This document shows positions 1 through 64,000 of a stretch of DNA of 64,000 bases, piece after piece (position 1 is the first letter of the stretch; every line of letters begins with the position of its first letter). Made by a program: the position numbers and the translations under genes. The notes under the pieces are model-generated. The model ran no database searches. It was not told the DNA's origin and saw only the letters and a program-made list of their open reading frames with translations. Origin of the DNA: Deltaproteobacteria bacterium (GTDB taxonomy: Bacteria; Desulfobacterota; Binatia; JACPRU01); assembly GCA_016189835.1 (NCBI GenBank), contig JACPRU010000065.1, forward strand, positions 260-64,259, read 5' to 3'.

Positions 1-300
1 GCGCCGTGATCTCGGCTTCTCGCTGACCACGATCTCAACGTCGCGATTGAGCGCGTTCAGAAACCGAATCAGCCGCTCGACCGAGAAGCCGCTGAGCCGC
101 CCATTCCGAAGCGCCGACACCTTCGGCTGATCTATGCCCAGGATTTTCGCCGCTTCAGCCTGGGTCAAGCCTCGCTTCCGAATGCTTTGCTCGATCTCGT
201 AAGCCAAGCGGGCCTTCGCAAGAGCCTCTTCAGGCTGGGGTCGCCCCAAGTCAGCAAATACGTTGCCGCTGCTCCGCGTGACCTTGATGCGCGCGCTCAT
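1..300 (-). CDS. HigA-like XRE/HTH antitoxin, runs off the left edge
   Basis: Hand translation from ATG at 300: MSARIKVTRSSGNVFADLG...RGLTQAEAAKILGIDQPKVSALRNGRLSGFSVERL. Its ATG overlaps the toxin stop (ATGA). Confidence 0.9.
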   Translation of the reverse strand, partial: MSARIKVTRSSGNVFADLGRPQPEEALAKARLAYEIEQSIRKRGLTQAEAAKILGIDQPKVSALRNGRLSGFSVERLIRFLNALNRDVEIVVSEKPRSRR

Positions 301-680
301 TGCCTGCCTCCCGAAGTCGCCTCGGTATCCATCTCCGCTGCCCGCGTCAGTCTCTGCTCGATCAACTCGACGTCCCTCCTCGGCGTCTCGACTCCCTTCT
401 TCGACTTTTTCTGAAACGCATGCAGTACGTATACCGCGTGAACCAAACGCACCGTATACACCGCTCGGTACGTATCTCCTTGGTGATCCGAGATCATCTC
501 GAGAACCCGGCCTCCCTTGAACCCCTTGAGCGGCTTGGTCTTGCGGTGCTTATCGCCCATCTGCGCGAGGTAGATTCCATAACCCATCTCATCCTGAACC
601 TCGTCCGGGAACCTCTTCAGGTCCTCAAGGCTCGTGCCCACCCACACTGCCGGTCTCGGCTTACGCCCTTCCTCCCCCAC
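297..680 (-). CDS. RelE/HigB-family (phage Gp49-like) type II toxin
   Basis: WVGTSLEDLKRFP...YRAVYTVRLVHAVYVLHAFQKKSKKG motif; toxin-first order. Start placed at GTG 680, downstream of the putative promoter/operator (ORF track uses 698). Confidence 0.88.
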   Translation of the reverse strand: MGEEGRKPRPAVWVGTSLEDLKRFPDEVQDEMGYGIYLAQMGDKHRKTKPLKGFKGGRVLEMISDHQGDTYRAVYTVRLVHAVYVLHAFQKKSKKGVETPRRDVELIEQRLTRAAEMDTEATSGGRQ

Positions 681-687
681 GACCGTA

Positions 688-707
688 CCATGCCACATCT
701 AGCATGG
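688..707. promoter_or_regulatory. Inverted repeat CCATGC-N8-GCATGG, likely antitoxin operator of TA module 1
   Basis: Palindrome immediately upstream of the toxin start; type II TA autoregulation is the established model. Confidence 0.5.
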
Positions 708-730
708 GTGCGCAAGGCGGCCTAACCAAG

Positions 731-868
731 GCCTAACCAGGCGCTGCAGCTGACGCCGAGCAGCTGTCCTGACTCACCGCCGGTGGTTCGCGCCTCTCGC
801 TTTTTCGGTCGGGTCGTCTCGTGGTATGCATCGACTGCTCGGCGCAGCTGAGCGCCAAAGCGTTAGGC
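731..868 (+). mobile_element. attC: Integron attC recombination site
   Basis: R'' GCCTAAC (731-737), 5-nt spacer, L'' GCTGCAGC. Arm TGACGCCGAGCAG pairs with CTGCTCGGCGCA with one extra base. L' GCTGAGC, R' GTTAGGC (862-868). Preceded by a short tandem duplication of GGCCTAACCA (719-739). Confidence 0.88.
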
Positions 869-1174
869 TGCTTCGGGATGTTTGCGACGACGTTGAGCCA
901 CGTGGAGCCGCACGCGCATTCCCGCGCGCGAGAGCATCTCCACGAGTCCATCGATACTGAACAGATCGATTCGGCCGCGGACGAGATCACTGATCCGCGG
1001 CTGTGTGGCACCCAACAGCCTGGCAGCCTCAGCTTGCGTGACCTTTCGTCGCTTGATGAGCCGGGTGATCTGCAACATGAGCTCCGCTCGAAGCTTGAGG
1101 CTTTCCGCCTCCTGCCTGCTGAAACCGAGATCACGGAACACATTCCCCCTCGATCGCTCAATCTTCATTGCCAT
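863..1174 (-). CDS. HigA-like XRE/HTH antitoxin
   Basis: SRGNVFRDLGF...VTQAEAARLLGATQPRISDLVRGRIDLFSIDGL; its TAA stop lies inside the attC R' box. Confidence 0.9.
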   Translation of the reverse strand: MAMKIERSRGNVFRDLGFSRQEAESLKLRAELMLQITRLIKRRKVTQAEAARLLGATQPRISDLVRGRIDLFSIDGLVEMLSRAGMRVRLHVAQRRRKHPEAA

Positions 1175-1179
1175 CGTCT

Positions 1180-1530
1180 CTATTCCCAGTTCCGGCTCTT
1201 CCGAGCGGTCCGTCGCGCGTTGAGAAGGGCCTTCAGCCTCGTTCGCGCGAGCTCGATGTCCTCTCTCGCCGTCTTCCTTGCCTTTTTCTCGAAGGCATGG
1301 AGCACGTAGATCGATTCCTCAAGGCGCGTCACGTACAAGACGCGATGTTCGAGCTTGGTATGAATTCGAATCTCCTGAACCCCCAGGCCAACGCTTGGCA
1401 TCGCCTTCCAATCCGTCGGTTCGGTCCCGCTCTGCACGAGGTAAAGTTCATAGCCTGTCCGTTTCCGCGCATCGTCCGGAAACCCGCGCACGTCTCTTCG
1501 CGAGGAGCCCAACCACGTCAGCTGCCGCAT
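1180..1530 (-). CDS. RelE/HigB-family (Gp49-like) type II toxin
   Basis: MRQLTWLGSSRRDVRGFP...DWKAMPSVGLGVQEIRI...YVLHAFEKKARKT; start moved to ATG 1530, downstream of the promoter. Confidence 0.9.
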   Translation of the reverse strand: MRQLTWLGSSRRDVRGFPDDARKRTGYELYLVQSGTEPTDWKAMPSVGLGVQEIRIHTKLEHRVLYVTRLEESIYVLHAFEKKARKTAREDIELARTRLKALLNARRTARKSRNWE

Positions 1531-1540
1531 CCCATCACGC

Positions 1541-1568
1541 AGTATACAAGATTCTGTATGCGTGGCAA
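1541..1568 (-). promoter_or_regulatory. Sigma-70 promoter of TA module 2 with overlapping operator
   Basis: Minus strand TTGCCA-N16-TATACT; inverted repeat ATACA-N6-TGTAT (1544-1559). Confidence 0.65.
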
Positions 1569-1571
1569 GCA

Positions 1572-1589
1572 GCCTAACGGTCGTTGGGC
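1572..1589 (+). mobile_element. Collapsed attC site (R'' and R' boxes only)
   Basis: GCCTAAC-GGTC-GTTGGGC exactly at the boundary between two TA modules. Confidence 0.6.
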
Positions 1590-1628
1590 GGCTGAGAGTT
1601 GGGCACGCGAGCATCGCCAGCGACGCTC

Positions 1629-1657
1629 TTGAAGAGCCTACATGATGTAGCTACACT
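1629..1657 (+). promoter_or_regulatory. Sigma-70 promoter of the BrnT/BrnA module, probably leaderless, with palindromic operator
   Basis: TTGAAG-N17-TACACT, 6 nt before GTG 1664; CTACA-TGA-TGTAG inverted repeat in the spacer. Confidence 0.65.
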
Positions 1658-1663
1658 CCGGCG

Positions 1664-1824
1664 GTGCGGTTTGAGTGGGATGAGGCGAAGCGGAAGGCAT
1701 TCTGGGCGGTCGCGTCGTAGCCATCGCCCACACAGAGCGTGAGGATGCCATCCGGTTCATCTCCATCAGGCGGGCAACCAAGAATGAGGAAAAGAAGTAC
1801 TTCGCGAAGATCCCCGAGGCGTAA
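1664..1824 (+). pseudogene. brnT: BrnT-family toxin with internal deletion and frameshift
   Basis: N-terminus (M)RFEWDEAKRKA is joined out of frame to the C-terminus LGGRVVAIAHTEREDAIRFISIRRATKNEEKKY; the central part of the family is missing. Confidence 0.8.
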
Positions 1825-2038
1825 GGGCATCAATCTCTCGGATATCCCCGAGGTGTCTCCCGAGGCGTTCGCTAGAGGGTTGGTTCGCAAGGGGCTAGAG
1901 CCGGTGGCTCGCAAAGCGCAGGTCACCCTGCGGATCGACGCCGACGTCATCGAGTGGTTCCGGGACCGAGGTCGGGGCTACCAGACTCGGATCAACGCGG
2001 TTCTCAAGGCGTTCAAAGACGCCCACGGTCGTGCCTAG
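1784..2038 (+). CDS. brnA: BrnA-family antitoxin (RHH)
   Basis: INLSDIPE...KAQVTLRIDADVIEWFRDRGRGYQTRINAVLKAF. Confidence 0.9.
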   Translation: MRKRSTSRRSPRRKGINLSDIPEVSPEAFARGLVRKGLEPVARKAQVTLRIDADVIEWFRDRGRGYQTRINAVLKAFKDAHGRA

Positions 2039-2896
2039 TAGGCGGGGAAACGCTCGACGTGCAGGCGAGGATGGCGGGCAAGGAGTTGGCGGACGGCGGG
2101 ACCGCGATGAATGGAGCCTCCGTCCCAGAGCAGGATGATGTGCCCGCTCAGGTGCCGCAGCAGCAGGCGCAATAAGCAGCGACCTCGAGGTGGGTACTGT
2201 TGTCGAAGTGGAAGTGGAGGCCCAGGCGACGACGCCGGGGACTCACGGTCACTGCGGAGATCGCCGAGATCTTGTCGCGCTCGTAGCGGTGGAAGACCAG
2301 CGGCGTCTTGCCGCAGGGAGCCCAGGTGCGGCGCACGGTCGGGATGAGAAGGAAGCCGCTCTCGTCCAGGAAAACGACATACGCCATCAGTCGTCGGGCT
2401 TTTTTTTAATCTCGACCCAACGGTAGCGCTTCCAATGAGCGATCGCCGCTTCGTTCCGCTCCACTGCCCGTCGTTCGGGCTTCTGATAACTCCACCCGAG
2501 TTCCGCCAGGATGCGGCTCACGTGCGCTGGATGGTAGTCGATCCTCAACTCCTGCTTGATCACGGCGGCGATCCGCCGGGTGGTCCACAGATCGTTCGGG
2601 TAGCCGTAGCGCCGAGCCCCCACGGCAAGGATCTTCGGCAGGCGCTGCCGCTGCCGGGGCGTCAGCTTCGGCGGCCGCCCCGCAGCAGGTCTTGCCGCCA
2701 GACCCTGCTCTCCCTTCCGGCGCCACGTCTCACGCCACTGCCACACGGCGCTCACTGCTGCGCCGATCATCCGCGCCACCGCCGACAGCGAGTTCCCGGC
2801 TTCCAACAGCCGCACTGCCCGCCGCCGACGCCTCTCCAGCTCCGCCGGGCTTCCACGCGCTTCCGGGTCACGATGGGCAGCGCGCGCCTGGGTCAT
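2039..2896 (-). mobile_element. IS630-family transposase remnant (orfA, -1 frameshift, frameshifted and truncated orfB)
   Basis: orfA HTH (WTTRRIAAVI...LGWSYQKPERRAVERNE); A8G slippery site at 2399-2407. orfB VFLDESGF...TWAPCGKTP has a further frameshift, then IILLWDGGSIH...VERFPAY, cut off before the usual PELNPxE. Confidence 0.88.
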
Positions 2897-3112
2897 CCCG
2901 TGCTCGACGACACCGACCAGGCCATCCTCGCCAGCCTCGCCGGCGGCAAGGGGCGCCCGACGAGCGAGATCGCCGAGGCGATCGCACTCACCCCGCGCGC
3001 CACGCGCACCCGTCTGGCCCGGCTCGTCGGCCGCGGGCTGGTGCGCGAGATCGGCACGGGGCCGCAGGACCCGCAGCGGCGCTACTACCTGGCCGATCGA
3101 GGCCCGGCATGA
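2897..3112 (+). pseudogene. C-terminal winged-HTH fragment of a larger protein (type often found next to R-M loci)
   Basis: LDDTDQAILASL...TSEIAEAIALTPRATRTRLARLVGRGLVREIGTGPQDPQRRYYL; no N-terminus; stop overlaps the hsdM start. Confidence 0.6.
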
Positions 3113-3255
3113 AGCTCACCCTCCACAGCAGCTCGAAGCCCACCTCTGGGGCGCGGCGAACATCCTGCGCGGCAAGACCGCGGGGCAGGACTACAAGAAC
3201 TACATCCCGTCGCTGATGTTCTACAAGCGCCTCTGCGACCGGTGGGAGTGCGAGG
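3109..3255 (+). pseudogene. hsdM: Type I R-M methyltransferase HsdM N-terminal fragment, frameshifted
   Basis: MKLTL / QLEAHLWGAANILRGKTAGQDYKNYIPSLMFYKRLCDRWE after a frameshift near 3125. Confidence 0.8.
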
Positions 3256-3492
3256 CTCAAGGACGGCGTACAGGAGCGCTATCTCAGCTACTACGGCATC
3301 CGGCGCGTGATCCAGGACGGGGCCACGCCGGAGGTGCACTACATACGGGACAAGGTGCCGTTCAAGGTGGACGAGGAGCCGCTGAGCGTCGGGTTCGAGC
3401 AGATGTGCGCGGAGATGGAGCTGGGGGACGAGGAGGCGAAGGACTCCATCCAGCGCCAGCGCGCGCAGTGGAAAGAGCTGGCCCGCCATCAC
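3256..3492 (+). pseudogene. hsdR: Internal fragment of type I restriction subunit HsdR
   Basis: YLSYYGIRRVIQDGATPEVHY resembles the HsdR YxIxxAIxDGATxxxxY segment; fused directly to the hsdM fragment. Confidence 0.6.
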
Positions 3493-3493
3493 A

Positions 3494-3520
3494 GCGCAGC
3501 TGAGAGCCGGATCGTGTGGC
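3494..3520 (+). mobile_element. Right-arm remnant of an attC site
   Basis: GCGCAGCTGAGAGCCGGATCGTGTGGC versus the intact attC end GCGCAGCTGAGCGCCAAAGCGTTAGGC; R' box degenerate. Confidence 0.45.
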
Positions 3521-3593
3521 CGCTTGAATCAGTAGTGGTACCGGGCCTGAAGGAAGTCGACGCGATCGGCGCGGGTGAGTGCCAAGTCGTCGA

Positions 3594-5924
3594 TCAGGCG
3601 ATGACCTTCGCGGAGCGCAGCTCGGCGATCTCGACCGCCCCCAGGCCGAGGACGCCGCGCAGCACCGCCTCGGTGTGCTCGCCGTGCAGCGGCCCCGGGC
3701 GGTCGACGCGGCCGGGGGTCGCGGAGAGCTCGGCGGGGACGCCGTCGAGCACCACCGTCCCGCCCTCCGGCGTGGCCACCGCCTTCCAGTAGCCGCGGGC
3801 CCGCAGGTGCGGGTCGTGGGCGCAGAGGTCCTCGCCGTTGGCGACCGTGGAGGCGGCCACGCCGCGCCGCTGGCAGAGCGCGGTGACCTCCTCGGGGGCG
3901 TGCGTCGCCGTCCAGCGCTCGACGAGCGCGTCCAGTGCCGCGGCGTCGGCCAGGCGCGAATCGGCGGTGGCGAAGCGGGGATCGGCCGTCCAGGGCTCGC
4001 CGACGACAGCCGCGAACGCCCGCCATTCGGGCTCGCTCAGCACCGCGATCGCCACCCAGCGGTCGTCGCCGGCGCAGCGGTAGACGCCGTGCGGCGCGCC
4101 CGGAGCTTCCTGGGAGCGGTTCTCGGGCCGCTCGGGCTCTGCTCCCCGATTGGCGAGCTCGACGAGCATCGGGCCCATCAGCGCGGTGACGCTCTCGAGC
4201 TCCGAGAGGTCGACGAACTGCCCCTCGCCGGTGCGGCGGCGATGATGCAGGGCGGCGACCACGGCGAGCGCACCGGCGAGCCCCGCGCAGACGTCGGCGT
4301 GCGAGAAGCCCCAGCCCACCGGCTCGCCGCCGCGCCGGCGCATCAGAGCCGTGTGGCCGCAGAGCGCTTGCAGCGTCGGGCCGAAGCTCACCCAGTCGCG
4401 CCGCGGACCGCTCGCTCCGAAGCCCGACATCGCGACGGCGATGACGTCGGGGCGCAACCGGCGCAGGCCGTCGTAGTCGAGGCCCCATTGCGCCATGACG
4501 CGCGGGCTGAAGTTGTCGATCACCACGTCGCTGCGCGCCGCCAGGCGCCGGGCGAGAGCGATGCCCCGCGGGCCCCCGAGGTCGAGGATCACGCTCTGCT
4601 TGCCGCGGTTCAGGTTGCCGAACAGCCCGCCGCGCCGCTCGGCGTCGAGCGTGGCCGGGCGCTCGACCTTGATCACCTCGGCGCCGTGGTCGGCGAGGAT
4701 GCGGCTGGCCAGCGGGCCGGCGAAGACGTGCGTGAAATCGAGCACGCGGATGCCGTCGAGCGGCCGGCCGGCCGGGAGCGGCGAGGCGGCCGGGAGCGCC
4801 GCGCTCGGCGCCGGCGCGGCCGCTTCCGCCGCCCGGCCGGCGTCGCCGAGCGCCGGCGCGGCCGCGCGCGTTCGCAGCGGCGAGCGCGACATGCGAAACG
4901 GCGGACCCGGGAAGCGCAGCCGCGTTCCCGGGATCGGCGCGAAGAAGCCGCGCGCGGCGAGCTGCGGATCGCAGAGCAGCGCCTGCGGTCCGCGCACGGC
5001 GGCGAACGGCAGGCGGCGGAGCTGCGCCCCCTCGAGGATCTCCGCGGCGGTCCGATCCGCCGCCCAACGGTTGAGCCGCGCGTAGATCTCGCCGGCGTGC
5101 TCGCGGCGGACCTCGAGGTCGTCCCACTCCCGCTCGGCGAGAGGGCCGCCGACGCCCTGCTTCATCGTCCAGCCGGCGAGCGTCGCCCAGTCCCCCATGA
5201 GCGACAGCGTCGCGTGGCCGTCGCGACAGCGGGTGGTGCGGAACAAGCCGCTCCAGTGCAGCGGCGCGCGGCGCGGCTCGATGCGGCGCTCGTGGTTCCA
5301 GGCCGCGCTCACCTGCTCGAGCGCGCCGACCACCGCTTCCTGGACGCTGACGTCGACCGTCTGGCCGCGCCCGCTCCGCTGCCGCTCGACGAGCGCGAGC
5401 AGCGCGCCGATCACGGCGTGGATCGAGGCCGCGTGATAGGCCTGGAGGCCGAAGCCCTGCAGCGGCGCCTCGCCGGCGAACCCGTTGGGGAACAGCATGC
5501 CGCCCGCGGCCTGCGCCACCAGGTCGGAGCAGCGAAAGCCCGCGTGCGGTCCGCTCGGCCCGAACGGCGTGACCCGCACGGCCACCAGGCGCGGGTTCGT
5601 GCGGCGCACGGCTTCGGCGTCGAGGCCGTACGGCGGGGGCTCGGACGGCGGCGTGGAATCGAGCCAGACGTCGGCCGAGGCGAGCAGCCGCCGCAGGCCG
5701 GCCGCGTCGGCGCGGCGCGCGGGGTCGCAGACCACGCTCCGCTTGCCGGCGTTGTAGAACGCGAAGAACGAGCCGCGCGGGGGAACGCGCCGCGACGGCG
5801 CGCCGGACGGCGGCTCGATCTTCCAGACCCGGGCGCCGAGGTCGGCGAGCAGCCGCCCGGCGAGCTCGGCGGCGGCGCCGGCGGTCTCGATCACGCGGAC
5901 GGCGTCGAGCGCGCCTTCAGACAC
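3594..5924 (-). CDS. Family III (CaiB/BaiF) CoA-transferase with two fused domains
   Basis: Two repeats of LADxGAxVxKxE...NxGKxSV; the catalytic Asp context (SHADVCAG) is seen only in the C-terminal half. Confidence 0.92.
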   Translation of the reverse strand: MSEGALDAVRVIETAGAAAELAGRLLADLGARVWKIEPPSGAPSRRVPPRGSFFAFYNAGKRSVVCDPARRADAAGLRRLLASADVWLDSTPPSEPPPYGLDAEAVRRTNPRLVAVRVTPFGPSGPHAGFRCSDLVAQAAGGMLFPNGFAGEAPLQGFGLQAYHAASIHAVIGALLALVERQRSGRGQTVDVSVQEAVVGALEQVSAAWNHERRIEPRRAPLHWSGLFRTTRCRDGHATLSLMGDWATLAGWTMKQGVGGPLAEREWDDLEVRREHAGEIYARLNRWAADRTAAEILEGAQLRRLPFAAVRGPQALLCDPQLAARGFFAPIPGTRLRFPGPPFRMSRSPLRTRAAAPALGDAGRAAEAAAPAPSAALPAASPLPAGRPLDGIRVLDFTHVFAGPLASRILADHGAEVIKVERPATLDAERRGGLFGNLNRGKQSVILDLGGPRGIALARRLAARSDVVIDNFSPRVMAQWGLDYDGLRRLRPDVIAVAMSGFGASGPRRDWVSFGPTLQALCGHTALMRRRGGEPVGWGFSHADVCAGLAGALAVVAALHHRRRTGEGQFVDLSELESVTALMGPMLVELANRGAEPERPENRSQEAPGAPHGVYRCAGDDRWVAIAVLSEPEWRAFAAVVGEPWTADPRFATADSRLADAAALDALVERWTATHAPEEVTALCQRRGVAASTVANGEDLCAHDPHLRARGYWKAVATPEGGTVVLDGVPAELSATPGRVDRPGPLHGEHTEAVLRGVLGLGAVEIAELRSAKVIA

Positions 5925-7506
5925 GCGTGAACAGATCGCCGGCCGTCTCCGCCGTCAGCTCCGAGACGCGCGAGACGCGGTCGGCGAGCTCCGCCAGGGT
6001 TTCGAGCGTCGAGCCGCCGACGTCGATGAGGATCGCGTAGAGCGAGAAGTCGAGGCGCTGCTTCTCGGCGAGGAAGCGCCGCTTCCATTCTTCGCTCACC
6101 CGGCATTCGCCGTCGCTGATCAGCACGACGTCGCCGCGGCGGAAGCGCGAGTCGCCGAGGCACTCGACCGCGGCGTCGAGCGGGTGCTCGAAGTCGGTGC
6201 CGCCGCCGGCGAAGTAGTCGGCGAGATCGAGCGAGCCCTCGAGATCCGCGGCGTAGCGCTCGCCGCGGTTCAAGTCGAGCGTGTACAGGCCGGTCTCCGG
6301 AGAGGAGAAGAGGATCGCCCGGAAGCGCCGCCGCTCGCGCCGGGCGATGTCGAGCAGCGTCAACGCCACGGCCTTAGACCAGATCTCCTTGTCGCCCGCC
6401 ATCGAGGAGCTGGTGTCGAGGCAGACCACCATCGGGCCGCGGCCCCGCTCGTCGTCGCCGCGCAGGCGGTACTGGAGGAGCGCGCCCTCGACGTAGCGGC
6501 GCCTCCAATCGAGCCGCAGCACGGGATGGCGCAGGCCGATCAACTCCTGGGGCAAGAGCCGCGCGAGCTCGCGTCCGGTCTCGACGTCGAGGATCTCCTC
6601 GCTCGGGCGCTCGAACAGCCGGTGACGCAGCGCCAGCGCCTGCTCGCGCATGCGGCCGAGGAGCCGGGAGAGCTTGCGGAGCTTCGGATTGTGCGCCAGG
6701 CGCCGGCCGAGCTCGAGACTGCGCGCCGCCGAGCCGGGGCCGCGCGCGCCGAGCGCCCGCCCCCAGCTCTCCGCCTCGTCGGCGGCGTCGTCGAGCTCCT
6801 GGGCGACGCCGAGGGCCTCGGCCTCGAGCCGCTTCTTGCCCGCTTCGGCGCGGTTGGCGACGTCGCGCGCGACCTCCGCGGCGCGGCGCTCGAGCCGCCG
6901 CTCGGCCACCAGCGCCTCGCGCGCGAGGCGCTCGCGCAGCGCGTCGATCTCGGAGCGCGCGTCCTCGCCGAGCTCCGCGTCGCCCCGCATCTCCTCGGCG
7001 CGCTCGATCTCGCGCAGACGCTCGGCGTGCTCGGCCTCGTCGTGCCGCAGCGCGAAGTGGTCGAGGAGATCGCGCCGCGAGAACAGCTTTTCGGAGCGCA
7101 GCAGCTCGAGCGCGCGCTCGCCGAGCAGCACGGCGCCGAGCCCGGCGCGGATCTCGTCGAGCTGGGTGCGCGCCTTCAGGTGCTCGTAGGGGGTGGAGGC
7201 CAGCAGGCCGTCGAGCAGCACGCGGTTCACGCGCGCGCTCGGCGCCACGGAGGATTCGGGGAGCGGGAGCACGTTGTACTTGTAGAGCGCGGCGAACAGA
7301 TCCTGAAGCAGCGCGGCGAACTGCGGCAGCAAGACCGCGCCACGCTCCTCGACCGCCCGCAGCGATGCCGAATCCCGGCGCAGCTCCTCGAAGCGCGCGC
7401 GGTCGTAGGAGTCGGTCTCGATCCACGCGGTGCCGGAAGGAATCCGGTGCCGCCGGGTGGTCGCGGATGCCGGCGGAGCGGCGGGTTTCCGGCGTCGACG
7501 CCTCAG
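5917..7506 (-). CDS. ViaA-like VWA-domain protein; start uncertain (CTG 7506 or TTG 7332)
   Basis: ELARLLPQEL, MIDAS motif CLDTSSSMAG, GGGTDF, VVLISDGE; frame open upstream to the stop of the preceding gene. Confidence 0.85.
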   Translation of the reverse strand: MRRRRRKPAAPPASATTRRHRIPSGTAWIETDSYDRARFEELRRDSASLRAVEERGAVLLPQFAALLQDLFAALYKYNVLPLPESSVAPSARVNRVLLDGLLASTPYEHLKARTQLDEIRAGLGAVLLGERALELLRSEKLFSRRDLLDHFALRHDEAEHAERLREIERAEEMRGDAELGEDARSEIDALRERLAREALVAERRLERRAAEVARDVANRAEAGKKRLEAEALGVAQELDDAADEAESWGRALGARGPGSAARSLELGRRLAHNPKLRKLSRLLGRMREQALALRHRLFERPSEEILDVETGRELARLLPQELIGLRHPVLRLDWRRRYVEGALLQYRLRGDDERGRGPMVVCLDTSSSMAGDKEIWSKAVALTLLDIARRERRRFRAILFSSPETGLYTLDLNRGERYAADLEGSLDLADYFAGGGTDFEHPLDAAVECLGDSRFRRGDVVLISDGECRVSEEWKRRFLAEKQRLDFSLYAILIDVGGSTLETLAELADRVSRVSELTAETAGDLFTRV

Positions 7507-7709
7507 TGGTGGAACTCTTTCTTGGTGTAGAACTGCTCGAGGCCGGAGAGCACCTCCACGAGGTGCGCGAACTCGTCCTCGTTCAGGTAGATGTCGACGC
7601 CGTGGTTGTAGAGCGAGAAGGCGACGTTGGTGCGCCCCTCGTCATCCCAGTAGCGGAGCACGCGGAAGCACTCGCACTCGTAGAGAACCTTCTCGTCCTT
7701 TTCGCCCAT
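7503..7709 (-). CDS. 68-aa hypothetical protein
   Basis: AAGGA RBS before ATG, host-like codon usage, non-shadow composition, co-oriented within the operon. Confidence 0.75.
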   Translation of the reverse strand: MGEKDEKVLYECECFRVLRYWDDEGRTNVAFSLYNHGVDIYLNEDEFAHLVEVLSGLEQFYTKKEFHH

Positions 7710-7751
7710 GAGGGATCCTTTCGAAGCCAGGCTAGCACGTTCGCGCGGGGG

Positions 7752-8870
7752 CTACAGCGACCGCAGGGTCTCCCGCTCGATCTCCGCGATCTCGTCGCGG
7801 ATCGCCAGCGCCCGGCCGAGGGGCCGTCCGATCTGACGCGCGGACTCGAGGATCGCCTCGACGCGGTCGAGGACGTGGCGGAGCTTGGTCTGCACCTCGA
7901 GGACGGCGCGCGCGCGCAGCTCCCGCGTCTCCCACCCGCGCATCGCGTAGTCGCGCAGCTCCCGGCTCTGGAACAGCAGCTCCTGCACCTCGTCCTCGTG
8001 GCCCCGCACTAGCGCGCGCAGCGTGGCGCGCACCTCCGCCTGCTCGGCGGGGTCGCGCCACAGCACGTGCTCGAGGAACGGCAGGTCCTCCTCCGTGACG
8101 CTGTCGCGCCCGGCGAGCAGCGCGCGCGCGCGCAGCGCGGCGAGCGACTGGCGATAGCGCCGGTCGCTCGCCACGATCTGCTTGCGGCCGAGCTCGCGGC
8201 GCAGGTCGGCGATCTGGCGGAGCACGGCCGGCGGGACGGGCAGCCGGGCGGCGGCCTCCTGCAGCTCCGCGAGCGTCGCGAGCGGCAGCACGGTGCGCTC
8301 GGCGCTCGGTGCGGCCTCGAGCATGCGCAGGAAGCGGAAGTCCTCGCGCACGTAGCCGACCACGAAGCGCAGCAGGAACCGGTCGTAGAGCGCCGCCAGC
8401 TCGTCCTCCTCGGGCAGCTCGTTGGTCGCGCCGAACAGCGACACCAGCGGGACGTGCTCGACCGTACGGCCGTTGTGGAACAGCCGCTCGTTCACCAGCG
8501 TGAGGATCGCGTTCAGGATCGAGGAGTTCGCCTTGAAGACCTCGTCGAGGAAGGCGACGTGCGCCTCGGGCAGCTTGTGCGCGGTCACGCGCCGATACTC
8601 GTCGGCCTCGAGGCCCCTCAGGCTGACCGCGCCGAAGACCTCCTCGGGAGTGGTGAACTTGGTGAGGAGCCACTGGAAGTAGACCGCGCCTTCGATGCGG
8701 CGACAGAGCTCGTCGGCGAGCATCGATTTCGCCGTGCCGGGCGGGCCGATCAGCAGCACGTGCGCGCGCGAGAGCATCGCCACCAGCGCCCCTTCGATGA
8801 CCTCGGCGCGCTCGACGAAGGACTGCTCCAGCTCGTCGCGGATGCGGCTCAGCGTTTCGATCGGGGTCAT
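7752..8870 (-). CDS. RavA-like MoxR AAA+ ATPase
   Basis: GPPGTAKS, LLTKFTTPEEVFG, FLDEVFKANSSILNAILT, ATNELPE, LYDRF. Confidence 0.92.
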   Translation of the reverse strand: MTPIETLSRIRDELEQSFVERAEVIEGALVAMLSRAHVLLIGPPGTAKSMLADELCRRIEGAVYFQWLLTKFTTPEEVFGAVSLRGLEADEYRRVTAHKLPEAHVAFLDEVFKANSSILNAILTLVNERLFHNGRTVEHVPLVSLFGATNELPEEDELAALYDRFLLRFVVGYVREDFRFLRMLEAAPSAERTVLPLATLAELQEAAARLPVPPAVLRQIADLRRELGRKQIVASDRRYRQSLAALRARALLAGRDSVTEEDLPFLEHVLWRDPAEQAEVRATLRALVRGHEDEVQELLFQSRELRDYAMRGWETRELRARAVLEVQTKLRHVLDRVEAILESARQIGRPLGRALAIRDEIAEIERETLRSL

Positions 8871-8905
8871 CGCGCGCCTGCTTCCGAAGCTCGAAGCCTC
8901 GCGGC

Positions 8906-9187
8906 TCAGTCGACGCGCTCGATGTCGGCGGCGAGCTTGAAGTCGCGATCGGTGAGACCGCCCGCCGCGTGCGTCCAGAGCACGAGCGTCACCTCGCGAT
9001 GGTGAACGAGCATGTCGGGGTGATGGTCGGCGACCTCGGCGAGATCGGCGACACGATCGACGAAGGCGATCGCCTCGCGGAAACCGCCGAAGCGGAACTT
9101 CTTCTCGATCGTCCGGCCCTTGAGCTGCCAGCCGGCGAGCCCGGCCAACCGCTGGGCGATCTCTGCGGCGCAGAGCAATGCGGGCAT
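8906..9187 (-). CDS. phhB: Pterin-4-alpha-carbinolamine dehydratase
   Basis: AEVADHHPD...LWTHAAGGLTDRDF. Confidence 0.92.
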   Translation of the reverse strand: MPALLCAAEIAQRLAGLAGWQLKGRTIEKKFRFGGFREAIAFVDRVADLAEVADHHPDMLVHHREVTLVLWTHAAGGLTDRDFKLAADIERVD

Positions 9188-9238
9188 GGTCCGCGCATCC
9201 TAACGGGACCTGCCGGCAGCGACAAGGCGCCCGCGCGG

Positions 9239-9640
9239 CTAGGGCGCCACGGTGGACTGACCCGCGGCGTTCCAGCCCACGATGCCTTCGCTCATCACGC
9301 TGACGTCGCCGTAGCCCGCTTCGACCGCCCTCCAGGCGGCCTCGCGCGAGGCCATTCAATGCGTGTTGGCGCAGTAGAAGACCAGCTTGTCGTCCTTCGC
9401 CGGGGGCAGCTCGGCGACGTCGAAGTGGTTGGACGACGACAGCAGACGGGCGCCGGGGATCACGCCCTCGCGGCGGCGCACGCTCGGCGGATTGGCGTCG
9501 TAGATCCACAGCCGCTGCGGGCGGGCGGCGATCAGCGCCGCCAGGTCCTCGACGTGGATGAGCTGGAAAGCCCCGGCGGCGACGCCCGTACCCCACGAAG
9601 CGATGATCGCGATCAGTGCGGCGATCCGCGGCCCCGGCAT
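9239..9640 (-). CDS. Exported rhodanese-like protein, probable selenoprotein (TGA at 9356-9358 read as Sec)
   Basis: AGGAGG RBS and signal peptide; IYDAN...GVIPGA...LVFYCANTH-TGA-MASREAAWRAVEAGYGDVSVMSEGIVGW completes the rhodanese fold after the TGA. Confidence 0.8.
9317..9346 (-). promoter_or_regulatory. Candidate bacterial SECIS hairpin
   Basis: GGCCGCCU-GGA-GGGCGGUC stem-loop with a G-containing apical loop about 22 nt after the UGA, extendable by CGC/GCG. Confidence 0.6.
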
Positions 9641-9697
9641 GGCCCTCCTGTTAGCCCCGCGCGGGAGCCGAGGCAAGCCGCGCGGGCCGGGCGCGGG

Positions 9698-10455
<758 letters not shown>

Positions 10456-10459
<4 letters not shown>

Positions 10460-11238
10460 GCCGTTTCCCCGTCCTCGCCGAGATAGGCCTCGATCACCCG
10501 CGGATCGCCGCGCACCTGCTGCGGCGTTCCCTCGGCGATCACCTCGCCGTGGTCCATCACCACGATGCGCTGCGAGACGCCCATCACCACCCGCATGTCG
10601 TGTTCGATCAACAGCATCGTCAGGTCGTGCCGCTCGCGCAGCTCGTCCACCGTGTCGGCGAGCGCCGTCTTTTCGCTCGGGTTCATCCCCGCGGTCGGCT
10701 CGTCGAGCAGCAGCAAGCGGGGCCGGGTGGCGAGCGCGCGGGCGATCTCGAGCCGGCGCTGATCCCCGTAGGACAGATGATTGGCGCGCACCTCGTGCAC
10801 GCGCTCGAGGCCGAGCTCGGCGAGCAGCGCGCGCGCCTCGTCGCGCGCCTGCGCCTCGCACCGGGCGTGCGCCGCGGTGCGCAGCGTGGCGGCGGCCAGG
10901 CCGGCGCGCAGCGCCGAGTGGCAGCACAGCAGCACGTTCTCGTAGGCGGTCAAGTTGGCGAACAGCCGGATGTTCTGGAACGTGCGCGCGATGCCGGCGC
11001 GGTTCACCTGCGCCGGCCGGCGGCCGCGCAGGCTGCGGCCGGCGAACACCACCTCGCCCGACTGCGGCGGGTAGATGCCGGTCAGCATGTTGAACACGGT
11101 GGTCTTGCCGGCGCCGTTCGGCCCGATCAGGCCGACCACCTCGCCCGGCGCGATCCGCAGGTTGAGACCGGAGACCGCGCGCAAGCCCGCGAAGGCCACG
11201 GTGCAGTCGCGGGCTTCGAGCAGGGGCGGCGCGATCAT
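10456..11238 (-). CDS. livG: Branched-chain amino acid ABC transporter ATPase
   Basis: GPNGAGKT, GIARTFQNIRLF, LSYGDQRRLEIARAL, VIEAYLG. Confidence 0.93.
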
Positions 11239-12233
11239 GCCGCCTCCTCGCGCCGCCGGCGGCGCGCGAGCCAGGAACGGACCTCGAGCTCGCGGTCGCC
11301 GAGCACGCCCTGCGGTCGCGTGAGCATCAGCACGATCAGCAGGGCCGAGTAGATCACCATGCGATAGTCCTTCAGCGGCCGGAGCAGCTCGGGCAGCACG
11401 GTCAGCAGCGCCGCGGAAGCCACCGAGCCGGTCAGGCTGCCCATGCCGCCGAGCACCACCATGACGATGATCTCGATCGAGCGCAGGAACGTGAAGGAGT
11501 TCGTGTGGAGATAGGTGAGAAAGTGCGCGAACAGCCCGCCGGCGATGCCGGCGAAGAACGAGCCGACGAGAAACGCCGTCACCTTGTAGCGCGTGGCGTC
11601 GATGCCCATCACCTCGGCCGCCAGATCGTCCTCGCGCACCGCGAGAAAGGCCAGGCCCCGCGCCGAGCGCACCATGCGATGGACCGTGACGAGCGTGATG
11701 CCGACGAACAGGTAGACCCAGAAGAAGCCGGCGAGCGCCGGGATGTCGCCGAAGCCGCGCGCGCCGCCCACCACGTCGAGGTTCAGGATGATCACGCGGA
11801 TGATCTCGCCGAAGCCGAGCGTAGCGATCGCCAGGTAGTCGCTCTTCAAGCGCAGCGCCGGGATCCCGACGACGAGGCCGGCGCCGGCGGCCAGCACCGC
11901 TCCCGCGGCCAGCGCCGCCAGCAGCAACACCGCGTCGCCGACCGCCGCGCCGAGGATCGGATCCAGCGTCCCGTGCAGCGCGGCGCCGCCGTAGACGCTC
12001 ACCGCCGCGGCGGCGTAGGCGCCGATCGCCATGAAGCCGGCGTGGCCGATCGAGAAGAGCCCTGTGAAGCCGTTGATCAGATTCAGGCTGACGGCGAGGA
12101 TCACGTTGATGCCGATCAGCACCAGCACCTGGTAGTAGTAGGCGTTCAGGTGGCGATCGAGCAGCCACGCGAGCGCGCCGAGCGCGGCCACGGCGCCGGC
12201 GCCGCGCATCCACGGGCGGGCGAGCGGGGTCAC
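11235..12233 (-). CDS. livM: Branched-chain amino acid ABC transporter permease
   Basis: SLNLINGFTGLFSIGHAGF, LRLKSDYLAIATLGFGEI, VLGGMGS. Confidence 0.93.
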   Translation of the reverse strand: MTPLARPWMRGAGAVAALGALAWLLDRHLNAYYYQVLVLIGINVILAVSLNLINGFTGLFSIGHAGFMAIGAYAAAAVSVYGGAALHGTLDPILGAAVGDAVLLLAALAAGAVLAAGAGLVVGIPALRLKSDYLAIATLGFGEIIRVIILNLDVVGGARGFGDIPALAGFFWVYLFVGITLVTVHRMVRSARGLAFLAVREDDLAAEVMGIDATRYKVTAFLVGSFFAGIAGGLFAHFLTYLHTNSFTFLRSIEIIVMVVLGGMGSLTGSVASAALLTVLPELLRPLKDYRMVIYSALLIVLMLTRPQGVLGDRELEVRSWLARRRRREEAA

Positions 12234-13132
12234 ACCTTCTCCTCGAGCGAGGTGCCGAACAGCCCCGAGGGCCGCACCAACAGGACGACGATCAGGATCA
12301 CGAACGCGATCGCGTCGCGGTAGGTCGACGAGACGTAGCCGACCACCAGCACCTCGGAGAGCCCCATGAGGAGGCCGCCGGCCATCGCGCCCGGGATGTT
12401 GCCGATGCCGCCGACGACCGCCGCCACGAACGCCTTGAGGCCCGGCATGATGCCCATCAGCGGCTCGATCTTCGGGTTCGACAGGCCGACCAGCACGCCG
12501 GCCGCGCCGGCCAGCATCGAGCCGAGCACGAACGTGAGCGAGATCATGCGGTCGACGTCGATGCCCATCAGGCTGGCCGTCTCGGCGCTGTAGGACACGG
12601 CGCGCAACGCGGTTCCGACGCGCGTGCGGAAGACCAGGAACTGCAGCCCGAGCATCAACGTGAGGGAGACGCCGAGGATCAGCAGCTGCACGTTGGTGAT
12701 GACGATGCCGCTGCCCGGGGAGATCTCGCGGCTCTCGATCAGCTGCGGAAAGAACTTGGGATCGGGACCGAAGAAGAGCTGCCCGCCGTTCTCGAGCAGC
12801 AGCGAGACGCCGATCGCGGTGATGAGCGCCGTGAACTTCGGCGAGCGGCGCAGCGGCCGGTACGCCAGGCGCTCGATCAGGAAGCCGAGCAGGCCGCAGG
12901 CGGCCATCGACAGCGCGAGCAGCGCGAAGAACGCCGGCGCGGACGCCGTGCCGGGGGCGAGCAGCGCGCGGGCCGCGTAGTACGCCACCATCGCGCCGAT
13001 CATGTAGACGTCGCCGTGCGCGAAATTGATGAGGCGGAGCACCCCGTAGACCATCGTGTAGCCGAGCGCGATCAGCGCGTAGAGGCTGCCCCAGGCGATG
13101 CCGTTGACGACCTGCTGGAGAAACTCGTTCAT
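12230..13132 (-). CDS. livH: Branched-chain amino acid ABC transporter permease
   Basis: YALIALGYTMVYGVLRLINFAHGD, KAFVAAVVGGIG. Confidence 0.94.
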   Translation of the reverse strand: MNEFLQQVVNGIAWGSLYALIALGYTMVYGVLRLINFAHGDVYMIGAMVAYYAARALLAPGTASAPAFFALLALSMAACGLLGFLIERLAYRPLRRSPKFTALITAIGVSLLLENGGQLFFGPDPKFFPQLIESREISPGSGIVITNVQLLILGVSLTLMLGLQFLVFRTRVGTALRAVSYSAETASLMGIDVDRMISLTFVLGSMLAGAAGVLVGLSNPKIEPLMGIMPGLKAFVAAVVGGIGNIPGAMAGGLLMGLSEVLVVGYVSSTYRDAIAFVILIVVLLVRPSGLFGTSLEEKV

Positions 13133-13264
13133 GCCCGTTCCGCCCCGCGCGATCGCACGGCCGGCGCGGTGACCCGCGAGCGAGCCGATGAAGATCGGCT
13201 TGGTCCGGACTCGTCGCCGTCCACGGCGCCGACCTTCATCGGCTCGCTCGCGGACGCCATCCGC

Positions 13265-14398
13265 TCAGGGCTCCACTTTTTGGAAGAACTTGACCTTGCC
13301 GCCGTCGATCTTCAGCACGACGAGCGACTTGCGGGCGTTGCGCTGCTCGTCGATGGTGATCTTGCCGGAGATGCCGGGAAAGTCCCGGGTGGCGGCGATG
13401 GCGTCGCGCAGCTTCGCGCCCTCCGTCGTGCCGGCGCGCCGGATCGCGTCGGCGAGCACCTGTGCCGCGTCGTAGCCGAGCACGGCCATCGCGTCGGGGA
13501 CCTCGAAATGCTTGCGGCGGTACTTCTCGATGAAGCTCTGCACGGCCTCGGTGGGGTCGTCGGCGGCGTAGTGGTTGGAGAAGTAGCAGCCGTCGACCGC
13601 GGCCCCGCCGATCTCCACCGTGCGCGGCGAGTCCCAGCCGTCGCCGCCGAGCAGCGGCACGGCGATGCCGAGCTCGCGGGCCTGGCGGGCGATCAGGCCG
13701 ACCTCGGTGTAGTAGCCGGGGACGAACACCACCTCCGGACGGACCGCGCGGATCGCCGTCAGCTGGGCTTTGAAGTCGATGTCGCCCTCGGAGTACGAGA
13801 CGTCGGTGAGGATCTTGCCGCCCTCGCGGAGGAACTCGTCGCGGAAGAAGTCGGCGAGGCCGACGCTGTAGTCGTTCTTCACGTCGCGCAGGATCGCCGC
13901 GGTCTTGGCGCCGAGGGTCTTCATCGCGAACTTCGCCATCGTCGAGCCCTGGAAGGGATCGATGAAGCAGACGCGAAAGATGTGATCGCCGACCTGCGTG
14001 ACCTTGGGGTTCGTCGAGGCGGGAGAGATCATCGGCACGCCGGCGCGCTGGCACTCCGGAGCGGCGGCCAGGCTGCGCGAGCTCGCCACCTCGCCGAGCA
14101 CGGCGACGACGCGGTCCTGCTTCAGCAGCTTCAAGACGGCGGTGCGCGCCTCCTCGGGCTTACTCTGGTCGTCCTCGACGACCACGCGGAGCGTCTTGCC
14201 GAGCAGGCCTCCCGCGGCGTTGATCTCCTCGACGGCGAGCTGCACGCCCGCGTCGCTCGACCGGCCGAACGTGGCGGTGCCGCCGGTCAGCGAGGCGAAC
14301 TCGCCGACCACGATCTCGTCGGCGCGGTTGCCCTCGCAGGCGCCGAGCGAAAGCGCGGCGACGAGGCCTGCGATCAGTGCCGGAACGCACCGGATCAT
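13265..14398 (-). CDS. Branched-chain amino acid ABC transporter substrate-binding lipoprotein (LivJ/LivK-like)
   Basis: Lipobox LGAC, ISPASTNPKVT, FRVCFIDPFQG, LGGDGWD. Confidence 0.92.
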   Translation of the reverse strand: MIRCVPALIAGLVAALSLGACEGNRADEIVVGEFASLTGGTATFGRSSDAGVQLAVEEINAAGGLLGKTLRVVVEDDQSKPEEARTAVLKLLKQDRVVAVLGEVASSRSLAAAPECQRAGVPMISPASTNPKVTQVGDHIFRVCFIDPFQGSTMAKFAMKTLGAKTAAILRDVKNDYSVGLADFFRDEFLREGGKILTDVSYSEGDIDFKAQLTAIRAVRPEVVFVPGYYTEVGLIARQARELGIAVPLLGGDGWDSPRTVEIGGAAVDGCYFSNHYAADDPTEAVQSFIEKYRRKHFEVPDAMAVLGYDAAQVLADAIRRAGTTEGAKLRDAIAATRDFPGISGKITIDEQRNARKSLVVLKIDGGKVKFFQKVEP

Positions 14399-14439
14399 GG
14401 GATGGCTGTTCTCCTGCAAAGAGCGACGGGCGCGGTCGA

Positions 14440-15195
14440 CTACGTGGTGCCGGGGAACTGGCCGCCGTCGACGTCGAGCGTCACCCCGGTCACCCAACCG
14501 GCCGCCGGAGAGGCGAAGAACACCACCGCGTTGGCCACTTCCTCCGGCGTTCCCATGCGCCCGGAGGGAATCGTGGCGACGATGCCGTTGTACATCGCCG
14601 GGTCGTTCTTGTGCACCATCTCCCAGAAGCCCCCGGGAAAGTCGATCGAGCCGGGCGCCACCACGTTGACGCGGATCTTCTTCGGCGCCAGCGCGGCCGA
14701 CAAGGTCTTCGAATGGCTGATCATGGCCGCCTTCATCGCCGCGTAGGCGGGCGGCTGGCCGGCGAGGCGGCCCGAGATCGACGAGATGTGGAGGATCGCT
14801 CCGCCGCCGGCCTTCTCCATCCAGGGGGCGACCTTCCACGTGGCCCGCACGGCGGCCATGAGGTCGATCTCGTAGGATGCCTTCCAGCCGGCCTCGTCGT
14901 CGGCGAGGGCGAAGGCGGAGGGATTGTTGATCAGCACGTCGACGCGGCCGAGCGCCTGCGCCGCGCCGTCGAGAAACGTCTCGAGCTGCTTCGCGTCGCC
15001 GACGTCGCAGGCCGCCGCGTGCACCCGGACGCGCTTCGCCCGCAGCTCCTCGGCGACCTTCTGGAGGCCCTCGGCGCCGCGCGCGCAGATCGCCAGGTTC
15101 GCGCCCTCGGCGGCGAACGCCTGGGCGATCGAGCGTCCGATGCCGCGGCTCGCGCCGGTAACGATCACTCCCTTGCCGGCCAACTGAAGGTCCAT
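14440..15195 (-). CDS. Short-chain dehydrogenase/reductase
   Basis: TGASRGIG, YAAMK, IRVNVVAPG. Confidence 0.93.
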   Translation of the reverse strand: MDLQLAGKGVIVTGASRGIGRSIAQAFAAEGANLAICARGAEGLQKVAEELRAKRVRVHAAACDVGDAKQLETFLDGAAQALGRVDVLINNPSAFALADDEAGWKASYEIDLMAAVRATWKVAPWMEKAGGGAILHISSISGRLAGQPPAYAAMKAAMISHSKTLSAALAPKKIRVNVVAPGSIDFPGGFWEMVHKNDPAMYNGIVATIPSGRMGTPEEVANAVVFFASPAAGWVTGVTLDVDGGQFPGTT

Positions 15196-15306
15196 GGCTC
15201 GCCTTCCTTTCTCGACGGGCGCAACGGCTCGCCGACCCCGAGGCGAGTATCGGAATCGGTGGGGAAATCCAAGCGGCTTGCCCGCCCCGGCGGCCGCGCC
15301 GTCGCC

Positions 15307-20871
<5,565 letters not shown>

Positions 20872-21019
20872 AGACGGCGGACTATAACAGCCGTGCCGGC
20901 GAATGGAATCGGGAAGAAATCCTCGCGTGAATTTTTCGAGTGCTCGCCCGGTGCTCCTCTGCTATCATCCGTCGCAGAGTCGCTGCCCAGTCGGGGAATC
21001 GGACCGCGCGGAGGGTGAG

Positions 21020-21223
21020 ATGAACAGAGGACCGAGGCCGATGCGGGAGGACGTTCCGAACGACGCGCCGCGGGCGGGAGACGCCGTGGACGCGACGACG
21101 ATTCTCGACAACGTCGTTCGTCTCGATCAGATGCTCGATGAGAGCACGCGCCGAGAGCTCGCCGCGCTGCCCTATCTCGAGCTTTCGAAGCACCTGAAGA
21201 TCAAGAAGACGGGCTCGGACTAG
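21020..21223 (+). CDS. Small hypothetical protein (60-67 aa)
   Basis: GGAGG before ATG 21020 (alternative start ATG 21041); protein-like segment ILDNVVRLDQMLDESTRRELAALPYLELSKHL. Confidence 0.55.
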   Translation: MNRGPRPMREDVPNDAPRAGDAVDATTILDNVVRLDQMLDESTRRELAALPYLELSKHLKIKKTGSD

Positions 21224-21987
21224 CGCCGCAGCCACGCCTCGGCGCGCTCGAGATCCTGCGGCGTGCCGACGTCGCTCCAGAAGCCTTCGAGCGGGAAGGC
21301 ATGAACCGCGAGACCGGCGGCGATCATCGCGGCGATGGCCTCGGGAATCTCGTACTCGCTGCGCGGCGACGGGCGCACCGCGGCGGCATGCTCGAACACG
21401 GCGGAGGAGAACACGGCGATGCCCGCGTTGTTCCAGTGCGTCGCGGCGGTGCCGGGGGGCGGTTTCTCGACGATGCGCTCGATGCGCCCGTCCTCGCCGA
21501 CGTACACCGCGGCGCCGCGGCACGGGTCCTCCACCCAGTTCACGCCGAGCAGGCCGTCGGCCCGCAGCGCGGCGAACTTCGCGAGCATCGACGGGTAGTT
21601 GCTCCGCTCGGTCAGGATGTCGCCCCAGGCGAGCACGAAGGCGCGGGAGTCGACGGCGTCGCGGGCGAGCAGCAGCGCGCGCGCGGTGCCGTCCCGCACC
21701 TCCTGGCGCCGGTAGGCGATCCGCACCGCGAAGCGCCGGCCGTCCCCGAAATACCTCTCGATCCGCTCGGCCCGGTAGCCGGTGACGAGCACGAACCGTT
21801 CGATCCCCGCCGCGCGCAGGGCGAGCAGGATGTGCTCGAGGAGCGGTCGTCCGGCGACCGGCAGCATCGGCTTGGGGAGGCTCTCCGTGAGACCCTTCAT
21901 GCGGGTCCCCCGGCCGGCGGCGAGGATCACGCAGTCGCGAACGGCGCGGGGCTCGCTCGGGTGCCGTTCCCGCTCGCGCGCGGCCAT
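21220..21987 (-). CDS. Stand-alone sugar-phosphate nucleotidyltransferase
   Basis: ILAAGRGTRM...PKPMLPVAGRP, DGTARA, IVEKP, WSDVGTPQD. Confidence 0.92.
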   Translation of the reverse strand: MAARERERHPSEPRAVRDCVILAAGRGTRMKGLTESLPKPMLPVAGRPLLEHILLALRAAGIERFVLVTGYRAERIERYFGDGRRFAVRIAYRRQEVRDGTARALLLARDAVDSRAFVLAWGDILTERSNYPSMLAKFAALRADGLLGVNWVEDPCRGAAVYVGEDGRIERIVEKPPPGTAATHWNNAGIAVFSSAVFEHAAAVRPSPRSEYEIPEAIAAMIAAGLAVHAFPLEGFWSDVGTPQDLERAEAWLRR

Positions 21988-22084
21988 GGAGCGATCCTGC
22001 TTGACGGCCGACGGCGGTGCAAGCGTCGACTCCAAGTTGCCCTTGTCTCGAAAAACGGGTGGGATTATTGTGGTCTTTGGGCTC

Positions 22085-22612
22085 ATGGGCGAAGGCCATA
22101 CGGGCAAGATCTACTTTCTCAGCGAACGAGGGCGCCGGTCGACGCCGCGCGTGGTGCGCAAGCGCAGCGAGCCGCCGAGCGGCTCGCCTCCCGAGGGCCG
22201 CCGGCCGTCTCCTCAGGAGACCACCTGGCTGTCGCGCGCGCTGTTCATCGAGGGAATGTATTTCACGCTGCTCTGGCTCGCGGAGGGAACGGACTTCTTC
22301 GCCTTCGAGCCCGACAGCCCGCTCCGCCAGTGGATCTATTCGTTCTTCCCCGCGGAGATCTTCGTCGCGGCGATGGCGATTGTCGGCGCCTACCAGCTCC
22401 AGCGCCACGCCGGCGAGCGAGACGTCTTCCCGCTCGTCGCCGCAGGGGGCCTGGTGTTGCTCGCGCTCGAGCGCCTGACGCTGCTCATCGCCGGCGGCTT
22501 CCGCCACGACCTCACGCCGGGCGAGCGTCTGGAGATCACCGCCATGGGGATCTGCATGTGCGTCGGCGTGTGGACGGTGTCGCACTCCCTCCGCTACCGG
22601 GCGGACCGATGA
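22085..22612 (+). CDS. Hypothetical membrane protein (about 4 TM)
   Basis: Four hydrophobic stretches; first gene of the DUF58/VWA cluster. Confidence 0.7.
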   Translation: MGEGHTGKIYFLSERGRRSTPRVVRKRSEPPSGSPPEGRRPSPQETTWLSRALFIEGMYFTLLWLAEGTDFFAFEPDSPLRQWIYSFFPAEIFVAAMAIVGAYQLQRHAGERDVFPLVAAGGLVLLALERLTLLIAGGFRHDLTPGERLEITAMGICMCVGVWTVSHSLRYRADR

Positions 22613-22624
22613 CGGTGTGAGCCG

Positions 22625-23581
22625 TTGCCGGTGCTGCGCGACCGGTTGTCGTTGCGGCGATCCGCCGCGATCACCGAGGACCCGTTCGACCCGGGTCTGT
22701 TCTCGATGATCGATCGCATGCGGCTGCGGATCACCCGAGCGTATGGGGCTCGCGCGGGGGAGACGCCGGTGCGCGGCCTCACCCAGGAGTCGGGGATCGA
22801 GATCGAGAGCTTCAAGACCTACGCGCCGGGTGACGACATCCGGTACGTCGATTGGAACGCCGTGGGGCGGCTCGACCAGCTGCTCACGCGGCGCTTCGTG
22901 GCCGAACGTGAGATCCCCGTGCACCTGCTGATCGACGCCAGCGCCTCGATGGCGACGCCCGCGGCGGATCGCAAGTTCGCCTTCGCCGTGCGGCTGGTGG
23001 CCGCGCTCGCCTACATCGCGCTCAATAACAACGATCCGGTCCGCGTGGCGGCGCTGCATCACGGGCCCGCCGGACCGCAGGTGATGGAATCGCCGATGCT
23101 CCACCATCACGGTCGGTTCCTGCGCTTGAAGCCCGTGCTGGCGGACCTCGCGGCTTCGGGGCGGACGGCCCTGCTGGAGGGCGTCACCCAGTACCTGGGG
23201 CGTCACCGCGAGCGCGGGGTCGCTCTGCTGGCGTCCGATTTCCTGGTGCCCGCCGAGGTCTACGAGACGGCGTTGTCTCGCCTGCTCGCCCACCGTCTGC
23301 AGGTGCACGCGATCCAGGTGGTCGGCGAGGAGGAGCGGGATCTCGGTCGCACGGGCGGCCGTCTGCGGCTGCGGGACGTCGAGACCGGAGCGACGCGCGA
23401 GATCGTGCTGTCGGCGGCGCAGCGCCGGCGCTACGCCGCCGCGTTCGCCGAGCGCATCGAGAAGATCCGCGGGTTCTGCCACGGCGCCGGGATCGGTCAC
23501 GCCGTGGTCTGCCCGCGCGACGGCGTCGAGCATTGCTTGACCCAGATTCTCTCCGTCTCGGGGATGTTGCGGCTGCGCTGA
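22625..23581 (+). CDS. DUF58 family protein
   Basis: YAPGDDIRYVDWN, LLIDASASM, LLASDFL. Confidence 0.92.
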   Translation: MPVLRDRLSLRRSAAITEDPFDPGLFSMIDRMRLRITRAYGARAGETPVRGLTQESGIEIESFKTYAPGDDIRYVDWNAVGRLDQLLTRRFVAEREIPVHLLIDASASMATPAADRKFAFAVRLVAALAYIALNNNDPVRVAALHHGPAGPQVMESPMLHHHGRFLRLKPVLADLAASGRTALLEGVTQYLGRHRERGVALLASDFLVPAEVYETALSRLLAHRLQVHAIQVVGEEERDLGRTGGRLRLRDVETGATREIVLSAAQRRRYAAAFAERIEKIRGFCHGAGIGHAVVCPRDGVEHCLTQILSVSGMLRLR

Positions 23582-23587
23582 GCGACG

Positions 23588-25474
23588 ATGGGATTTTCGG
23601 CGCCCTACGGGCTCGTCTCGCTGCTCTTCCTCGTGCTGCTGGTGTTGCTGCATCGGCGCCGCCGTCAGCAGCGCGACCTCGACGTCTCGAGTCTGCTCCT
23701 GTGGCAGGCGGTTCCCGATGAGCCTGCGCGGGACAGGGTGCGGCCCAATCTCCTGCTCGCGGTCCAGCTCGCGTTGCTCGGCGCGCTCGCCCTGTCCGTG
23801 GCTCGTCCGTACTGGGTCGAGCGCGCGGCGTCGGTGACCGGCGGCAGAGCGGTGCTGCTCTTCGATGCCTCGGCGAGCATGCAGACGCTGGAACGAGGCG
23901 AGCGCCGCTTCGACCAGGCCCGGCGACGGGCCGGCGAGGTGCTCGCCGGCCTCGGCGAGGGCGTAGAGGTGATGATGATCGAGGTCGCCGCCCACCCCCG
24001 GGTGGTGGTCGCGTTCACGCGCGACCGCAGCCTGCTCGCCCGCGCCCTCGAGGGACTGGAGCCCGGCGATGGTCCGACTCGGCTGTCGCTCGGCGTGCAG
24101 TTCGCCCACTCCGTCGCCGGCGGCGGCCAGGGGCCTCTGGAGATCGACGTGTTCACCGACCTGCCCCGGCAAGAGCTGGCGTTCTCGCCCGCCGCCGGCG
24201 AGCGGTTGCGGTACTTCCGCTTCGGCCGCAGCGACGACAACGTGGCGCTGGCCGGGCTGCGCGTTCACCAGAACGCGTTTCAGGATGCCGACGAGGCCCG
24301 CGGCTACGCGCTCGTCAAGAACTACGCGCATCGACCGAAGGAGCTCGAGCTGCACGTGGCGCTCGACGCCAAACCGGTGCTCGACGAGACGCTGCACCTC
24401 GCGGCGCGCGAGTCGCGCATGGTGCCGATCGGCCGGCTCGGTCGGCCGGGCAGGCTCGAAGCGCGGCTCGACGTCGCGGACGCGCTGGCGGTGGACAACC
24501 GAGCGATCGCCTTCGTCCGGCCGGCCCGCAAGATCCGGGTCGTGGCCGTGAGCACCAAGCCGGCGGTGGTCGACGACCTGAAAGCGCTGGCACGCGGCGT
24601 CCCCGCGCTCGATCTGCGTCCGGTGGCGCCGACGGAGGTCCGTGGCGAAGATCTGACGCGAGCCGATCTCGTGGTGTTCCACGACTTCGCGCCGCGTATC
24701 GCGCCCGCGGTCAACGCCCTGTACGTCTATCCGCCGGCGTCGAGCGCGCTCTTCCCGTCGAAGCGCGACGTCGTGTCGGCGCAGATCCTCGACTGGAACG
24801 AGTCGGATCCGGTGCTGCTCGACCTTCGCTACCTCGAGGCGCTCGCGCTCGACCGGTCGCGCCTGCTCGACCTTCCACCCTGGGCGCACATGCTGCTCAG
24901 CTCCCGCGCCGAGGGCCGCGAGTTTCCGCTCGCCTTCGGCGGAGAGACCGACGGCCACCGGGTGATCTGCTTCGCCTTCGACCTGGAAGGCCGGTCGCTC
25001 GTGCGCAGCGAGAATCTCAGCCTGCTCTTGCTGGTGTTGAACGCGCTGCGATGGCTGACGCCGCCGGACTCCGGCGCTCCGCTGCAGATCGACGTCGGCG
25101 AGAGCTATCGCGAATCGCTGCGAGAGCCGGTCGCGTTCACGGTGACCGCGCCGGACGGCAGGGCCGAGGCCCGCGCGCCCACCCTGCGCCTGGCGGTGGA
25201 GCCGACGCGCGCGGGAGAATACCGGATCGACGGCGGAGCGATTCATCGCACGATCCTCGCCAACCTGTTCGACGGCGAGGAATCGGACGTCGGCCGCGCG
25301 GACGGGCCCGGTGAAGAGAGCGTCGACGGCGCCGCCGCGCCGCGCCCGATGGTCTCGGCGACGATGCTCCACGAGTTCGGCCGGGCGCTGCTTCTCGCCG
25401 GCTTCCTGCTCGCGCTGGCCGAGTGGGGCTACTGGGGGTGGCTGCAACGCCGCCGGAGGCCGCATGTGGACTGA
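23588..25474 (+). CDS. BatA-like N-terminal plus VWA-domain membrane protein
   Basis: N-terminal double TM with VSSLLLW and LSVARP, FDASASM, VFTD; C-terminal TM with AEW. Confidence 0.88.
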   Translation: MGFSAPYGLVSLLFLVLLVLLHRRRRQQRDLDVSSLLLWQAVPDEPARDRVRPNLLLAVQLALLGALALSVARPYWVERAASVTGGRAVLLFDASASMQTLERGERRFDQARRRAGEVLAGLGEGVEVMMIEVAAHPRVVVAFTRDRSLLARALEGLEPGDGPTRLSLGVQFAHSVAGGGQGPLEIDVFTDLPRQELAFSPAAGERLRYFRFGRSDDNVALAGLRVHQNAFQDADEARGYALVKNYAHRPKELELHVALDAKPVLDETLHLAARESRMVPIGRLGRPGRLEARLDVADALAVDNRAIAFVRPARKIRVVAVSTKPAVVDDLKALARGVPALDLRPVAPTEVRGEDLTRADLVVFHDFAPRIAPAVNALYVYPPASSALFPSKRDVVSAQILDWNESDPVLLDLRYLEALALDRSRLLDLPPWAHMLLSSRAEGREFPLAFGGETDGHRVICFAFDLEGRSLVRSENLSLLLLVLNALRWLTPPDSGAPLQIDVGESYRESLREPVAFTVTAPDGRAEARAPTLRLAVEPTRAGEYRIDGGAIHRTILANLFDGEESDVGRADGPGEESVDGAAAPRPMVSATMLHEFGRALLLAGFLLALAEWGYWGWLQRRRRPHVD

Positions 25475-28121
25475 CCTGCTGTCGGGCGCGGCGGCGCTGG
25501 CGGTCGATGCGCCGTGGCGGCTGTGGCTGCTCGCGCCCGGCTCGGCGGTCGTGGTCGCGGCGGTGTGGCGTGCCGGGGGCGGCCGAGCCGTGTACGCCTC
25601 CGCGGCGCTGCGGCTGGCGGCGGTGGCGCTGCTGGTGTTCGCCGTGGCGGGGCTGTCGCTGCGGACCCGCGAGGAGGCGCAGGACCTGTGCATCGTGCTG
25701 TCGGCCGACGCCTCCTCGAGCGTCGACGGCGGCGCCGAGCGCGTGGCCGGGGAGATCGGGCGCGAGCTGGCGGCGAAGCTGCGGCCCTCGGACCAGCTCG
25801 GCCTGATCGCGTTCGCCCGCCAGGCCGAGGTCGTCGCCTGGCCGTCCGCGCCGCCGCGCCCGCCGAGCGCCGCCGAGGTGAAGCTCGATCGCTCCGCGAC
25901 GCGGCTGGCCTCCGGCATCGAGGCCGCGGTGCCGCTCTGCCCGGAGGGCAGCGAGCGGAAGATCGTGCTCGTGACCGACGGCAACGAGACGCTCGGCGAC
26001 GCCCGACGGGCGGCCGAGCTCGCGCGCCAGACCGACACGCGCGTCTACGCCGTCGCGCTCGGCGCCGGAGGCGACGACGGCCCGTCGCTCGAGAAGTTGA
26101 CCGCGCCTCCGCTGGTGCGCGAGGGGTCGGTATTTCCGGTGCGGGCGCTCGTGCGCAACGGCGGCGCGCAACCCAGGAGCGCGACGATCGAGGTCCTGGT
26201 CGACGGCCAGACCGCCTCGCGAGCGGAGGTGCGCCTCGATCCCGGCATCAACGTCTTCGAGATCCCCTACCAGTTGCACGAGAAGGGCTCCTATCGGCTC
26301 GCCGCGCGGCTCGCCGGCGACGGTGCGTCGCGCGAGCAGCGCAGGGAGATGTCGCTCGCGGTCGCCGGGCCGGTCCGCGCGCTGGTCGTCGGACGCAGCC
26401 GCGACAGCGCGCTCGCCAAGGCGCTGCAGCTCCGCGAGGTGGCGGTCGAGTTCCGCGAGCCGGCGGGCTTCCCGAAGCTCGAGGACCTGCTGCAGTTCCA
26501 CTGCGTGATCTTCGACGACGTCGCGCGCAAGGAGCTTTCCGACGCCGCCCTGGAGGCGCTGGAGTCCTACGTCAAGGACTTCGGAGGCGGATTCCTGATG
26601 ACCGGCGGCGCGCGCAGCTTCGGGGACAAGGGCTACCAGAAGTCCGCGGTCGAGAGGGTCCTGCCGGTCCACCTGATCGAGCAGGAGCAGAAGCCCAAGG
26701 GCCGGCCGCCGATTGGCGTCTTCCTGCTCGTCGATCGATCGAACAGCATGAGCTACAACAGCCGGCGCCACGACATGCGCGACGGCGAGAAGATGAAGTA
26801 CGCGCGCGCCGCCGCGCTGGCCCTGGTCGAGCAGCTGCGGCCCGAGGACCGGATCGGCGTGATCGCCTTCGACTCGGACCCGTACGTGCTCGGTCCGCTG
26901 CGGCCGCTTTCCGAGCAGCGCTCGGTGCTCGAGGACCGCATCTCGCGCCTGGTTCCGGGAGGCGGCACGGACTTCAAGGCGGCGATGGAGATCGCCACCG
27001 CGCAGCTCGTGCAGAGCGGGCTGAAGACGCTGCACGTCATCCTGCTCACCGACGGCGATACCAACCGCGGCGCCGCCGACCACGTCGCGGTGACTCAGGC
27101 GATGGCCCGGCTCGGGATCAGCGTCACCACCGTCCGCATCGGCGACGACGACGTCAACCTGGCCTTCCTCGAGCAGATCTCGCAGGACACAGGCGGCCGC
27201 TTCTACCACGTCGAGGACATCGAGCTGCTGCCGCAGCTGATCGTCAACGACACCCGTCAGGCGCGCGGCGACAAGGGCGAAGGCGTCCCGCCGGTCGAAG
27301 AGAAGCCCGGGGGAGCGCCGCTCGAGGGCCCGCGCCGGCCCGACATCGGCGAGGCCACGGAAGTGGTGCGTGGGCTCTCCGCGCGGGAGCTCCCTGTCGT
27401 ACGCTCCGTGCCGCAGAGCAAGCTGAAGAACGGCGCCGATCTCGTCCTCTACGTCGGCGCCGGGACGCAGAAGCTGCCGCTGCTCGCCACCTGGCAGTAC
27501 GGTCTGGGCCGGGCGGCCGCCTTCCCGCTCGATCCGGCGCAGCCGGATGCCGCAATCTGGTCCGCCTGGCCGGGCTTCGCGAAGCTCTGGTCGCAGCTCG
27601 TTCGCTGGGCGATCCGCGAGGAGGCACCGTGGGAGACGAAGCAGTCGGTGCGCCTGCGCGACGGCACGCCGTTCCTCGAAGTCCAGACCTTCGACGATCT
27701 CGCCGGCGGGATCGACGCGCAGGTGTTCCTCCAGCCGGATCGTCCGCTCGAGGTGGCGCTCACGCCGGTGGCGCCGCGGCTGTTCCGCGCTCCGTTGCCA
27801 CCGCTGCCCGCGGGCCGCTACGCGTTGCTGCTGACGCGGCAGGACGCCGGACACCCGGTGCAGAAGCGGGAGATGCTCACGGTGGACGCGTCGACGATCG
27901 AATCGGCGGACGCCGAGCAGGCGCGCCGGCTCCCCGACCTCGATCTGCTGCGCGAGATCAGCACCGAGACCGGCGGGTCGCTCAACCCGACGAACGACGA
28001 GCTGCTCGCTCGCCACGGCGCGAGCCACGCGAAGCGACATCGCCTCGACGGGATGCTGGTGGTCCTGGCGCTGTCGGCGCTGCTCGCCGACATGGCGCTG
28101 CGCATGCGCGCCGAGCCCTGA
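25464..28121 (+). CDS. Large membrane protein with two VWA domains and glutamine-amidotransferase-like domains
   Basis: DASSSV/VTDGNET and DRSNSM/GGTDF/LTDG; FGGGFLMTGG...SFG..GY; WQYGLGR. Confidence 0.88.
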   Translation: MWTDLLSGAAALAVDAPWRLWLLAPGSAVVVAAVWRAGGGRAVYASAALRLAAVALLVFAVAGLSLRTREEAQDLCIVLSADASSSVDGGAERVAGEIGRELAAKLRPSDQLGLIAFARQAEVVAWPSAPPRPPSAAEVKLDRSATRLASGIEAAVPLCPEGSERKIVLVTDGNETLGDARRAAELARQTDTRVYAVALGAGGDDGPSLEKLTAPPLVREGSVFPVRALVRNGGAQPRSATIEVLVDGQTASRAEVRLDPGINVFEIPYQLHEKGSYRLAARLAGDGASREQRREMSLAVAGPVRALVVGRSRDSALAKALQLREVAVEFREPAGFPKLEDLLQFHCVIFDDVARKELSDAALEALESYVKDFGGGFLMTGGARSFGDKGYQKSAVERVLPVHLIEQEQKPKGRPPIGVFLLVDRSNSMSYNSRRHDMRDGEKMKYARAAALALVEQLRPEDRIGVIAFDSDPYVLGPLRPLSEQRSVLEDRISRLVPGGGTDFKAAMEIATAQLVQSGLKTLHVILLTDGDTNRGAADHVAVTQAMARLGISVTTVRIGDDDVNLAFLEQISQDTGGRFYHVEDIELLPQLIVNDTRQARGDKGEGVPPVEEKPGGAPLEGPRRPDIGEATEVVRGLSARELPVVRSVPQSKLKNGADLVLYVGAGTQKLPLLATWQYGLGRAAAFPLDPAQPDAAIWSAWPGFAKLWSQLVRWAIREEAPWETKQSVRLRDGTPFLEVQTFDDLAGGIDAQVFLQPDRPLEVALTPVAPRLFRAPLPPLPAGRYALLLTRQDAGHPVQKREMLTVDASTIESADAEQARRLPDLDLLREISTETGGSLNPTNDELLARHGASHAKRHRLDGMLVVLALSALLADMALRMRAEP

Positions 28122-28206
28122 AGGAGTCTGCGCGCGCTGGCGTCATCGACACGGGTCGGAGCAGCAGCTACATCTAGCCGGCGAAGCGCGCTCTGCGAGG
28201 TCCACC

Positions 28207-28980
28207 ATGCGAATCGTTCCGGTTCCCGTTCTGCTCGACAACTACGCGTATCTGGTGATCGCCGAATCCGGCGCCGCCGCGGTGGTCGACCCCTCGGAAG
28301 CGGCACCGGTGCTGCGCGCCGTGGAGCGCGAGGGCGCCACCCTGGCGGCCATCTGGAACACCCATCACCACTGGGACCACGTCGGCGGCAACCGCGACTT
28401 ACTGATCGCGCATCCCGACCTGCGAGTGGTTGGATACGCGGGCGACCGCGCGCGCATCCCGGGGATCACCGACCCGGTGGAGGACGGAGCCCAGTTCGAT
28501 TTCGGCGGCGGCATGGTTCGCGTGATCTTCGTCCCCGCGCACACGAGCGGGCACGTCGCCTACCATCTGCCGCTACAAAACGCGGTCTTCACGGGCGATA
28601 CGCTGTTCGCCGGCGGCTGCGGCCGGCTGTTCGAAGGCGACGCGCGCATGATGTCCGACTCGCTCGGCCGACTGACCGCGCTGTCCGCCGACACGCGGGT
28701 GTTCTGCGGCCACGAGTACACCGAGAAGAACCTGCGGTTCGCGCTGACGCTCGAGCCGAGCAACGCCGAGCTCGCCGCGAAGTACCGGCGGGTCGAAGCA
28801 CAGGTGGGGCGTGGCGAGCCGACGGTCCCGACCACCATCGCGGAGGAGCTGGCCACCAACCCATTCCTGCGCCCGAGCAGCGAGGAGCTTCGCCGGGTGG
28901 TGCTGGCGAAGTTTCCTGATTGTCCGGACGATCCGATCGCGGTCTTCGCCAAGACGCGCGAGCTCAAGGATTCATTCTGA
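28207..28980 (+). CDS. gloB: Hydroxyacylglutathione hydrolase (glyoxalase II)
   Basis: THHHWDHVGG, FTGDTLFAGGCGRLFEG, CGHEYT, TNPFLR. Confidence 0.94.
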   Translation: MRIVPVPVLLDNYAYLVIAESGAAAVVDPSEAAPVLRAVEREGATLAAIWNTHHHWDHVGGNRDLLIAHPDLRVVGYAGDRARIPGITDPVEDGAQFDFGGGMVRVIFVPAHTSGHVAYHLPLQNAVFTGDTLFAGGCGRLFEGDARMMSDSLGRLTALSADTRVFCGHEYTEKNLRFALTLEPSNAELAAKYRRVEAQVGRGEPTVPTTIAEELATNPFLRPSSEELRRVVLAKFPDCPDDPIAVFAKTRELKDSF

Positions 28981-28994
28981 TCCAACCGGCGATA

Positions 28995-29072
28995 CAAGCC
29001 GCTGATTTCATTGCGTTACAAATGTTTTGCGGATGGATGCAGTGGCGGGCGTGGCGCGGCTCCATTCTTGCT
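28995..29072 (+). promoter_or_regulatory. Putative sigma-54 promoter with upstream IHF site
   Basis: CGGCTCCATTCTTGCT (GG 29058-59, GC 29070-71, correct -24/-12 spacing); minus-strand AATCAGCGGCTTG (28995-29007) fits WATCARNNNNTTR. Confidence 0.6.
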
Positions 29073-29195
29073 TTACATTGGGCGAGAACACCGCTGTCGA
29101 CGGATCACCGCACCCGTCGGCGTGTGGTTCGGGTTTGATAGCTGTGGCGAAGAGAAGAGCTTTCGTTCTATTATGAATAGCAGGAGGAGTTTGAA

Positions 29196-29486
29196 TTGAA
29201 ACGCATTCCCGGAATCCGGCCTCGCTTCACGCGCTGTACGATCGTGCGTCCTGACGGGAGCGTTCTGGAAGCATGGGAGATGTTCGTCGGAGATCGCTCC
29301 TACGGGCGGTCGAACAGCCGGAGCGCGCTGCTCAAATCGTGGGAAGCCCGCCTGGAGGAAGCCGAGAACGGACGACCTTTCGCATTTCGGCCCATGTACC
29401 GTCGCTCGCATCATCCCGAGCGCGCGGCCACCAAGCGCACCGACGAGAAGACCAATCGCAGCAACGCCAGCCGACGCGGTTCCTGA
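29196..29486 (+). CDS. 96-aa basic hypothetical protein
   Basis: Strong AGGAGG RBS before TTG; fills an otherwise empty intergenic gap. Confidence 0.75.
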   Translation: MKRIPGIRPRFTRCTIVRPDGSVLEAWEMFVGDRSYGRSNSRSALLKSWEARLEEAENGRPFAFRPMYRRSHHPERAATKRTDEKTNRSNASRRGS

Positions 29487-29507
29487 GCGGGCCGTCGAGC
29501 CGCCGCT

Positions 29508-31295
29508 TCAATCGCCGTCGGGCGTCGCGGCGCGCGTCTCGTCGAGCAGCTGGCTGAACTGCTCGACGTCGATGTAGCCGACCCTGCGACGGTGCTCGCG
29601 GCCGCTCGGCGCGAAGAACAACGTGGTCGGCACGCCGAGCACGCCGTACTTCGAGAGCGTCGCCTCGGCCTCTCTCGACATCTCGGTCACGTCGGCGCGC
29701 AGCATGGCGAACTGCGCGGCCCGCGCGGCGACCGGCGCCGAGACGAACGTCGTGCGCTCCATCTCGATGCAGGGCAGGCACCAGTCGGCTCGGAAGTCGA
29801 CGACCGCCGGTCGCCCCTCGCTGCGTGCCTGCTCCAGCGCGGCGGGCGAGAATTCCTGCCAGGAGATCGCCGTCGGCTTCGCTCCGGCGGAGGGCAGGGC
29901 TGCCCACAGCGCGGCGAGCACCGCCGCCGACCCCGCCAGCCGCTTGAACAACGGGAAGTGCCGCAGCTCGCGCCCATGGGGGTCGAGAAAGCCGAGCGTG
30001 ATGCCGGCCAGAGCGATCAGTCCCGCCGCCGTCCACTCGAGCGTCTGCGTCGACAGCAGCGGGCTCACGAAGTAGAGCGCCAGGCCGAGCAGCACGAACC
30101 CGAAGAGCCGTTCGACCCACACCAGCCATTCCCCCGCGCGCGGCAGCCTCGCGATCGACCCGGCGACGGCGCCGAGCAGGACGTACGGCGCACCGAGCCC
30201 GAGCGCCAGCGTGAAGAACAGCCCGAAGCCGAGCAGCGCCTCGCCGCGAGCGCCGACGACGAGCAGCAGCCCGACCACGACCGGACCGACGCAGGGCGCC
30301 GCGACGATGCCCATGGTGAGCCCCATGAACAGCGCACCGACGAAGCCCCCACCGGCCTTTCCCGCTCGTTGCAGCAGCCAGGCGGGCGGCCGCAGCGTGT
30401 AGAGGCCGAAGCTCGAAGCCGCCAGCGCCACCATCAGCGCGGCCATGCCGATCAGCGTCATCGGGCGTTGCAGGGCGCTGCCGAACATCCCGCCCGAGAA
30501 CGCGGCGCTGACCCCGAGCGCGGAGAACGTGAGCGCGATGCCGAGCGCGTAGACGCCCGCCAACAGCACCGCCCGCCCGCGCTGCTCGCGGGCCTGCCCG
30601 CCGAAGTACGCCACCGTCACCGAGATCAACGGATAAACGCAGGGCGTGAGGTTCAGCCCGAGGCCCATGAGGAAGATCAAGAGCAGGGTCGGCGCCAGTC
30701 CGTACTGCGCGAGCCAGCGGTCGACCGGCGTCGGGCTGCCCGCGCCGGCCGCCGAGCTCGAACCGGCCTCGAGGTCGGCGGGGCGCCGCACGAGAAACGT
30801 TCGCTCGACGTCCCTCGGGGGGAGGCACCGAGTGTCGTCGCACGCCTGGTAGTGGAGTCTCGCTGCGAAGCTCGCACCCTGCGAGTCGATGCCGGCCGCG
30901 ACCGACAGCGGTACGCGAAAGCGCACCCGCCCGCTGTACACGCGGATCGCCTTCCCCGCGGTGAACGCGAACCGGCGGCTCTCGGCCGGCGGATACTCGA
31001 TCTCACCGACCGCGAATCCGGCAGGCGGCGTCACGGTGAGCGTCGTCGCGATCATCGCGTCGGAGCTCGGCTGGTGGGCATTGACGTGCCAGCCCTCCGC
31101 GACCTCGGCTTGCAAGACGACCTCCAGGGCACGACGCGAGGGCGAGTAGTTCGCGCTCTCGACCCGCAGCTGGACGATCTCGTCGGGAATCGGCGGGGGT
31201 TCCGCGCCGCCGAGTCCGCTCGGGCCGAGCGCCAGCAGCAGGGCGGCGACGGCGATGAACCGTATCCCGTGCTCTTGTGGAAGATCTCGCTCCAC
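29508..31295 (-). CDS. dsbD: Thiol:disulfide interchange protein DsbD (start approximate)
   Basis: YQACDDTRCLPP, NLTPCVYP, AAPCVGP, LPRAGEW, ADWCLPC. Confidence 0.92.
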   Translation of the reverse strand: MERDLPQEHGIRFIAVAALLLALGPSGLGGAEPPPIPDEIVQLRVESANYSPSRRALEVVLQAEVAEGWHVNAHQPSSDAMIATTLTVTPPAGFAVGEIEYPPAESRRFAFTAGKAIRVYSGRVRFRVPLSVAAGIDSQGASFAARLHYQACDDTRCLPPRDVERTFLVRRPADLEAGSSSAAGAGSPTPVDRWLAQYGLAPTLLLIFLMGLGLNLTPCVYPLISVTVAYFGGQAREQRGRAVLLAGVYALGIALTFSALGVSAAFSGGMFGSALQRPMTLIGMAALMVALAASSFGLYTLRPPAWLLQRAGKAGGGFVGALFMGLTMGIVAAPCVGPVVVGLLLVVGARGEALLGFGLFFTLALGLGAPYVLLGAVAGSIARLPRAGEWLVWVERLFGFVLLGLALYFVSPLLSTQTLEWTAAGLIALAGITLGFLDPHGRELRHFPLFKRLAGSAAVLAALWAALPSAGAKPTAISWQEFSPAALEQARSEGRPAVVDFRADWCLPCIEMERTTFVSAPVAARAAQFAMLRADVTEMSREAEATLSKYGVLGVPTTLFFAPSGREHRRRVGYIDVEQFSQLLDETRAATPDGD

Positions 31296-31354
31296 CGATT
31301 GCCGATCGCAACGCGGGCGCGCTCGCCTGTCAAACAGCGGCGGTTGACGCGAAG

Positions 31355-32536
<1,182 letters not shown>

Positions 32537-32695
32537 GATGACGAGAACGACGTCCCAAGCTATCGAGAGCCTAACGCCGAGTAAAGGCGCCCCTCCCGGC
32601 GTCGGCCGGGCGGCGAATTGGACAAGCCGCTGCGGAGTTTGATAGCCGGGCGTCGGCCGGCGCATGGGGCGCCGCCCGGAATGGAGGAGATTCCG

Positions 32696-33196
32696 ATGGC
32701 GAAGATCACGCTGCGAGGCAATCCCATTCACACCACCGGAGAGCTGCCGGCCGTCGGCAGCCGGGCGCCGGATTTCGTCCTGGTCGACGGCAAGCTGGCG
32801 AACAAGAGCCTGGCGGACTTCGCCGGCAAGAAGAAGCTCTTGAGCATCGTTCCGAGCCTCGACACGCCGGTGTGCGCGCTGTCGACCAAGAAGTTCAACG
32901 AGCACGCCAAGGCGCACCCGGACACGGTGATGCTGATGATCTCCGCCGACCTGCCGTTCGCGCAGGGCCGGTTCTGCTCGGCCGAGGGGACCGCCAACGT
33001 CGTGCCGCTGTCGCTGATGCGCTCCCGCCGGTTCGCCGAGGACTACGGCGTGCTGATCGAGGACGGGCCGCTCGCCGGCGTCACGGCGCGCGCCGTCGTG
33101 GTGCTCGACGCCGACGACAGGGTGCTGCACGCCGAGCTCGTGCCGGAGATCGCCCAGGAGCCGAACTACGACGCCGCGCTGAAGGCGCTGGGGTGA
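32696..33196 (+). CDS. tpx: Thiol peroxidase (atypical 2-Cys)
   Basis: [29 protein letters not shown]. Confidence 0.95.
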
Positions 33197-34452
33197 CCGC
33201 CGCGCCGGGAAGCGAGGGGCTCGCCGAGGCGTATGGCGAGATCCGCCGCGTGACCGAGCGGCTGGCGGCGCCGCTGTCGGCGGAGGACTGCGTCGTGCAA
33301 TCGATGCCGGACGCGAGCCCCGTCAAGTGGCACCTGGCGCACACCACCTGGTTCTTCGAGACGTTCGTGGTGAGCGCCGCGCGGCCGGCGGCGCGGCCGT
33401 TCCATCCCCAGTTCCGCGTGCTCTTCAACTCCTACTACAACGCGGTCGGCCCCCAGCACCCTCGCCCCGAGCGCGGGATGCTCTCGCGTCCCGCGCTCTC
33501 CGAGGTCCGAGCGTACCGCGAGCACGTCGACTGCCGCATCGCCGAGCTGTTCGCCGAGGGCGCCGTGGACGAATCGCTGGCGGCGCGCGTCGAGCTCGGC
33601 CTGCACCACGAGCAGCAGCATCAGGAGCTGATCCTCACCGACCTGAAGCACATGCTCTGGTCGAACCCGCTGCGGCCCGCCTACCGCGACGGTCCGCAGC
33701 GGGCGGAGGGCGAGGCGGGCCGGCTGCGCTGGCGGCGGCATGCCGGCGGCGCGGCGTCGATCGGCCACGCGGGCGGCTCGTTCTCGTTCGACAACGAGCG
33801 GCCCCGTCACCGAGTGATGCTCGAACCGTTCGAGATCGCCTCTCGGCCGGTGACGACCGGCGAGTTTCTCGAGTTCATCGAAGACGGCGGGTACGAGCGC
33901 GCGGAGCTCTGGCTGTCCGACGGCTGGGACGCGGCGCGGGCGCAGCGCTGGCGCGCGCCGCTCTACTGGCGGCGCGAGGACGGGGCCTGGCGGATCTTCA
34001 CGCTGTCGGGCGCGCGGGATCTGCGGCGCGACGAGCCGGTCGCTCACGTGAGCTTCTACGAGGCGGACGCGTTCGCCCGCTGGTCGCAAGCGCGGCTGCC
34101 GTCCGAGGCCGAATGGGAGGTCGTGGCGGCGAAGGAGCCCGTCGCGGGGAACCTGCTGGAGAGCGGGCTGCTGCATCCGGCTCCCTCGCCCGCGCCGTCG
34201 AGCGCGCCGCCGGCGCAGCTCTTCGGCGACGTGTGGGAGTGGACGCGGAGCGCTTACGCGGCCTACCCGGGCTTCCGGGCCGCCGCCGGAGCGCTCGGTG
34301 AGTACAACGCGAAGTTCATGTGCAACCAGCTCGTCCTGCGCGGCGGCTCGTGCGTCACGCCGCGCTCGCATCTGCGCGCCACCTACCGCAACTTCTTCCC
34401 GCCGCAGGCGCGCTGGCAGTTCAGCGGGCTGCGCTTGGCACGCGACCCCTGA
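33193..34452 (+). CDS. egtB: Ergothioneine biosynthesis sulfoxide synthase
   Basis: [50 protein letters not shown]. Confidence 0.93.
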
Positions 34453-34470
34453 GGGCGCGCGGCGGCTGCG

Positions 34471-34734
34471 GTGCGGTTGACGGTCCAGGTCGCGCCCGGC
34501 GCGCGGCGCGATCGCATCGTCGGCTGGCTCGACGACGCGCTGAAGGTGGCGGTCCAGGCTCCACCCGAGCGCGGCCGGGCCAACGAGGCGGTCGCCGCGC
34601 TGCTCGGCGAAGCGCTCGGCGTGGAGGTGAGACTGCTGCGGGGACGCTCCTCCCGGCGCAAGCTGTTCGAGATCGTCGGCCTCGACGGCGCCGCGGTGCG
34701 CGCGCGGATCGCCGCCCGCGTGGCGCGCCCGTAG
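34471..34734 (+). CDS. DUF167 (YggU-like) protein
   Basis: LKVAVQAPPERGRANEA...GRSSRRK. Confidence 0.9.
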   Translation: MRLTVQVAPGARRDRIVGWLDDALKVAVQAPPERGRANEAVAALLGEALGVEVRLLRGRSSRRKLFEIVGLDGAAVRARIAARVARP

Positions 34735-34738
34735 CGGG

Positions 34739-36568
34739 CTACTCGACGGTGACGCTCTTGGCGAGGTTGCGCGGCTGGTCGACGTCCGAGCCCCGCTGCA
34801 CCGCTACGTGATAGGCGAGGAGCTGAAGCGGGAGGGTCAGCAGCAAGGGCGACAGCAGCGGGTGCGTCGGCGGAACGACGAGCAGCTCGTTGGCGACGGC
34901 CGCGAGGTCGTCGCTCGCCCGGTCGGTGACGGCGATGATCTTGCCCCCGCGCGACTCGACCTCCTTCAGGTTCGACAGCGTCTTGGGGAAGACTTCGTCG
35001 TGCGGCGCCAGCACCACGACGGGCATGGCCTCGGTGATGAGCGCGATCGGCCCGTGCTTCATCTCGCCGGCGGGATAACCCTCGGCGTGGATGTACGAGA
35101 GCTCCTTCAGCTTGAGCGCGCCTTCGAGCGCCACGGGGTAGTTCACGCCGCGCCCGAGGTAGAGGAAATCCTGGGCTTGGGAGTACTTCCGCGCCACTCG
35201 CACGATGGGCTCGTCGCCGCTCAAGGCCTGCTCGGCGAGCTGCGGGACGTTGCGGAGCTGGGCGAGCAGGTCGCGTGCCCGGGCTGCTTCCAGACGCCCC
35301 AGGCGCCGGCCGAGGCTCACGGCGAGCAGGAAGAGAGCGGCGACCTGCGTGGTGAACGCCTTGGTCGACGCCACGCTGATCTCCGGGCCGGCGTGGGTGT
35401 ACAGCACGGCGTCACAGCGGCGTGCGATCGAGGAATCGACCACGTTGCACACCGCGAGCGTGGCCGCGCCCGCGCGCCGCGCTTCCTCCACGGCTCCCAG
35501 CGTGTCGGCGGTCTCGCCCGACTGCGAGACGACGATCAGCAGATCCCGCTCGCCGAGCACCGGACGGCGGTAGCGAAGCTCGCTCGCGTAGTCCACCTCG
35601 GCGGGCAAGCGCGTCAGCTGATTCAGGAAGAACTTGCCGATCAGCGAGGCGTGCCAGGCGGTGCCGCACGCCGCCAGCGTCACGCGCTCGATCCGCGGCC
35701 AGCGCTTCTCCAGGGCGTCGAGCTCCCCGAGCGGCGCATCGGCGCTCTCCAGTCGGATCCGGCCGCGCAGCGTGTCGATCAGCGCCTGCGGCTGCTCGTG
35801 GATCTCCTTCAGCAGGAAGTGCTTGTGGCCGCCCTTCTGCGCCGTCACCGGGTCCCACGTCACGTGCCGCGGCGGGCGATCGCGCGGCCGGCCTTCGAAG
35901 TCGGTGAGCGTGACGCCGCCGCACGTCAGCTCGGCGATCTCGCCGTCCTCGAGGAAGATCATGTCGCGAGTGTATTCGAGGATCGCCGGGATGTCGGAGG
36001 CGATCAGATTCTCCTTGCGGCCGATGCCGATGACGATCGGGGTCGCCGTCTTGGCGGCGACCAGTCGATCGCGTTCGAGCTCGCTCATCACCACGATCGA
36101 GAAGGAGCCGTGCAGGCGCCGCACCGCCCGACGGGTCGCCTCCGCCAGGCCCACGCCGGGCCGAAGCTCCTCGTCGATCAGGTGGGCGATCACTTCCGTG
36201 TCGGTCTCCGAGGCGAGCTGCCGGCCGCGGTGCTCGAGCTCGGCGCGCAGCTCCAGGTAATTCTCGATGATGCCGTTGTGGATCAGCACGACCCGGCCAG
36301 CGCGGTGCGGATGCGCGTTCTCCTCCGACGGCCGGCCGTGCGTCGCCCAGCGCGTGTGGCCGATGCCGATCGAGCCGACCAGCGGCGTCTCGGCGAGCAT
36401 CCGCTCGAGGTTGGTGAGCTTGCCGACGCAGCGGCGCACCTGGATGCCGTCGTCGTCGAGCGCGGCGACGCCGGCCGAGTCGTAGCCGCGGTACTCGAGC
36501 CGCCGTAGCGCTCCGATCAGCACCCCACTCGCCTCGCGGGGCCCCACGTACCCGACGATGCCGCACAT
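34739..36568 (-). CDS. glmS: Glutamine-fructose-6-phosphate transaminase
   Basis: MCGIVG, EYRGYDSAG, GHTRWATHG, SQSGETADT, PRNLAKSVTVE. Confidence 0.97.
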   Translation of the reverse strand: MCGIVGYVGPREASGVLIGALRRLEYRGYDSAGVAALDDDGIQVRRCVGKLTNLERMLAETPLVGSIGIGHTRWATHGRPSEENAHPHRAGRVVLIHNGIIENYLELRAELEHRGRQLASETDTEVIAHLIDEELRPGVGLAEATRRAVRRLHGSFSIVVMSELERDRLVAAKTATPIVIGIGRKENLIASDIPAILEYTRDMIFLEDGEIAELTCGGVTLTDFEGRPRDRPPRHVTWDPVTAQKGGHKHFLLKEIHEQPQALIDTLRGRIRLESADAPLGELDALEKRWPRIERVTLAACGTAWHASLIGKFFLNQLTRLPAEVDYASELRYRRPVLGERDLLIVVSQSGETADTLGAVEEARRAGAATLAVCNVVDSSIARRCDAVLYTHAGPEISVASTKAFTTQVAALFLLAVSLGRRLGRLEAARARDLLAQLRNVPQLAEQALSGDEPIVRVARKYSQAQDFLYLGRGVNYPVALEGALKLKELSYIHAEGYPAGEMKHGPIALITEAMPVVVLAPHDEVFPKTLSNLKEVESRGGKIIAVTDRASDDLAAVANELLVVPPTHPLLSPLLLTLPLQLLAYHVAVQRGSDVDQPRNLAKSVTVE

Positions 36569-37254
36569 CAGCCCTTGCCCGCCTTCATCTTCTTGCGCTT
36601 CTCCGCGGTCCAGCCCTCGCGCACCCGCTCGCGCCGCTCGTTGTACACCAGCGCACCGGCGGGCACGTCGTGGCGCACGGTGCTCGCCGTGGCCACGTAG
36701 ACGTCGTCCCCGAGCGTCACCGGCGCCACCAGCGTCGTGTCGCTGCCGACCTGCACGCGGTCGCCGATCGTGGTGGGGTGCTTGGCGAATCCGTCGTAGT
36801 TGCAGGTGATCGTGCCGGCGCCGACGTTGGTCTCGCGGCCGATGGTGACGTCGCCGAGGTAGGTGAGATGGTTCGCCTTGGTGCCTTCCCCGACCACCGC
36901 CTTCTTGGTCTCGACGAAGTTCCCGATGTGCACCCGGGCCGCCAGCGACGTTCCGGGGCGCAGGTGGGCGAAGGGCCCGATCGCGGCGTCGTCGCCGATC
37001 CTCGACCCCGAGATCACCACCGAGAATCTCAGGTGCACCCGATCGCCGATCTCGGCGTCCGTCAGGTAGGCGCTGCCGTCGATGCGGCAGTCCCGGCCGA
37101 CGCGCGTGCAGCCGCGCAGGTGCGTGTTGGGGCCGATCACGGTTCCCGCTCCGACCGTGACCTCGCCGTCCACGTAGGTCGACTCGGGGTCTTCCAACAC
37201 CACACCGGCCGCTTCCAGCCGCCGGACGGCCTCGCGGCGCCGCTCCCTGCTCAT
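36568..37254 (-). CDS. glmU: GlmU acetyltransferase (hexapeptide-repeat) domain only
   Basis: IGPFAHLRP, IGNFVETKK, KANHLTYLGD, GAGTITCNYDG; about 228 aa with no uridyltransferase domain. Confidence 0.9.
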   Translation of the reverse strand: MSRERRREAVRRLEAAGVVLEDPESTYVDGEVTVGAGTVIGPNTHLRGCTRVGRDCRIDGSAYLTDAEIGDRVHLRFSVVISGSRIGDDAAIGPFAHLRPGTSLAARVHIGNFVETKKAVVGEGTKANHLTYLGDVTIGRETNVGAGTITCNYDGFAKHPTTIGDRVQVGSDTTLVAPVTLGDDVYVATASTVRHDVPAGALVYNERRERVREGWTAEKRKKMKAGKG

Positions 37255-37360
37255 GGGTCCGCCTTGCCGCTCCGTGCGGCGTTCTGTCAATACGCCGGCG
37301 AAAAAACGCCCGAGGCCGGACCGACCTCGGGCGGGGACTCGTGGCGCCGCCGCGCCCGGC

Positions 37361-37846
37361 TCACCGCTGCGGGTCGATCAGCGCGCCGAGCAAGAACGGC
37401 CAGTCGCGCTTCCAATCGAACGCGCCGTCGTACGCGTCCCGCGCGCCGCGCCCGTAGTACGGATCGTACCGGGTCGCGTCGTACGGCGGCGGTCCGTGGG
37501 CCACCCGATTGCGGCAGTCGTAGAGGTCGCGCTGCGCGTTGCGCAGGTCGTCCCTGTACCATTGCAGCGCCTTGCGGTGCCGGCCGGTCGGAGTGATCTC
37601 GGCGATCTTGCCGCGGTCGAAGCCGATGCGGTCGATGATCTGGCCGCAGCGTGCCGCGAACTCGCCGCGGTTCCAGCGCCGGTAGCGACCGGAGTCGCCT
37701 CGGTCGTAGCGGTCGTCGTCGTCGTGATGATGGTGGTGACGCCACACGCCGGCCCACGGGGGGGGATCGGCGCCGGCGCGGGAAACGAGCGAGAGCGTCA
37801 AGCCCGCCGCGAGAGCCCCGCAGAGGAACATTGCCCGCCAACTCAT
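37361..37846 (-). CDS. Secreted hypothetical protein with His5-Asp4 tract
   Basis: GGAGG RBS, signal peptide ending AGA-DPPPWAG, two Cys flanking a helical segment. Confidence 0.8.
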   Translation of the reverse strand: MSWRAMFLCGALAAGLTLSLVSRAGADPPPWAGVWRHHHHHDDDDRYDRGDSGRYRRWNRGEFAARCGQIIDRIGFDRGKIAEITPTGRHRKALQWYRDDLRNAQRDLYDCRNRVAHGPPPYDATRYDPYYGRGARDAYDGAFDWKRDWPFLLGALIDPQR

Positions 37847-37875
37847 GGCTCGAACCTCCATACCTGAGTGCTCCA

Positions 37876-37890
37876 ACCCCCGAAGGGGGT
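37876..37890 (-). other. Stable hairpin with C(UUCG)G tetraloop
   Basis: Minus strand ACCCCCUUCGGGGGU between the flavin reductase stop and the next RBS; terminator or mRNA stabiliser. Confidence 0.45.
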
Positions 37891-37910
37891 GCGGCGTTGC
37901 GCGGCTCTGC

Positions 37911-38387
37911 TCAGGGACCGAGCTTGCGATAACCGCCGCGGAAGAAGAGCAGGGGCGCACCGTCGCCGGCGTCCGCGACATCGACCTCGCCGAGGTAGAT
38001 CGTGTGGTCGCCGGCGTCGATCGCGCGCACGACCCGGCAGGCCAGATGACCCACTGCGTCATCGAGGACGGCGCAGCCGAGCTCGTTCGTGCGATGGCCG
38101 ATGCCTGCGAACTTCTCGATTCCGCTGGTGGCGAACTTGCGGGACAGCGTCTCCTGGCCTTCGGCGAGGATGTTGATGGTGAATACCCCGCTGCGCTCGA
38201 AGTACGGATAGGTGTCGGCGTTCTTGTCCACGCACACGAGCATCAGCGGCGGAACTAGCGACACCGAGCTGACCGCGTTGGCCGTGAGACCGAACGGGCG
38301 GCCGCCCTCGTCGCGGGTGGTGATGATCGTCACCCCGGTGGCGAAGTGGCCCATCACCCGGCGCAGCTCGCTCTTGTCGATCGGCAC
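37911..38387 (-). CDS. Flavin reductase family protein
   Basis: LRRVMGHFATGVTIIT, SVSLVPPL, AGDHTIYLGEV. Confidence 0.94.
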   Translation of the reverse strand: MPIDKSELRRVMGHFATGVTIITTRDEGGRPFGLTANAVSSVSLVPPLMLVCVDKNADTYPYFERSGVFTINILAEGQETLSRKFATSGIEKFAGIGHRTNELGCAVLDDAVGHLACRVVRAIDAGDHTIYLGEVDVADAGDGAPLLFFRGGYRKLGP

Positions 38388-38398
38388 GCGCTGTCTCC

Positions 38399-39655
38399 CT
38401 ACCGAGCGCGCCGCACGGGGTCAATCACGGCAGGGGTCGGCGCGGGGCCCGGAGCCTCGCGTCGCAGCGTCTCCGGGATCGCCAGGCCCAGGGCCAGCGT
38501 GGCCACCGCGCACAGTCCGGCGACCACGAAGGCGACTTCGAAGCCGTACGAGGAGGCCAGCGCGCCGAGCGCCACCGGACCGAGCAGCAGGCCGACGTCG
38601 CCGGCCATGCGGTAGACGCCGATCACGGCGCCGAGCATCTCCCGCGGCGTCAGGTCGGCGACCATCGCCGCCGGCGCGGGAGCCAGGTAGCCGAGCGCCG
38701 CGCCGAGTCCCGCGCTCATGAGCAGCAGGTTCGCGAAGCCCGCCGACCCGGCGAAGCCGAAGCAGAACAGGGCGGTCGCCGCGAGCGTCGGCAACGCCAC
38801 GCGCTGGCGGCCACGGCGGTCGAGCAGCGCGCCGGCATGCCAGAGCACGGCGAAGTTCGCGAACGCCGAGGCCGAGAGCACGAGACCGATCGCCGATTCG
38901 GAGAGGCCGCCGCGCTCGCCGCCGAACAGCGGGATCAGATTGCTGCGCATGCCCGCGCGCAGCGCGAATACCAGGAAGGTGAGCAGCAGGACGTAGACGA
39001 AGCTGCGGCCGGCGACGTGACGGGCCACCGCCGAGAGCGGAGGCCGCACGGCGTGCCGTTCGTGCGGCGGATACGCCTCGCGGGTCACCAGGCCCCAGCT
39101 GAGGGCGGCGACCACCAGGCCGAAGAGCGCCATGGCGTAGAACGGCGCCCGCAAACCCCACAGCTCGGCGACCACGCCGCCGATCGTCGGGCCGAACGAG
39201 ACGCCGAGCAGGACCATGCTCTGGTAGAAGCCCATGGCCTTGCCCATCTGCTCGGCGCCCACGCTGCGGGCGAACAGCGCCATGATGGTGATCACGTAGA
39301 ACGCCGAACCGATTCCCTCGATGACGCGATAGACGACTAGCCAGGAGAAGCTCGTCGCGCCGGCGCAGAGGAACGCCGACAGCGCGGTGATCAGCGCCCC
39401 CGCGGTGGTCAGCGCGCGCGGGCTCCAGCGGTCCGCCAGCGCGCCGCCGGCGTAGTCGAACGCCAAGCGGCCGGCGGCGAACGAGGAGACGAGCAACCCG
39501 GCGCCGCCGTAACTGACGCCGAACTCCCGGGCATAGAGCGGCAACACCGGCGAGATGATGCTCGAGCCGAGCATGATCACCAGCGAGGTGATCGACAACA
39601 GCCTCACCTGGCCGGGCAGGCCGGAGGTGGCGCCGCGCATCCATCGAAGGGGCAT
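38399..39655 (-). CDS. MFS transporter
   Basis: About 12 TM segments, GALADRWS and GALLDRRGR motif A. Confidence 0.9.
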   Translation of the reverse strand: MPLRWMRGATSGLPGQVRLLSITSLVIMLGSSIISPVLPLYAREFGVSYGGAGLLVSSFAAGRLAFDYAGGALADRWSPRALTTAGALITALSAFLCAGATSFSWLVVYRVIEGIGSAFYVITIMALFARSVGAEQMGKAMGFYQSMVLLGVSFGPTIGGVVAELWGLRAPFYAMALFGLVVAALSWGLVTREAYPPHERHAVRPPLSAVARHVAGRSFVYVLLLTFLVFALRAGMRSNLIPLFGGERGGLSESAIGLVLSASAFANFAVLWHAGALLDRRGRQRVALPTLAATALFCFGFAGSAGFANLLLMSAGLGAALGYLAPAPAAMVADLTPREMLGAVIGVYRMAGDVGLLLGPVALGALASSYGFEVAFVVAGLCAVATLALGLAIPETLRREAPGPAPTPAVIDPVRRAR

Positions 39656-39744
39656 CCTGCCGGGAGACCTTAGCCCGGATGCGCGGCAAATTCCTCTGCC
39701 CCGCTTGCAGTCCGCGCTCGAGGCGTGTCAGAGATACGATTGGT

Positions 39745-40389
39745 GTGAAGAGCCGCGCGAGACTCGCCGCAGTGGTCCTGTGGATCGCGGCGCCCCTGGT
39801 GTCGGCGTGCGCCTCGGCGGGCCTCGTCCAGCCCCGCCCGCCGCTCTCCCGGGCGGGGCTCGACGAGGCCTCGCCGAGGCGGGCGCGGCACGCCGACGGC
39901 TTCTTGCCGTGGGCGGCGGACGAGCCCCAGCTGATCGTCGTCGACAAGACGTCGCGTCAGCTCGTGCTCTACCGGAACGGCGAACCGGTCAAGACCTATC
40001 CCGTGGTGCTCGGGCGCAACCCGGGGCGCAAGCTCTACGAAGGCGACCGGCGCACGCCCTCGGGCCTCTACCGGATCACCGGCAAGCGCGTGCACGCGCG
40101 CTACGTCCGCTTCATGGCGATCGACTACCCGAACGAGCGCGATCGGGCCAACTACCGCGCGGCGCTGTCGCGCGGCTCGATTCCCCGCGCGCGCCGGGCC
40201 GTCAGCAACGGCGTGGCGGGTCTGGGTGGCCAGGTCGGCATTCACGGTACCGACAAGGGAGAGTTGAACCGGGTCGGCATCAACTGGACGTTCGGCTGCG
40301 TGTCGCTCGCCAACCGCGACGTCGAAGAGCTGTACGGTCTGGTCCCGGAAGGGACCTGGGTGGTCATTCGCGACGAGTTGCCGCCGTAG
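39745..40389 (+). CDS. L,D-transpeptidase (YkuD) family lipoprotein
   Basis: GDRRTPSGLY, IDYPN, IHG...WTFGCVSL; VSAC lipobox. Confidence 0.9.
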   Translation: MKSRARLAAVVLWIAAPLVSACASAGLVQPRPPLSRAGLDEASPRRARHADGFLPWAADEPQLIVVDKTSRQLVLYRNGEPVKTYPVVLGRNPGRKLYEGDRRTPSGLYRITGKRVHARYVRFMAIDYPNERDRANYRAALSRGSIPRARRAVSNGVAGLGGQVGIHGTDKGELNRVGINWTFGCVSLANRDVEELYGLVPEGTWVVIRDELPP

Positions 40390-40410
40390 CGGGTCGACCT
40401 CGGAACCCGG

Positions 40411-41880
40411 GTGCGTAGCCCGCAATACGTTCTCGCGCTCGACGAGGGATCGAGCGGCGTCCGCGCAGTGCTCCTCGACGTCGACGGGCGGGTGGCGGGG
40501 CGGGCCTACCGCGAGGTCGCGGCTTCCTATCCGCAGCCCGGCTGGGTGGAGCATGACGCCGAGGCGGTCTGGAACCGGACGCTGGAGGTCGCGCGGGCGG
40601 CGTTGGCCGCCGCCGGGGCCCGCGGCGCGGCGGTCGCCGCGATCGGGGTCACCGGGCAGCGCTCGACCGCGGTCGCCTGGAGCCGCCAAACCGGCCGGCC
40701 CTTGCACCCGGCGATCAGCTGGCAGGACGTGCGCACCGCGGAGCGCTGCGCCGAGTTGCTCGCCGCGGGGAATTTCGCCTCGCCGCTCGGAGCGGCGACC
40801 AAGCTCGAGTGGCTGCGGCGCAACGTCGGGACGGTGCGCGCCGCCGCCGACCGCGGCGAGGCGCTGTTCGGCACGCTCGAGTCGTTTCTCGTCTGGAAGC
40901 TCTCGGCCGGCCGCGCGTACGTGACCGACCCCTCGTTCGCTTCCGTCACCTGCCTGTTCGACTTCTTCACCAACGGCTGGAGCCCGGCGATGCTCGCGGC
41001 TCTCGACCTCCGCGAGGACGCCCTGCCGGAGATCCGCGCGTCGAGCGAGGCCTACGCCGAGGCCGATCCGGTGTGGATCGGCGCGGCCGCGCCGATCGCC
41101 GCCCTCGCCGGCGATCAGCAGGCGGCGGTGTTCGGACAGCTCTGCCTCGATCCGGGCACCGTGAAGATCAGCTACGGCACTTCCGCGATGTGCAACCTCA
41201 ACGTCGGTCGGTCGTTGCGGTTCTCGTCGACCGGCGCATTCCCGCTGGCGCTCTGGCGGATCGGCGACGAGCTTCACTACTGCCTGGAAGGCCACGCGAT
41301 CACGGCGGGGGCGGCGGTCCAGTGGCTGCGCGACGGCCTCGGCGTGATCGCCGACGTGGCGGACAGCGACGCCATCGGGCGCAGCGTGCCGGACACCGGC
41401 GGGGTATGGGCCGTCCCGGCGTTCCAGGGGCTGGGCACGCCGCATTTCGACCCGGCGGCGCGCGCGACGATCGGCGGCCTCGCGCGCGGCACGACCCGCG
41501 CTCACGTGGTGCGGGCGGTGCTCGAGGGCGTGGCGCTGCGCTGCGCGGAGGTGTTCGACGCCCTGGCCGCCGACTCGCCGGCCGGGCGCCCCTCGGCGCT
41601 GCGCGCCGACGGCGGGGCGGCGCGCAACGATCTCCTCCTGCAGCTGCAGAGCGACCTGCTCGGCGTTCCCGTCGAGCGCCCCGAAATCCTCGAGGCGGCC
41701 GCCGCGGGCGTCGCCTACCTGGCCGGCCTCGCCGTCGGGTTCTGGAGCGACGTCGCGGCTCTGCGCGGCCTGTGGCGATGTGCCGCGCGCTTCGAGCCGC
41801 GCCTGTCGGAGGCCGAGCGCGAGGAGCGTCGCGAGCGATTCCGGAAGCGGGTGGCCGCCGTGCGCGAGGTCGCCAGCTGA
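40411..41880 (+). CDS. Glycerol kinase-like FGGY carbohydrate kinase
   Basis: LALDEGSSGVR, PGWVEHD, WQDVRT, GDQQAA, ADGG. Confidence 0.88.
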   Translation: MRSPQYVLALDEGSSGVRAVLLDVDGRVAGRAYREVAASYPQPGWVEHDAEAVWNRTLEVARAALAAAGARGAAVAAIGVTGQRSTAVAWSRQTGRPLHPAISWQDVRTAERCAELLAAGNFASPLGAATKLEWLRRNVGTVRAAADRGEALFGTLESFLVWKLSAGRAYVTDPSFASVTCLFDFFTNGWSPAMLAALDLREDALPEIRASSEAYAEADPVWIGAAAPIAALAGDQQAAVFGQLCLDPGTVKISYGTSAMCNLNVGRSLRFSSTGAFPLALWRIGDELHYCLEGHAITAGAAVQWLRDGLGVIADVADSDAIGRSVPDTGGVWAVPAFQGLGTPHFDPAARATIGGLARGTTRAHVVRAVLEGVALRCAEVFDALAADSPAGRPSALRADGGAARNDLLLQLQSDLLGVPVERPEILEAAAAGVAYLAGLAVGFWSDVAALRGLWRCAARFEPRLSEAEREERRERFRKRVAAVREVAS

Positions 41881-41918
41881 CCCCACCACGATCGGCCGCG
41901 ACGGGGCTGAATCCGCGC

Positions 41919-42994
41919 TCAGCGCGCGCCCGCGCGGTTGACGAAGTCGATCATCTGCCGCAGCCGCCCGAAGTTCGCGCGATTGAAGTGCAGGACCAGG
42001 CGCGGCAGCGCCGCGGTTTCGTCGGCGTCTTCCTCTGCGAGCGCCGCGCTCAAGTAGAAGCGCCCGCTCGCCAGCAGATCGCGGAAGTCGTTCTCCAGGC
42101 GCTGCAGGGTCGGATCGTCGAGCGGCTGGCGCAGCCGGATCACCAGCTTCTCGCCGACGTAGCGCGAGGAATGATAGACGCGGTAAAAGCCGCGGATCTC
42201 CTCGACCGCCTCGCCGGCGTCGTCGGTGACGCGGAACAGGGACCGGTCTTCTTCCGAGATCAGGCCGCGCCGCAGCAACTGGCCCTCCACCCGCTCCCGC
42301 CACGCCCGCCAGTACTCGCCGCCCGGCGCGTCGAGGAGCACGATCGGCATCGGCCCGGCCTTGCCGGTCTGCACCAGCGTCAGGCACTCGTAGGCCTCGT
42401 CGAGCGTGCCGAACCCGCCGGGAAACAGCACGACCGCGTCGGCCTCCTTCACGAACAACAGCTTGCGCGTGAAGAAGTACCGGAACGTCATGAGCTTCGG
42501 GTCGTCGGCGATGAACTCGTTCGGCCTCTGCTCGGACGGCAGCCGGATGTTGACGCCGAACGTGCGCTCGCGTCCCGCGCCCCGCTGGCAGGCACGCATG
42601 ATGCCCCCGCCCGCGCCGGTGATGACCATGAAGCCCGCGGCGGCGATCTGCCGCGCGAACTCCTCGGCCTGTAGGAACGCCGGGTCGCTCTCGACCGTGC
42701 GGGCCGATCCGAACGTCGTCACCTTGGGCACGTCGCGGTAGCGGGCGAACACGCGGAAGGCGTGGCGCAGCTCGCGCAGTGCGGCGTTCAACAGACGCAC
42801 GTCCGCCACCGGGGTGCGATCGTCGAGCAGCCGGACCGCCGTCACGATCAGCTCGCGGACGAACTGCGCCGCGGGCTCCGGCGCGTCGGGACGGAGCTGG
42901 CGGAGAAACTCCGCGGCGTGGTCGAGAATCGGCGATCGTCGCGGCCGGCGACGGGAGACGCCGGCGCGGGGAGCGCTCGACGCCGGGGGCTCGT

Positions 42995-42998
<4 letters not shown>
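41919..42998 (-). CDS. LOG family protein (long form)
   Basis: [30 protein letters not shown]. Confidence 0.9.
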
Positions 42999-45061
<2,063 letters not shown>

Positions 45062-45084
45062 GGAAACAATCTAACACGCGCAGC

Positions 45085-47127
45085 TCAGCGCGCGAGCACG
45101 TACCGACCCGCGGCCGCCTTGCGCCGCCGGGCGACCTCGCCCAGCCAGACGCGCACGGAGTCGACAACGACGATGAGGACGAGCACCAGGAAGAGGCCGG
45201 TGACGGCGGCATCCAGGCGATCGTTGAAGATCAACCGTTCGAGCTTGGCGACCTCCGCCGCCGGCAGATCGCCCGCGAGCAGGCGCCGGCTTCGCGATGC
45301 CGCCGCGGCGAGGAAGCCGATGCGGGCGTCCGGGCTGAAGATCTTCTGATAGCCCGCCGTCATGGTGATGGCGAGCAGCCAAAGGAGCGGCACGAGGGTG
45401 GTCCAGGCGTATCGCGCCCGCTCGTTCTTCAGCAGGATGGTCGTCGCCACGCACAGCGCGATCGCCGCCAGCAGCTGGTTGGCGATGCCGAACAGCGGCC
45501 ACAGGCTGTTGATGCCGCCGAGCGGATCGACCACGCCCTGATAGAGGAAGTACCCCCAGGCGCCGACCATCAAGGCACTCGACAGCAGAACCGAGGGATA
45601 CCAGCTGGTGCGGCCGAGCGGCGCCCACAGGTGGCCGAGGAAGTCCTGCAGCATGAAGCGGCCGACGCGCGTGCCGGCGTCGAGAGTGGTGAGGATGAAC
45701 AGCGCCTCGAACATGATCGCGAAGTGGTACCACAGCGCCATGACCTCGCGTCCGCCGAGCGTGCGCGAGAAGATGTGTGCCATGCCGACGGCCAGGCTCG
45801 GCGCGCCGCCGGTGCGGGCGAACAGGCTCTGCTCGCCGATGTCGGCGGCGAGCGTCTCCATCTCCGCGGCGCTCACCGGAAAGCCCCAGCCGCTGATCGT
45901 CGCGGTCGCGGCCTCGGGCGTCGATCCGACCACCCCGGCCGGGCTGTTGATCGCGAAGTAGATACCGGGCTGAAGCGCCGCGGCGGCGATCATCGCCATG
46001 ATGGCGACGAACGACTCCATCAGCATCGCGCCGTAGCCGATCATCCGCGCGTCGCGCTCGTTGGTGAGGAGCTTCGGCGTGGTTCCGGACGAGACCAGCG
46101 AATGGAAGCCCGAGATCGCCCCGCAGGCGATGGTGATGAACGCGAACGGAAACACCGTGCCGGCGAAGATCGGTCCGGTGCCGTCGGTGAAGCGGGTGAG
46201 CGCCGGCAGCTCGATCCGTGGCCGCAGCGCGACGATGCCGGCGGCGAGCGCGGCCACCGTGCCGATCTTCACGAAGGTGCTCAGGTAGTCCCGAGGGGCG
46301 AGCAGCAGCCAGACCGGCAGCACCGAGGCGAGGAAGCCGAAGGCGATGATCATCCAGGCGAGCTCCGTGCCGCCGAACGTGAAGTGAGCGGCGAGCGCCG
46401 GGTGGGCGTCCACCCAGCGGCCGCCGATCAGCGCCGCCGCCAGCAGCACGAGGCCGATTCCGGTGGTCTCGAGCACCGCGCCGGGTCGGATCACCCGCAT
46501 GTACACGCCCATCAGCATGGCGATCGGGATCGTCGCCCCGACCGTGAACGTGCCCCACGGGCTGCTGCGCAGCGCGTTGGTCACCACCAGGCCGAGCACC
46601 GCGATGAGGATCACCATGATCATCAGCACGCCGATCATGGCGACGAAGCCGCCGACCACGCCGATCTCCTCGCGGGCCATCTGCCCGAGCGATTTGCCAT
46701 CGCGCCGCAGCGAGCAGGAGAGCACGCAGAAGTCCTGCACCGCGCCCCCCAGCACGACGCCGGCGAGGATCCACAACGTGCCGGGCAAGTAGCCGAACTG
46801 GGCGGCGAGCGTCGGCCCGATCAGCGGGCCGGGGCCGGCGATGGCGGCGAAATGGTGGCCGAACACCACCCAGCGGTTGGTGGGCACGAAGTCGCGGCCG
46901 TCGTTGATGCGCTCGGCGGGGGTCGCGCGCGTCTCGTCGAGCATCAGCACCCGGGCGGCGATGAAGCCCGAATAGAACCGGTAGCCGACGGCGTAGACCG
47001 CGAGCGCGGCGATCACGAACCAGATCGCGTTGACGGTCTCGCCGCGCGCCAGCGCGATCACCGCCACCGCGCCGGCGCCGATCAGCGAGACGGCGAGCCA
47101 GGCGAGGGTCTTGACGAGGGCGGGCAT
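45085..47127 (-). CDS. cstA: Carbon starvation protein A family transporter
   Basis: [40 protein letters not shown]. Confidence 0.95.
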
Positions 47128-47146
47128 CTCCTCGCAAGCGTCTAGC

Positions 47147-48397
47147 GTGGAGCTCGTGGGCGAAACAAGCAGGCGGCCGTGGCGCTTGCGGCCGCCGAGC
47201 GTGCGGCGGGATTTTCCCGCGCTGAGCGGCATCGTCTTCCTCAACGCCGCCAGCATGGGGGTCGCCTCGCGGCAGGCGCTCGCCGCCATCGACGAGCAGC
47301 GCCGCCGGCTCGCCGCCGGCCCGCGGGGTCTCGGCTGGAGCCGCTTCATCGCGGGCTTCGAGAGCGGTGTCGCGCGGGCGCGGCGCGAAGCCGCGCGTCT
47401 GTTGCGCGCCGCCGAGGACGAGGTGGGGCTGATCAGCGACACCACGTCGGGGCTCCATCAGGCGATCGACGCCGTTCCGCTGCGCGACGGCGACAACCTC
47501 GTGCTCGGCGATCTCGAGTACCCGCAGGTCGCGCTGGCCGCCGAGAACGCGCGGCGGGAGCATGGGGTGGAGGTCCGCTTCGCGCGCCATCGGGGCGGCC
47601 GCGTTTCGATCGACGACTACCGGGCGGTGATCGATCGGCGCACCCGCGCCGTGCTGGTCAGCTCGGTCGGCTGGGTGACCGGCGAGCGAATCGACCTCGC
47701 GGCGTTCTCCGATCTCGCGGAACGGAGCGGGTTCTTCCTGGTGGTGGATGCCGTTCAGCAGCTCGGCGGCGTGGCGATCGATTGCTCGCGGCTGCGCGTC
47801 GATTTCCTGACCGCGGGCGGCTACAAGTGGCTGAACGCCCCGTTCGGCTGTGGCGTCTTTTACGTGCGCCGCGGCGCGCACGATCTCGGGCTACGCGTGC
47901 GCCGCGTCGGCCTGCTCGGCCTCCAGGAGCCGGAGGGCGGATGGGGCGGCTTCTACGATTCCCCCGAGATGAGGCCGCTGCCGCCGCTCGGGCCGGTGCG
48001 CAGCGCCCGGCGGTTCGAGGCGCAGGGCACGCCGAACCGGCTGGGCGCCGCGGGACTGGCCGCCGCGCTGCGCCATCGCAATGCCCAGGGCCGGCGCGCG
48101 GTCGAACGGCACATCCTCGATCTCGCCGGCGAGCTGATCGACGAGCTCGCCGCACGGGGGGCGACGGTCTGGACGCCGAGGCCGGAGCGCCGCCGCGCCG
48201 GCATCGTCACGTTCACGTTCGGCGGCGGGGCGGCGGCGGACAAGCGTCTGCATCGCTCCCTCGAGCGGCGCGAGATCTTCACCACGGCGCGATATTGCTC
48301 GGGCGTCGGCGGCGTGCGTGCCGCGGTGCACCTCTTCAACACGCGCGCCGACCTGCACGCGCTGCTCGCCGCGATCGACGAATGGCGGCGTTCGTGA
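47147..48397 (+). CDS. Class V PLP-dependent aminotransferase / C-S or C-Se lyase-like
   Basis: [34 protein letters not shown]. Confidence 0.88.
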
Positions 48398-49623
48398 CAT
48401 CGGGAAGATCCGTGTCCGGAGCGGGGTTCCAGGTGTTTCGCGTAGGTGCGCTGCGCGTCGCCTTCGAGCGATCGGCCGGCCCGCTCGCGGGCATCGTGCT
48501 GTCGGCGCGCACCGGATCGCGCTTCGACGGCGCCCGGCCGGGGATCGCGCACCTCGCCGAGCACATGCTCTTCCAGGGGACTCGCTCGCTCGACCACGCG
48601 GCGATCAACCAGCGCGCGGCCGAGCTCGGCGGGGATCACGACGCGAGCACCAGCTACGAAGACTTGAACCTGACCTTCCAGGTGCTGAACGCGGACGTCG
48701 CGGGGGCGATCGCGTTGCTCGCCGAGCAGGTCCTGCGCTCGGTCGTTCCACGCGACCGCCTCGAGAACGAGCGCCAGGTGGTTTGCCAGGAGATCCGCGG
48801 GCACCGCGAAGACGCGATCGGTCACCTCTCCGACGAGACCTGGGCCCGCTTCTTCGCCGACGGTCTGCGGCTGCCGCCGAGCGGGACGTTGGCGAGCGTG
48901 CGGTCGACCTCCGCGGCGGAGGTGCGCGACTTCCTGCGCCGCCGGCTGGTGGGAGCCAACCTGGTGCTGTCGATCGTCGGCGACCTGCAGTCGGGCGACG
49001 TGCGGCGAGCCGTGGCGCGGGAGTTCCGCGCTCTGGCCCCCGGGGTGGCGTGCATCGCCCCGCCGGTGCGCATCGCCCGTCGCGGAGAGGTCCGCTTGCG
49101 GCGATCGGGCCTCACCCAGCTCTATCTGACGACCCTGTTCTCGGTACCGGCGGGGCGCCGCGAGCTGCTCGCGCTCGGGCTGGCGCTCGAGATCCTCGGC
49201 ACCGACCCGGACGGCCGGCTCTATCACGAGATCCGCGAACGGCGCGGGCTGTCCTACGACCTGTGGGCCGATCTTCCGGGCGGAGCGCAGTGGGCGGCGC
49301 TCGCGGTCGGGGCCGTGGCCGAACGCCGCGCCGAGCGCCGGCTGCGCGAAGCGATCGACGGAGTCTTCACGCGCGCGGCGAGCGAGGGCTTCTCGGCCGA
49401 GGAGATCGATCGCGCCCGGCGCAAGCTCCGCTACCGCTACGCGCGGCTGAGCGAGGCCAAGCTCGAACGCGCCGCGTCGCACGCGGCCGCGCTGCTCTAC
49501 GGGACGCCGAGCCTCGAAGAGGCGGAGGCGATCGTCGCTTCGTTGCGCCGCGAGGAGATCGAACGTGCCTGGCGCGTCGCGCTCGGCGGTCCGCGCCTGA
49601 CCGGGGTGTTGACCGGCGACTGA
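48394..49623 (+). CDS. M16 (pitrilysin) family peptidase
   Basis: GIAHLAEHMLFQGT (HxxEH), RLYHEIRERRGLSY. Confidence 0.9.
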   Translation: MTSGRSVSGAGFQVFRVGALRVAFERSAGPLAGIVLSARTGSRFDGARPGIAHLAEHMLFQGTRSLDHAAINQRAAELGGDHDASTSYEDLNLTFQVLNADVAGAIALLAEQVLRSVVPRDRLENERQVVCQEIRGHREDAIGHLSDETWARFFADGLRLPPSGTLASVRSTSAAEVRDFLRRRLVGANLVLSIVGDLQSGDVRRAVAREFRALAPGVACIAPPVRIARRGEVRLRRSGLTQLYLTTLFSVPAGRRELLALGLALEILGTDPDGRLYHEIRERRGLSYDLWADLPGGAQWAALAVGAVAERRAERRLREAIDGVFTRAASEGFSAEEIDRARRKLRYRYARLSEAKLERAASHAAALLYGTPSLEEAEAIVASLRREEIERAWRVALGGPRLTGVLTGD

Positions 49624-49707
49624 AGAGCCGGGTGGGGAACGGCTGCCGGCCGGGCGCCTGCGCGTCTGTTGCGCGCGCCCCGGGCCGGGGGCTACAAATC
49701 GCGCTTC

Positions 49708-50643
49708 ATGGCCCTGCGCATCCTCCTCGTCGGCCAGGCCGCCTTCGGCGAACGGACGCTCGAGCGTCTCGCTCGGAATCATTCGGTCGTCGCCGTCTAC
49801 TGCCCTCCCGATGCTCCGGGCGCCCAGGCGGATCCGCTGAAATCCAAGGCGCTCGAGCGCGGCATTCCCGTCCATCAGCCGAAGTCGATGAAGACCGACG
49901 AGGTCTTCGAGCGATTCGGCGCCTGCGGCGCCGATCTCGCCGTGCTCGCGTTCGTCACGGTGATCGTGCCCGAGCGCGTCATCCGCCTTCCCCGGCTCGG
50001 TACGATCTGCTTCCATCCATCGCTGCTCCCACGCTACCGCGGCGGCAGCGCCCTGAACTGGCAGATCATCCGCGGCGAGACCCGCGGCGGCCTCACCGTC
50101 TTCTGGACCGACGCGGGAATCGACACCGGGCCGATCCTGCTCCAGAAGCCGGTGGTGATCGGACCCGACGACACGACCGGTTCGCTCTACTACGAGAAGA
50201 TCTTCCCGCTCGGTCTCGACACCCTCGAGGAGGCGGTCGAGCTGGTCGCGGCGGGCCGCGCCCCGCGCATCCCGCAGGACGAGTCGCTGGCGAGCTACGA
50301 TCCGCTGTGCCGTAACGAGCACGTGGCGATCGACTGGCTGCGCCCGGCGCGCGAAGTCTACGACCTGGTGCGCGGCGCCGACCCGCAGCCCGGGGCGTGG
50401 GCCGTCCATCGCGGCGAGAAGATCCGCTTCTTCGATTGTCGCCTTTCCGCCGGCGCATCCGCCGATCCGGGACGCGTGGTCGGGCTCGGCGCCGGCGGTC
50501 TGGAGGTCGCTCTCGCCGGCGGGCGGCTGGTCGCCAAGCGCGTCCGGATCGGCGACTCGCCCAAGAAGACCCCGGCGGCGGAGCTCGCCGCCGCGGCTTG
50601 CCTCGCGGTGGGCGACCGTCTGGCCGGAGGGCCGTCGGCGTGA
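49708..50643 (+). CDS. Formyltransferase of Fmt fold, resembling the 10-formyl-THF dehydrogenase N-terminal domain
   Basis: VGQAAFG, ADPL, FHPSLLPRYRG, FWTDAGIDTG. Confidence 0.85.
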   Translation: MALRILLVGQAAFGERTLERLARNHSVVAVYCPPDAPGAQADPLKSKALERGIPVHQPKSMKTDEVFERFGACGADLAVLAFVTVIVPERVIRLPRLGTICFHPSLLPRYRGGSALNWQIIRGETRGGLTVFWTDAGIDTGPILLQKPVVIGPDDTTGSLYYEKIFPLGLDTLEEAVELVAAGRAPRIPQDESLASYDPLCRNEHVAIDWLRPAREVYDLVRGADPQPGAWAVHRGEKIRFFDCRLSAGASADPGRVVGLGAGGLEVALAGGRLVAKRVRIGDSPKKTPAAELAAAACLAVGDRLAGGPSA

Positions 50644-51242
50644 CGAGCGAGGCGCAACACCCGATCCAGCGCGCGTTCGCGGACAGCATCGCCGCCAAGG
50701 CGCAGTTCCTGAAGGAGCATCTGCGGACCCTCGAGACCGTGATCGACACCGTCGCCGCGCGCCTGCTGGCCGGCAACAAGGTGCTGTTCTTCGGCAACGG
50801 CGGCAGCGCCGCCGACGCGCAGCACCTCGCCGCGGAGTTCGTGAACCGCTTCCTGCTCGAGCGGCCGCCGCTGCCGGCGATGGCGCTCACCACCGACACC
50901 TCGATCCTGACCAGCGTCGGCAACGACTATGGCTACGCAGAGGTCTTCGCCAAGCAGGTGAAGGCGCTCGGGCGCGAGGGCGACGTCGCCGTGGCTCTGT
51001 CGACGAGCGGAAATTCTCCGAACGTGCTGCGCGCCGTGGAAGCGTGCCGGAAGCAGGGGATCATCACCGTCGGTCTGACCGGCGGCGACGGAGGCAAGCT
51101 CGGCGCCTTGGTGGATCACCACCTCTGCGTCTCGGCGAGCAAGCTGAGCCCGCGCATCCAAGAGACGCACATCCTCGTCGGGCACGTGCTGTGCGAGATG
51201 GTGGACTGCAAGCTGTTCGGACGCCACTCGGAAAGAGCGTAG
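50640..51242 (+). CDS. gmhA: Sedoheptulose-7-phosphate isomerase
   Basis: GNGGSAADAQHLAAE, GNDYG, STSGNSPN, RIQETH. Confidence 0.95.
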   Translation: MTSEAQHPIQRAFADSIAAKAQFLKEHLRTLETVIDTVAARLLAGNKVLFFGNGGSAADAQHLAAEFVNRFLLERPPLPAMALTTDTSILTSVGNDYGYAEVFAKQVKALGREGDVAVALSTSGNSPNVLRAVEACRKQGIITVGLTGGDGGKLGALVDHHLCVSASKLSPRIQETHILVGHVLCEMVDCKLFGRHSERA

Positions 51243-51246
51243 GCGG

Positions 51247-52194
51247 TTGAAGTACCGCGAAATCGATCTGTCGCGCGCCCACACCCACCCGCTCGCCTCA
51301 CGCCCGAGCAAGGTCGACGCGCACGCGCTCGGACGTCCTCTCGCCGCCGGCGCATCGGTCGCGGCGCTGCTCGACAGCCTTCCCGATCTCCTCGCCGGCC
51401 GTGACCTGCGCGAAGCGGTGCGCGAGCTGGCGCGGCGGCGGCGGGCGGGCGGAGCGATCCTGCTCGGCATGGGCGCGCACCCCGTCAAGGTCGGCCTGTC
51501 GCCGCTGATCGTCGACTGGATCGAGCGCGACGTGCTTGCCGGGGTAGCGATGAACGGGGCGGGCATCGTTCACGACTTCGAGCTCGCGCTGGTCGGACGC
51601 ACCTCGGAGGAAGTGGCCGATCAGCTCGCCGACGGGAGCTTCGGCATGTCCGAGGAAACCGGGGCGTTCCTCAACCAGGCCGCCCGGGAGGGTGCCGCGG
51701 ACGGCATCGGCCTCGGCCAGGCCGTCGGCCGCAAGATCCTGGCCGCCCGGCTTCCCCGCGCCGAGCTCAGCATTTGCGCCGCCGGCGCGCGCCGTGGGGT
51801 GCCGGTCACCGTCCACGTCGCGCTCGGCACCGACGTCGTGCACATGCACCCGTCCGCCGACGGCGCGGCGATCGGCGAGACCAGCCTACGAGACTTCCGC
51901 ATCCTCGCCGAGCAGGTCGCCGCTCTCGAGGGAGGCGCCTTCCTCAATCTGGGCTCGGCCGTGATCCTCCCGGAGGTGTTTCTGAAGGCGCTCAATCTGG
52001 CCCGCAACGTCGGACGCCGCGTCGCCGACGTGCTGACGCTCGACATGGACTTCCAGCGACACTATCGCCCGCTCACCAACGTCGTGGCCCGACCCACGCG
52101 GCTCGGCGGCCGCGGCATCCATCTCACCGGCCACCACGAGATCATGTTTCCGTTGCTCTGTGCGGCGTTGCGTGAGGAAATGGAGAAGCCGTGA
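51247..52194 (+). CDS. Conserved hypothetical protein, possibly deoxyhypusine-synthase-like fold
   Basis: GMGAHPVKVG, IVHDFE, GTDVVHMHP, LGSAVILPEVFLKA, GHHEIMFP. Confidence 0.75.
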   Translation: MKYREIDLSRAHTHPLASRPSKVDAHALGRPLAAGASVAALLDSLPDLLAGRDLREAVRELARRRRAGGAILLGMGAHPVKVGLSPLIVDWIERDVLAGVAMNGAGIVHDFELALVGRTSEEVADQLADGSFGMSEETGAFLNQAAREGAADGIGLGQAVGRKILAARLPRAELSICAAGARRGVPVTVHVALGTDVVHMHPSADGAAIGETSLRDFRILAEQVAALEGGAFLNLGSAVILPEVFLKALNLARNVGRRVADVLTLDMDFQRHYRPLTNVVARPTRLGGRGIHLTGHHEIMFPLLCAALREEMEKP

Positions 52195-53030
52195 GCGCCA
52201 AGCGGAAGCGTCCAGCGTCGGCGTCGAGCGTCGGCGGCGGCACGAGGCCCGTCGTCACGCTGCTCACCGACTTCGGCGAGCGAGACGGCTTCGTCGGCAT
52301 CGTCAAGGGCGTGCTGTTCGGCATCTGTCCCGAGGCGCACGTCGTCGACCTCACCCACGAGGTGGTTCCCCAGGACGTCACCGGCGGCGCGCTGGTGCTG
52401 GCGAGCGCCGTGGGCTACTTCCCGCGTCGAACCATCCATCTCGCGGTGGTGGATCCCGGCGTCGGCACGTCGCGCCGGCCGATCCTGATCGATACCGAGG
52501 ACTTCGTGCTCGTCGGCCCGGACAACGGCCTGCTCAGCCTGGCCTCCGACCGTTCCGCGGTGCGCCGGGTGGTCCACCTCGACCGCGCGCAGTATTTCCT
52601 GGCGTCGCCGACCCGGACGTTTCATGCGCGAGACGTGTTTGCGCCAGTGGCCGCGCACTGCGCGCGCGGCACCGATCCGGGCGAAATGGGCTCGCCGATG
52701 GACGGCTTCCAGCGGTTGAGCCTGCCCCGGCCGCGAAGAGTCGACGACGGCCTCGAAGGGCAGGTCATCCACGTCGACCGCTTCGGCAATCTGATCTGCA
52801 ACATCGGGCCGGCGGACCTGGGCGACTTCCGCGCCTCGGGGCTTTCCATTAGCATTTGCGGAGTGCAGATTTCCGAGATCTCGCCCCACTATTCGTCGGT
52901 GCGCGAGGGTAAGCCGCTCGCCGTGTGGAACAGCTGGGGGCAGCTGGAGGTCGCCGTGCGCAACGGCTCGGCGGCGCGACAGCTGCGCGCCCGCAGCGGT
53001 GACCGCGTGCAGGTGAAGCTCCGGCGATGA
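52191..53030 (+). CDS. SAM hydrolase / SAM-dependent halogenase family (DUF62)
   Basis: LLTDFG, VVDPGVG, GPDNG, TFHARDVFAP, VDRFGN. Confidence 0.93.
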   Translation: MSAKRKRPASASSVGGGTRPVVTLLTDFGERDGFVGIVKGVLFGICPEAHVVDLTHEVVPQDVTGGALVLASAVGYFPRRTIHLAVVDPGVGTSRRPILIDTEDFVLVGPDNGLLSLASDRSAVRRVVHLDRAQYFLASPTRTFHARDVFAPVAAHCARGTDPGEMGSPMDGFQRLSLPRPRRVDDGLEGQVIHVDRFGNLICNIGPADLGDFRASGLSISICGVQISEISPHYSSVREGKPLAVWNSWGQLEVAVRNGSAARQLRARSGDRVQVKLRR

Positions 53031-54013
53031 GGCCGCTCGAACCCTGGCCGGCCGCCGAGGGCTTCGCGACCGCGGATTGGCGAGATCCCGTCCCCGTCGC
53101 CGTGGTGGAGCGTCGGCGGCTGCCGCTGCTGAACCTCTTGCTGTTCGCGCTCACGCTGGCGACCACGACGATCGCCGGCGCCCTGAACGAGGGCGTCTCG
53201 ATCGACCAGCTCGGCGGCCGATGGACCAGCGGGTTGCCGTTCTCGCTTCCGCTGATGTCGATTCTGCTGGCCCACGAGATGGGGCACTATCTGCTCGCCC
53301 GCCACCACGGCGTGCGCGTGACGCTGCCGTTCTTCCTTCCGGGGCCGCCCTTCGTGTTCGGCCCGGGCACGTTCGGCGCGTTCATCCGCATGAAATCGGC
53401 GGCGCCGAACCGCCGGGTGCTGTTCGACGTCGGCGCGGCGGGCCCCTGGGCGGGGATCTGCGTGGCGATCCCCGCGGTGCTGTACGGGCTCTACCTCTCG
53501 GAGCTGAAGCCGCTCCCGCCGACGTTCAGCGGCCTGGAGTTCGGGGAGTCACTGCTCTTCCAGCTGCTCGGCCGCCTGGTCGTCGGCCCGATCCCCCACG
53601 GATTCGACATCTTCCTGCACCCGGTCGCGCTGGCGGGCTGGTTCGGCTTCCTGGTGACGGCGCTGAACCTCTTGCCCGTCGGACAGCTCGACGGCGGACA
53701 TGTCGTCTATTCCTTGTTCGGCCGCCGCCACCGCTGGATCGCGCGAACGTTCCTGTTGTGCACGGTCGCCATCGGGTTCTACGGGTGGTCGGGTTGGTTC
53801 GCCTGGGCCGTGCTGATGCTGCTCGTCGGCATCGACCATCCCCCCACGCTCGATCACGCCACGCCGCTCGATCCTCGCCGCCGGCTGATGGGTTGGATGA
53901 CGCTCGGGCTGTTCCTCGTCACCTTCGTTCCGGTTCCCATCTCGCTGCTCGAGGGCGGCGTCGGGGCACGAGCCGAAGAGCTCATTCCCGCGGCGTTGCG
54001 GCTTCCGCGCTGA
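53027..54013 (+). CDS. Site-2 protease (M50)
   Basis: AHEMGH, GTFGAFI, NLLPVGQLDGGH. Confidence 0.93.
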   Translation: MRPLEPWPAAEGFATADWRDPVPVAVVERRRLPLLNLLLFALTLATTTIAGALNEGVSIDQLGGRWTSGLPFSLPLMSILLAHEMGHYLLARHHGVRVTLPFFLPGPPFVFGPGTFGAFIRMKSAAPNRRVLFDVGAAGPWAGICVAIPAVLYGLYLSELKPLPPTFSGLEFGESLLFQLLGRLVVGPIPHGFDIFLHPVALAGWFGFLVTALNLLPVGQLDGGHVVYSLFGRRHRWIARTFLLCTVAIGFYGWSGWFAWAVLMLLVGIDHPPTLDHATPLDPRRRLMGWMTLGLFLVTFVPVPISLLEGGVGARAEELIPAALRLPR

Positions 54014-54034
54014 GCCCCGTCGAAGGAGCGCGCA

Positions 54035-54487
54035 GTGGGAGAACGGCCGTCCTGGGATCAATACTTCATGATGATCACGCGTCAGGTCGCGGACCGCTCG
54101 ACCTGCAATCGCGCCAAGGTGGGCGCACTCATCGCGCGGGACAAGAACATCCTGGCCACCGGCTACAATGGCGCGCCCGCCGGTCTCCCACACTGCACGG
54201 AGGTGGGCTGCCTGATCTACCAGTCACGGACGCCGAGCGGCGAAGTCGAGGAGAACTGCTTCCGCACCATCCATGCCGAGATCAACGCCATCGCCCAGGC
54301 GGCGAAGAACGGCGCCATGATTAAGGACGCCGACATCTACATCACGCACACGCCCTGCATTCACTGCTTCAAGGTGCTGATCAACACCGGGATCAAGCGC
54401 GTGCTGTACGAGAAGCCGTACAAGCTCGCGACGCTCGATGACCTGCGCCGCTACTCCGAGGTGGCGCTCGTGCAGGTCGACGTCTGA
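54035..54487 (+). CDS. dCMP deaminase / ComEB family
   Basis: [27 protein letters not shown]. Confidence 0.94.
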
Positions 54488-54496
54488 CGCCCGTCG

Positions 54497-55147
54497 ATGG
54501 CCTGGACGGTCGAACGCTGGCGCCGCGTTCCGGGTCTGGAGCAGCGGTTCGGAGACCGGCTGGCTGCGGCCCCGGACGCGGTGGTCACGCTGCGGCAGGT
54601 CCACGGTCGCCTCGTCCGCCCCGTCGATGAAGTGACCGGCGAGACGATGGAGGGCGACGGTCTGGTCACCGACCGTGCGGGCGCGATCGTCGCCGTATCG
54701 ACGGCGGACTGCGTTCCCGTCCACCTGATGGCGCCGGCGGCACGGGTAGCGGCGGCGCTGCATTGCGGGTGGCGCGGCAGCGCGGCCGGCATCCTGGCGG
54801 AGGCGCTCGGGCTCCTCGGCCGGCGCTGGAACGTTCGGCCGGAGGAGGTCGAGGCCGCTCTCGGGCCGGCGATCGGCGCCTGTTGTTACGAGGTCGGTAG
54901 GGAGGTGCGGGACGCGTTCGTCGCGCGCGCCGGACCGCGGCTCGGCACGGTGGGCTTCGAGGCGTACGGCGACCGGCTCGCGTTCGACCTGCGGGCCTTC
55001 CTCGAGGCCGAGCTGCGGGAGCTGGGGGTGGCGGTGGTGGAACGGGTGGGGCCGTGCACGGCGTGCACGATCGAGCGCCTGCATTCTTACCGTCGCGAGC
55101 GACAGACGCGCGGGCGGCAGCTGAGTTGGATCGGCTGGCGCGGCTGA
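54497..55147 (+). CDS. YfiH/PgeF family protein
   Basis: QVHG, STADCVPV, HCGWRG, GPAIGACCYEV, SYRR. Confidence 0.92.
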   Translation: MAWTVERWRRVPGLEQRFGDRLAAAPDAVVTLRQVHGRLVRPVDEVTGETMEGDGLVTDRAGAIVAVSTADCVPVHLMAPAARVAAALHCGWRGSAAGILAEALGLLGRRWNVRPEEVEAALGPAIGACCYEVGREVRDAFVARAGPRLGTVGFEAYGDRLAFDLRAFLEAELRELGVAVVERVGPCTACTIERLHSYRRERQTRGRQLSWIGWRG

Positions 55148-55245
55148 GCTTTTCCTCCCCCCGCGCGACACGTGAAATCGTTGTGGAGGAAAGCGAGGGC
55201 TGCTAAGGTTCCTGGCAGGCGCTGGCCGACGAGGAGGAATGTTCG

Positions 55246-55518
55246 ATGAAACGATCGATCGCTTGTTTGAGCCTGGTGGCGGTTCTCGGTCTCTACGGAA
55301 CGGCGCTGGCGATCCCCGACGACGAATACGACGACTCTCAGTCGCACCCGTTGCGCGTCGCCGCCTATCTCCTCAATCCCGTGGGCGTCGGCCTGGAGTA
55401 CGTGGTGTTCCGTCCCTTCCACTGGGTGGTTTCGCGCAACGAAACCACCGAGACGATCTTCGGCCATTCGCCGCACGGTGCCGAGGAGCTGCGCGTGCTC
55501 TCCACGCCGAGTTACTAG
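55246..55518 (+). CDS. Small exported hypothetical protein
   Basis: GAGGAGG RBS, signal peptide ending ALA, DDSQSHPLRVAAYLLNPVG segment. Confidence 0.75.
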   Translation: MKRSIACLSLVAVLGLYGTALAIPDDEYDDSQSHPLRVAAYLLNPVGVGLEYVVFRPFHWVVSRNETTETIFGHSPHGAEELRVLSTPSY

Positions 55519-55531
55519 TCGGCGACGGCTC

Positions 55532-57636
<2,105 letters not shown>

Positions 57637-57640
<4 letters not shown>

Positions 57641-58029
57641 ACGGCGATCTGACTCGCCTCCGTGTTGACGCCCGGCTCGGCACTCGAAGCCGGCCGCCCG
57701 CCTTGCACACGGGCTCGCTGTCTCCACTCCTGGAGACCCCGACGCAGATAATCGGCGTTCAGCTCCAGCGTGTGACAGATGTTCTCGTAGGCGAAGACCC
57801 AGGAATTATCCGAGGAGAACAGCCATTCCTCGGCCTCGGCGAAGAGGTCTCGTCCGCGCGGTTCGCGCTCGAAAGCAAACTTCTGGTAGCAGTCGACCGC
57901 ATCCTCGAGCACCGCCAGCATCAGGCGCTTCTCGCCACGGGTCGCCGAGCCGCGCCCGCGGAAGTGCGCGAAGAACTGCGAGGGCAGTAGCGTATCCGGC
58001 TCGAAGAGGCTCACCACAGACTGACGCAT
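57637..58029 (-). CDS. Hypothetical protein, paralog A
   Basis: AAGGAG RBS; LFEPDTLLPSQFF...RLMLAVLEDAVDCYQK...AEEWL...FAYENICHTL; similar to the neighbouring gene. Confidence 0.85.
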
Positions 58030-58150
58030 CTAAAGCTCCTTCTCGGCTCCTTTGTGATGCGAGAACAATAGCGATGGAGCCTGTCAAGAAGCTAATGAAA
58101 AACTCTTTTTGTTATTATTAGTCGCCCTTATCGCGGCGCGTCAAATCGAT

Positions 58151-58513
58151 CTAGGCGGCTCGCGGAGCAGTCGCCAGCTGATGGTGGCGAGCACGCCAGG
58201 CGAGCAGAGATTTCCGCACTTTTGCGGGCGTGAGGCGAAAAAGCTCACAAAGTCGATCGAACGAGAAGATCGACTCCTGGTCGCTGGTCTCGATCCAGCA
58301 CAGCGCTTCGGTGAAGGCCTCGCCACGCTCGCGGCCGAGCTGTACCTCCTTGCGGAAGGTCTCGATACCGTCGCTGAACACCGCCCACAACAGAGACATC
58401 TCCGCGGACCACCGAGGCTGCTGCTCGTAGAAGAACTGCTCGGGAAGGATGAAATCCGGCTCCAGGCTCGCGTACGTCGCCGGGTCGACAGGTTCGGCTG
58501 GCTGCTCCGTCAT
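58151..58513 (-). CDS. Hypothetical protein, paralog B
   Basis: GGGAG RBS; LEPDFILPEQFF...LLWAVFSDGIETFRK...ALCWI...FSFDRLCELF. Confidence 0.85.
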   Translation of the reverse strand: MTEQPAEPVDPATYASLEPDFILPEQFFYEQQPRWSAEMSLLWAVFSDGIETFRKEVQLGRERGEAFTEALCWIETSDQESIFSFDRLCELFRLTPAKVRKSLLAWRARHHQLATAPRAA

Positions 58514-58546
58514 TTTCAGTCACTCCCTCGTGACGCTGATTGCGAA

Positions 58547-58563
58547 AGCAATAAATTTGCCAA
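58547..58563 (-). promoter_or_regulatory. Sigma-54 (-24/-12) promoter
   Basis: Minus strand TTGGCAAATTTATTGCT, near consensus, 34 nt upstream of the paralog B start. Confidence 0.75.
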
Positions 58564-58771
58564 ATTTTGACCGATGCCCAGAGTTGGCCGGTTTCTCATA
58601 CGCCTGACGAAGTTACGCGTGGAACTACACCTACTCTCTAGTGAATCCTTCTCGATACGCGGTACAACCGGCGGCATTCCTGCGACGAGAATTGTCAATC
58701 GTGACGGGACGGGTTGCCACCCGCGGCCTCGATGTCTAATGTGGCCGACGCCCGTTCGAGACGAGAGCCGC

Positions 58772-60376
58772 ATGTTGTACGAAGACCGCGTCGCCCAGTT
58801 TCGTTGGCAGATCCCAGACGAGTTCAACTTCGCATCGGACGTGATCGACGCCTATGCGGAGGATCGCAGCCGTCTGGCGCTGGTGTGGGAGAACGAGAGC
58901 GGCGAGGAAGCCCGTCACACGTTCTGGGATTTCGCGGAAAAGAGCCGCCGCTTCGCCAACGTACTGCGCGGGCTCGGCATCGAGCGCGGGGATCCGGTGA
59001 TGATCATGCTGCCGCGGATTCCCGAATGGCAGATCGCTTTTCTCGGCGCGTTACGGCTCGGCGCTCTGGTCATCCCCTGCACCGCGCAGCTACGTGCCAA
59101 GGACATAATTTATCGGGCAAACCACAGCGCGGCGCGGGCGATCGTCACGAGCGCGGAAAACCGCGAGCTGATAGAGGGGGTGCGTGCCGAATGCCCATCG
59201 CTTCGCGCGCTCGTCGCCGTCGGCGATCCGCCGAGGGGGTGGACGGGGTTTCACGAGGCGCTGCGCGGCGCGCGGCGCTCGTTCGAGAGGGTGCCGACGC
59301 GCAGCACCGACCCGGCGATTTGCTTCTACACTTCCGGCACGACCAAGGACCCCAAGGCGGTGCTCCATTCTCACGCCTACACGCTGGCGCATCGCCTGAC
59401 CGGCGAAGCGTGGCTCGACGTGCGTCGCACCGACCTGCATTGGACCACGTCGGACACCGGCTGGGCGAAGGCCGCCTGGAGCGTGCTCTTCGGGCCGTGG
59501 AATCTCGGGGTGCCGATCTTCATGTACAACGGCCGGTTCGAACCCAAGAAGGAGCTTCAGCTTCTCGAGAAGCATCAGATTAACACGTTCTGTGCCCCGC
59601 CCACCGAATATCGGCTGCTCGTCAAGGAGGATCTGGCGGGCTACGACGTGTCGAAGCTCCGGCATTGCGTCGGGGCCGGGGAACCGCTCAACCCCGAGGT
59701 CATCGAGCAGTGGAAGAAGGCCTACGGCCTCACGATCCACGACGGCTACGGACAGACCGAGACGATCATCCTGGTCGGAAACTTCGTCGGCCTGCCGGTG
59801 CGCGCAGGCTCGATGGGGAAGCCAGCGCCCGGCCACGACGTCCGCGTCGTCGATGAATCGGGCGCGGAGGCGCCCGCCGGCGAGGTCGGCGAGGTCGCGC
59901 TGCGGGGCCGCACGCCATCGCTGTTTCTCGAATACTGGAAGAACCCCGAGGAGAGCAGCGCCTGCTGGCGAGGCGATTACTATCTCACCGGCGACCGCGC
60001 CTATCGCGACGAGCAGGGCTACTTCTGGTTCGTCGGCCGGGCCGACGACGTGATCATCTCGGCGGGCTACCGGATCGGGCCGTTCGAGGTCGAGAGCGCG
60101 TTGCTGACCCATCCCGCGGTGCTCGAGTCGGCGGTGGTGGCGAGCCCGGACCCGATCCGCGGAGCGGTCGTCAAGGCCTTCATCAAGCTTCGACCCGGAC
60201 ACGCGGGGTCCGACGGGCTCGCGAAACGAATCCAGGACCACGTGAAGCAGATCACCGCGCCGTACAAGTATCCTCGCGAGGTCGAGTTCGTGGACGAGCT
60301 GCCGAAGACGGTGAGCGGAAAGATCCGCCGCGTCGAGCTGCGCGAGCGCGAGGAGAGCCGCAAGCGCGGGCGCTGA
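58772..60376 (+). CDS. Medium-chain acyl-CoA synthetase (AMP-forming)
   Basis: YTSGTTKDPK, SDTGWAKA, GYGQTET, GRADDVIISAGYRIGPFEVE, PKTVSGKIRR. Confidence 0.94.
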   Translation: MLYEDRVAQFRWQIPDEFNFASDVIDAYAEDRSRLALVWENESGEEARHTFWDFAEKSRRFANVLRGLGIERGDPVMIMLPRIPEWQIAFLGALRLGALVIPCTAQLRAKDIIYRANHSAARAIVTSAENRELIEGVRAECPSLRALVAVGDPPRGWTGFHEALRGARRSFERVPTRSTDPAICFYTSGTTKDPKAVLHSHAYTLAHRLTGEAWLDVRRTDLHWTTSDTGWAKAAWSVLFGPWNLGVPIFMYNGRFEPKKELQLLEKHQINTFCAPPTEYRLLVKEDLAGYDVSKLRHCVGAGEPLNPEVIEQWKKAYGLTIHDGYGQTETIILVGNFVGLPVRAGSMGKPAPGHDVRVVDESGAEAPAGEVGEVALRGRTPSLFLEYWKNPEESSACWRGDYYLTGDRAYRDEQGYFWFVGRADDVIISAGYRIGPFEVESALLTHPAVLESAVVASPDPIRGAVVKAFIKLRPGHAGSDGLAKRIQDHVKQITAPYKYPREVEFVDELPKTVSGKIRRVELREREESRKRGR

Positions 60377-60415
60377 GTGCGAACGCGCGGTGCGCGTCCG
60401 GCGCGTCGGGCTTGC

Positions 60416-60444
60416 TTGACACGTCCGGAAGCGAGACGTAAATT
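60416..60444 (+). promoter_or_regulatory. Sigma-70 promoter of rpoD
   Basis: TTGACA-N17-TAAATT. Confidence 0.8.
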
Positions 60445-60583
60445 GTCGAGCGGATTGTCGTCCGCACGCCCGCTCCTTCTGAGGGACTCACTCTCTGACG
60501 ATCTCCGCTAGACCGCGTCGTGCAACTCGCGTGATGCGCCTCGTACCCTGGTCTCGTTAGGGCTAGGTTCCGAAAGCAGGTCC

Positions 60584-62419
60584 ATGGCGAAACAAGCTCC
60601 GTCGCGAGGTGCCGCTCCCGGCAAGGCGCCGGCAACGGCCAAGGTCGCGAGCGCCTCGGCCGCCGTCGACAAGAAGCAAGATCCGAAGAAGATCCGCAAG
60701 CTGATCGACCTGGGCAAGGAGCGCGGCTACCTCACGTACACGGAGGTCAACGAGGCCGTTCCGCGCGAGGGGTCCACCCCCGAAGAGCTCGACAGCGTGA
60801 TGTCGATGCTCGGCGACATGGACATCGAGGTCGTCGAGTCCATGGAAGAGGACGGATTTACGCCCGAGGCGGAGCCCGAGCCGGAAGCCGAGCCCGAGGT
60901 CGAGGCGCCGGAGCCCGAGGAGCGCTCGTTCGGCGACACGTCGGACCCCGTACGGATGTACCTGCAGGAGATGGGCGGCGTTCCGCTCCTCTCCCGCGAG
61001 GAAGAGGTGGCGATCGCCAAGGAGATCGAGGCCGGCAAGATGCAGGTCGCCGACGAGGTGTTCTCGGTCCCGCTCGCGCTGCACTACGTGACGACGATGG
61101 CCGAGAAGCTGAAGAGCGGCGAGGTCGAAGCCCGCCAGGTGCTCTTCGACGAGGACGACGAGGTCGACTCCCCGGAGAAGGAACAGCGCCGCGTGCAAGC
61201 CTTCCTGAAGGCGGTGAGCCCGCTCAAGCGGCACGCGGCGGAGCGCGGCAAGCTGGCGACGTCGGCGAAGAAGGCCAGCGCCAAGGACGTCGCCAAGCGC
61301 GAGAAGAAGCTCGTGGCGCTGCACGAGAAGATCAAGGCCGGACTGGTCGCGCTCGATCTCGGCGAGCGCCACATCGCGGCGATCGTCGACAAGCTCAAGG
61401 AAGCGACGGACCTGATCCGTACCCACGAACGGACGGTACGGGACTTCGAGACCAGGAGCGGAAAACCGGTGGCGGAGCTGATCCGCTCGAGCGCCCGCCT
61501 GCGGGCAGGCGACAAGAAGGTCGCGCGCGCGATCACCCTGGCGCTGAAGATGCCCGCCGAGGAGATCCAGCGCCTCGCCGAGAAGGTCCGGGCGGGCCGG
61601 AAGCGGGTCGCCGAGGTCGAGACCGAGATCGGCATGTCGCGCGACTCGATGTTCGCTTCGCTGCGCCGCATCCTCGAGGGCGAATACAAGGCCCAAGAGG
61701 GCAAGCGCCGGCTCATCGAGGCCAATCTCCGCCTCGTCGTATCGATCGCCAAGCGATACACCAATCGAGGCCTCGGCTTTCTCGATCTGATCCAGGAAGG
61801 CAACATCGGTCTGATGCGCGCGGTCGACAAGTTCGAGTACCAGCGCGGTTACAAGTTCTCGACCTACGCCACGTGGTGGATCCGCCAATCGGTGTCGCGC
61901 GCGATCGCCGACCAGGCGCGCACGATCCGCATCCCGGTGCACATGATCGAGACCATCAACAAGGTGCTGCGCACCTCGCGCTATCTGGTGCAGCAGCTCG
62001 GCCGGGAGCCGAGCCCGGACGAGATCGCCAAGCAGATGGAGATGCCGGCGGACAAGATTCGCAAGGTGTTGAAGATCGTCAAGGAGCCGGTCTCTCTCGA
62101 AACGCCGATCGGCGACGACGAGGAGTCGAGTCTCGGCGACTTCGTCGAAGATCGGCAGAGTCTGTCGCCTGCCGATGCGGCCATGTATCTGAACCTCGAG
62201 GAGCAGACGCGCAAGGTGCTCGCCACGCTCACGCCCCGCGAGGAGCAGATCCTGCGCATGCGCTTCGGCATCGGCGAAAAGACCGACTACACGCTCGAGG
62301 AAGTGGGTCAACGGTTCGCGGTGACCCGCGAGCGCATCCGCCAGATCGAGGCGAAGGCGCTGCGCAAGCTGCGCAATCCGTCGCGCGTCAAGTCCCTCGA
62401 AGCCTTCGTTCAGAACTGA
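60584..62419 (+). CDS. rpoD: RNA polymerase primary sigma factor
   Basis: Region 1.1 [56 protein letters not shown]. Confidence 0.96.
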
Positions 62420-62496
62420 TTTCGCCGCTCCCCGCGGCGCTCCCGCTCTTTCTCCGAATCGGCCCCGCCGCTTGCAGGTCTGCAAAGGAGGTACGG

Positions 62497-62670
62497 ATGC
62501 TCAAGGATCTGGAAAAGGAATTGAAGCGATGGCGCGAGAAGCGGGCCCAGAAGCCGCCCCTCCCTCCGCGTGAAGCCGCCGCCCCGTCTTCGGCGACCGA
62601 TCGCCGTACCGTGCGCGTCAACGGCCAGGAAGTCGTGGTCGTCAAGAAGGGCCGCAAGGCTCTCGCCTGA
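62497..62670 (+). CDS. 57-aa basic hypothetical protein
   Basis: Perfect AAAGGAGGT RBS; MLKDLEKELKRWREKR...TVRVNGQEVVVVKKGRK. Confidence 0.7.
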   Translation: MLKDLEKELKRWREKRAQKPPLPPREAAAPSSATDRRTVRVNGQEVVVVKKGRKALA

Positions 62671-62683
62671 ACTCGTCCGTTCG

Positions 62684-63826
62684 CTACAGATCGAGATGCC
62701 GCGCCACCGCTTCGCGATGGACCGGCGCCGACCCGAACGCCGCCTCGTTCGCCAGAGCCCGGCGATAGTAGAGGTGGACGTCGTGCTCCCAGGTGAAGCC
62801 GATGCCGCCGTGCACCTGGATCGCCGCGGCGGTGACGTTCTTCCCCACGTCGGAGGTCAGGGCCTTGGCCATGGCGACGGCCGCGGCGGCGTCGCGCTTG
62901 CGGCCCGCCGCCGCCCAGACCGCGTAGTAGCTGAGCGAACGCGCGTTCTCGACCGCCATCATCATGTCGACGCACTTGTGCTTCACCGCCTGGAAGCTGC
63001 CGATCGGCCGGCCGAATTGTCGGCGCTCGAGCGCGTAGCGAACCGATAGGTCGAGCGCCCGCTGCGCGGCGCCGACCGTCTCGACGCACAACCCCGCGAT
63101 GGCGGCCCGCAGCAGGCGCGCGAGGATCGCCCAGCCCTCGCCGACGCGTCCGAGGACGTGCTGCGGAGCGACCAGCACGCGATCGAGCGAAACGTGGGCG
63201 AGCCGTCGCGTCATGTCGACGGTCTTCAACGCCGCGATCGACAGGCCGGGCGCGCCGCGCTCGACGAGAAACAGCGTGATCCCGCGCTGCGGATTCCTCC
63301 TCGCCGGGGCGCTTCGCGCGGCGACGACGATCCAATCGGCGGTGAGGGCGTCGGGCACGAACAGCTTTTCCCCACTCAGAACGAAGTCGCCGCGCCGCCG
63401 CCTCGCCGACAGCTCGATGCCTGCGGCGTCGATTCCGCCGGATGGCTCGAGCAGCGCGACGGTCACCAGAGCCGAGCCGTCGGCGATCCGGGGCAGCAGC
63501 TTGGCGCGCTGCGCGGCGGATCCGCCGAGCGAGATCGCTACGCCGCCGAGCAGGACGGTGGAGAAGAACGGGCCGGGCAGCAGAGTCTTGCCGGTCTCCT
63601 CGAGGATCACCGCGGCATCGAGCAGATTTCCGCCGCTTCCGCCGAAGCGCCGGGGGATCAGCAGGCCCAGCCAGCCGAGCTCCGCGAGCTTCTTCCAGAG
63701 GTCGGTGGAATGCCCGCTCTCGTGCTCCATCATCTTACGCACGAACGTCGGCGGGCACTCGGCGTCGAGAAACTTCCGGGCGCTCTCGCGCAGCATCTCC
63801 TGAGCTTCGCTGAATCCGAAGTTCAT
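62684..63826 (-). CDS. Acyl-CoA dehydrogenase family protein
   Basis: RRQFGRPIGSFQAVKH, IQVHGGIGFTWEHD. Confidence 0.94.
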   Translation of the reverse strand: MNFGFSEAQEMLRESARKFLDAECPPTFVRKMMEHESGHSTDLWKKLAELGWLGLLIPRRFGGSGGNLLDAAVILEETGKTLLPGPFFSTVLLGGVAISLGGSAAQRAKLLPRIADGSALVTVALLEPSGGIDAAGIELSARRRRGDFVLSGEKLFVPDALTADWIVVAARSAPARRNPQRGITLFLVERGAPGLSIAALKTVDMTRRLAHVSLDRVLVAPQHVLGRVGEGWAILARLLRAAIAGLCVETVGAAQRALDLSVRYALERRQFGRPIGSFQAVKHKCVDMMMAVENARSLSYYAVWAAAGRKRDAAAAVAMAKALTSDVGKNVTAAAIQVHGGIGFTWEHDVHLYYRRALANEAAFGSAPVHREAVARHLDL

Positions 63827-63926
63827 GCTCGCCTCCACGGACCGCATAGGACCGCCCGCCGGGCCGGTCAAGATCGCGCGGCGCGCTTATCGAATGCCGC
63901 GTTCTAGGATATAGAGCGCGCCGCCG

Positions 63927-64000
63927 ATGAAATTCAGCCAGCTGCTCGCGCCGACGCTCAAGGAAGATCCCGCGGATGCCGAGGTCGCGAGCCACAGGCT
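63927..64000 (+). CDS. proS: Proline-tRNA ligase, N-terminus only (runs off the right edge)
   Basis: MKFSQLLAPTLKEDPADAEVASHR. Confidence 0.85.
   Translation, partial: MKFSQLLAPTLKEDPADAEVASHR

Follow-up and report, generated by a model that had tools for sequence, protein, structure and literature searches.

An intact, a putatively collapsed and a decayed toxin-antitoxin module at the probable start of an integron in a groundwater bacterium

Which part of an integron, if any, is represented by a short run of toxin-antitoxin (TA) genes separated by attC-like motifs? The question is raised by the left end of a 64,000-nucleotide stretch of DNA (the window), in which position x corresponds to position x+259 of contig C44. 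The contig belongs to a 2.6-Mb metagenome-assembled genome (MAG; 75% complete, 87 contigs) of a groundwater bacterium with 70% G+C; it and contigs C68 and C79 of the same bin possibly derive from different strains. The original prediction read the region as a cassette array of TA modules only, at the distal end of a sedentary integron or CALIN, with attI and the integrase gene (intI) to the left. We conclude that the feature is real but unexceptional, an instance of a familiar arrangement, TA cassettes at the start of an integron. The window probably opens inside the first cassette of a Treponema-type integron, in which transcription of the integrase gene runs towards attI. An attI region lies left of the window and is followed by three TA modules, one intact, one with a putatively collapsed attC and one decayed (Table 1).

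Table 1. Features at the left end of the window (window positions unless C44 is given)
Feature	Position	Strand	Basis or remark
attI region	C44:~48-235		Immediately left of window; homology to stretches downstream of integrases
Antitoxin 1, HTH_37/Xre type	1..300	-	Pfam PF13744, E 2.2e-28
Toxin 1, Gp49/DUF891 (RelE/ParE-HigB-like), first gene of inverted pair	297..698	-	PF05973, E 3.6e-21
11-nt tandem duplicate of R'' start (GCCTAACCAAG)	720..730	+	Sequence; polymorphic in population
attC of cassette 1	731..868	+ (top strand)	R1 74.5 bits, E 4.7e-16; folds
Antitoxin 2, HTH_37	863..1174	-	PF13744, E 5.4e-25
Toxin 2, Gp49 family	1180..1530	-	PF05973, E 7.3e-19
Promoter-like site for pair 2, TTGCCA-16-TATACT	1541..1568	-	10/12 consensus match only; sole such site in 1-2100
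Putative collapsed attC of cassette 2	1572..1589	+	Alignment to L082:13040-13179
BrnT toxin pseudogene	1664..1824	+	Internal deletion and frame change
BrnA antitoxin, intact, direct orientation	1784..2038	+	PF14384, E 3e-18
IS630-family transposase gene remnant, ends cassette region	2035..2896	-	HTH_33 and related matches, DDE_3

We searched for attC sites with a covariance model (R1) trained on 20 attC sites located beside related integrases in 12 other genomes. The training sites were picked by our own rule (R boxes and a stem), and the model is thus independent of this genome and dependent on that rule. In the training alignment 93.5% of cells pair, with two-sided changes in 14 of the 22 pairs. 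Applied to 80 loci with related integrases, R1 identified 185 sites in 45 loci, of which 139 (39 loci) are downstream of the integrase on the integrase strand and 39 (6 loci) are upstream on the opposite strand. At one locus (L070), the open frames between sites follow the strand called by R1.

In the window and in the whole assembly, R1 matches a single site, 731-868, which is also the only sequence in the assembly to pass our heuristic. This is a genuine integron attC. Its core sites, R'' GCCTAAC (731-737) and R' GTTAGGC (862-868), are complementary sequences of the expected forms RYYYAAC and GTTRRRY, within the 50-150 nt spacing range of attC sites, and delimit 138 nt overall that form a long imperfect hairpin. 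The predicted fold of the minus strand (-40.8 kcal/mol, z -4.30) was equalled by 0 of 200 shuffled sequences and that of the plus strand (-40.0, z -3.43) by 1 of 200. L boxes and an unpaired spacer are present in the hairpin, and so are extrahelical bases opposite the bottom-strand AAC; on the plus strand these bases are G746 and A753, unpaired on the 5' arm. According to the excerpt used here of Nivina et al. (2016), extrahelical bases occupy the arm facing the bottom-strand AAC, and this site matches that rule. With R1 the match is strand-specific, the score falling to 10.7 bits on the reverse strand. A full attC of this polarity had been proposed here from the letters alone; both the site and its polarity are borne out by the cores, the fold and the strong plus-strand match to the covariance model.

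Of the five GCCTAAC motifs in the window (2.03 expected; 3 of 100 shuffles reach five), four are within 720-1578. The whole genome has 14 copies of the motif in the two orientations together, 7 of them in C44:84-1837 or at C79:280. For a view of the population we used Logan contigs (contigs, not reads) from four groundwater runs of one study, possibly including the source sample. The 11-nt duplicate beside R'' is missing, at C44:978, from contigs of runs X1 and X3.

A single integron integrase was identified in the genome, at C79:423-1355 (TIGR02249, 439 bits; cut-off 265), on a different contig from the cassettes. The expectation that attI lies left of base 1 was correct, in that the attI end, GTTAGGC, sits 24 nt before window base 1, in the 259-base part of C44 that precedes the window. 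C44:48-235 shares 76% identity with the sequence directly downstream of the C79 integrase, in an alignment that ends at GTTRGGC. A metagenome contig (L093), whose integrase is 94% identical to that on C79, aligns to C44:2-239 (179 of 242 columns) from about 18 nt past the integrase stop. Across C44, C79, C68, L093, L095 and L025 the homology ends at GTTRGGC and each sequence then differs: a conserved left side with variable cassettes to the right of G/TT, as expected of attI. Of four metagenome matches to a 20-nt attI core, three either follow an integrase gene downstream or fall within the homologous region, with a different sequence after each, and L092 additionally has three attC matches. 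The match in L094 looks like chance. We also considered C44:84-235 (152 nt, GCCTAAC...GTTAGGC) as a fourth attC and rejected it (fold z -0.15, R1 6.9 bits).

Contig C44 lacks an integrase gene and begins about 18 nt past where the integrase stop would be. An integrase gene directly left of the contig is predicted by comparison with the homologous loci. In runs X1-X3, Logan contigs extend leftward of C44 by about 475 nt. One Logan contig matches C44:1-235 and diverges right after GTTAGGC; others contain cassette 1 from C44:229 on, preceded by a different sequence that resembles an attC 3' end. Alternative junctions exactly at C44:229-235 are thus present in public-run contigs from one study. 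Logan joints with a shorter side of 20-23 nt (391>813, 1592>2191 and others) were set aside as matches from TA genes of other organisms.

Cassette 1 extends from C44:230 to window position 862, and is intact and putatively still mobilisable. Its antitoxin gene extends 29 nt beyond the window start, with a TAA stop in the attI core GCCTAA (C44:230-235); translated C44:230-301 ends within that core as RAA-stop. The two genes of the pair overlap by 4 nt. The toxin has 54% amino acid identity to a third copy, on contig C62, and matched nothing in a PDB sequence search.

Cassette 2 encodes a divergent paralogue of the first pair, with the genes 5 nt apart. Its antitoxin gene ends in a TAA stop that is formed by the TTA within R' of the attC (the translation ends EAA-stop). 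The toxin gene likely starts at the ATG at 1530, although its open frame extends to 1614, and the protein has a weak PDB match to a HigB structure (6af3, E 0.006). Adjacent small genes of the Gp49 and Xre types, as expected of type II TA systems, thus occur twice (PF05973 with PF13744), and both pairs are inverted relative to the attC polarity, as was originally described. None of the five TA proteins of the region was named above cut-off by NCBIfam, and Rfam at gathering thresholds gave no matches in the whole window.

The second module is flanked by GTTAGGC (862-868) and GCCTAAC (1572-1578), and the sequence after it has R''- and R'-like boxes only, both as first noted. There, R'' GCCTAAC is separated by 4 nt (GGTC) from R' GTTGGGC, and L'', loop and L' are absent. 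We suggest that this is best read as a collapsed attC, because a homologous cassette retains a full attC at this position and R1 finds no convincing match here (the best overlapping matches, 14.8 and 12.1 bits, have many broken pairs). The reading is based on one homologous cassette, from a different MAG (L082), where the pair has the same inverted orientation and lies between two full attC sites; amino acid identity is 63% for the antitoxin and 52% for the toxin. In the alignment, the GCCTAAC of cassette 2 falls on R'' of a full 140-nt attC (L082:13040-13179). All sequence between R'' and R' would thus have been lost, so that the site would be unable to form a folded recombination substrate, and cassette 2 would be fused to the following module.

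The third module is only partly preserved. BrnA is whole (open frame from 1739, first ATG at 1784) and BrnT is broken, so there is no intact BrnTA pair. The first frame of BrnT stops at 1718-1720, leaving a short N-terminal piece, and 1705-1821 matches positions 51-77 of 77 of the BrnT_toxin profile (E 3e-7), the only positions in frame. No BrnA homologues were identified at E<=1e-4 in the 80 related loci. The claim of one TA pair in each interval therefore stands for the first two intervals and fails for the third.

The region ends at the IS630 remnant, which is frameshifted and cut inside its DDE domain at about 2035-2040 (2035-2172 corresponds to positions 74-115 of the 146 in the DDE_3 profile). 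The assembly has one copy of the element, and the 80 loci have none. The truncated gene together with gene fragments spans 2035-3530, which would be compatible with the original suggestion that ordinary cassettes were lost here and addictive ones kept. We identified no attC after the third module in the 64-kb window. GCCTA is indeed present at 2033-2037, where a third R'' had been suspected; its status as a remnant is not upheld, given that GCCTA occurs 47 times on the two strands of the window. The term array thus overstates what is one intact attC, one collapsed attC and a 5-mer.

By analogy with established integron biology, the integrase would recombine the folded bottom (minus) strand of attC with attI at G/TT, and the encoded toxins would be toxic. 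The pairs face backwards, and would therefore have to be transcribed from their own promoters. A promoter for each pair had been anticipated, and only pair 2 has a candidate, the 10/12 site at 1541-1568. No promoter-like site was found upstream of pair 1 or in the attI region (C44:1-1200 scanned), or for BrnTA (window 1-2100 scanned). Addictive modules of this kind would penalise loss of the region.

Three other explanations of the locus have to be weighed against an integron start. The 138-nt palindrome might be a REP-like dispersed repeat, or else a hairpin acting as terminator or operator of the TA operon; in favour, a partial copy (75% over 99 nt) is located upstream of the third Gp49/HTH_37 pair, on C62, and so travels with the gene pair. 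However, that copy consists of the left arm only (6.7 bits), as expected of a decayed cassette, and one full and one half copy in 2.6 Mb (of an assembly that is 75% complete) are not the dispersal of a REP-like family; R1 has one match genome-wide. When the site is matched to attC of other phyla, the match is specific to one strand and both unpaired bases are retained. Moreover, an attC 82% identical to it is found beside an unrelated HigBA pair in a genome of the same family (G007). We give the repeat or hairpin explanation practically no credence. The original view, which takes the locus for a CALIN or for the distal end of a long sedentary integron after loss of ordinary cassettes, draws on the fact that all cassettes are TA modules and on the truncated IS630 gene and unassigned fragments that follow, which show that something was lost on the right. 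Against this, the immediate left neighbour is the attI region and not an attC on the fold and R1 scores given above, so that the window holds the attI-proximal start, and a single attC passes in contig and assembly where the CALIN definition requires two. This makes a distal position or CALIN status very improbable, while the identification of integron cassettes as such holds, with a real attC, an attI and an integrase in the genome.

More serious is the possibility that C44 carries an attI platform without an adjacent integrase, the modules being a fossil that would be mobile only via the C79 integrase in trans, or never. There are precedents. At C68:13991-14460 an integrase leader and attI region are kept and 1008 nt with the whole gene are deleted, and G007 has an attI-like stretch with a degenerate core and three attC matches, and no integrase at E<=1e-40. 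C44 itself ends before any integrase sequence. On the other hand, it does so at the position about 18 nt past the L093 integrase stop, where a break fits the repeat shared with C79, and the Logan contigs do continue leftward; the attI core of C44 is intact, and the population holds variant junctions at that core. We therefore consider a fossil platform unlikely and prefer an integron start with a predicted integrase gene adjacent. The integrase-less array of G007 occupies a tRNA-flanked site; at the equivalent site in our genome (on C20) there is no integron, and therefore the position is not conserved across the family.

A broader scenario, which we regard as speculative and rather doubtful, is that decaying arrays are whittled down to addictive cassettes that become fixed by clean attC collapse, leaving a TA guard beside attI, with C44, C68 (no integrase) and C79 served in trans by the single integrase. 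If true, the toxin-antitoxin guard would protect the landing pad itself. The locus is in any case a small worked example of array decay, with one live, one welded and one broken TA module. It is consistent with, and is no test of, the view in the literature that integrons are stabilised by addictive cassettes, and knowledge of how integrons work is unchanged by this case. The attI core and R1 could be reused to map this clade's integrons in metagenomes from soil and groundwater.

The site, polarity, homologies and gene content observed in this DNA can be compared with four known systems, in each case as described in the excerpts used of the papers cited. IntegronFinder defines a CALIN as two or more attC sites that have no integrase nearby (Cury et al., 2016, PMC4889954). 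Like CALIN and In0 elements, the locus has attC-bearing cassettes on a contig that lacks an integrase, with IS fragments alongside; unlike them, it has one attC only and an attI, so neither category fits cleanly. The integrase of a complete integron in the sense of that paper is present in the genome (C79), on another contig than the attC. In class 1 integrons, fused cassettes arise by partial or total attC loss (PMC4670013). Cassette 2 is similar in that the interior of its attC appears to be gone and the cassette welded to the next module; it differs in the clean loss, with both 7-nt cores kept 4 nt apart, and in being a TA cassette of a chromosomal integron. The sedentary chromosomal integron of Vibrio cholerae also holds TA cassettes (Richard et al., 2024, PMC13108822), which are likewise two-gene addictive modules that need their own promoter, some of them inverted. 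Here, in contrast, TA modules alone occupy the first positions beside attI, and they are of the Gp49/HTH_37 and BrnTA types. The closest layout is that of Treponema denticola-type integrons, in which intI is transcribed towards attI (Wu et al., 2013, PMC3607928). Of the 45 related loci in which R1 identified attC sites, 39 have integrase, attI and cassettes running in one direction in this way, as do L092 and L093. Unlike the Treponema type, the present example comes from a groundwater MAG with 70% G+C, its attI is distinguished by a conserved core of its own and a repeat-like box upstream, and the link from C44 to an integrase is a predicted one. The locus thus probably places a Treponema-type layout, with an attI defined by comparison, in an uncultured groundwater bacterium.

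The window covers positions 260-64259 of contig C44 (window x = C44 x+259), which extends 259 bases further left and belongs to a 2.61 Mb MAG (G000; 87 contigs, completeness 74.8%, contamination 1.6%, G+C ~70%). A single integron integrase was identified in this genome, on contig C79. Because Rfam contains no family matching the proposed attC at 731-868 (138 nt, GCCTAAC...GTTAGGC), a test independent of G000 was built. With the C79 integrase as query we collected 80 loci with related integrases (53-72% identity); most come from MAGs of soil or freshwater origin, and many phyla are represented. R cores and a stem rule identified 22 sites in 12 of these loci, and 20 were aligned into a covariance model, R1 (two exact duplicates in locus L065 were omitted). 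The common structure comprises 22 pairs (93.5% paired vs 74.8% for shuffles), with two-sided changes in 14 of them. At E<=0.01, R1 gave 185 matches in 45 of the 80 loci, including the 20 training sites. Matches on the integrase strand and downstream of the integrase number 139 (39 loci), and a further 39 (6 loci) lie on the opposite strand and upstream, the classical divergent layout. Three, all from locus L066, are upstream on the integrase strand, and four are weak reverse-strand shadows in L065.

The site at 731-868 is a real attC. At E<=10, R1 matches nothing else in the 64-kb window; the match is full length, lies on the + strand and scores 74.5 bits (E 4.7e-16), against 10.7 bits on the reverse strand. 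It is also the sole match in the whole assembly, where 150 of 2946 first-look candidates were scored. The R-core and stem heuristic found no second passing site in the 2.6 Mb assembly. A REP-like dispersed repeat is rejected, because neither the model nor the heuristic gave any other match in this 74.8% complete assembly. Both strands fold into a long imperfect hairpin (- strand, -40.8 kcal/mol, z -4.30, equalled by 0/200 shuffles; + strand, -40.0 kcal/mol, z -3.43, equalled by 1/200), with an R box of 7 bp plus an asymmetric unpaired spacer. An extra GCCTAAC at 720-726 is part of a tandem duplication, 11 nt long, of the beginning of R'' (720-730). Contigs of two public runs out of four lack this copy; thus, the length varies in the population.

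In the 5' arm of the + strand fold, G746 and A753 are unpaired, with 6 bp between them. Nivina et al. (2016) locate extrahelical bases close to L'', on the arm facing the AAC triplet of the bottom strand, the one that is recombined; in 731-868, the strand that matches this description is the - strand. Open frames between the sites of L070, a locus of classical layout, are on the strand of R1, as are the forward cassettes of L082, a Gemmatimonadales MAG locus. From the extrahelical bases and the model strand, the top strand is +, attI is expected to the left, and relative to attC polarity each of the two Gp49/HTH_37 pairs is inverted, as had been proposed.

Features of the cassette region and related elements (window positions unless a contig is named)
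Feature	Position	Strand	Match or remark
HTH_37 antitoxin 1	1-300	-	E 2.2e-28
Gp49/DUF891 toxin 1	297-698	-	E 3.6e-21
HTH_37 antitoxin 2	863-1174	-	E 5.4e-25
Gp49 toxin 2	1180-1530	-	E 7.3e-19
BrnT, broken, 5' of BrnA	N-terminal frame from 1664, stop 1718-1720; remainder 1705-1821	+	E 3e-7
BrnA, intact	1784-2038	+	E 3e-18
IS630-family transposase gene, frameshifted	~2035 to 2896	-	DDE domain cut at profile position 115/146
AsnC-type HTH frame, 71 aa	2897-3112		E 4.6e-7
Integron integrase	C79:423-1355		TIGR02249, 439 bits vs cut-off 265
First cassette past attI on the integrase contig (L001)	C79:1-134	-	
Second integron platform	C68:13991-14463		
Half attC	C62:28373-28471		R1 6.7 bits

The attI region was found where polarity places it, left of base 1. 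The stretch just past the integrase stop (C79:414), C79:135-321, matches C44:48-235 in reverse complement at 76% identity, and the homology stops exactly at GTTAGGC/GTTGGGC. C44:2-239 also aligns to the metagenome contig L093 (179/242 columns), starting ~18 nt past the L093 integrase stop. Thus, the left end of C44 coincides with the expected end of an integrase gene. Read by eye, the sequences of co-directional relatives have a CTGTC(G/T)AAT-like box, 4 nt and GTTRGGC 200-400 nt past the integrase stop. An Eisenbacteria MAG matches the final 31 nt of the C44 copy at 97%, and a scan of metagenome contigs for the 20-nt core gave four matches (L092-L095). In L093, the homologous region comes after the gene of an integrase that is 94% identical to that of C79 (310 aa compared); L095 also carries this region. 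L092 contains the 3' end of an integrase gene (56 codons, 77% identity), then the core and, all on that strand, three attC matches. Both integrase and homologous region are missing from L094, and we take its core match for chance. Past GTTRGGC, the sequence differs in every copy (C44, C79, C68, L025, L092, L093 and L095). A constant left side with a variable right side is characteristic of the crossover point of an attI. An attC identity for the C44 stretch was rejected (fold z -0.15, R1 6.9 bits). Transcription of the integrase towards attI is the atypical layout described for Treponema (PMC3607928).

Within the attI region, an upstream box, CAGGTCTGCCTAAC (C44:71-90), resembles GGACCTGTCGAAT before the crossover core (C44:210-222). 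Similar paired boxes are visible in two other loci, L051 and L009. They may represent accessory integrase-binding repeats.

Cassette 1 runs from C44:230 to window 862, and the window opens 24 nt into it. With attI immediately to the left, the cassettes in the window are proximal in the array and not distal as originally proposed. The stop codon of both inverted antitoxins is a TAA within the recombination core (GCCTAA on the - strand) at the left cassette edge (C44:230-232; window 863-865), and the stop of the homologous antitoxin in L082 (12358-12360) is likewise inside the core. Thus, there is no spare sequence at that cassette edge. The two pairs are old paralogues (toxins 35-37% identical, antitoxins 40%).

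Logan contigs of four groundwater runs (X1-X4) come from one study; because the source sample may be among them, they do not count as independent support. Most agree with C44. One X3 contig matches C44:1-235 and has other letters directly past GTTAGGC; in X4 and X2 contigs, cassette 1 begins at 229 with other sequence before it, which in X4 resembles an attC 3' end by eye. Such junctions would be expected if some members of the population had a further cassette inserted at attI, and we take the contigs as no more than an indication of this.

The right boundary of cassette 2 had been described as an R''/R'-only site. The sequence is present (1572-1589: GCCTAAC, 4 nt, GTTGGGC) and is not a full attC: overlapping stretches score 14.8 and 12.1 bits with R1, with many broken pairs, and rely on a GCCCAAC within the toxin gene. 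The closest homologue of pair 2 (52% aa identity for the toxin, 63% for the antitoxin) is in L082, similarly inverted and flanked by full attC sites (12236-12363 and 13040-13179). The promoter/operator region and GCCTAAC of the window align to L082 as far as R'' of its 140-nt attC; L'', loop and L' are absent from the window, and the alignment resumes 4 nt before R'. From this one homologue, we read 1572-1589 as a collapsed attC whose inside was deleted, which would leave cassette 2 fused and non-excisable. Record 7 of X1 spans the site ungapped. Fused cassettes formed through attC loss are known from class 1 integrons (PMC4670013). A promoter-like site (TTGCCA-16-TATACT, 10/12 matches) lies between the collapsed attC and the toxin 2 start. 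It is the only one in 1-2100, and the proposal of a promoter for each pair is thus supported for pair 2 only.

In the third module (BrnT/BrnA), only positions 51 to 77 of the 77-position BrnT profile survive, in a frame that differs from the short N-terminal frame. GCCTA at 2033-2037, proposed as the start of a third R'', is present, overlaps the BrnA stop and adjoins the transposase gene remnant. Possibly it is what remains of an R'', its first five bases. This 5-mer occurs 47 times in the window, counting both strands. The transposase gene is cut within its DDE domain, so this boundary was formed by deletion and does not represent a native IS end; the element has one copy in the assembly. 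Gene debris occupies 2897-3530 and separates the cassettes from ordinary chromosomal genes; restriction-modification-like fragment frames there have no Pfam match at E<=0.1.

Other parts of the genome carry related remains. On contig C68, a second integron platform consists of a 250-nt integrase leader (87% identical to C79) fused directly to an intact attI region (91%). This platform lacks 1008 nt that include the entire integrase gene; the gene upstream is a different one, and the contig ends 3 nt past GTTGGGC. The first cassette past the attI of the integrase-bearing platform on C79 begins with a GGAGG-type ribosome-binding site and then a forward open frame, of which 33 residues are visible (weak match to GmrSD_N, PF03235, E 5.7e-4); a defence gene may thus occupy the first position. 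On contig C62, the left arm only of an attC1-like site (75% identity to 731-868) lies upstream of a third Gp49/HTH_37 pair (C62:28373-29414) in the same relative order and away from any attI. This looks like a decayed stray cassette.

Integron integrases above the cut-off were identified in 5 of 30 relatives; these five include the one species of the same genus, which has a co-directional layout and forward cassettes. No integrase was found in G007, a 92% complete member of the same family. Its array (L107, G007:C2:170000-186000, ~4100-9200) includes an attC 82% identical to 731-868 beside an inverted pair that reads by eye as HigB/HigA, two further attC matches (three in all), at its far end a Phd/ParE-like pair (by eye), and a stretch that resembles attI but has a degenerate core. 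This array adjoins an apparent tRNA gene (by eye); the corresponding tRNA site in G000 is empty, without an integron.

We conclude that the toxin-antitoxin cassette region is a real integron feature, with its placement corrected from distal to proximal. Such cassettes, with their own promoters and penalising cassette loss, are established in chromosomal integrons (Richard et al., 2024; Ghaly et al., 2021). Co-directional layout, fused cassettes, IS-disrupted arrays and several integron elements per genome have all been described (PMC3607928; Cury et al., 2016, PMC4889954; PMC4670013). Thus, the array is a feature of a known kind.
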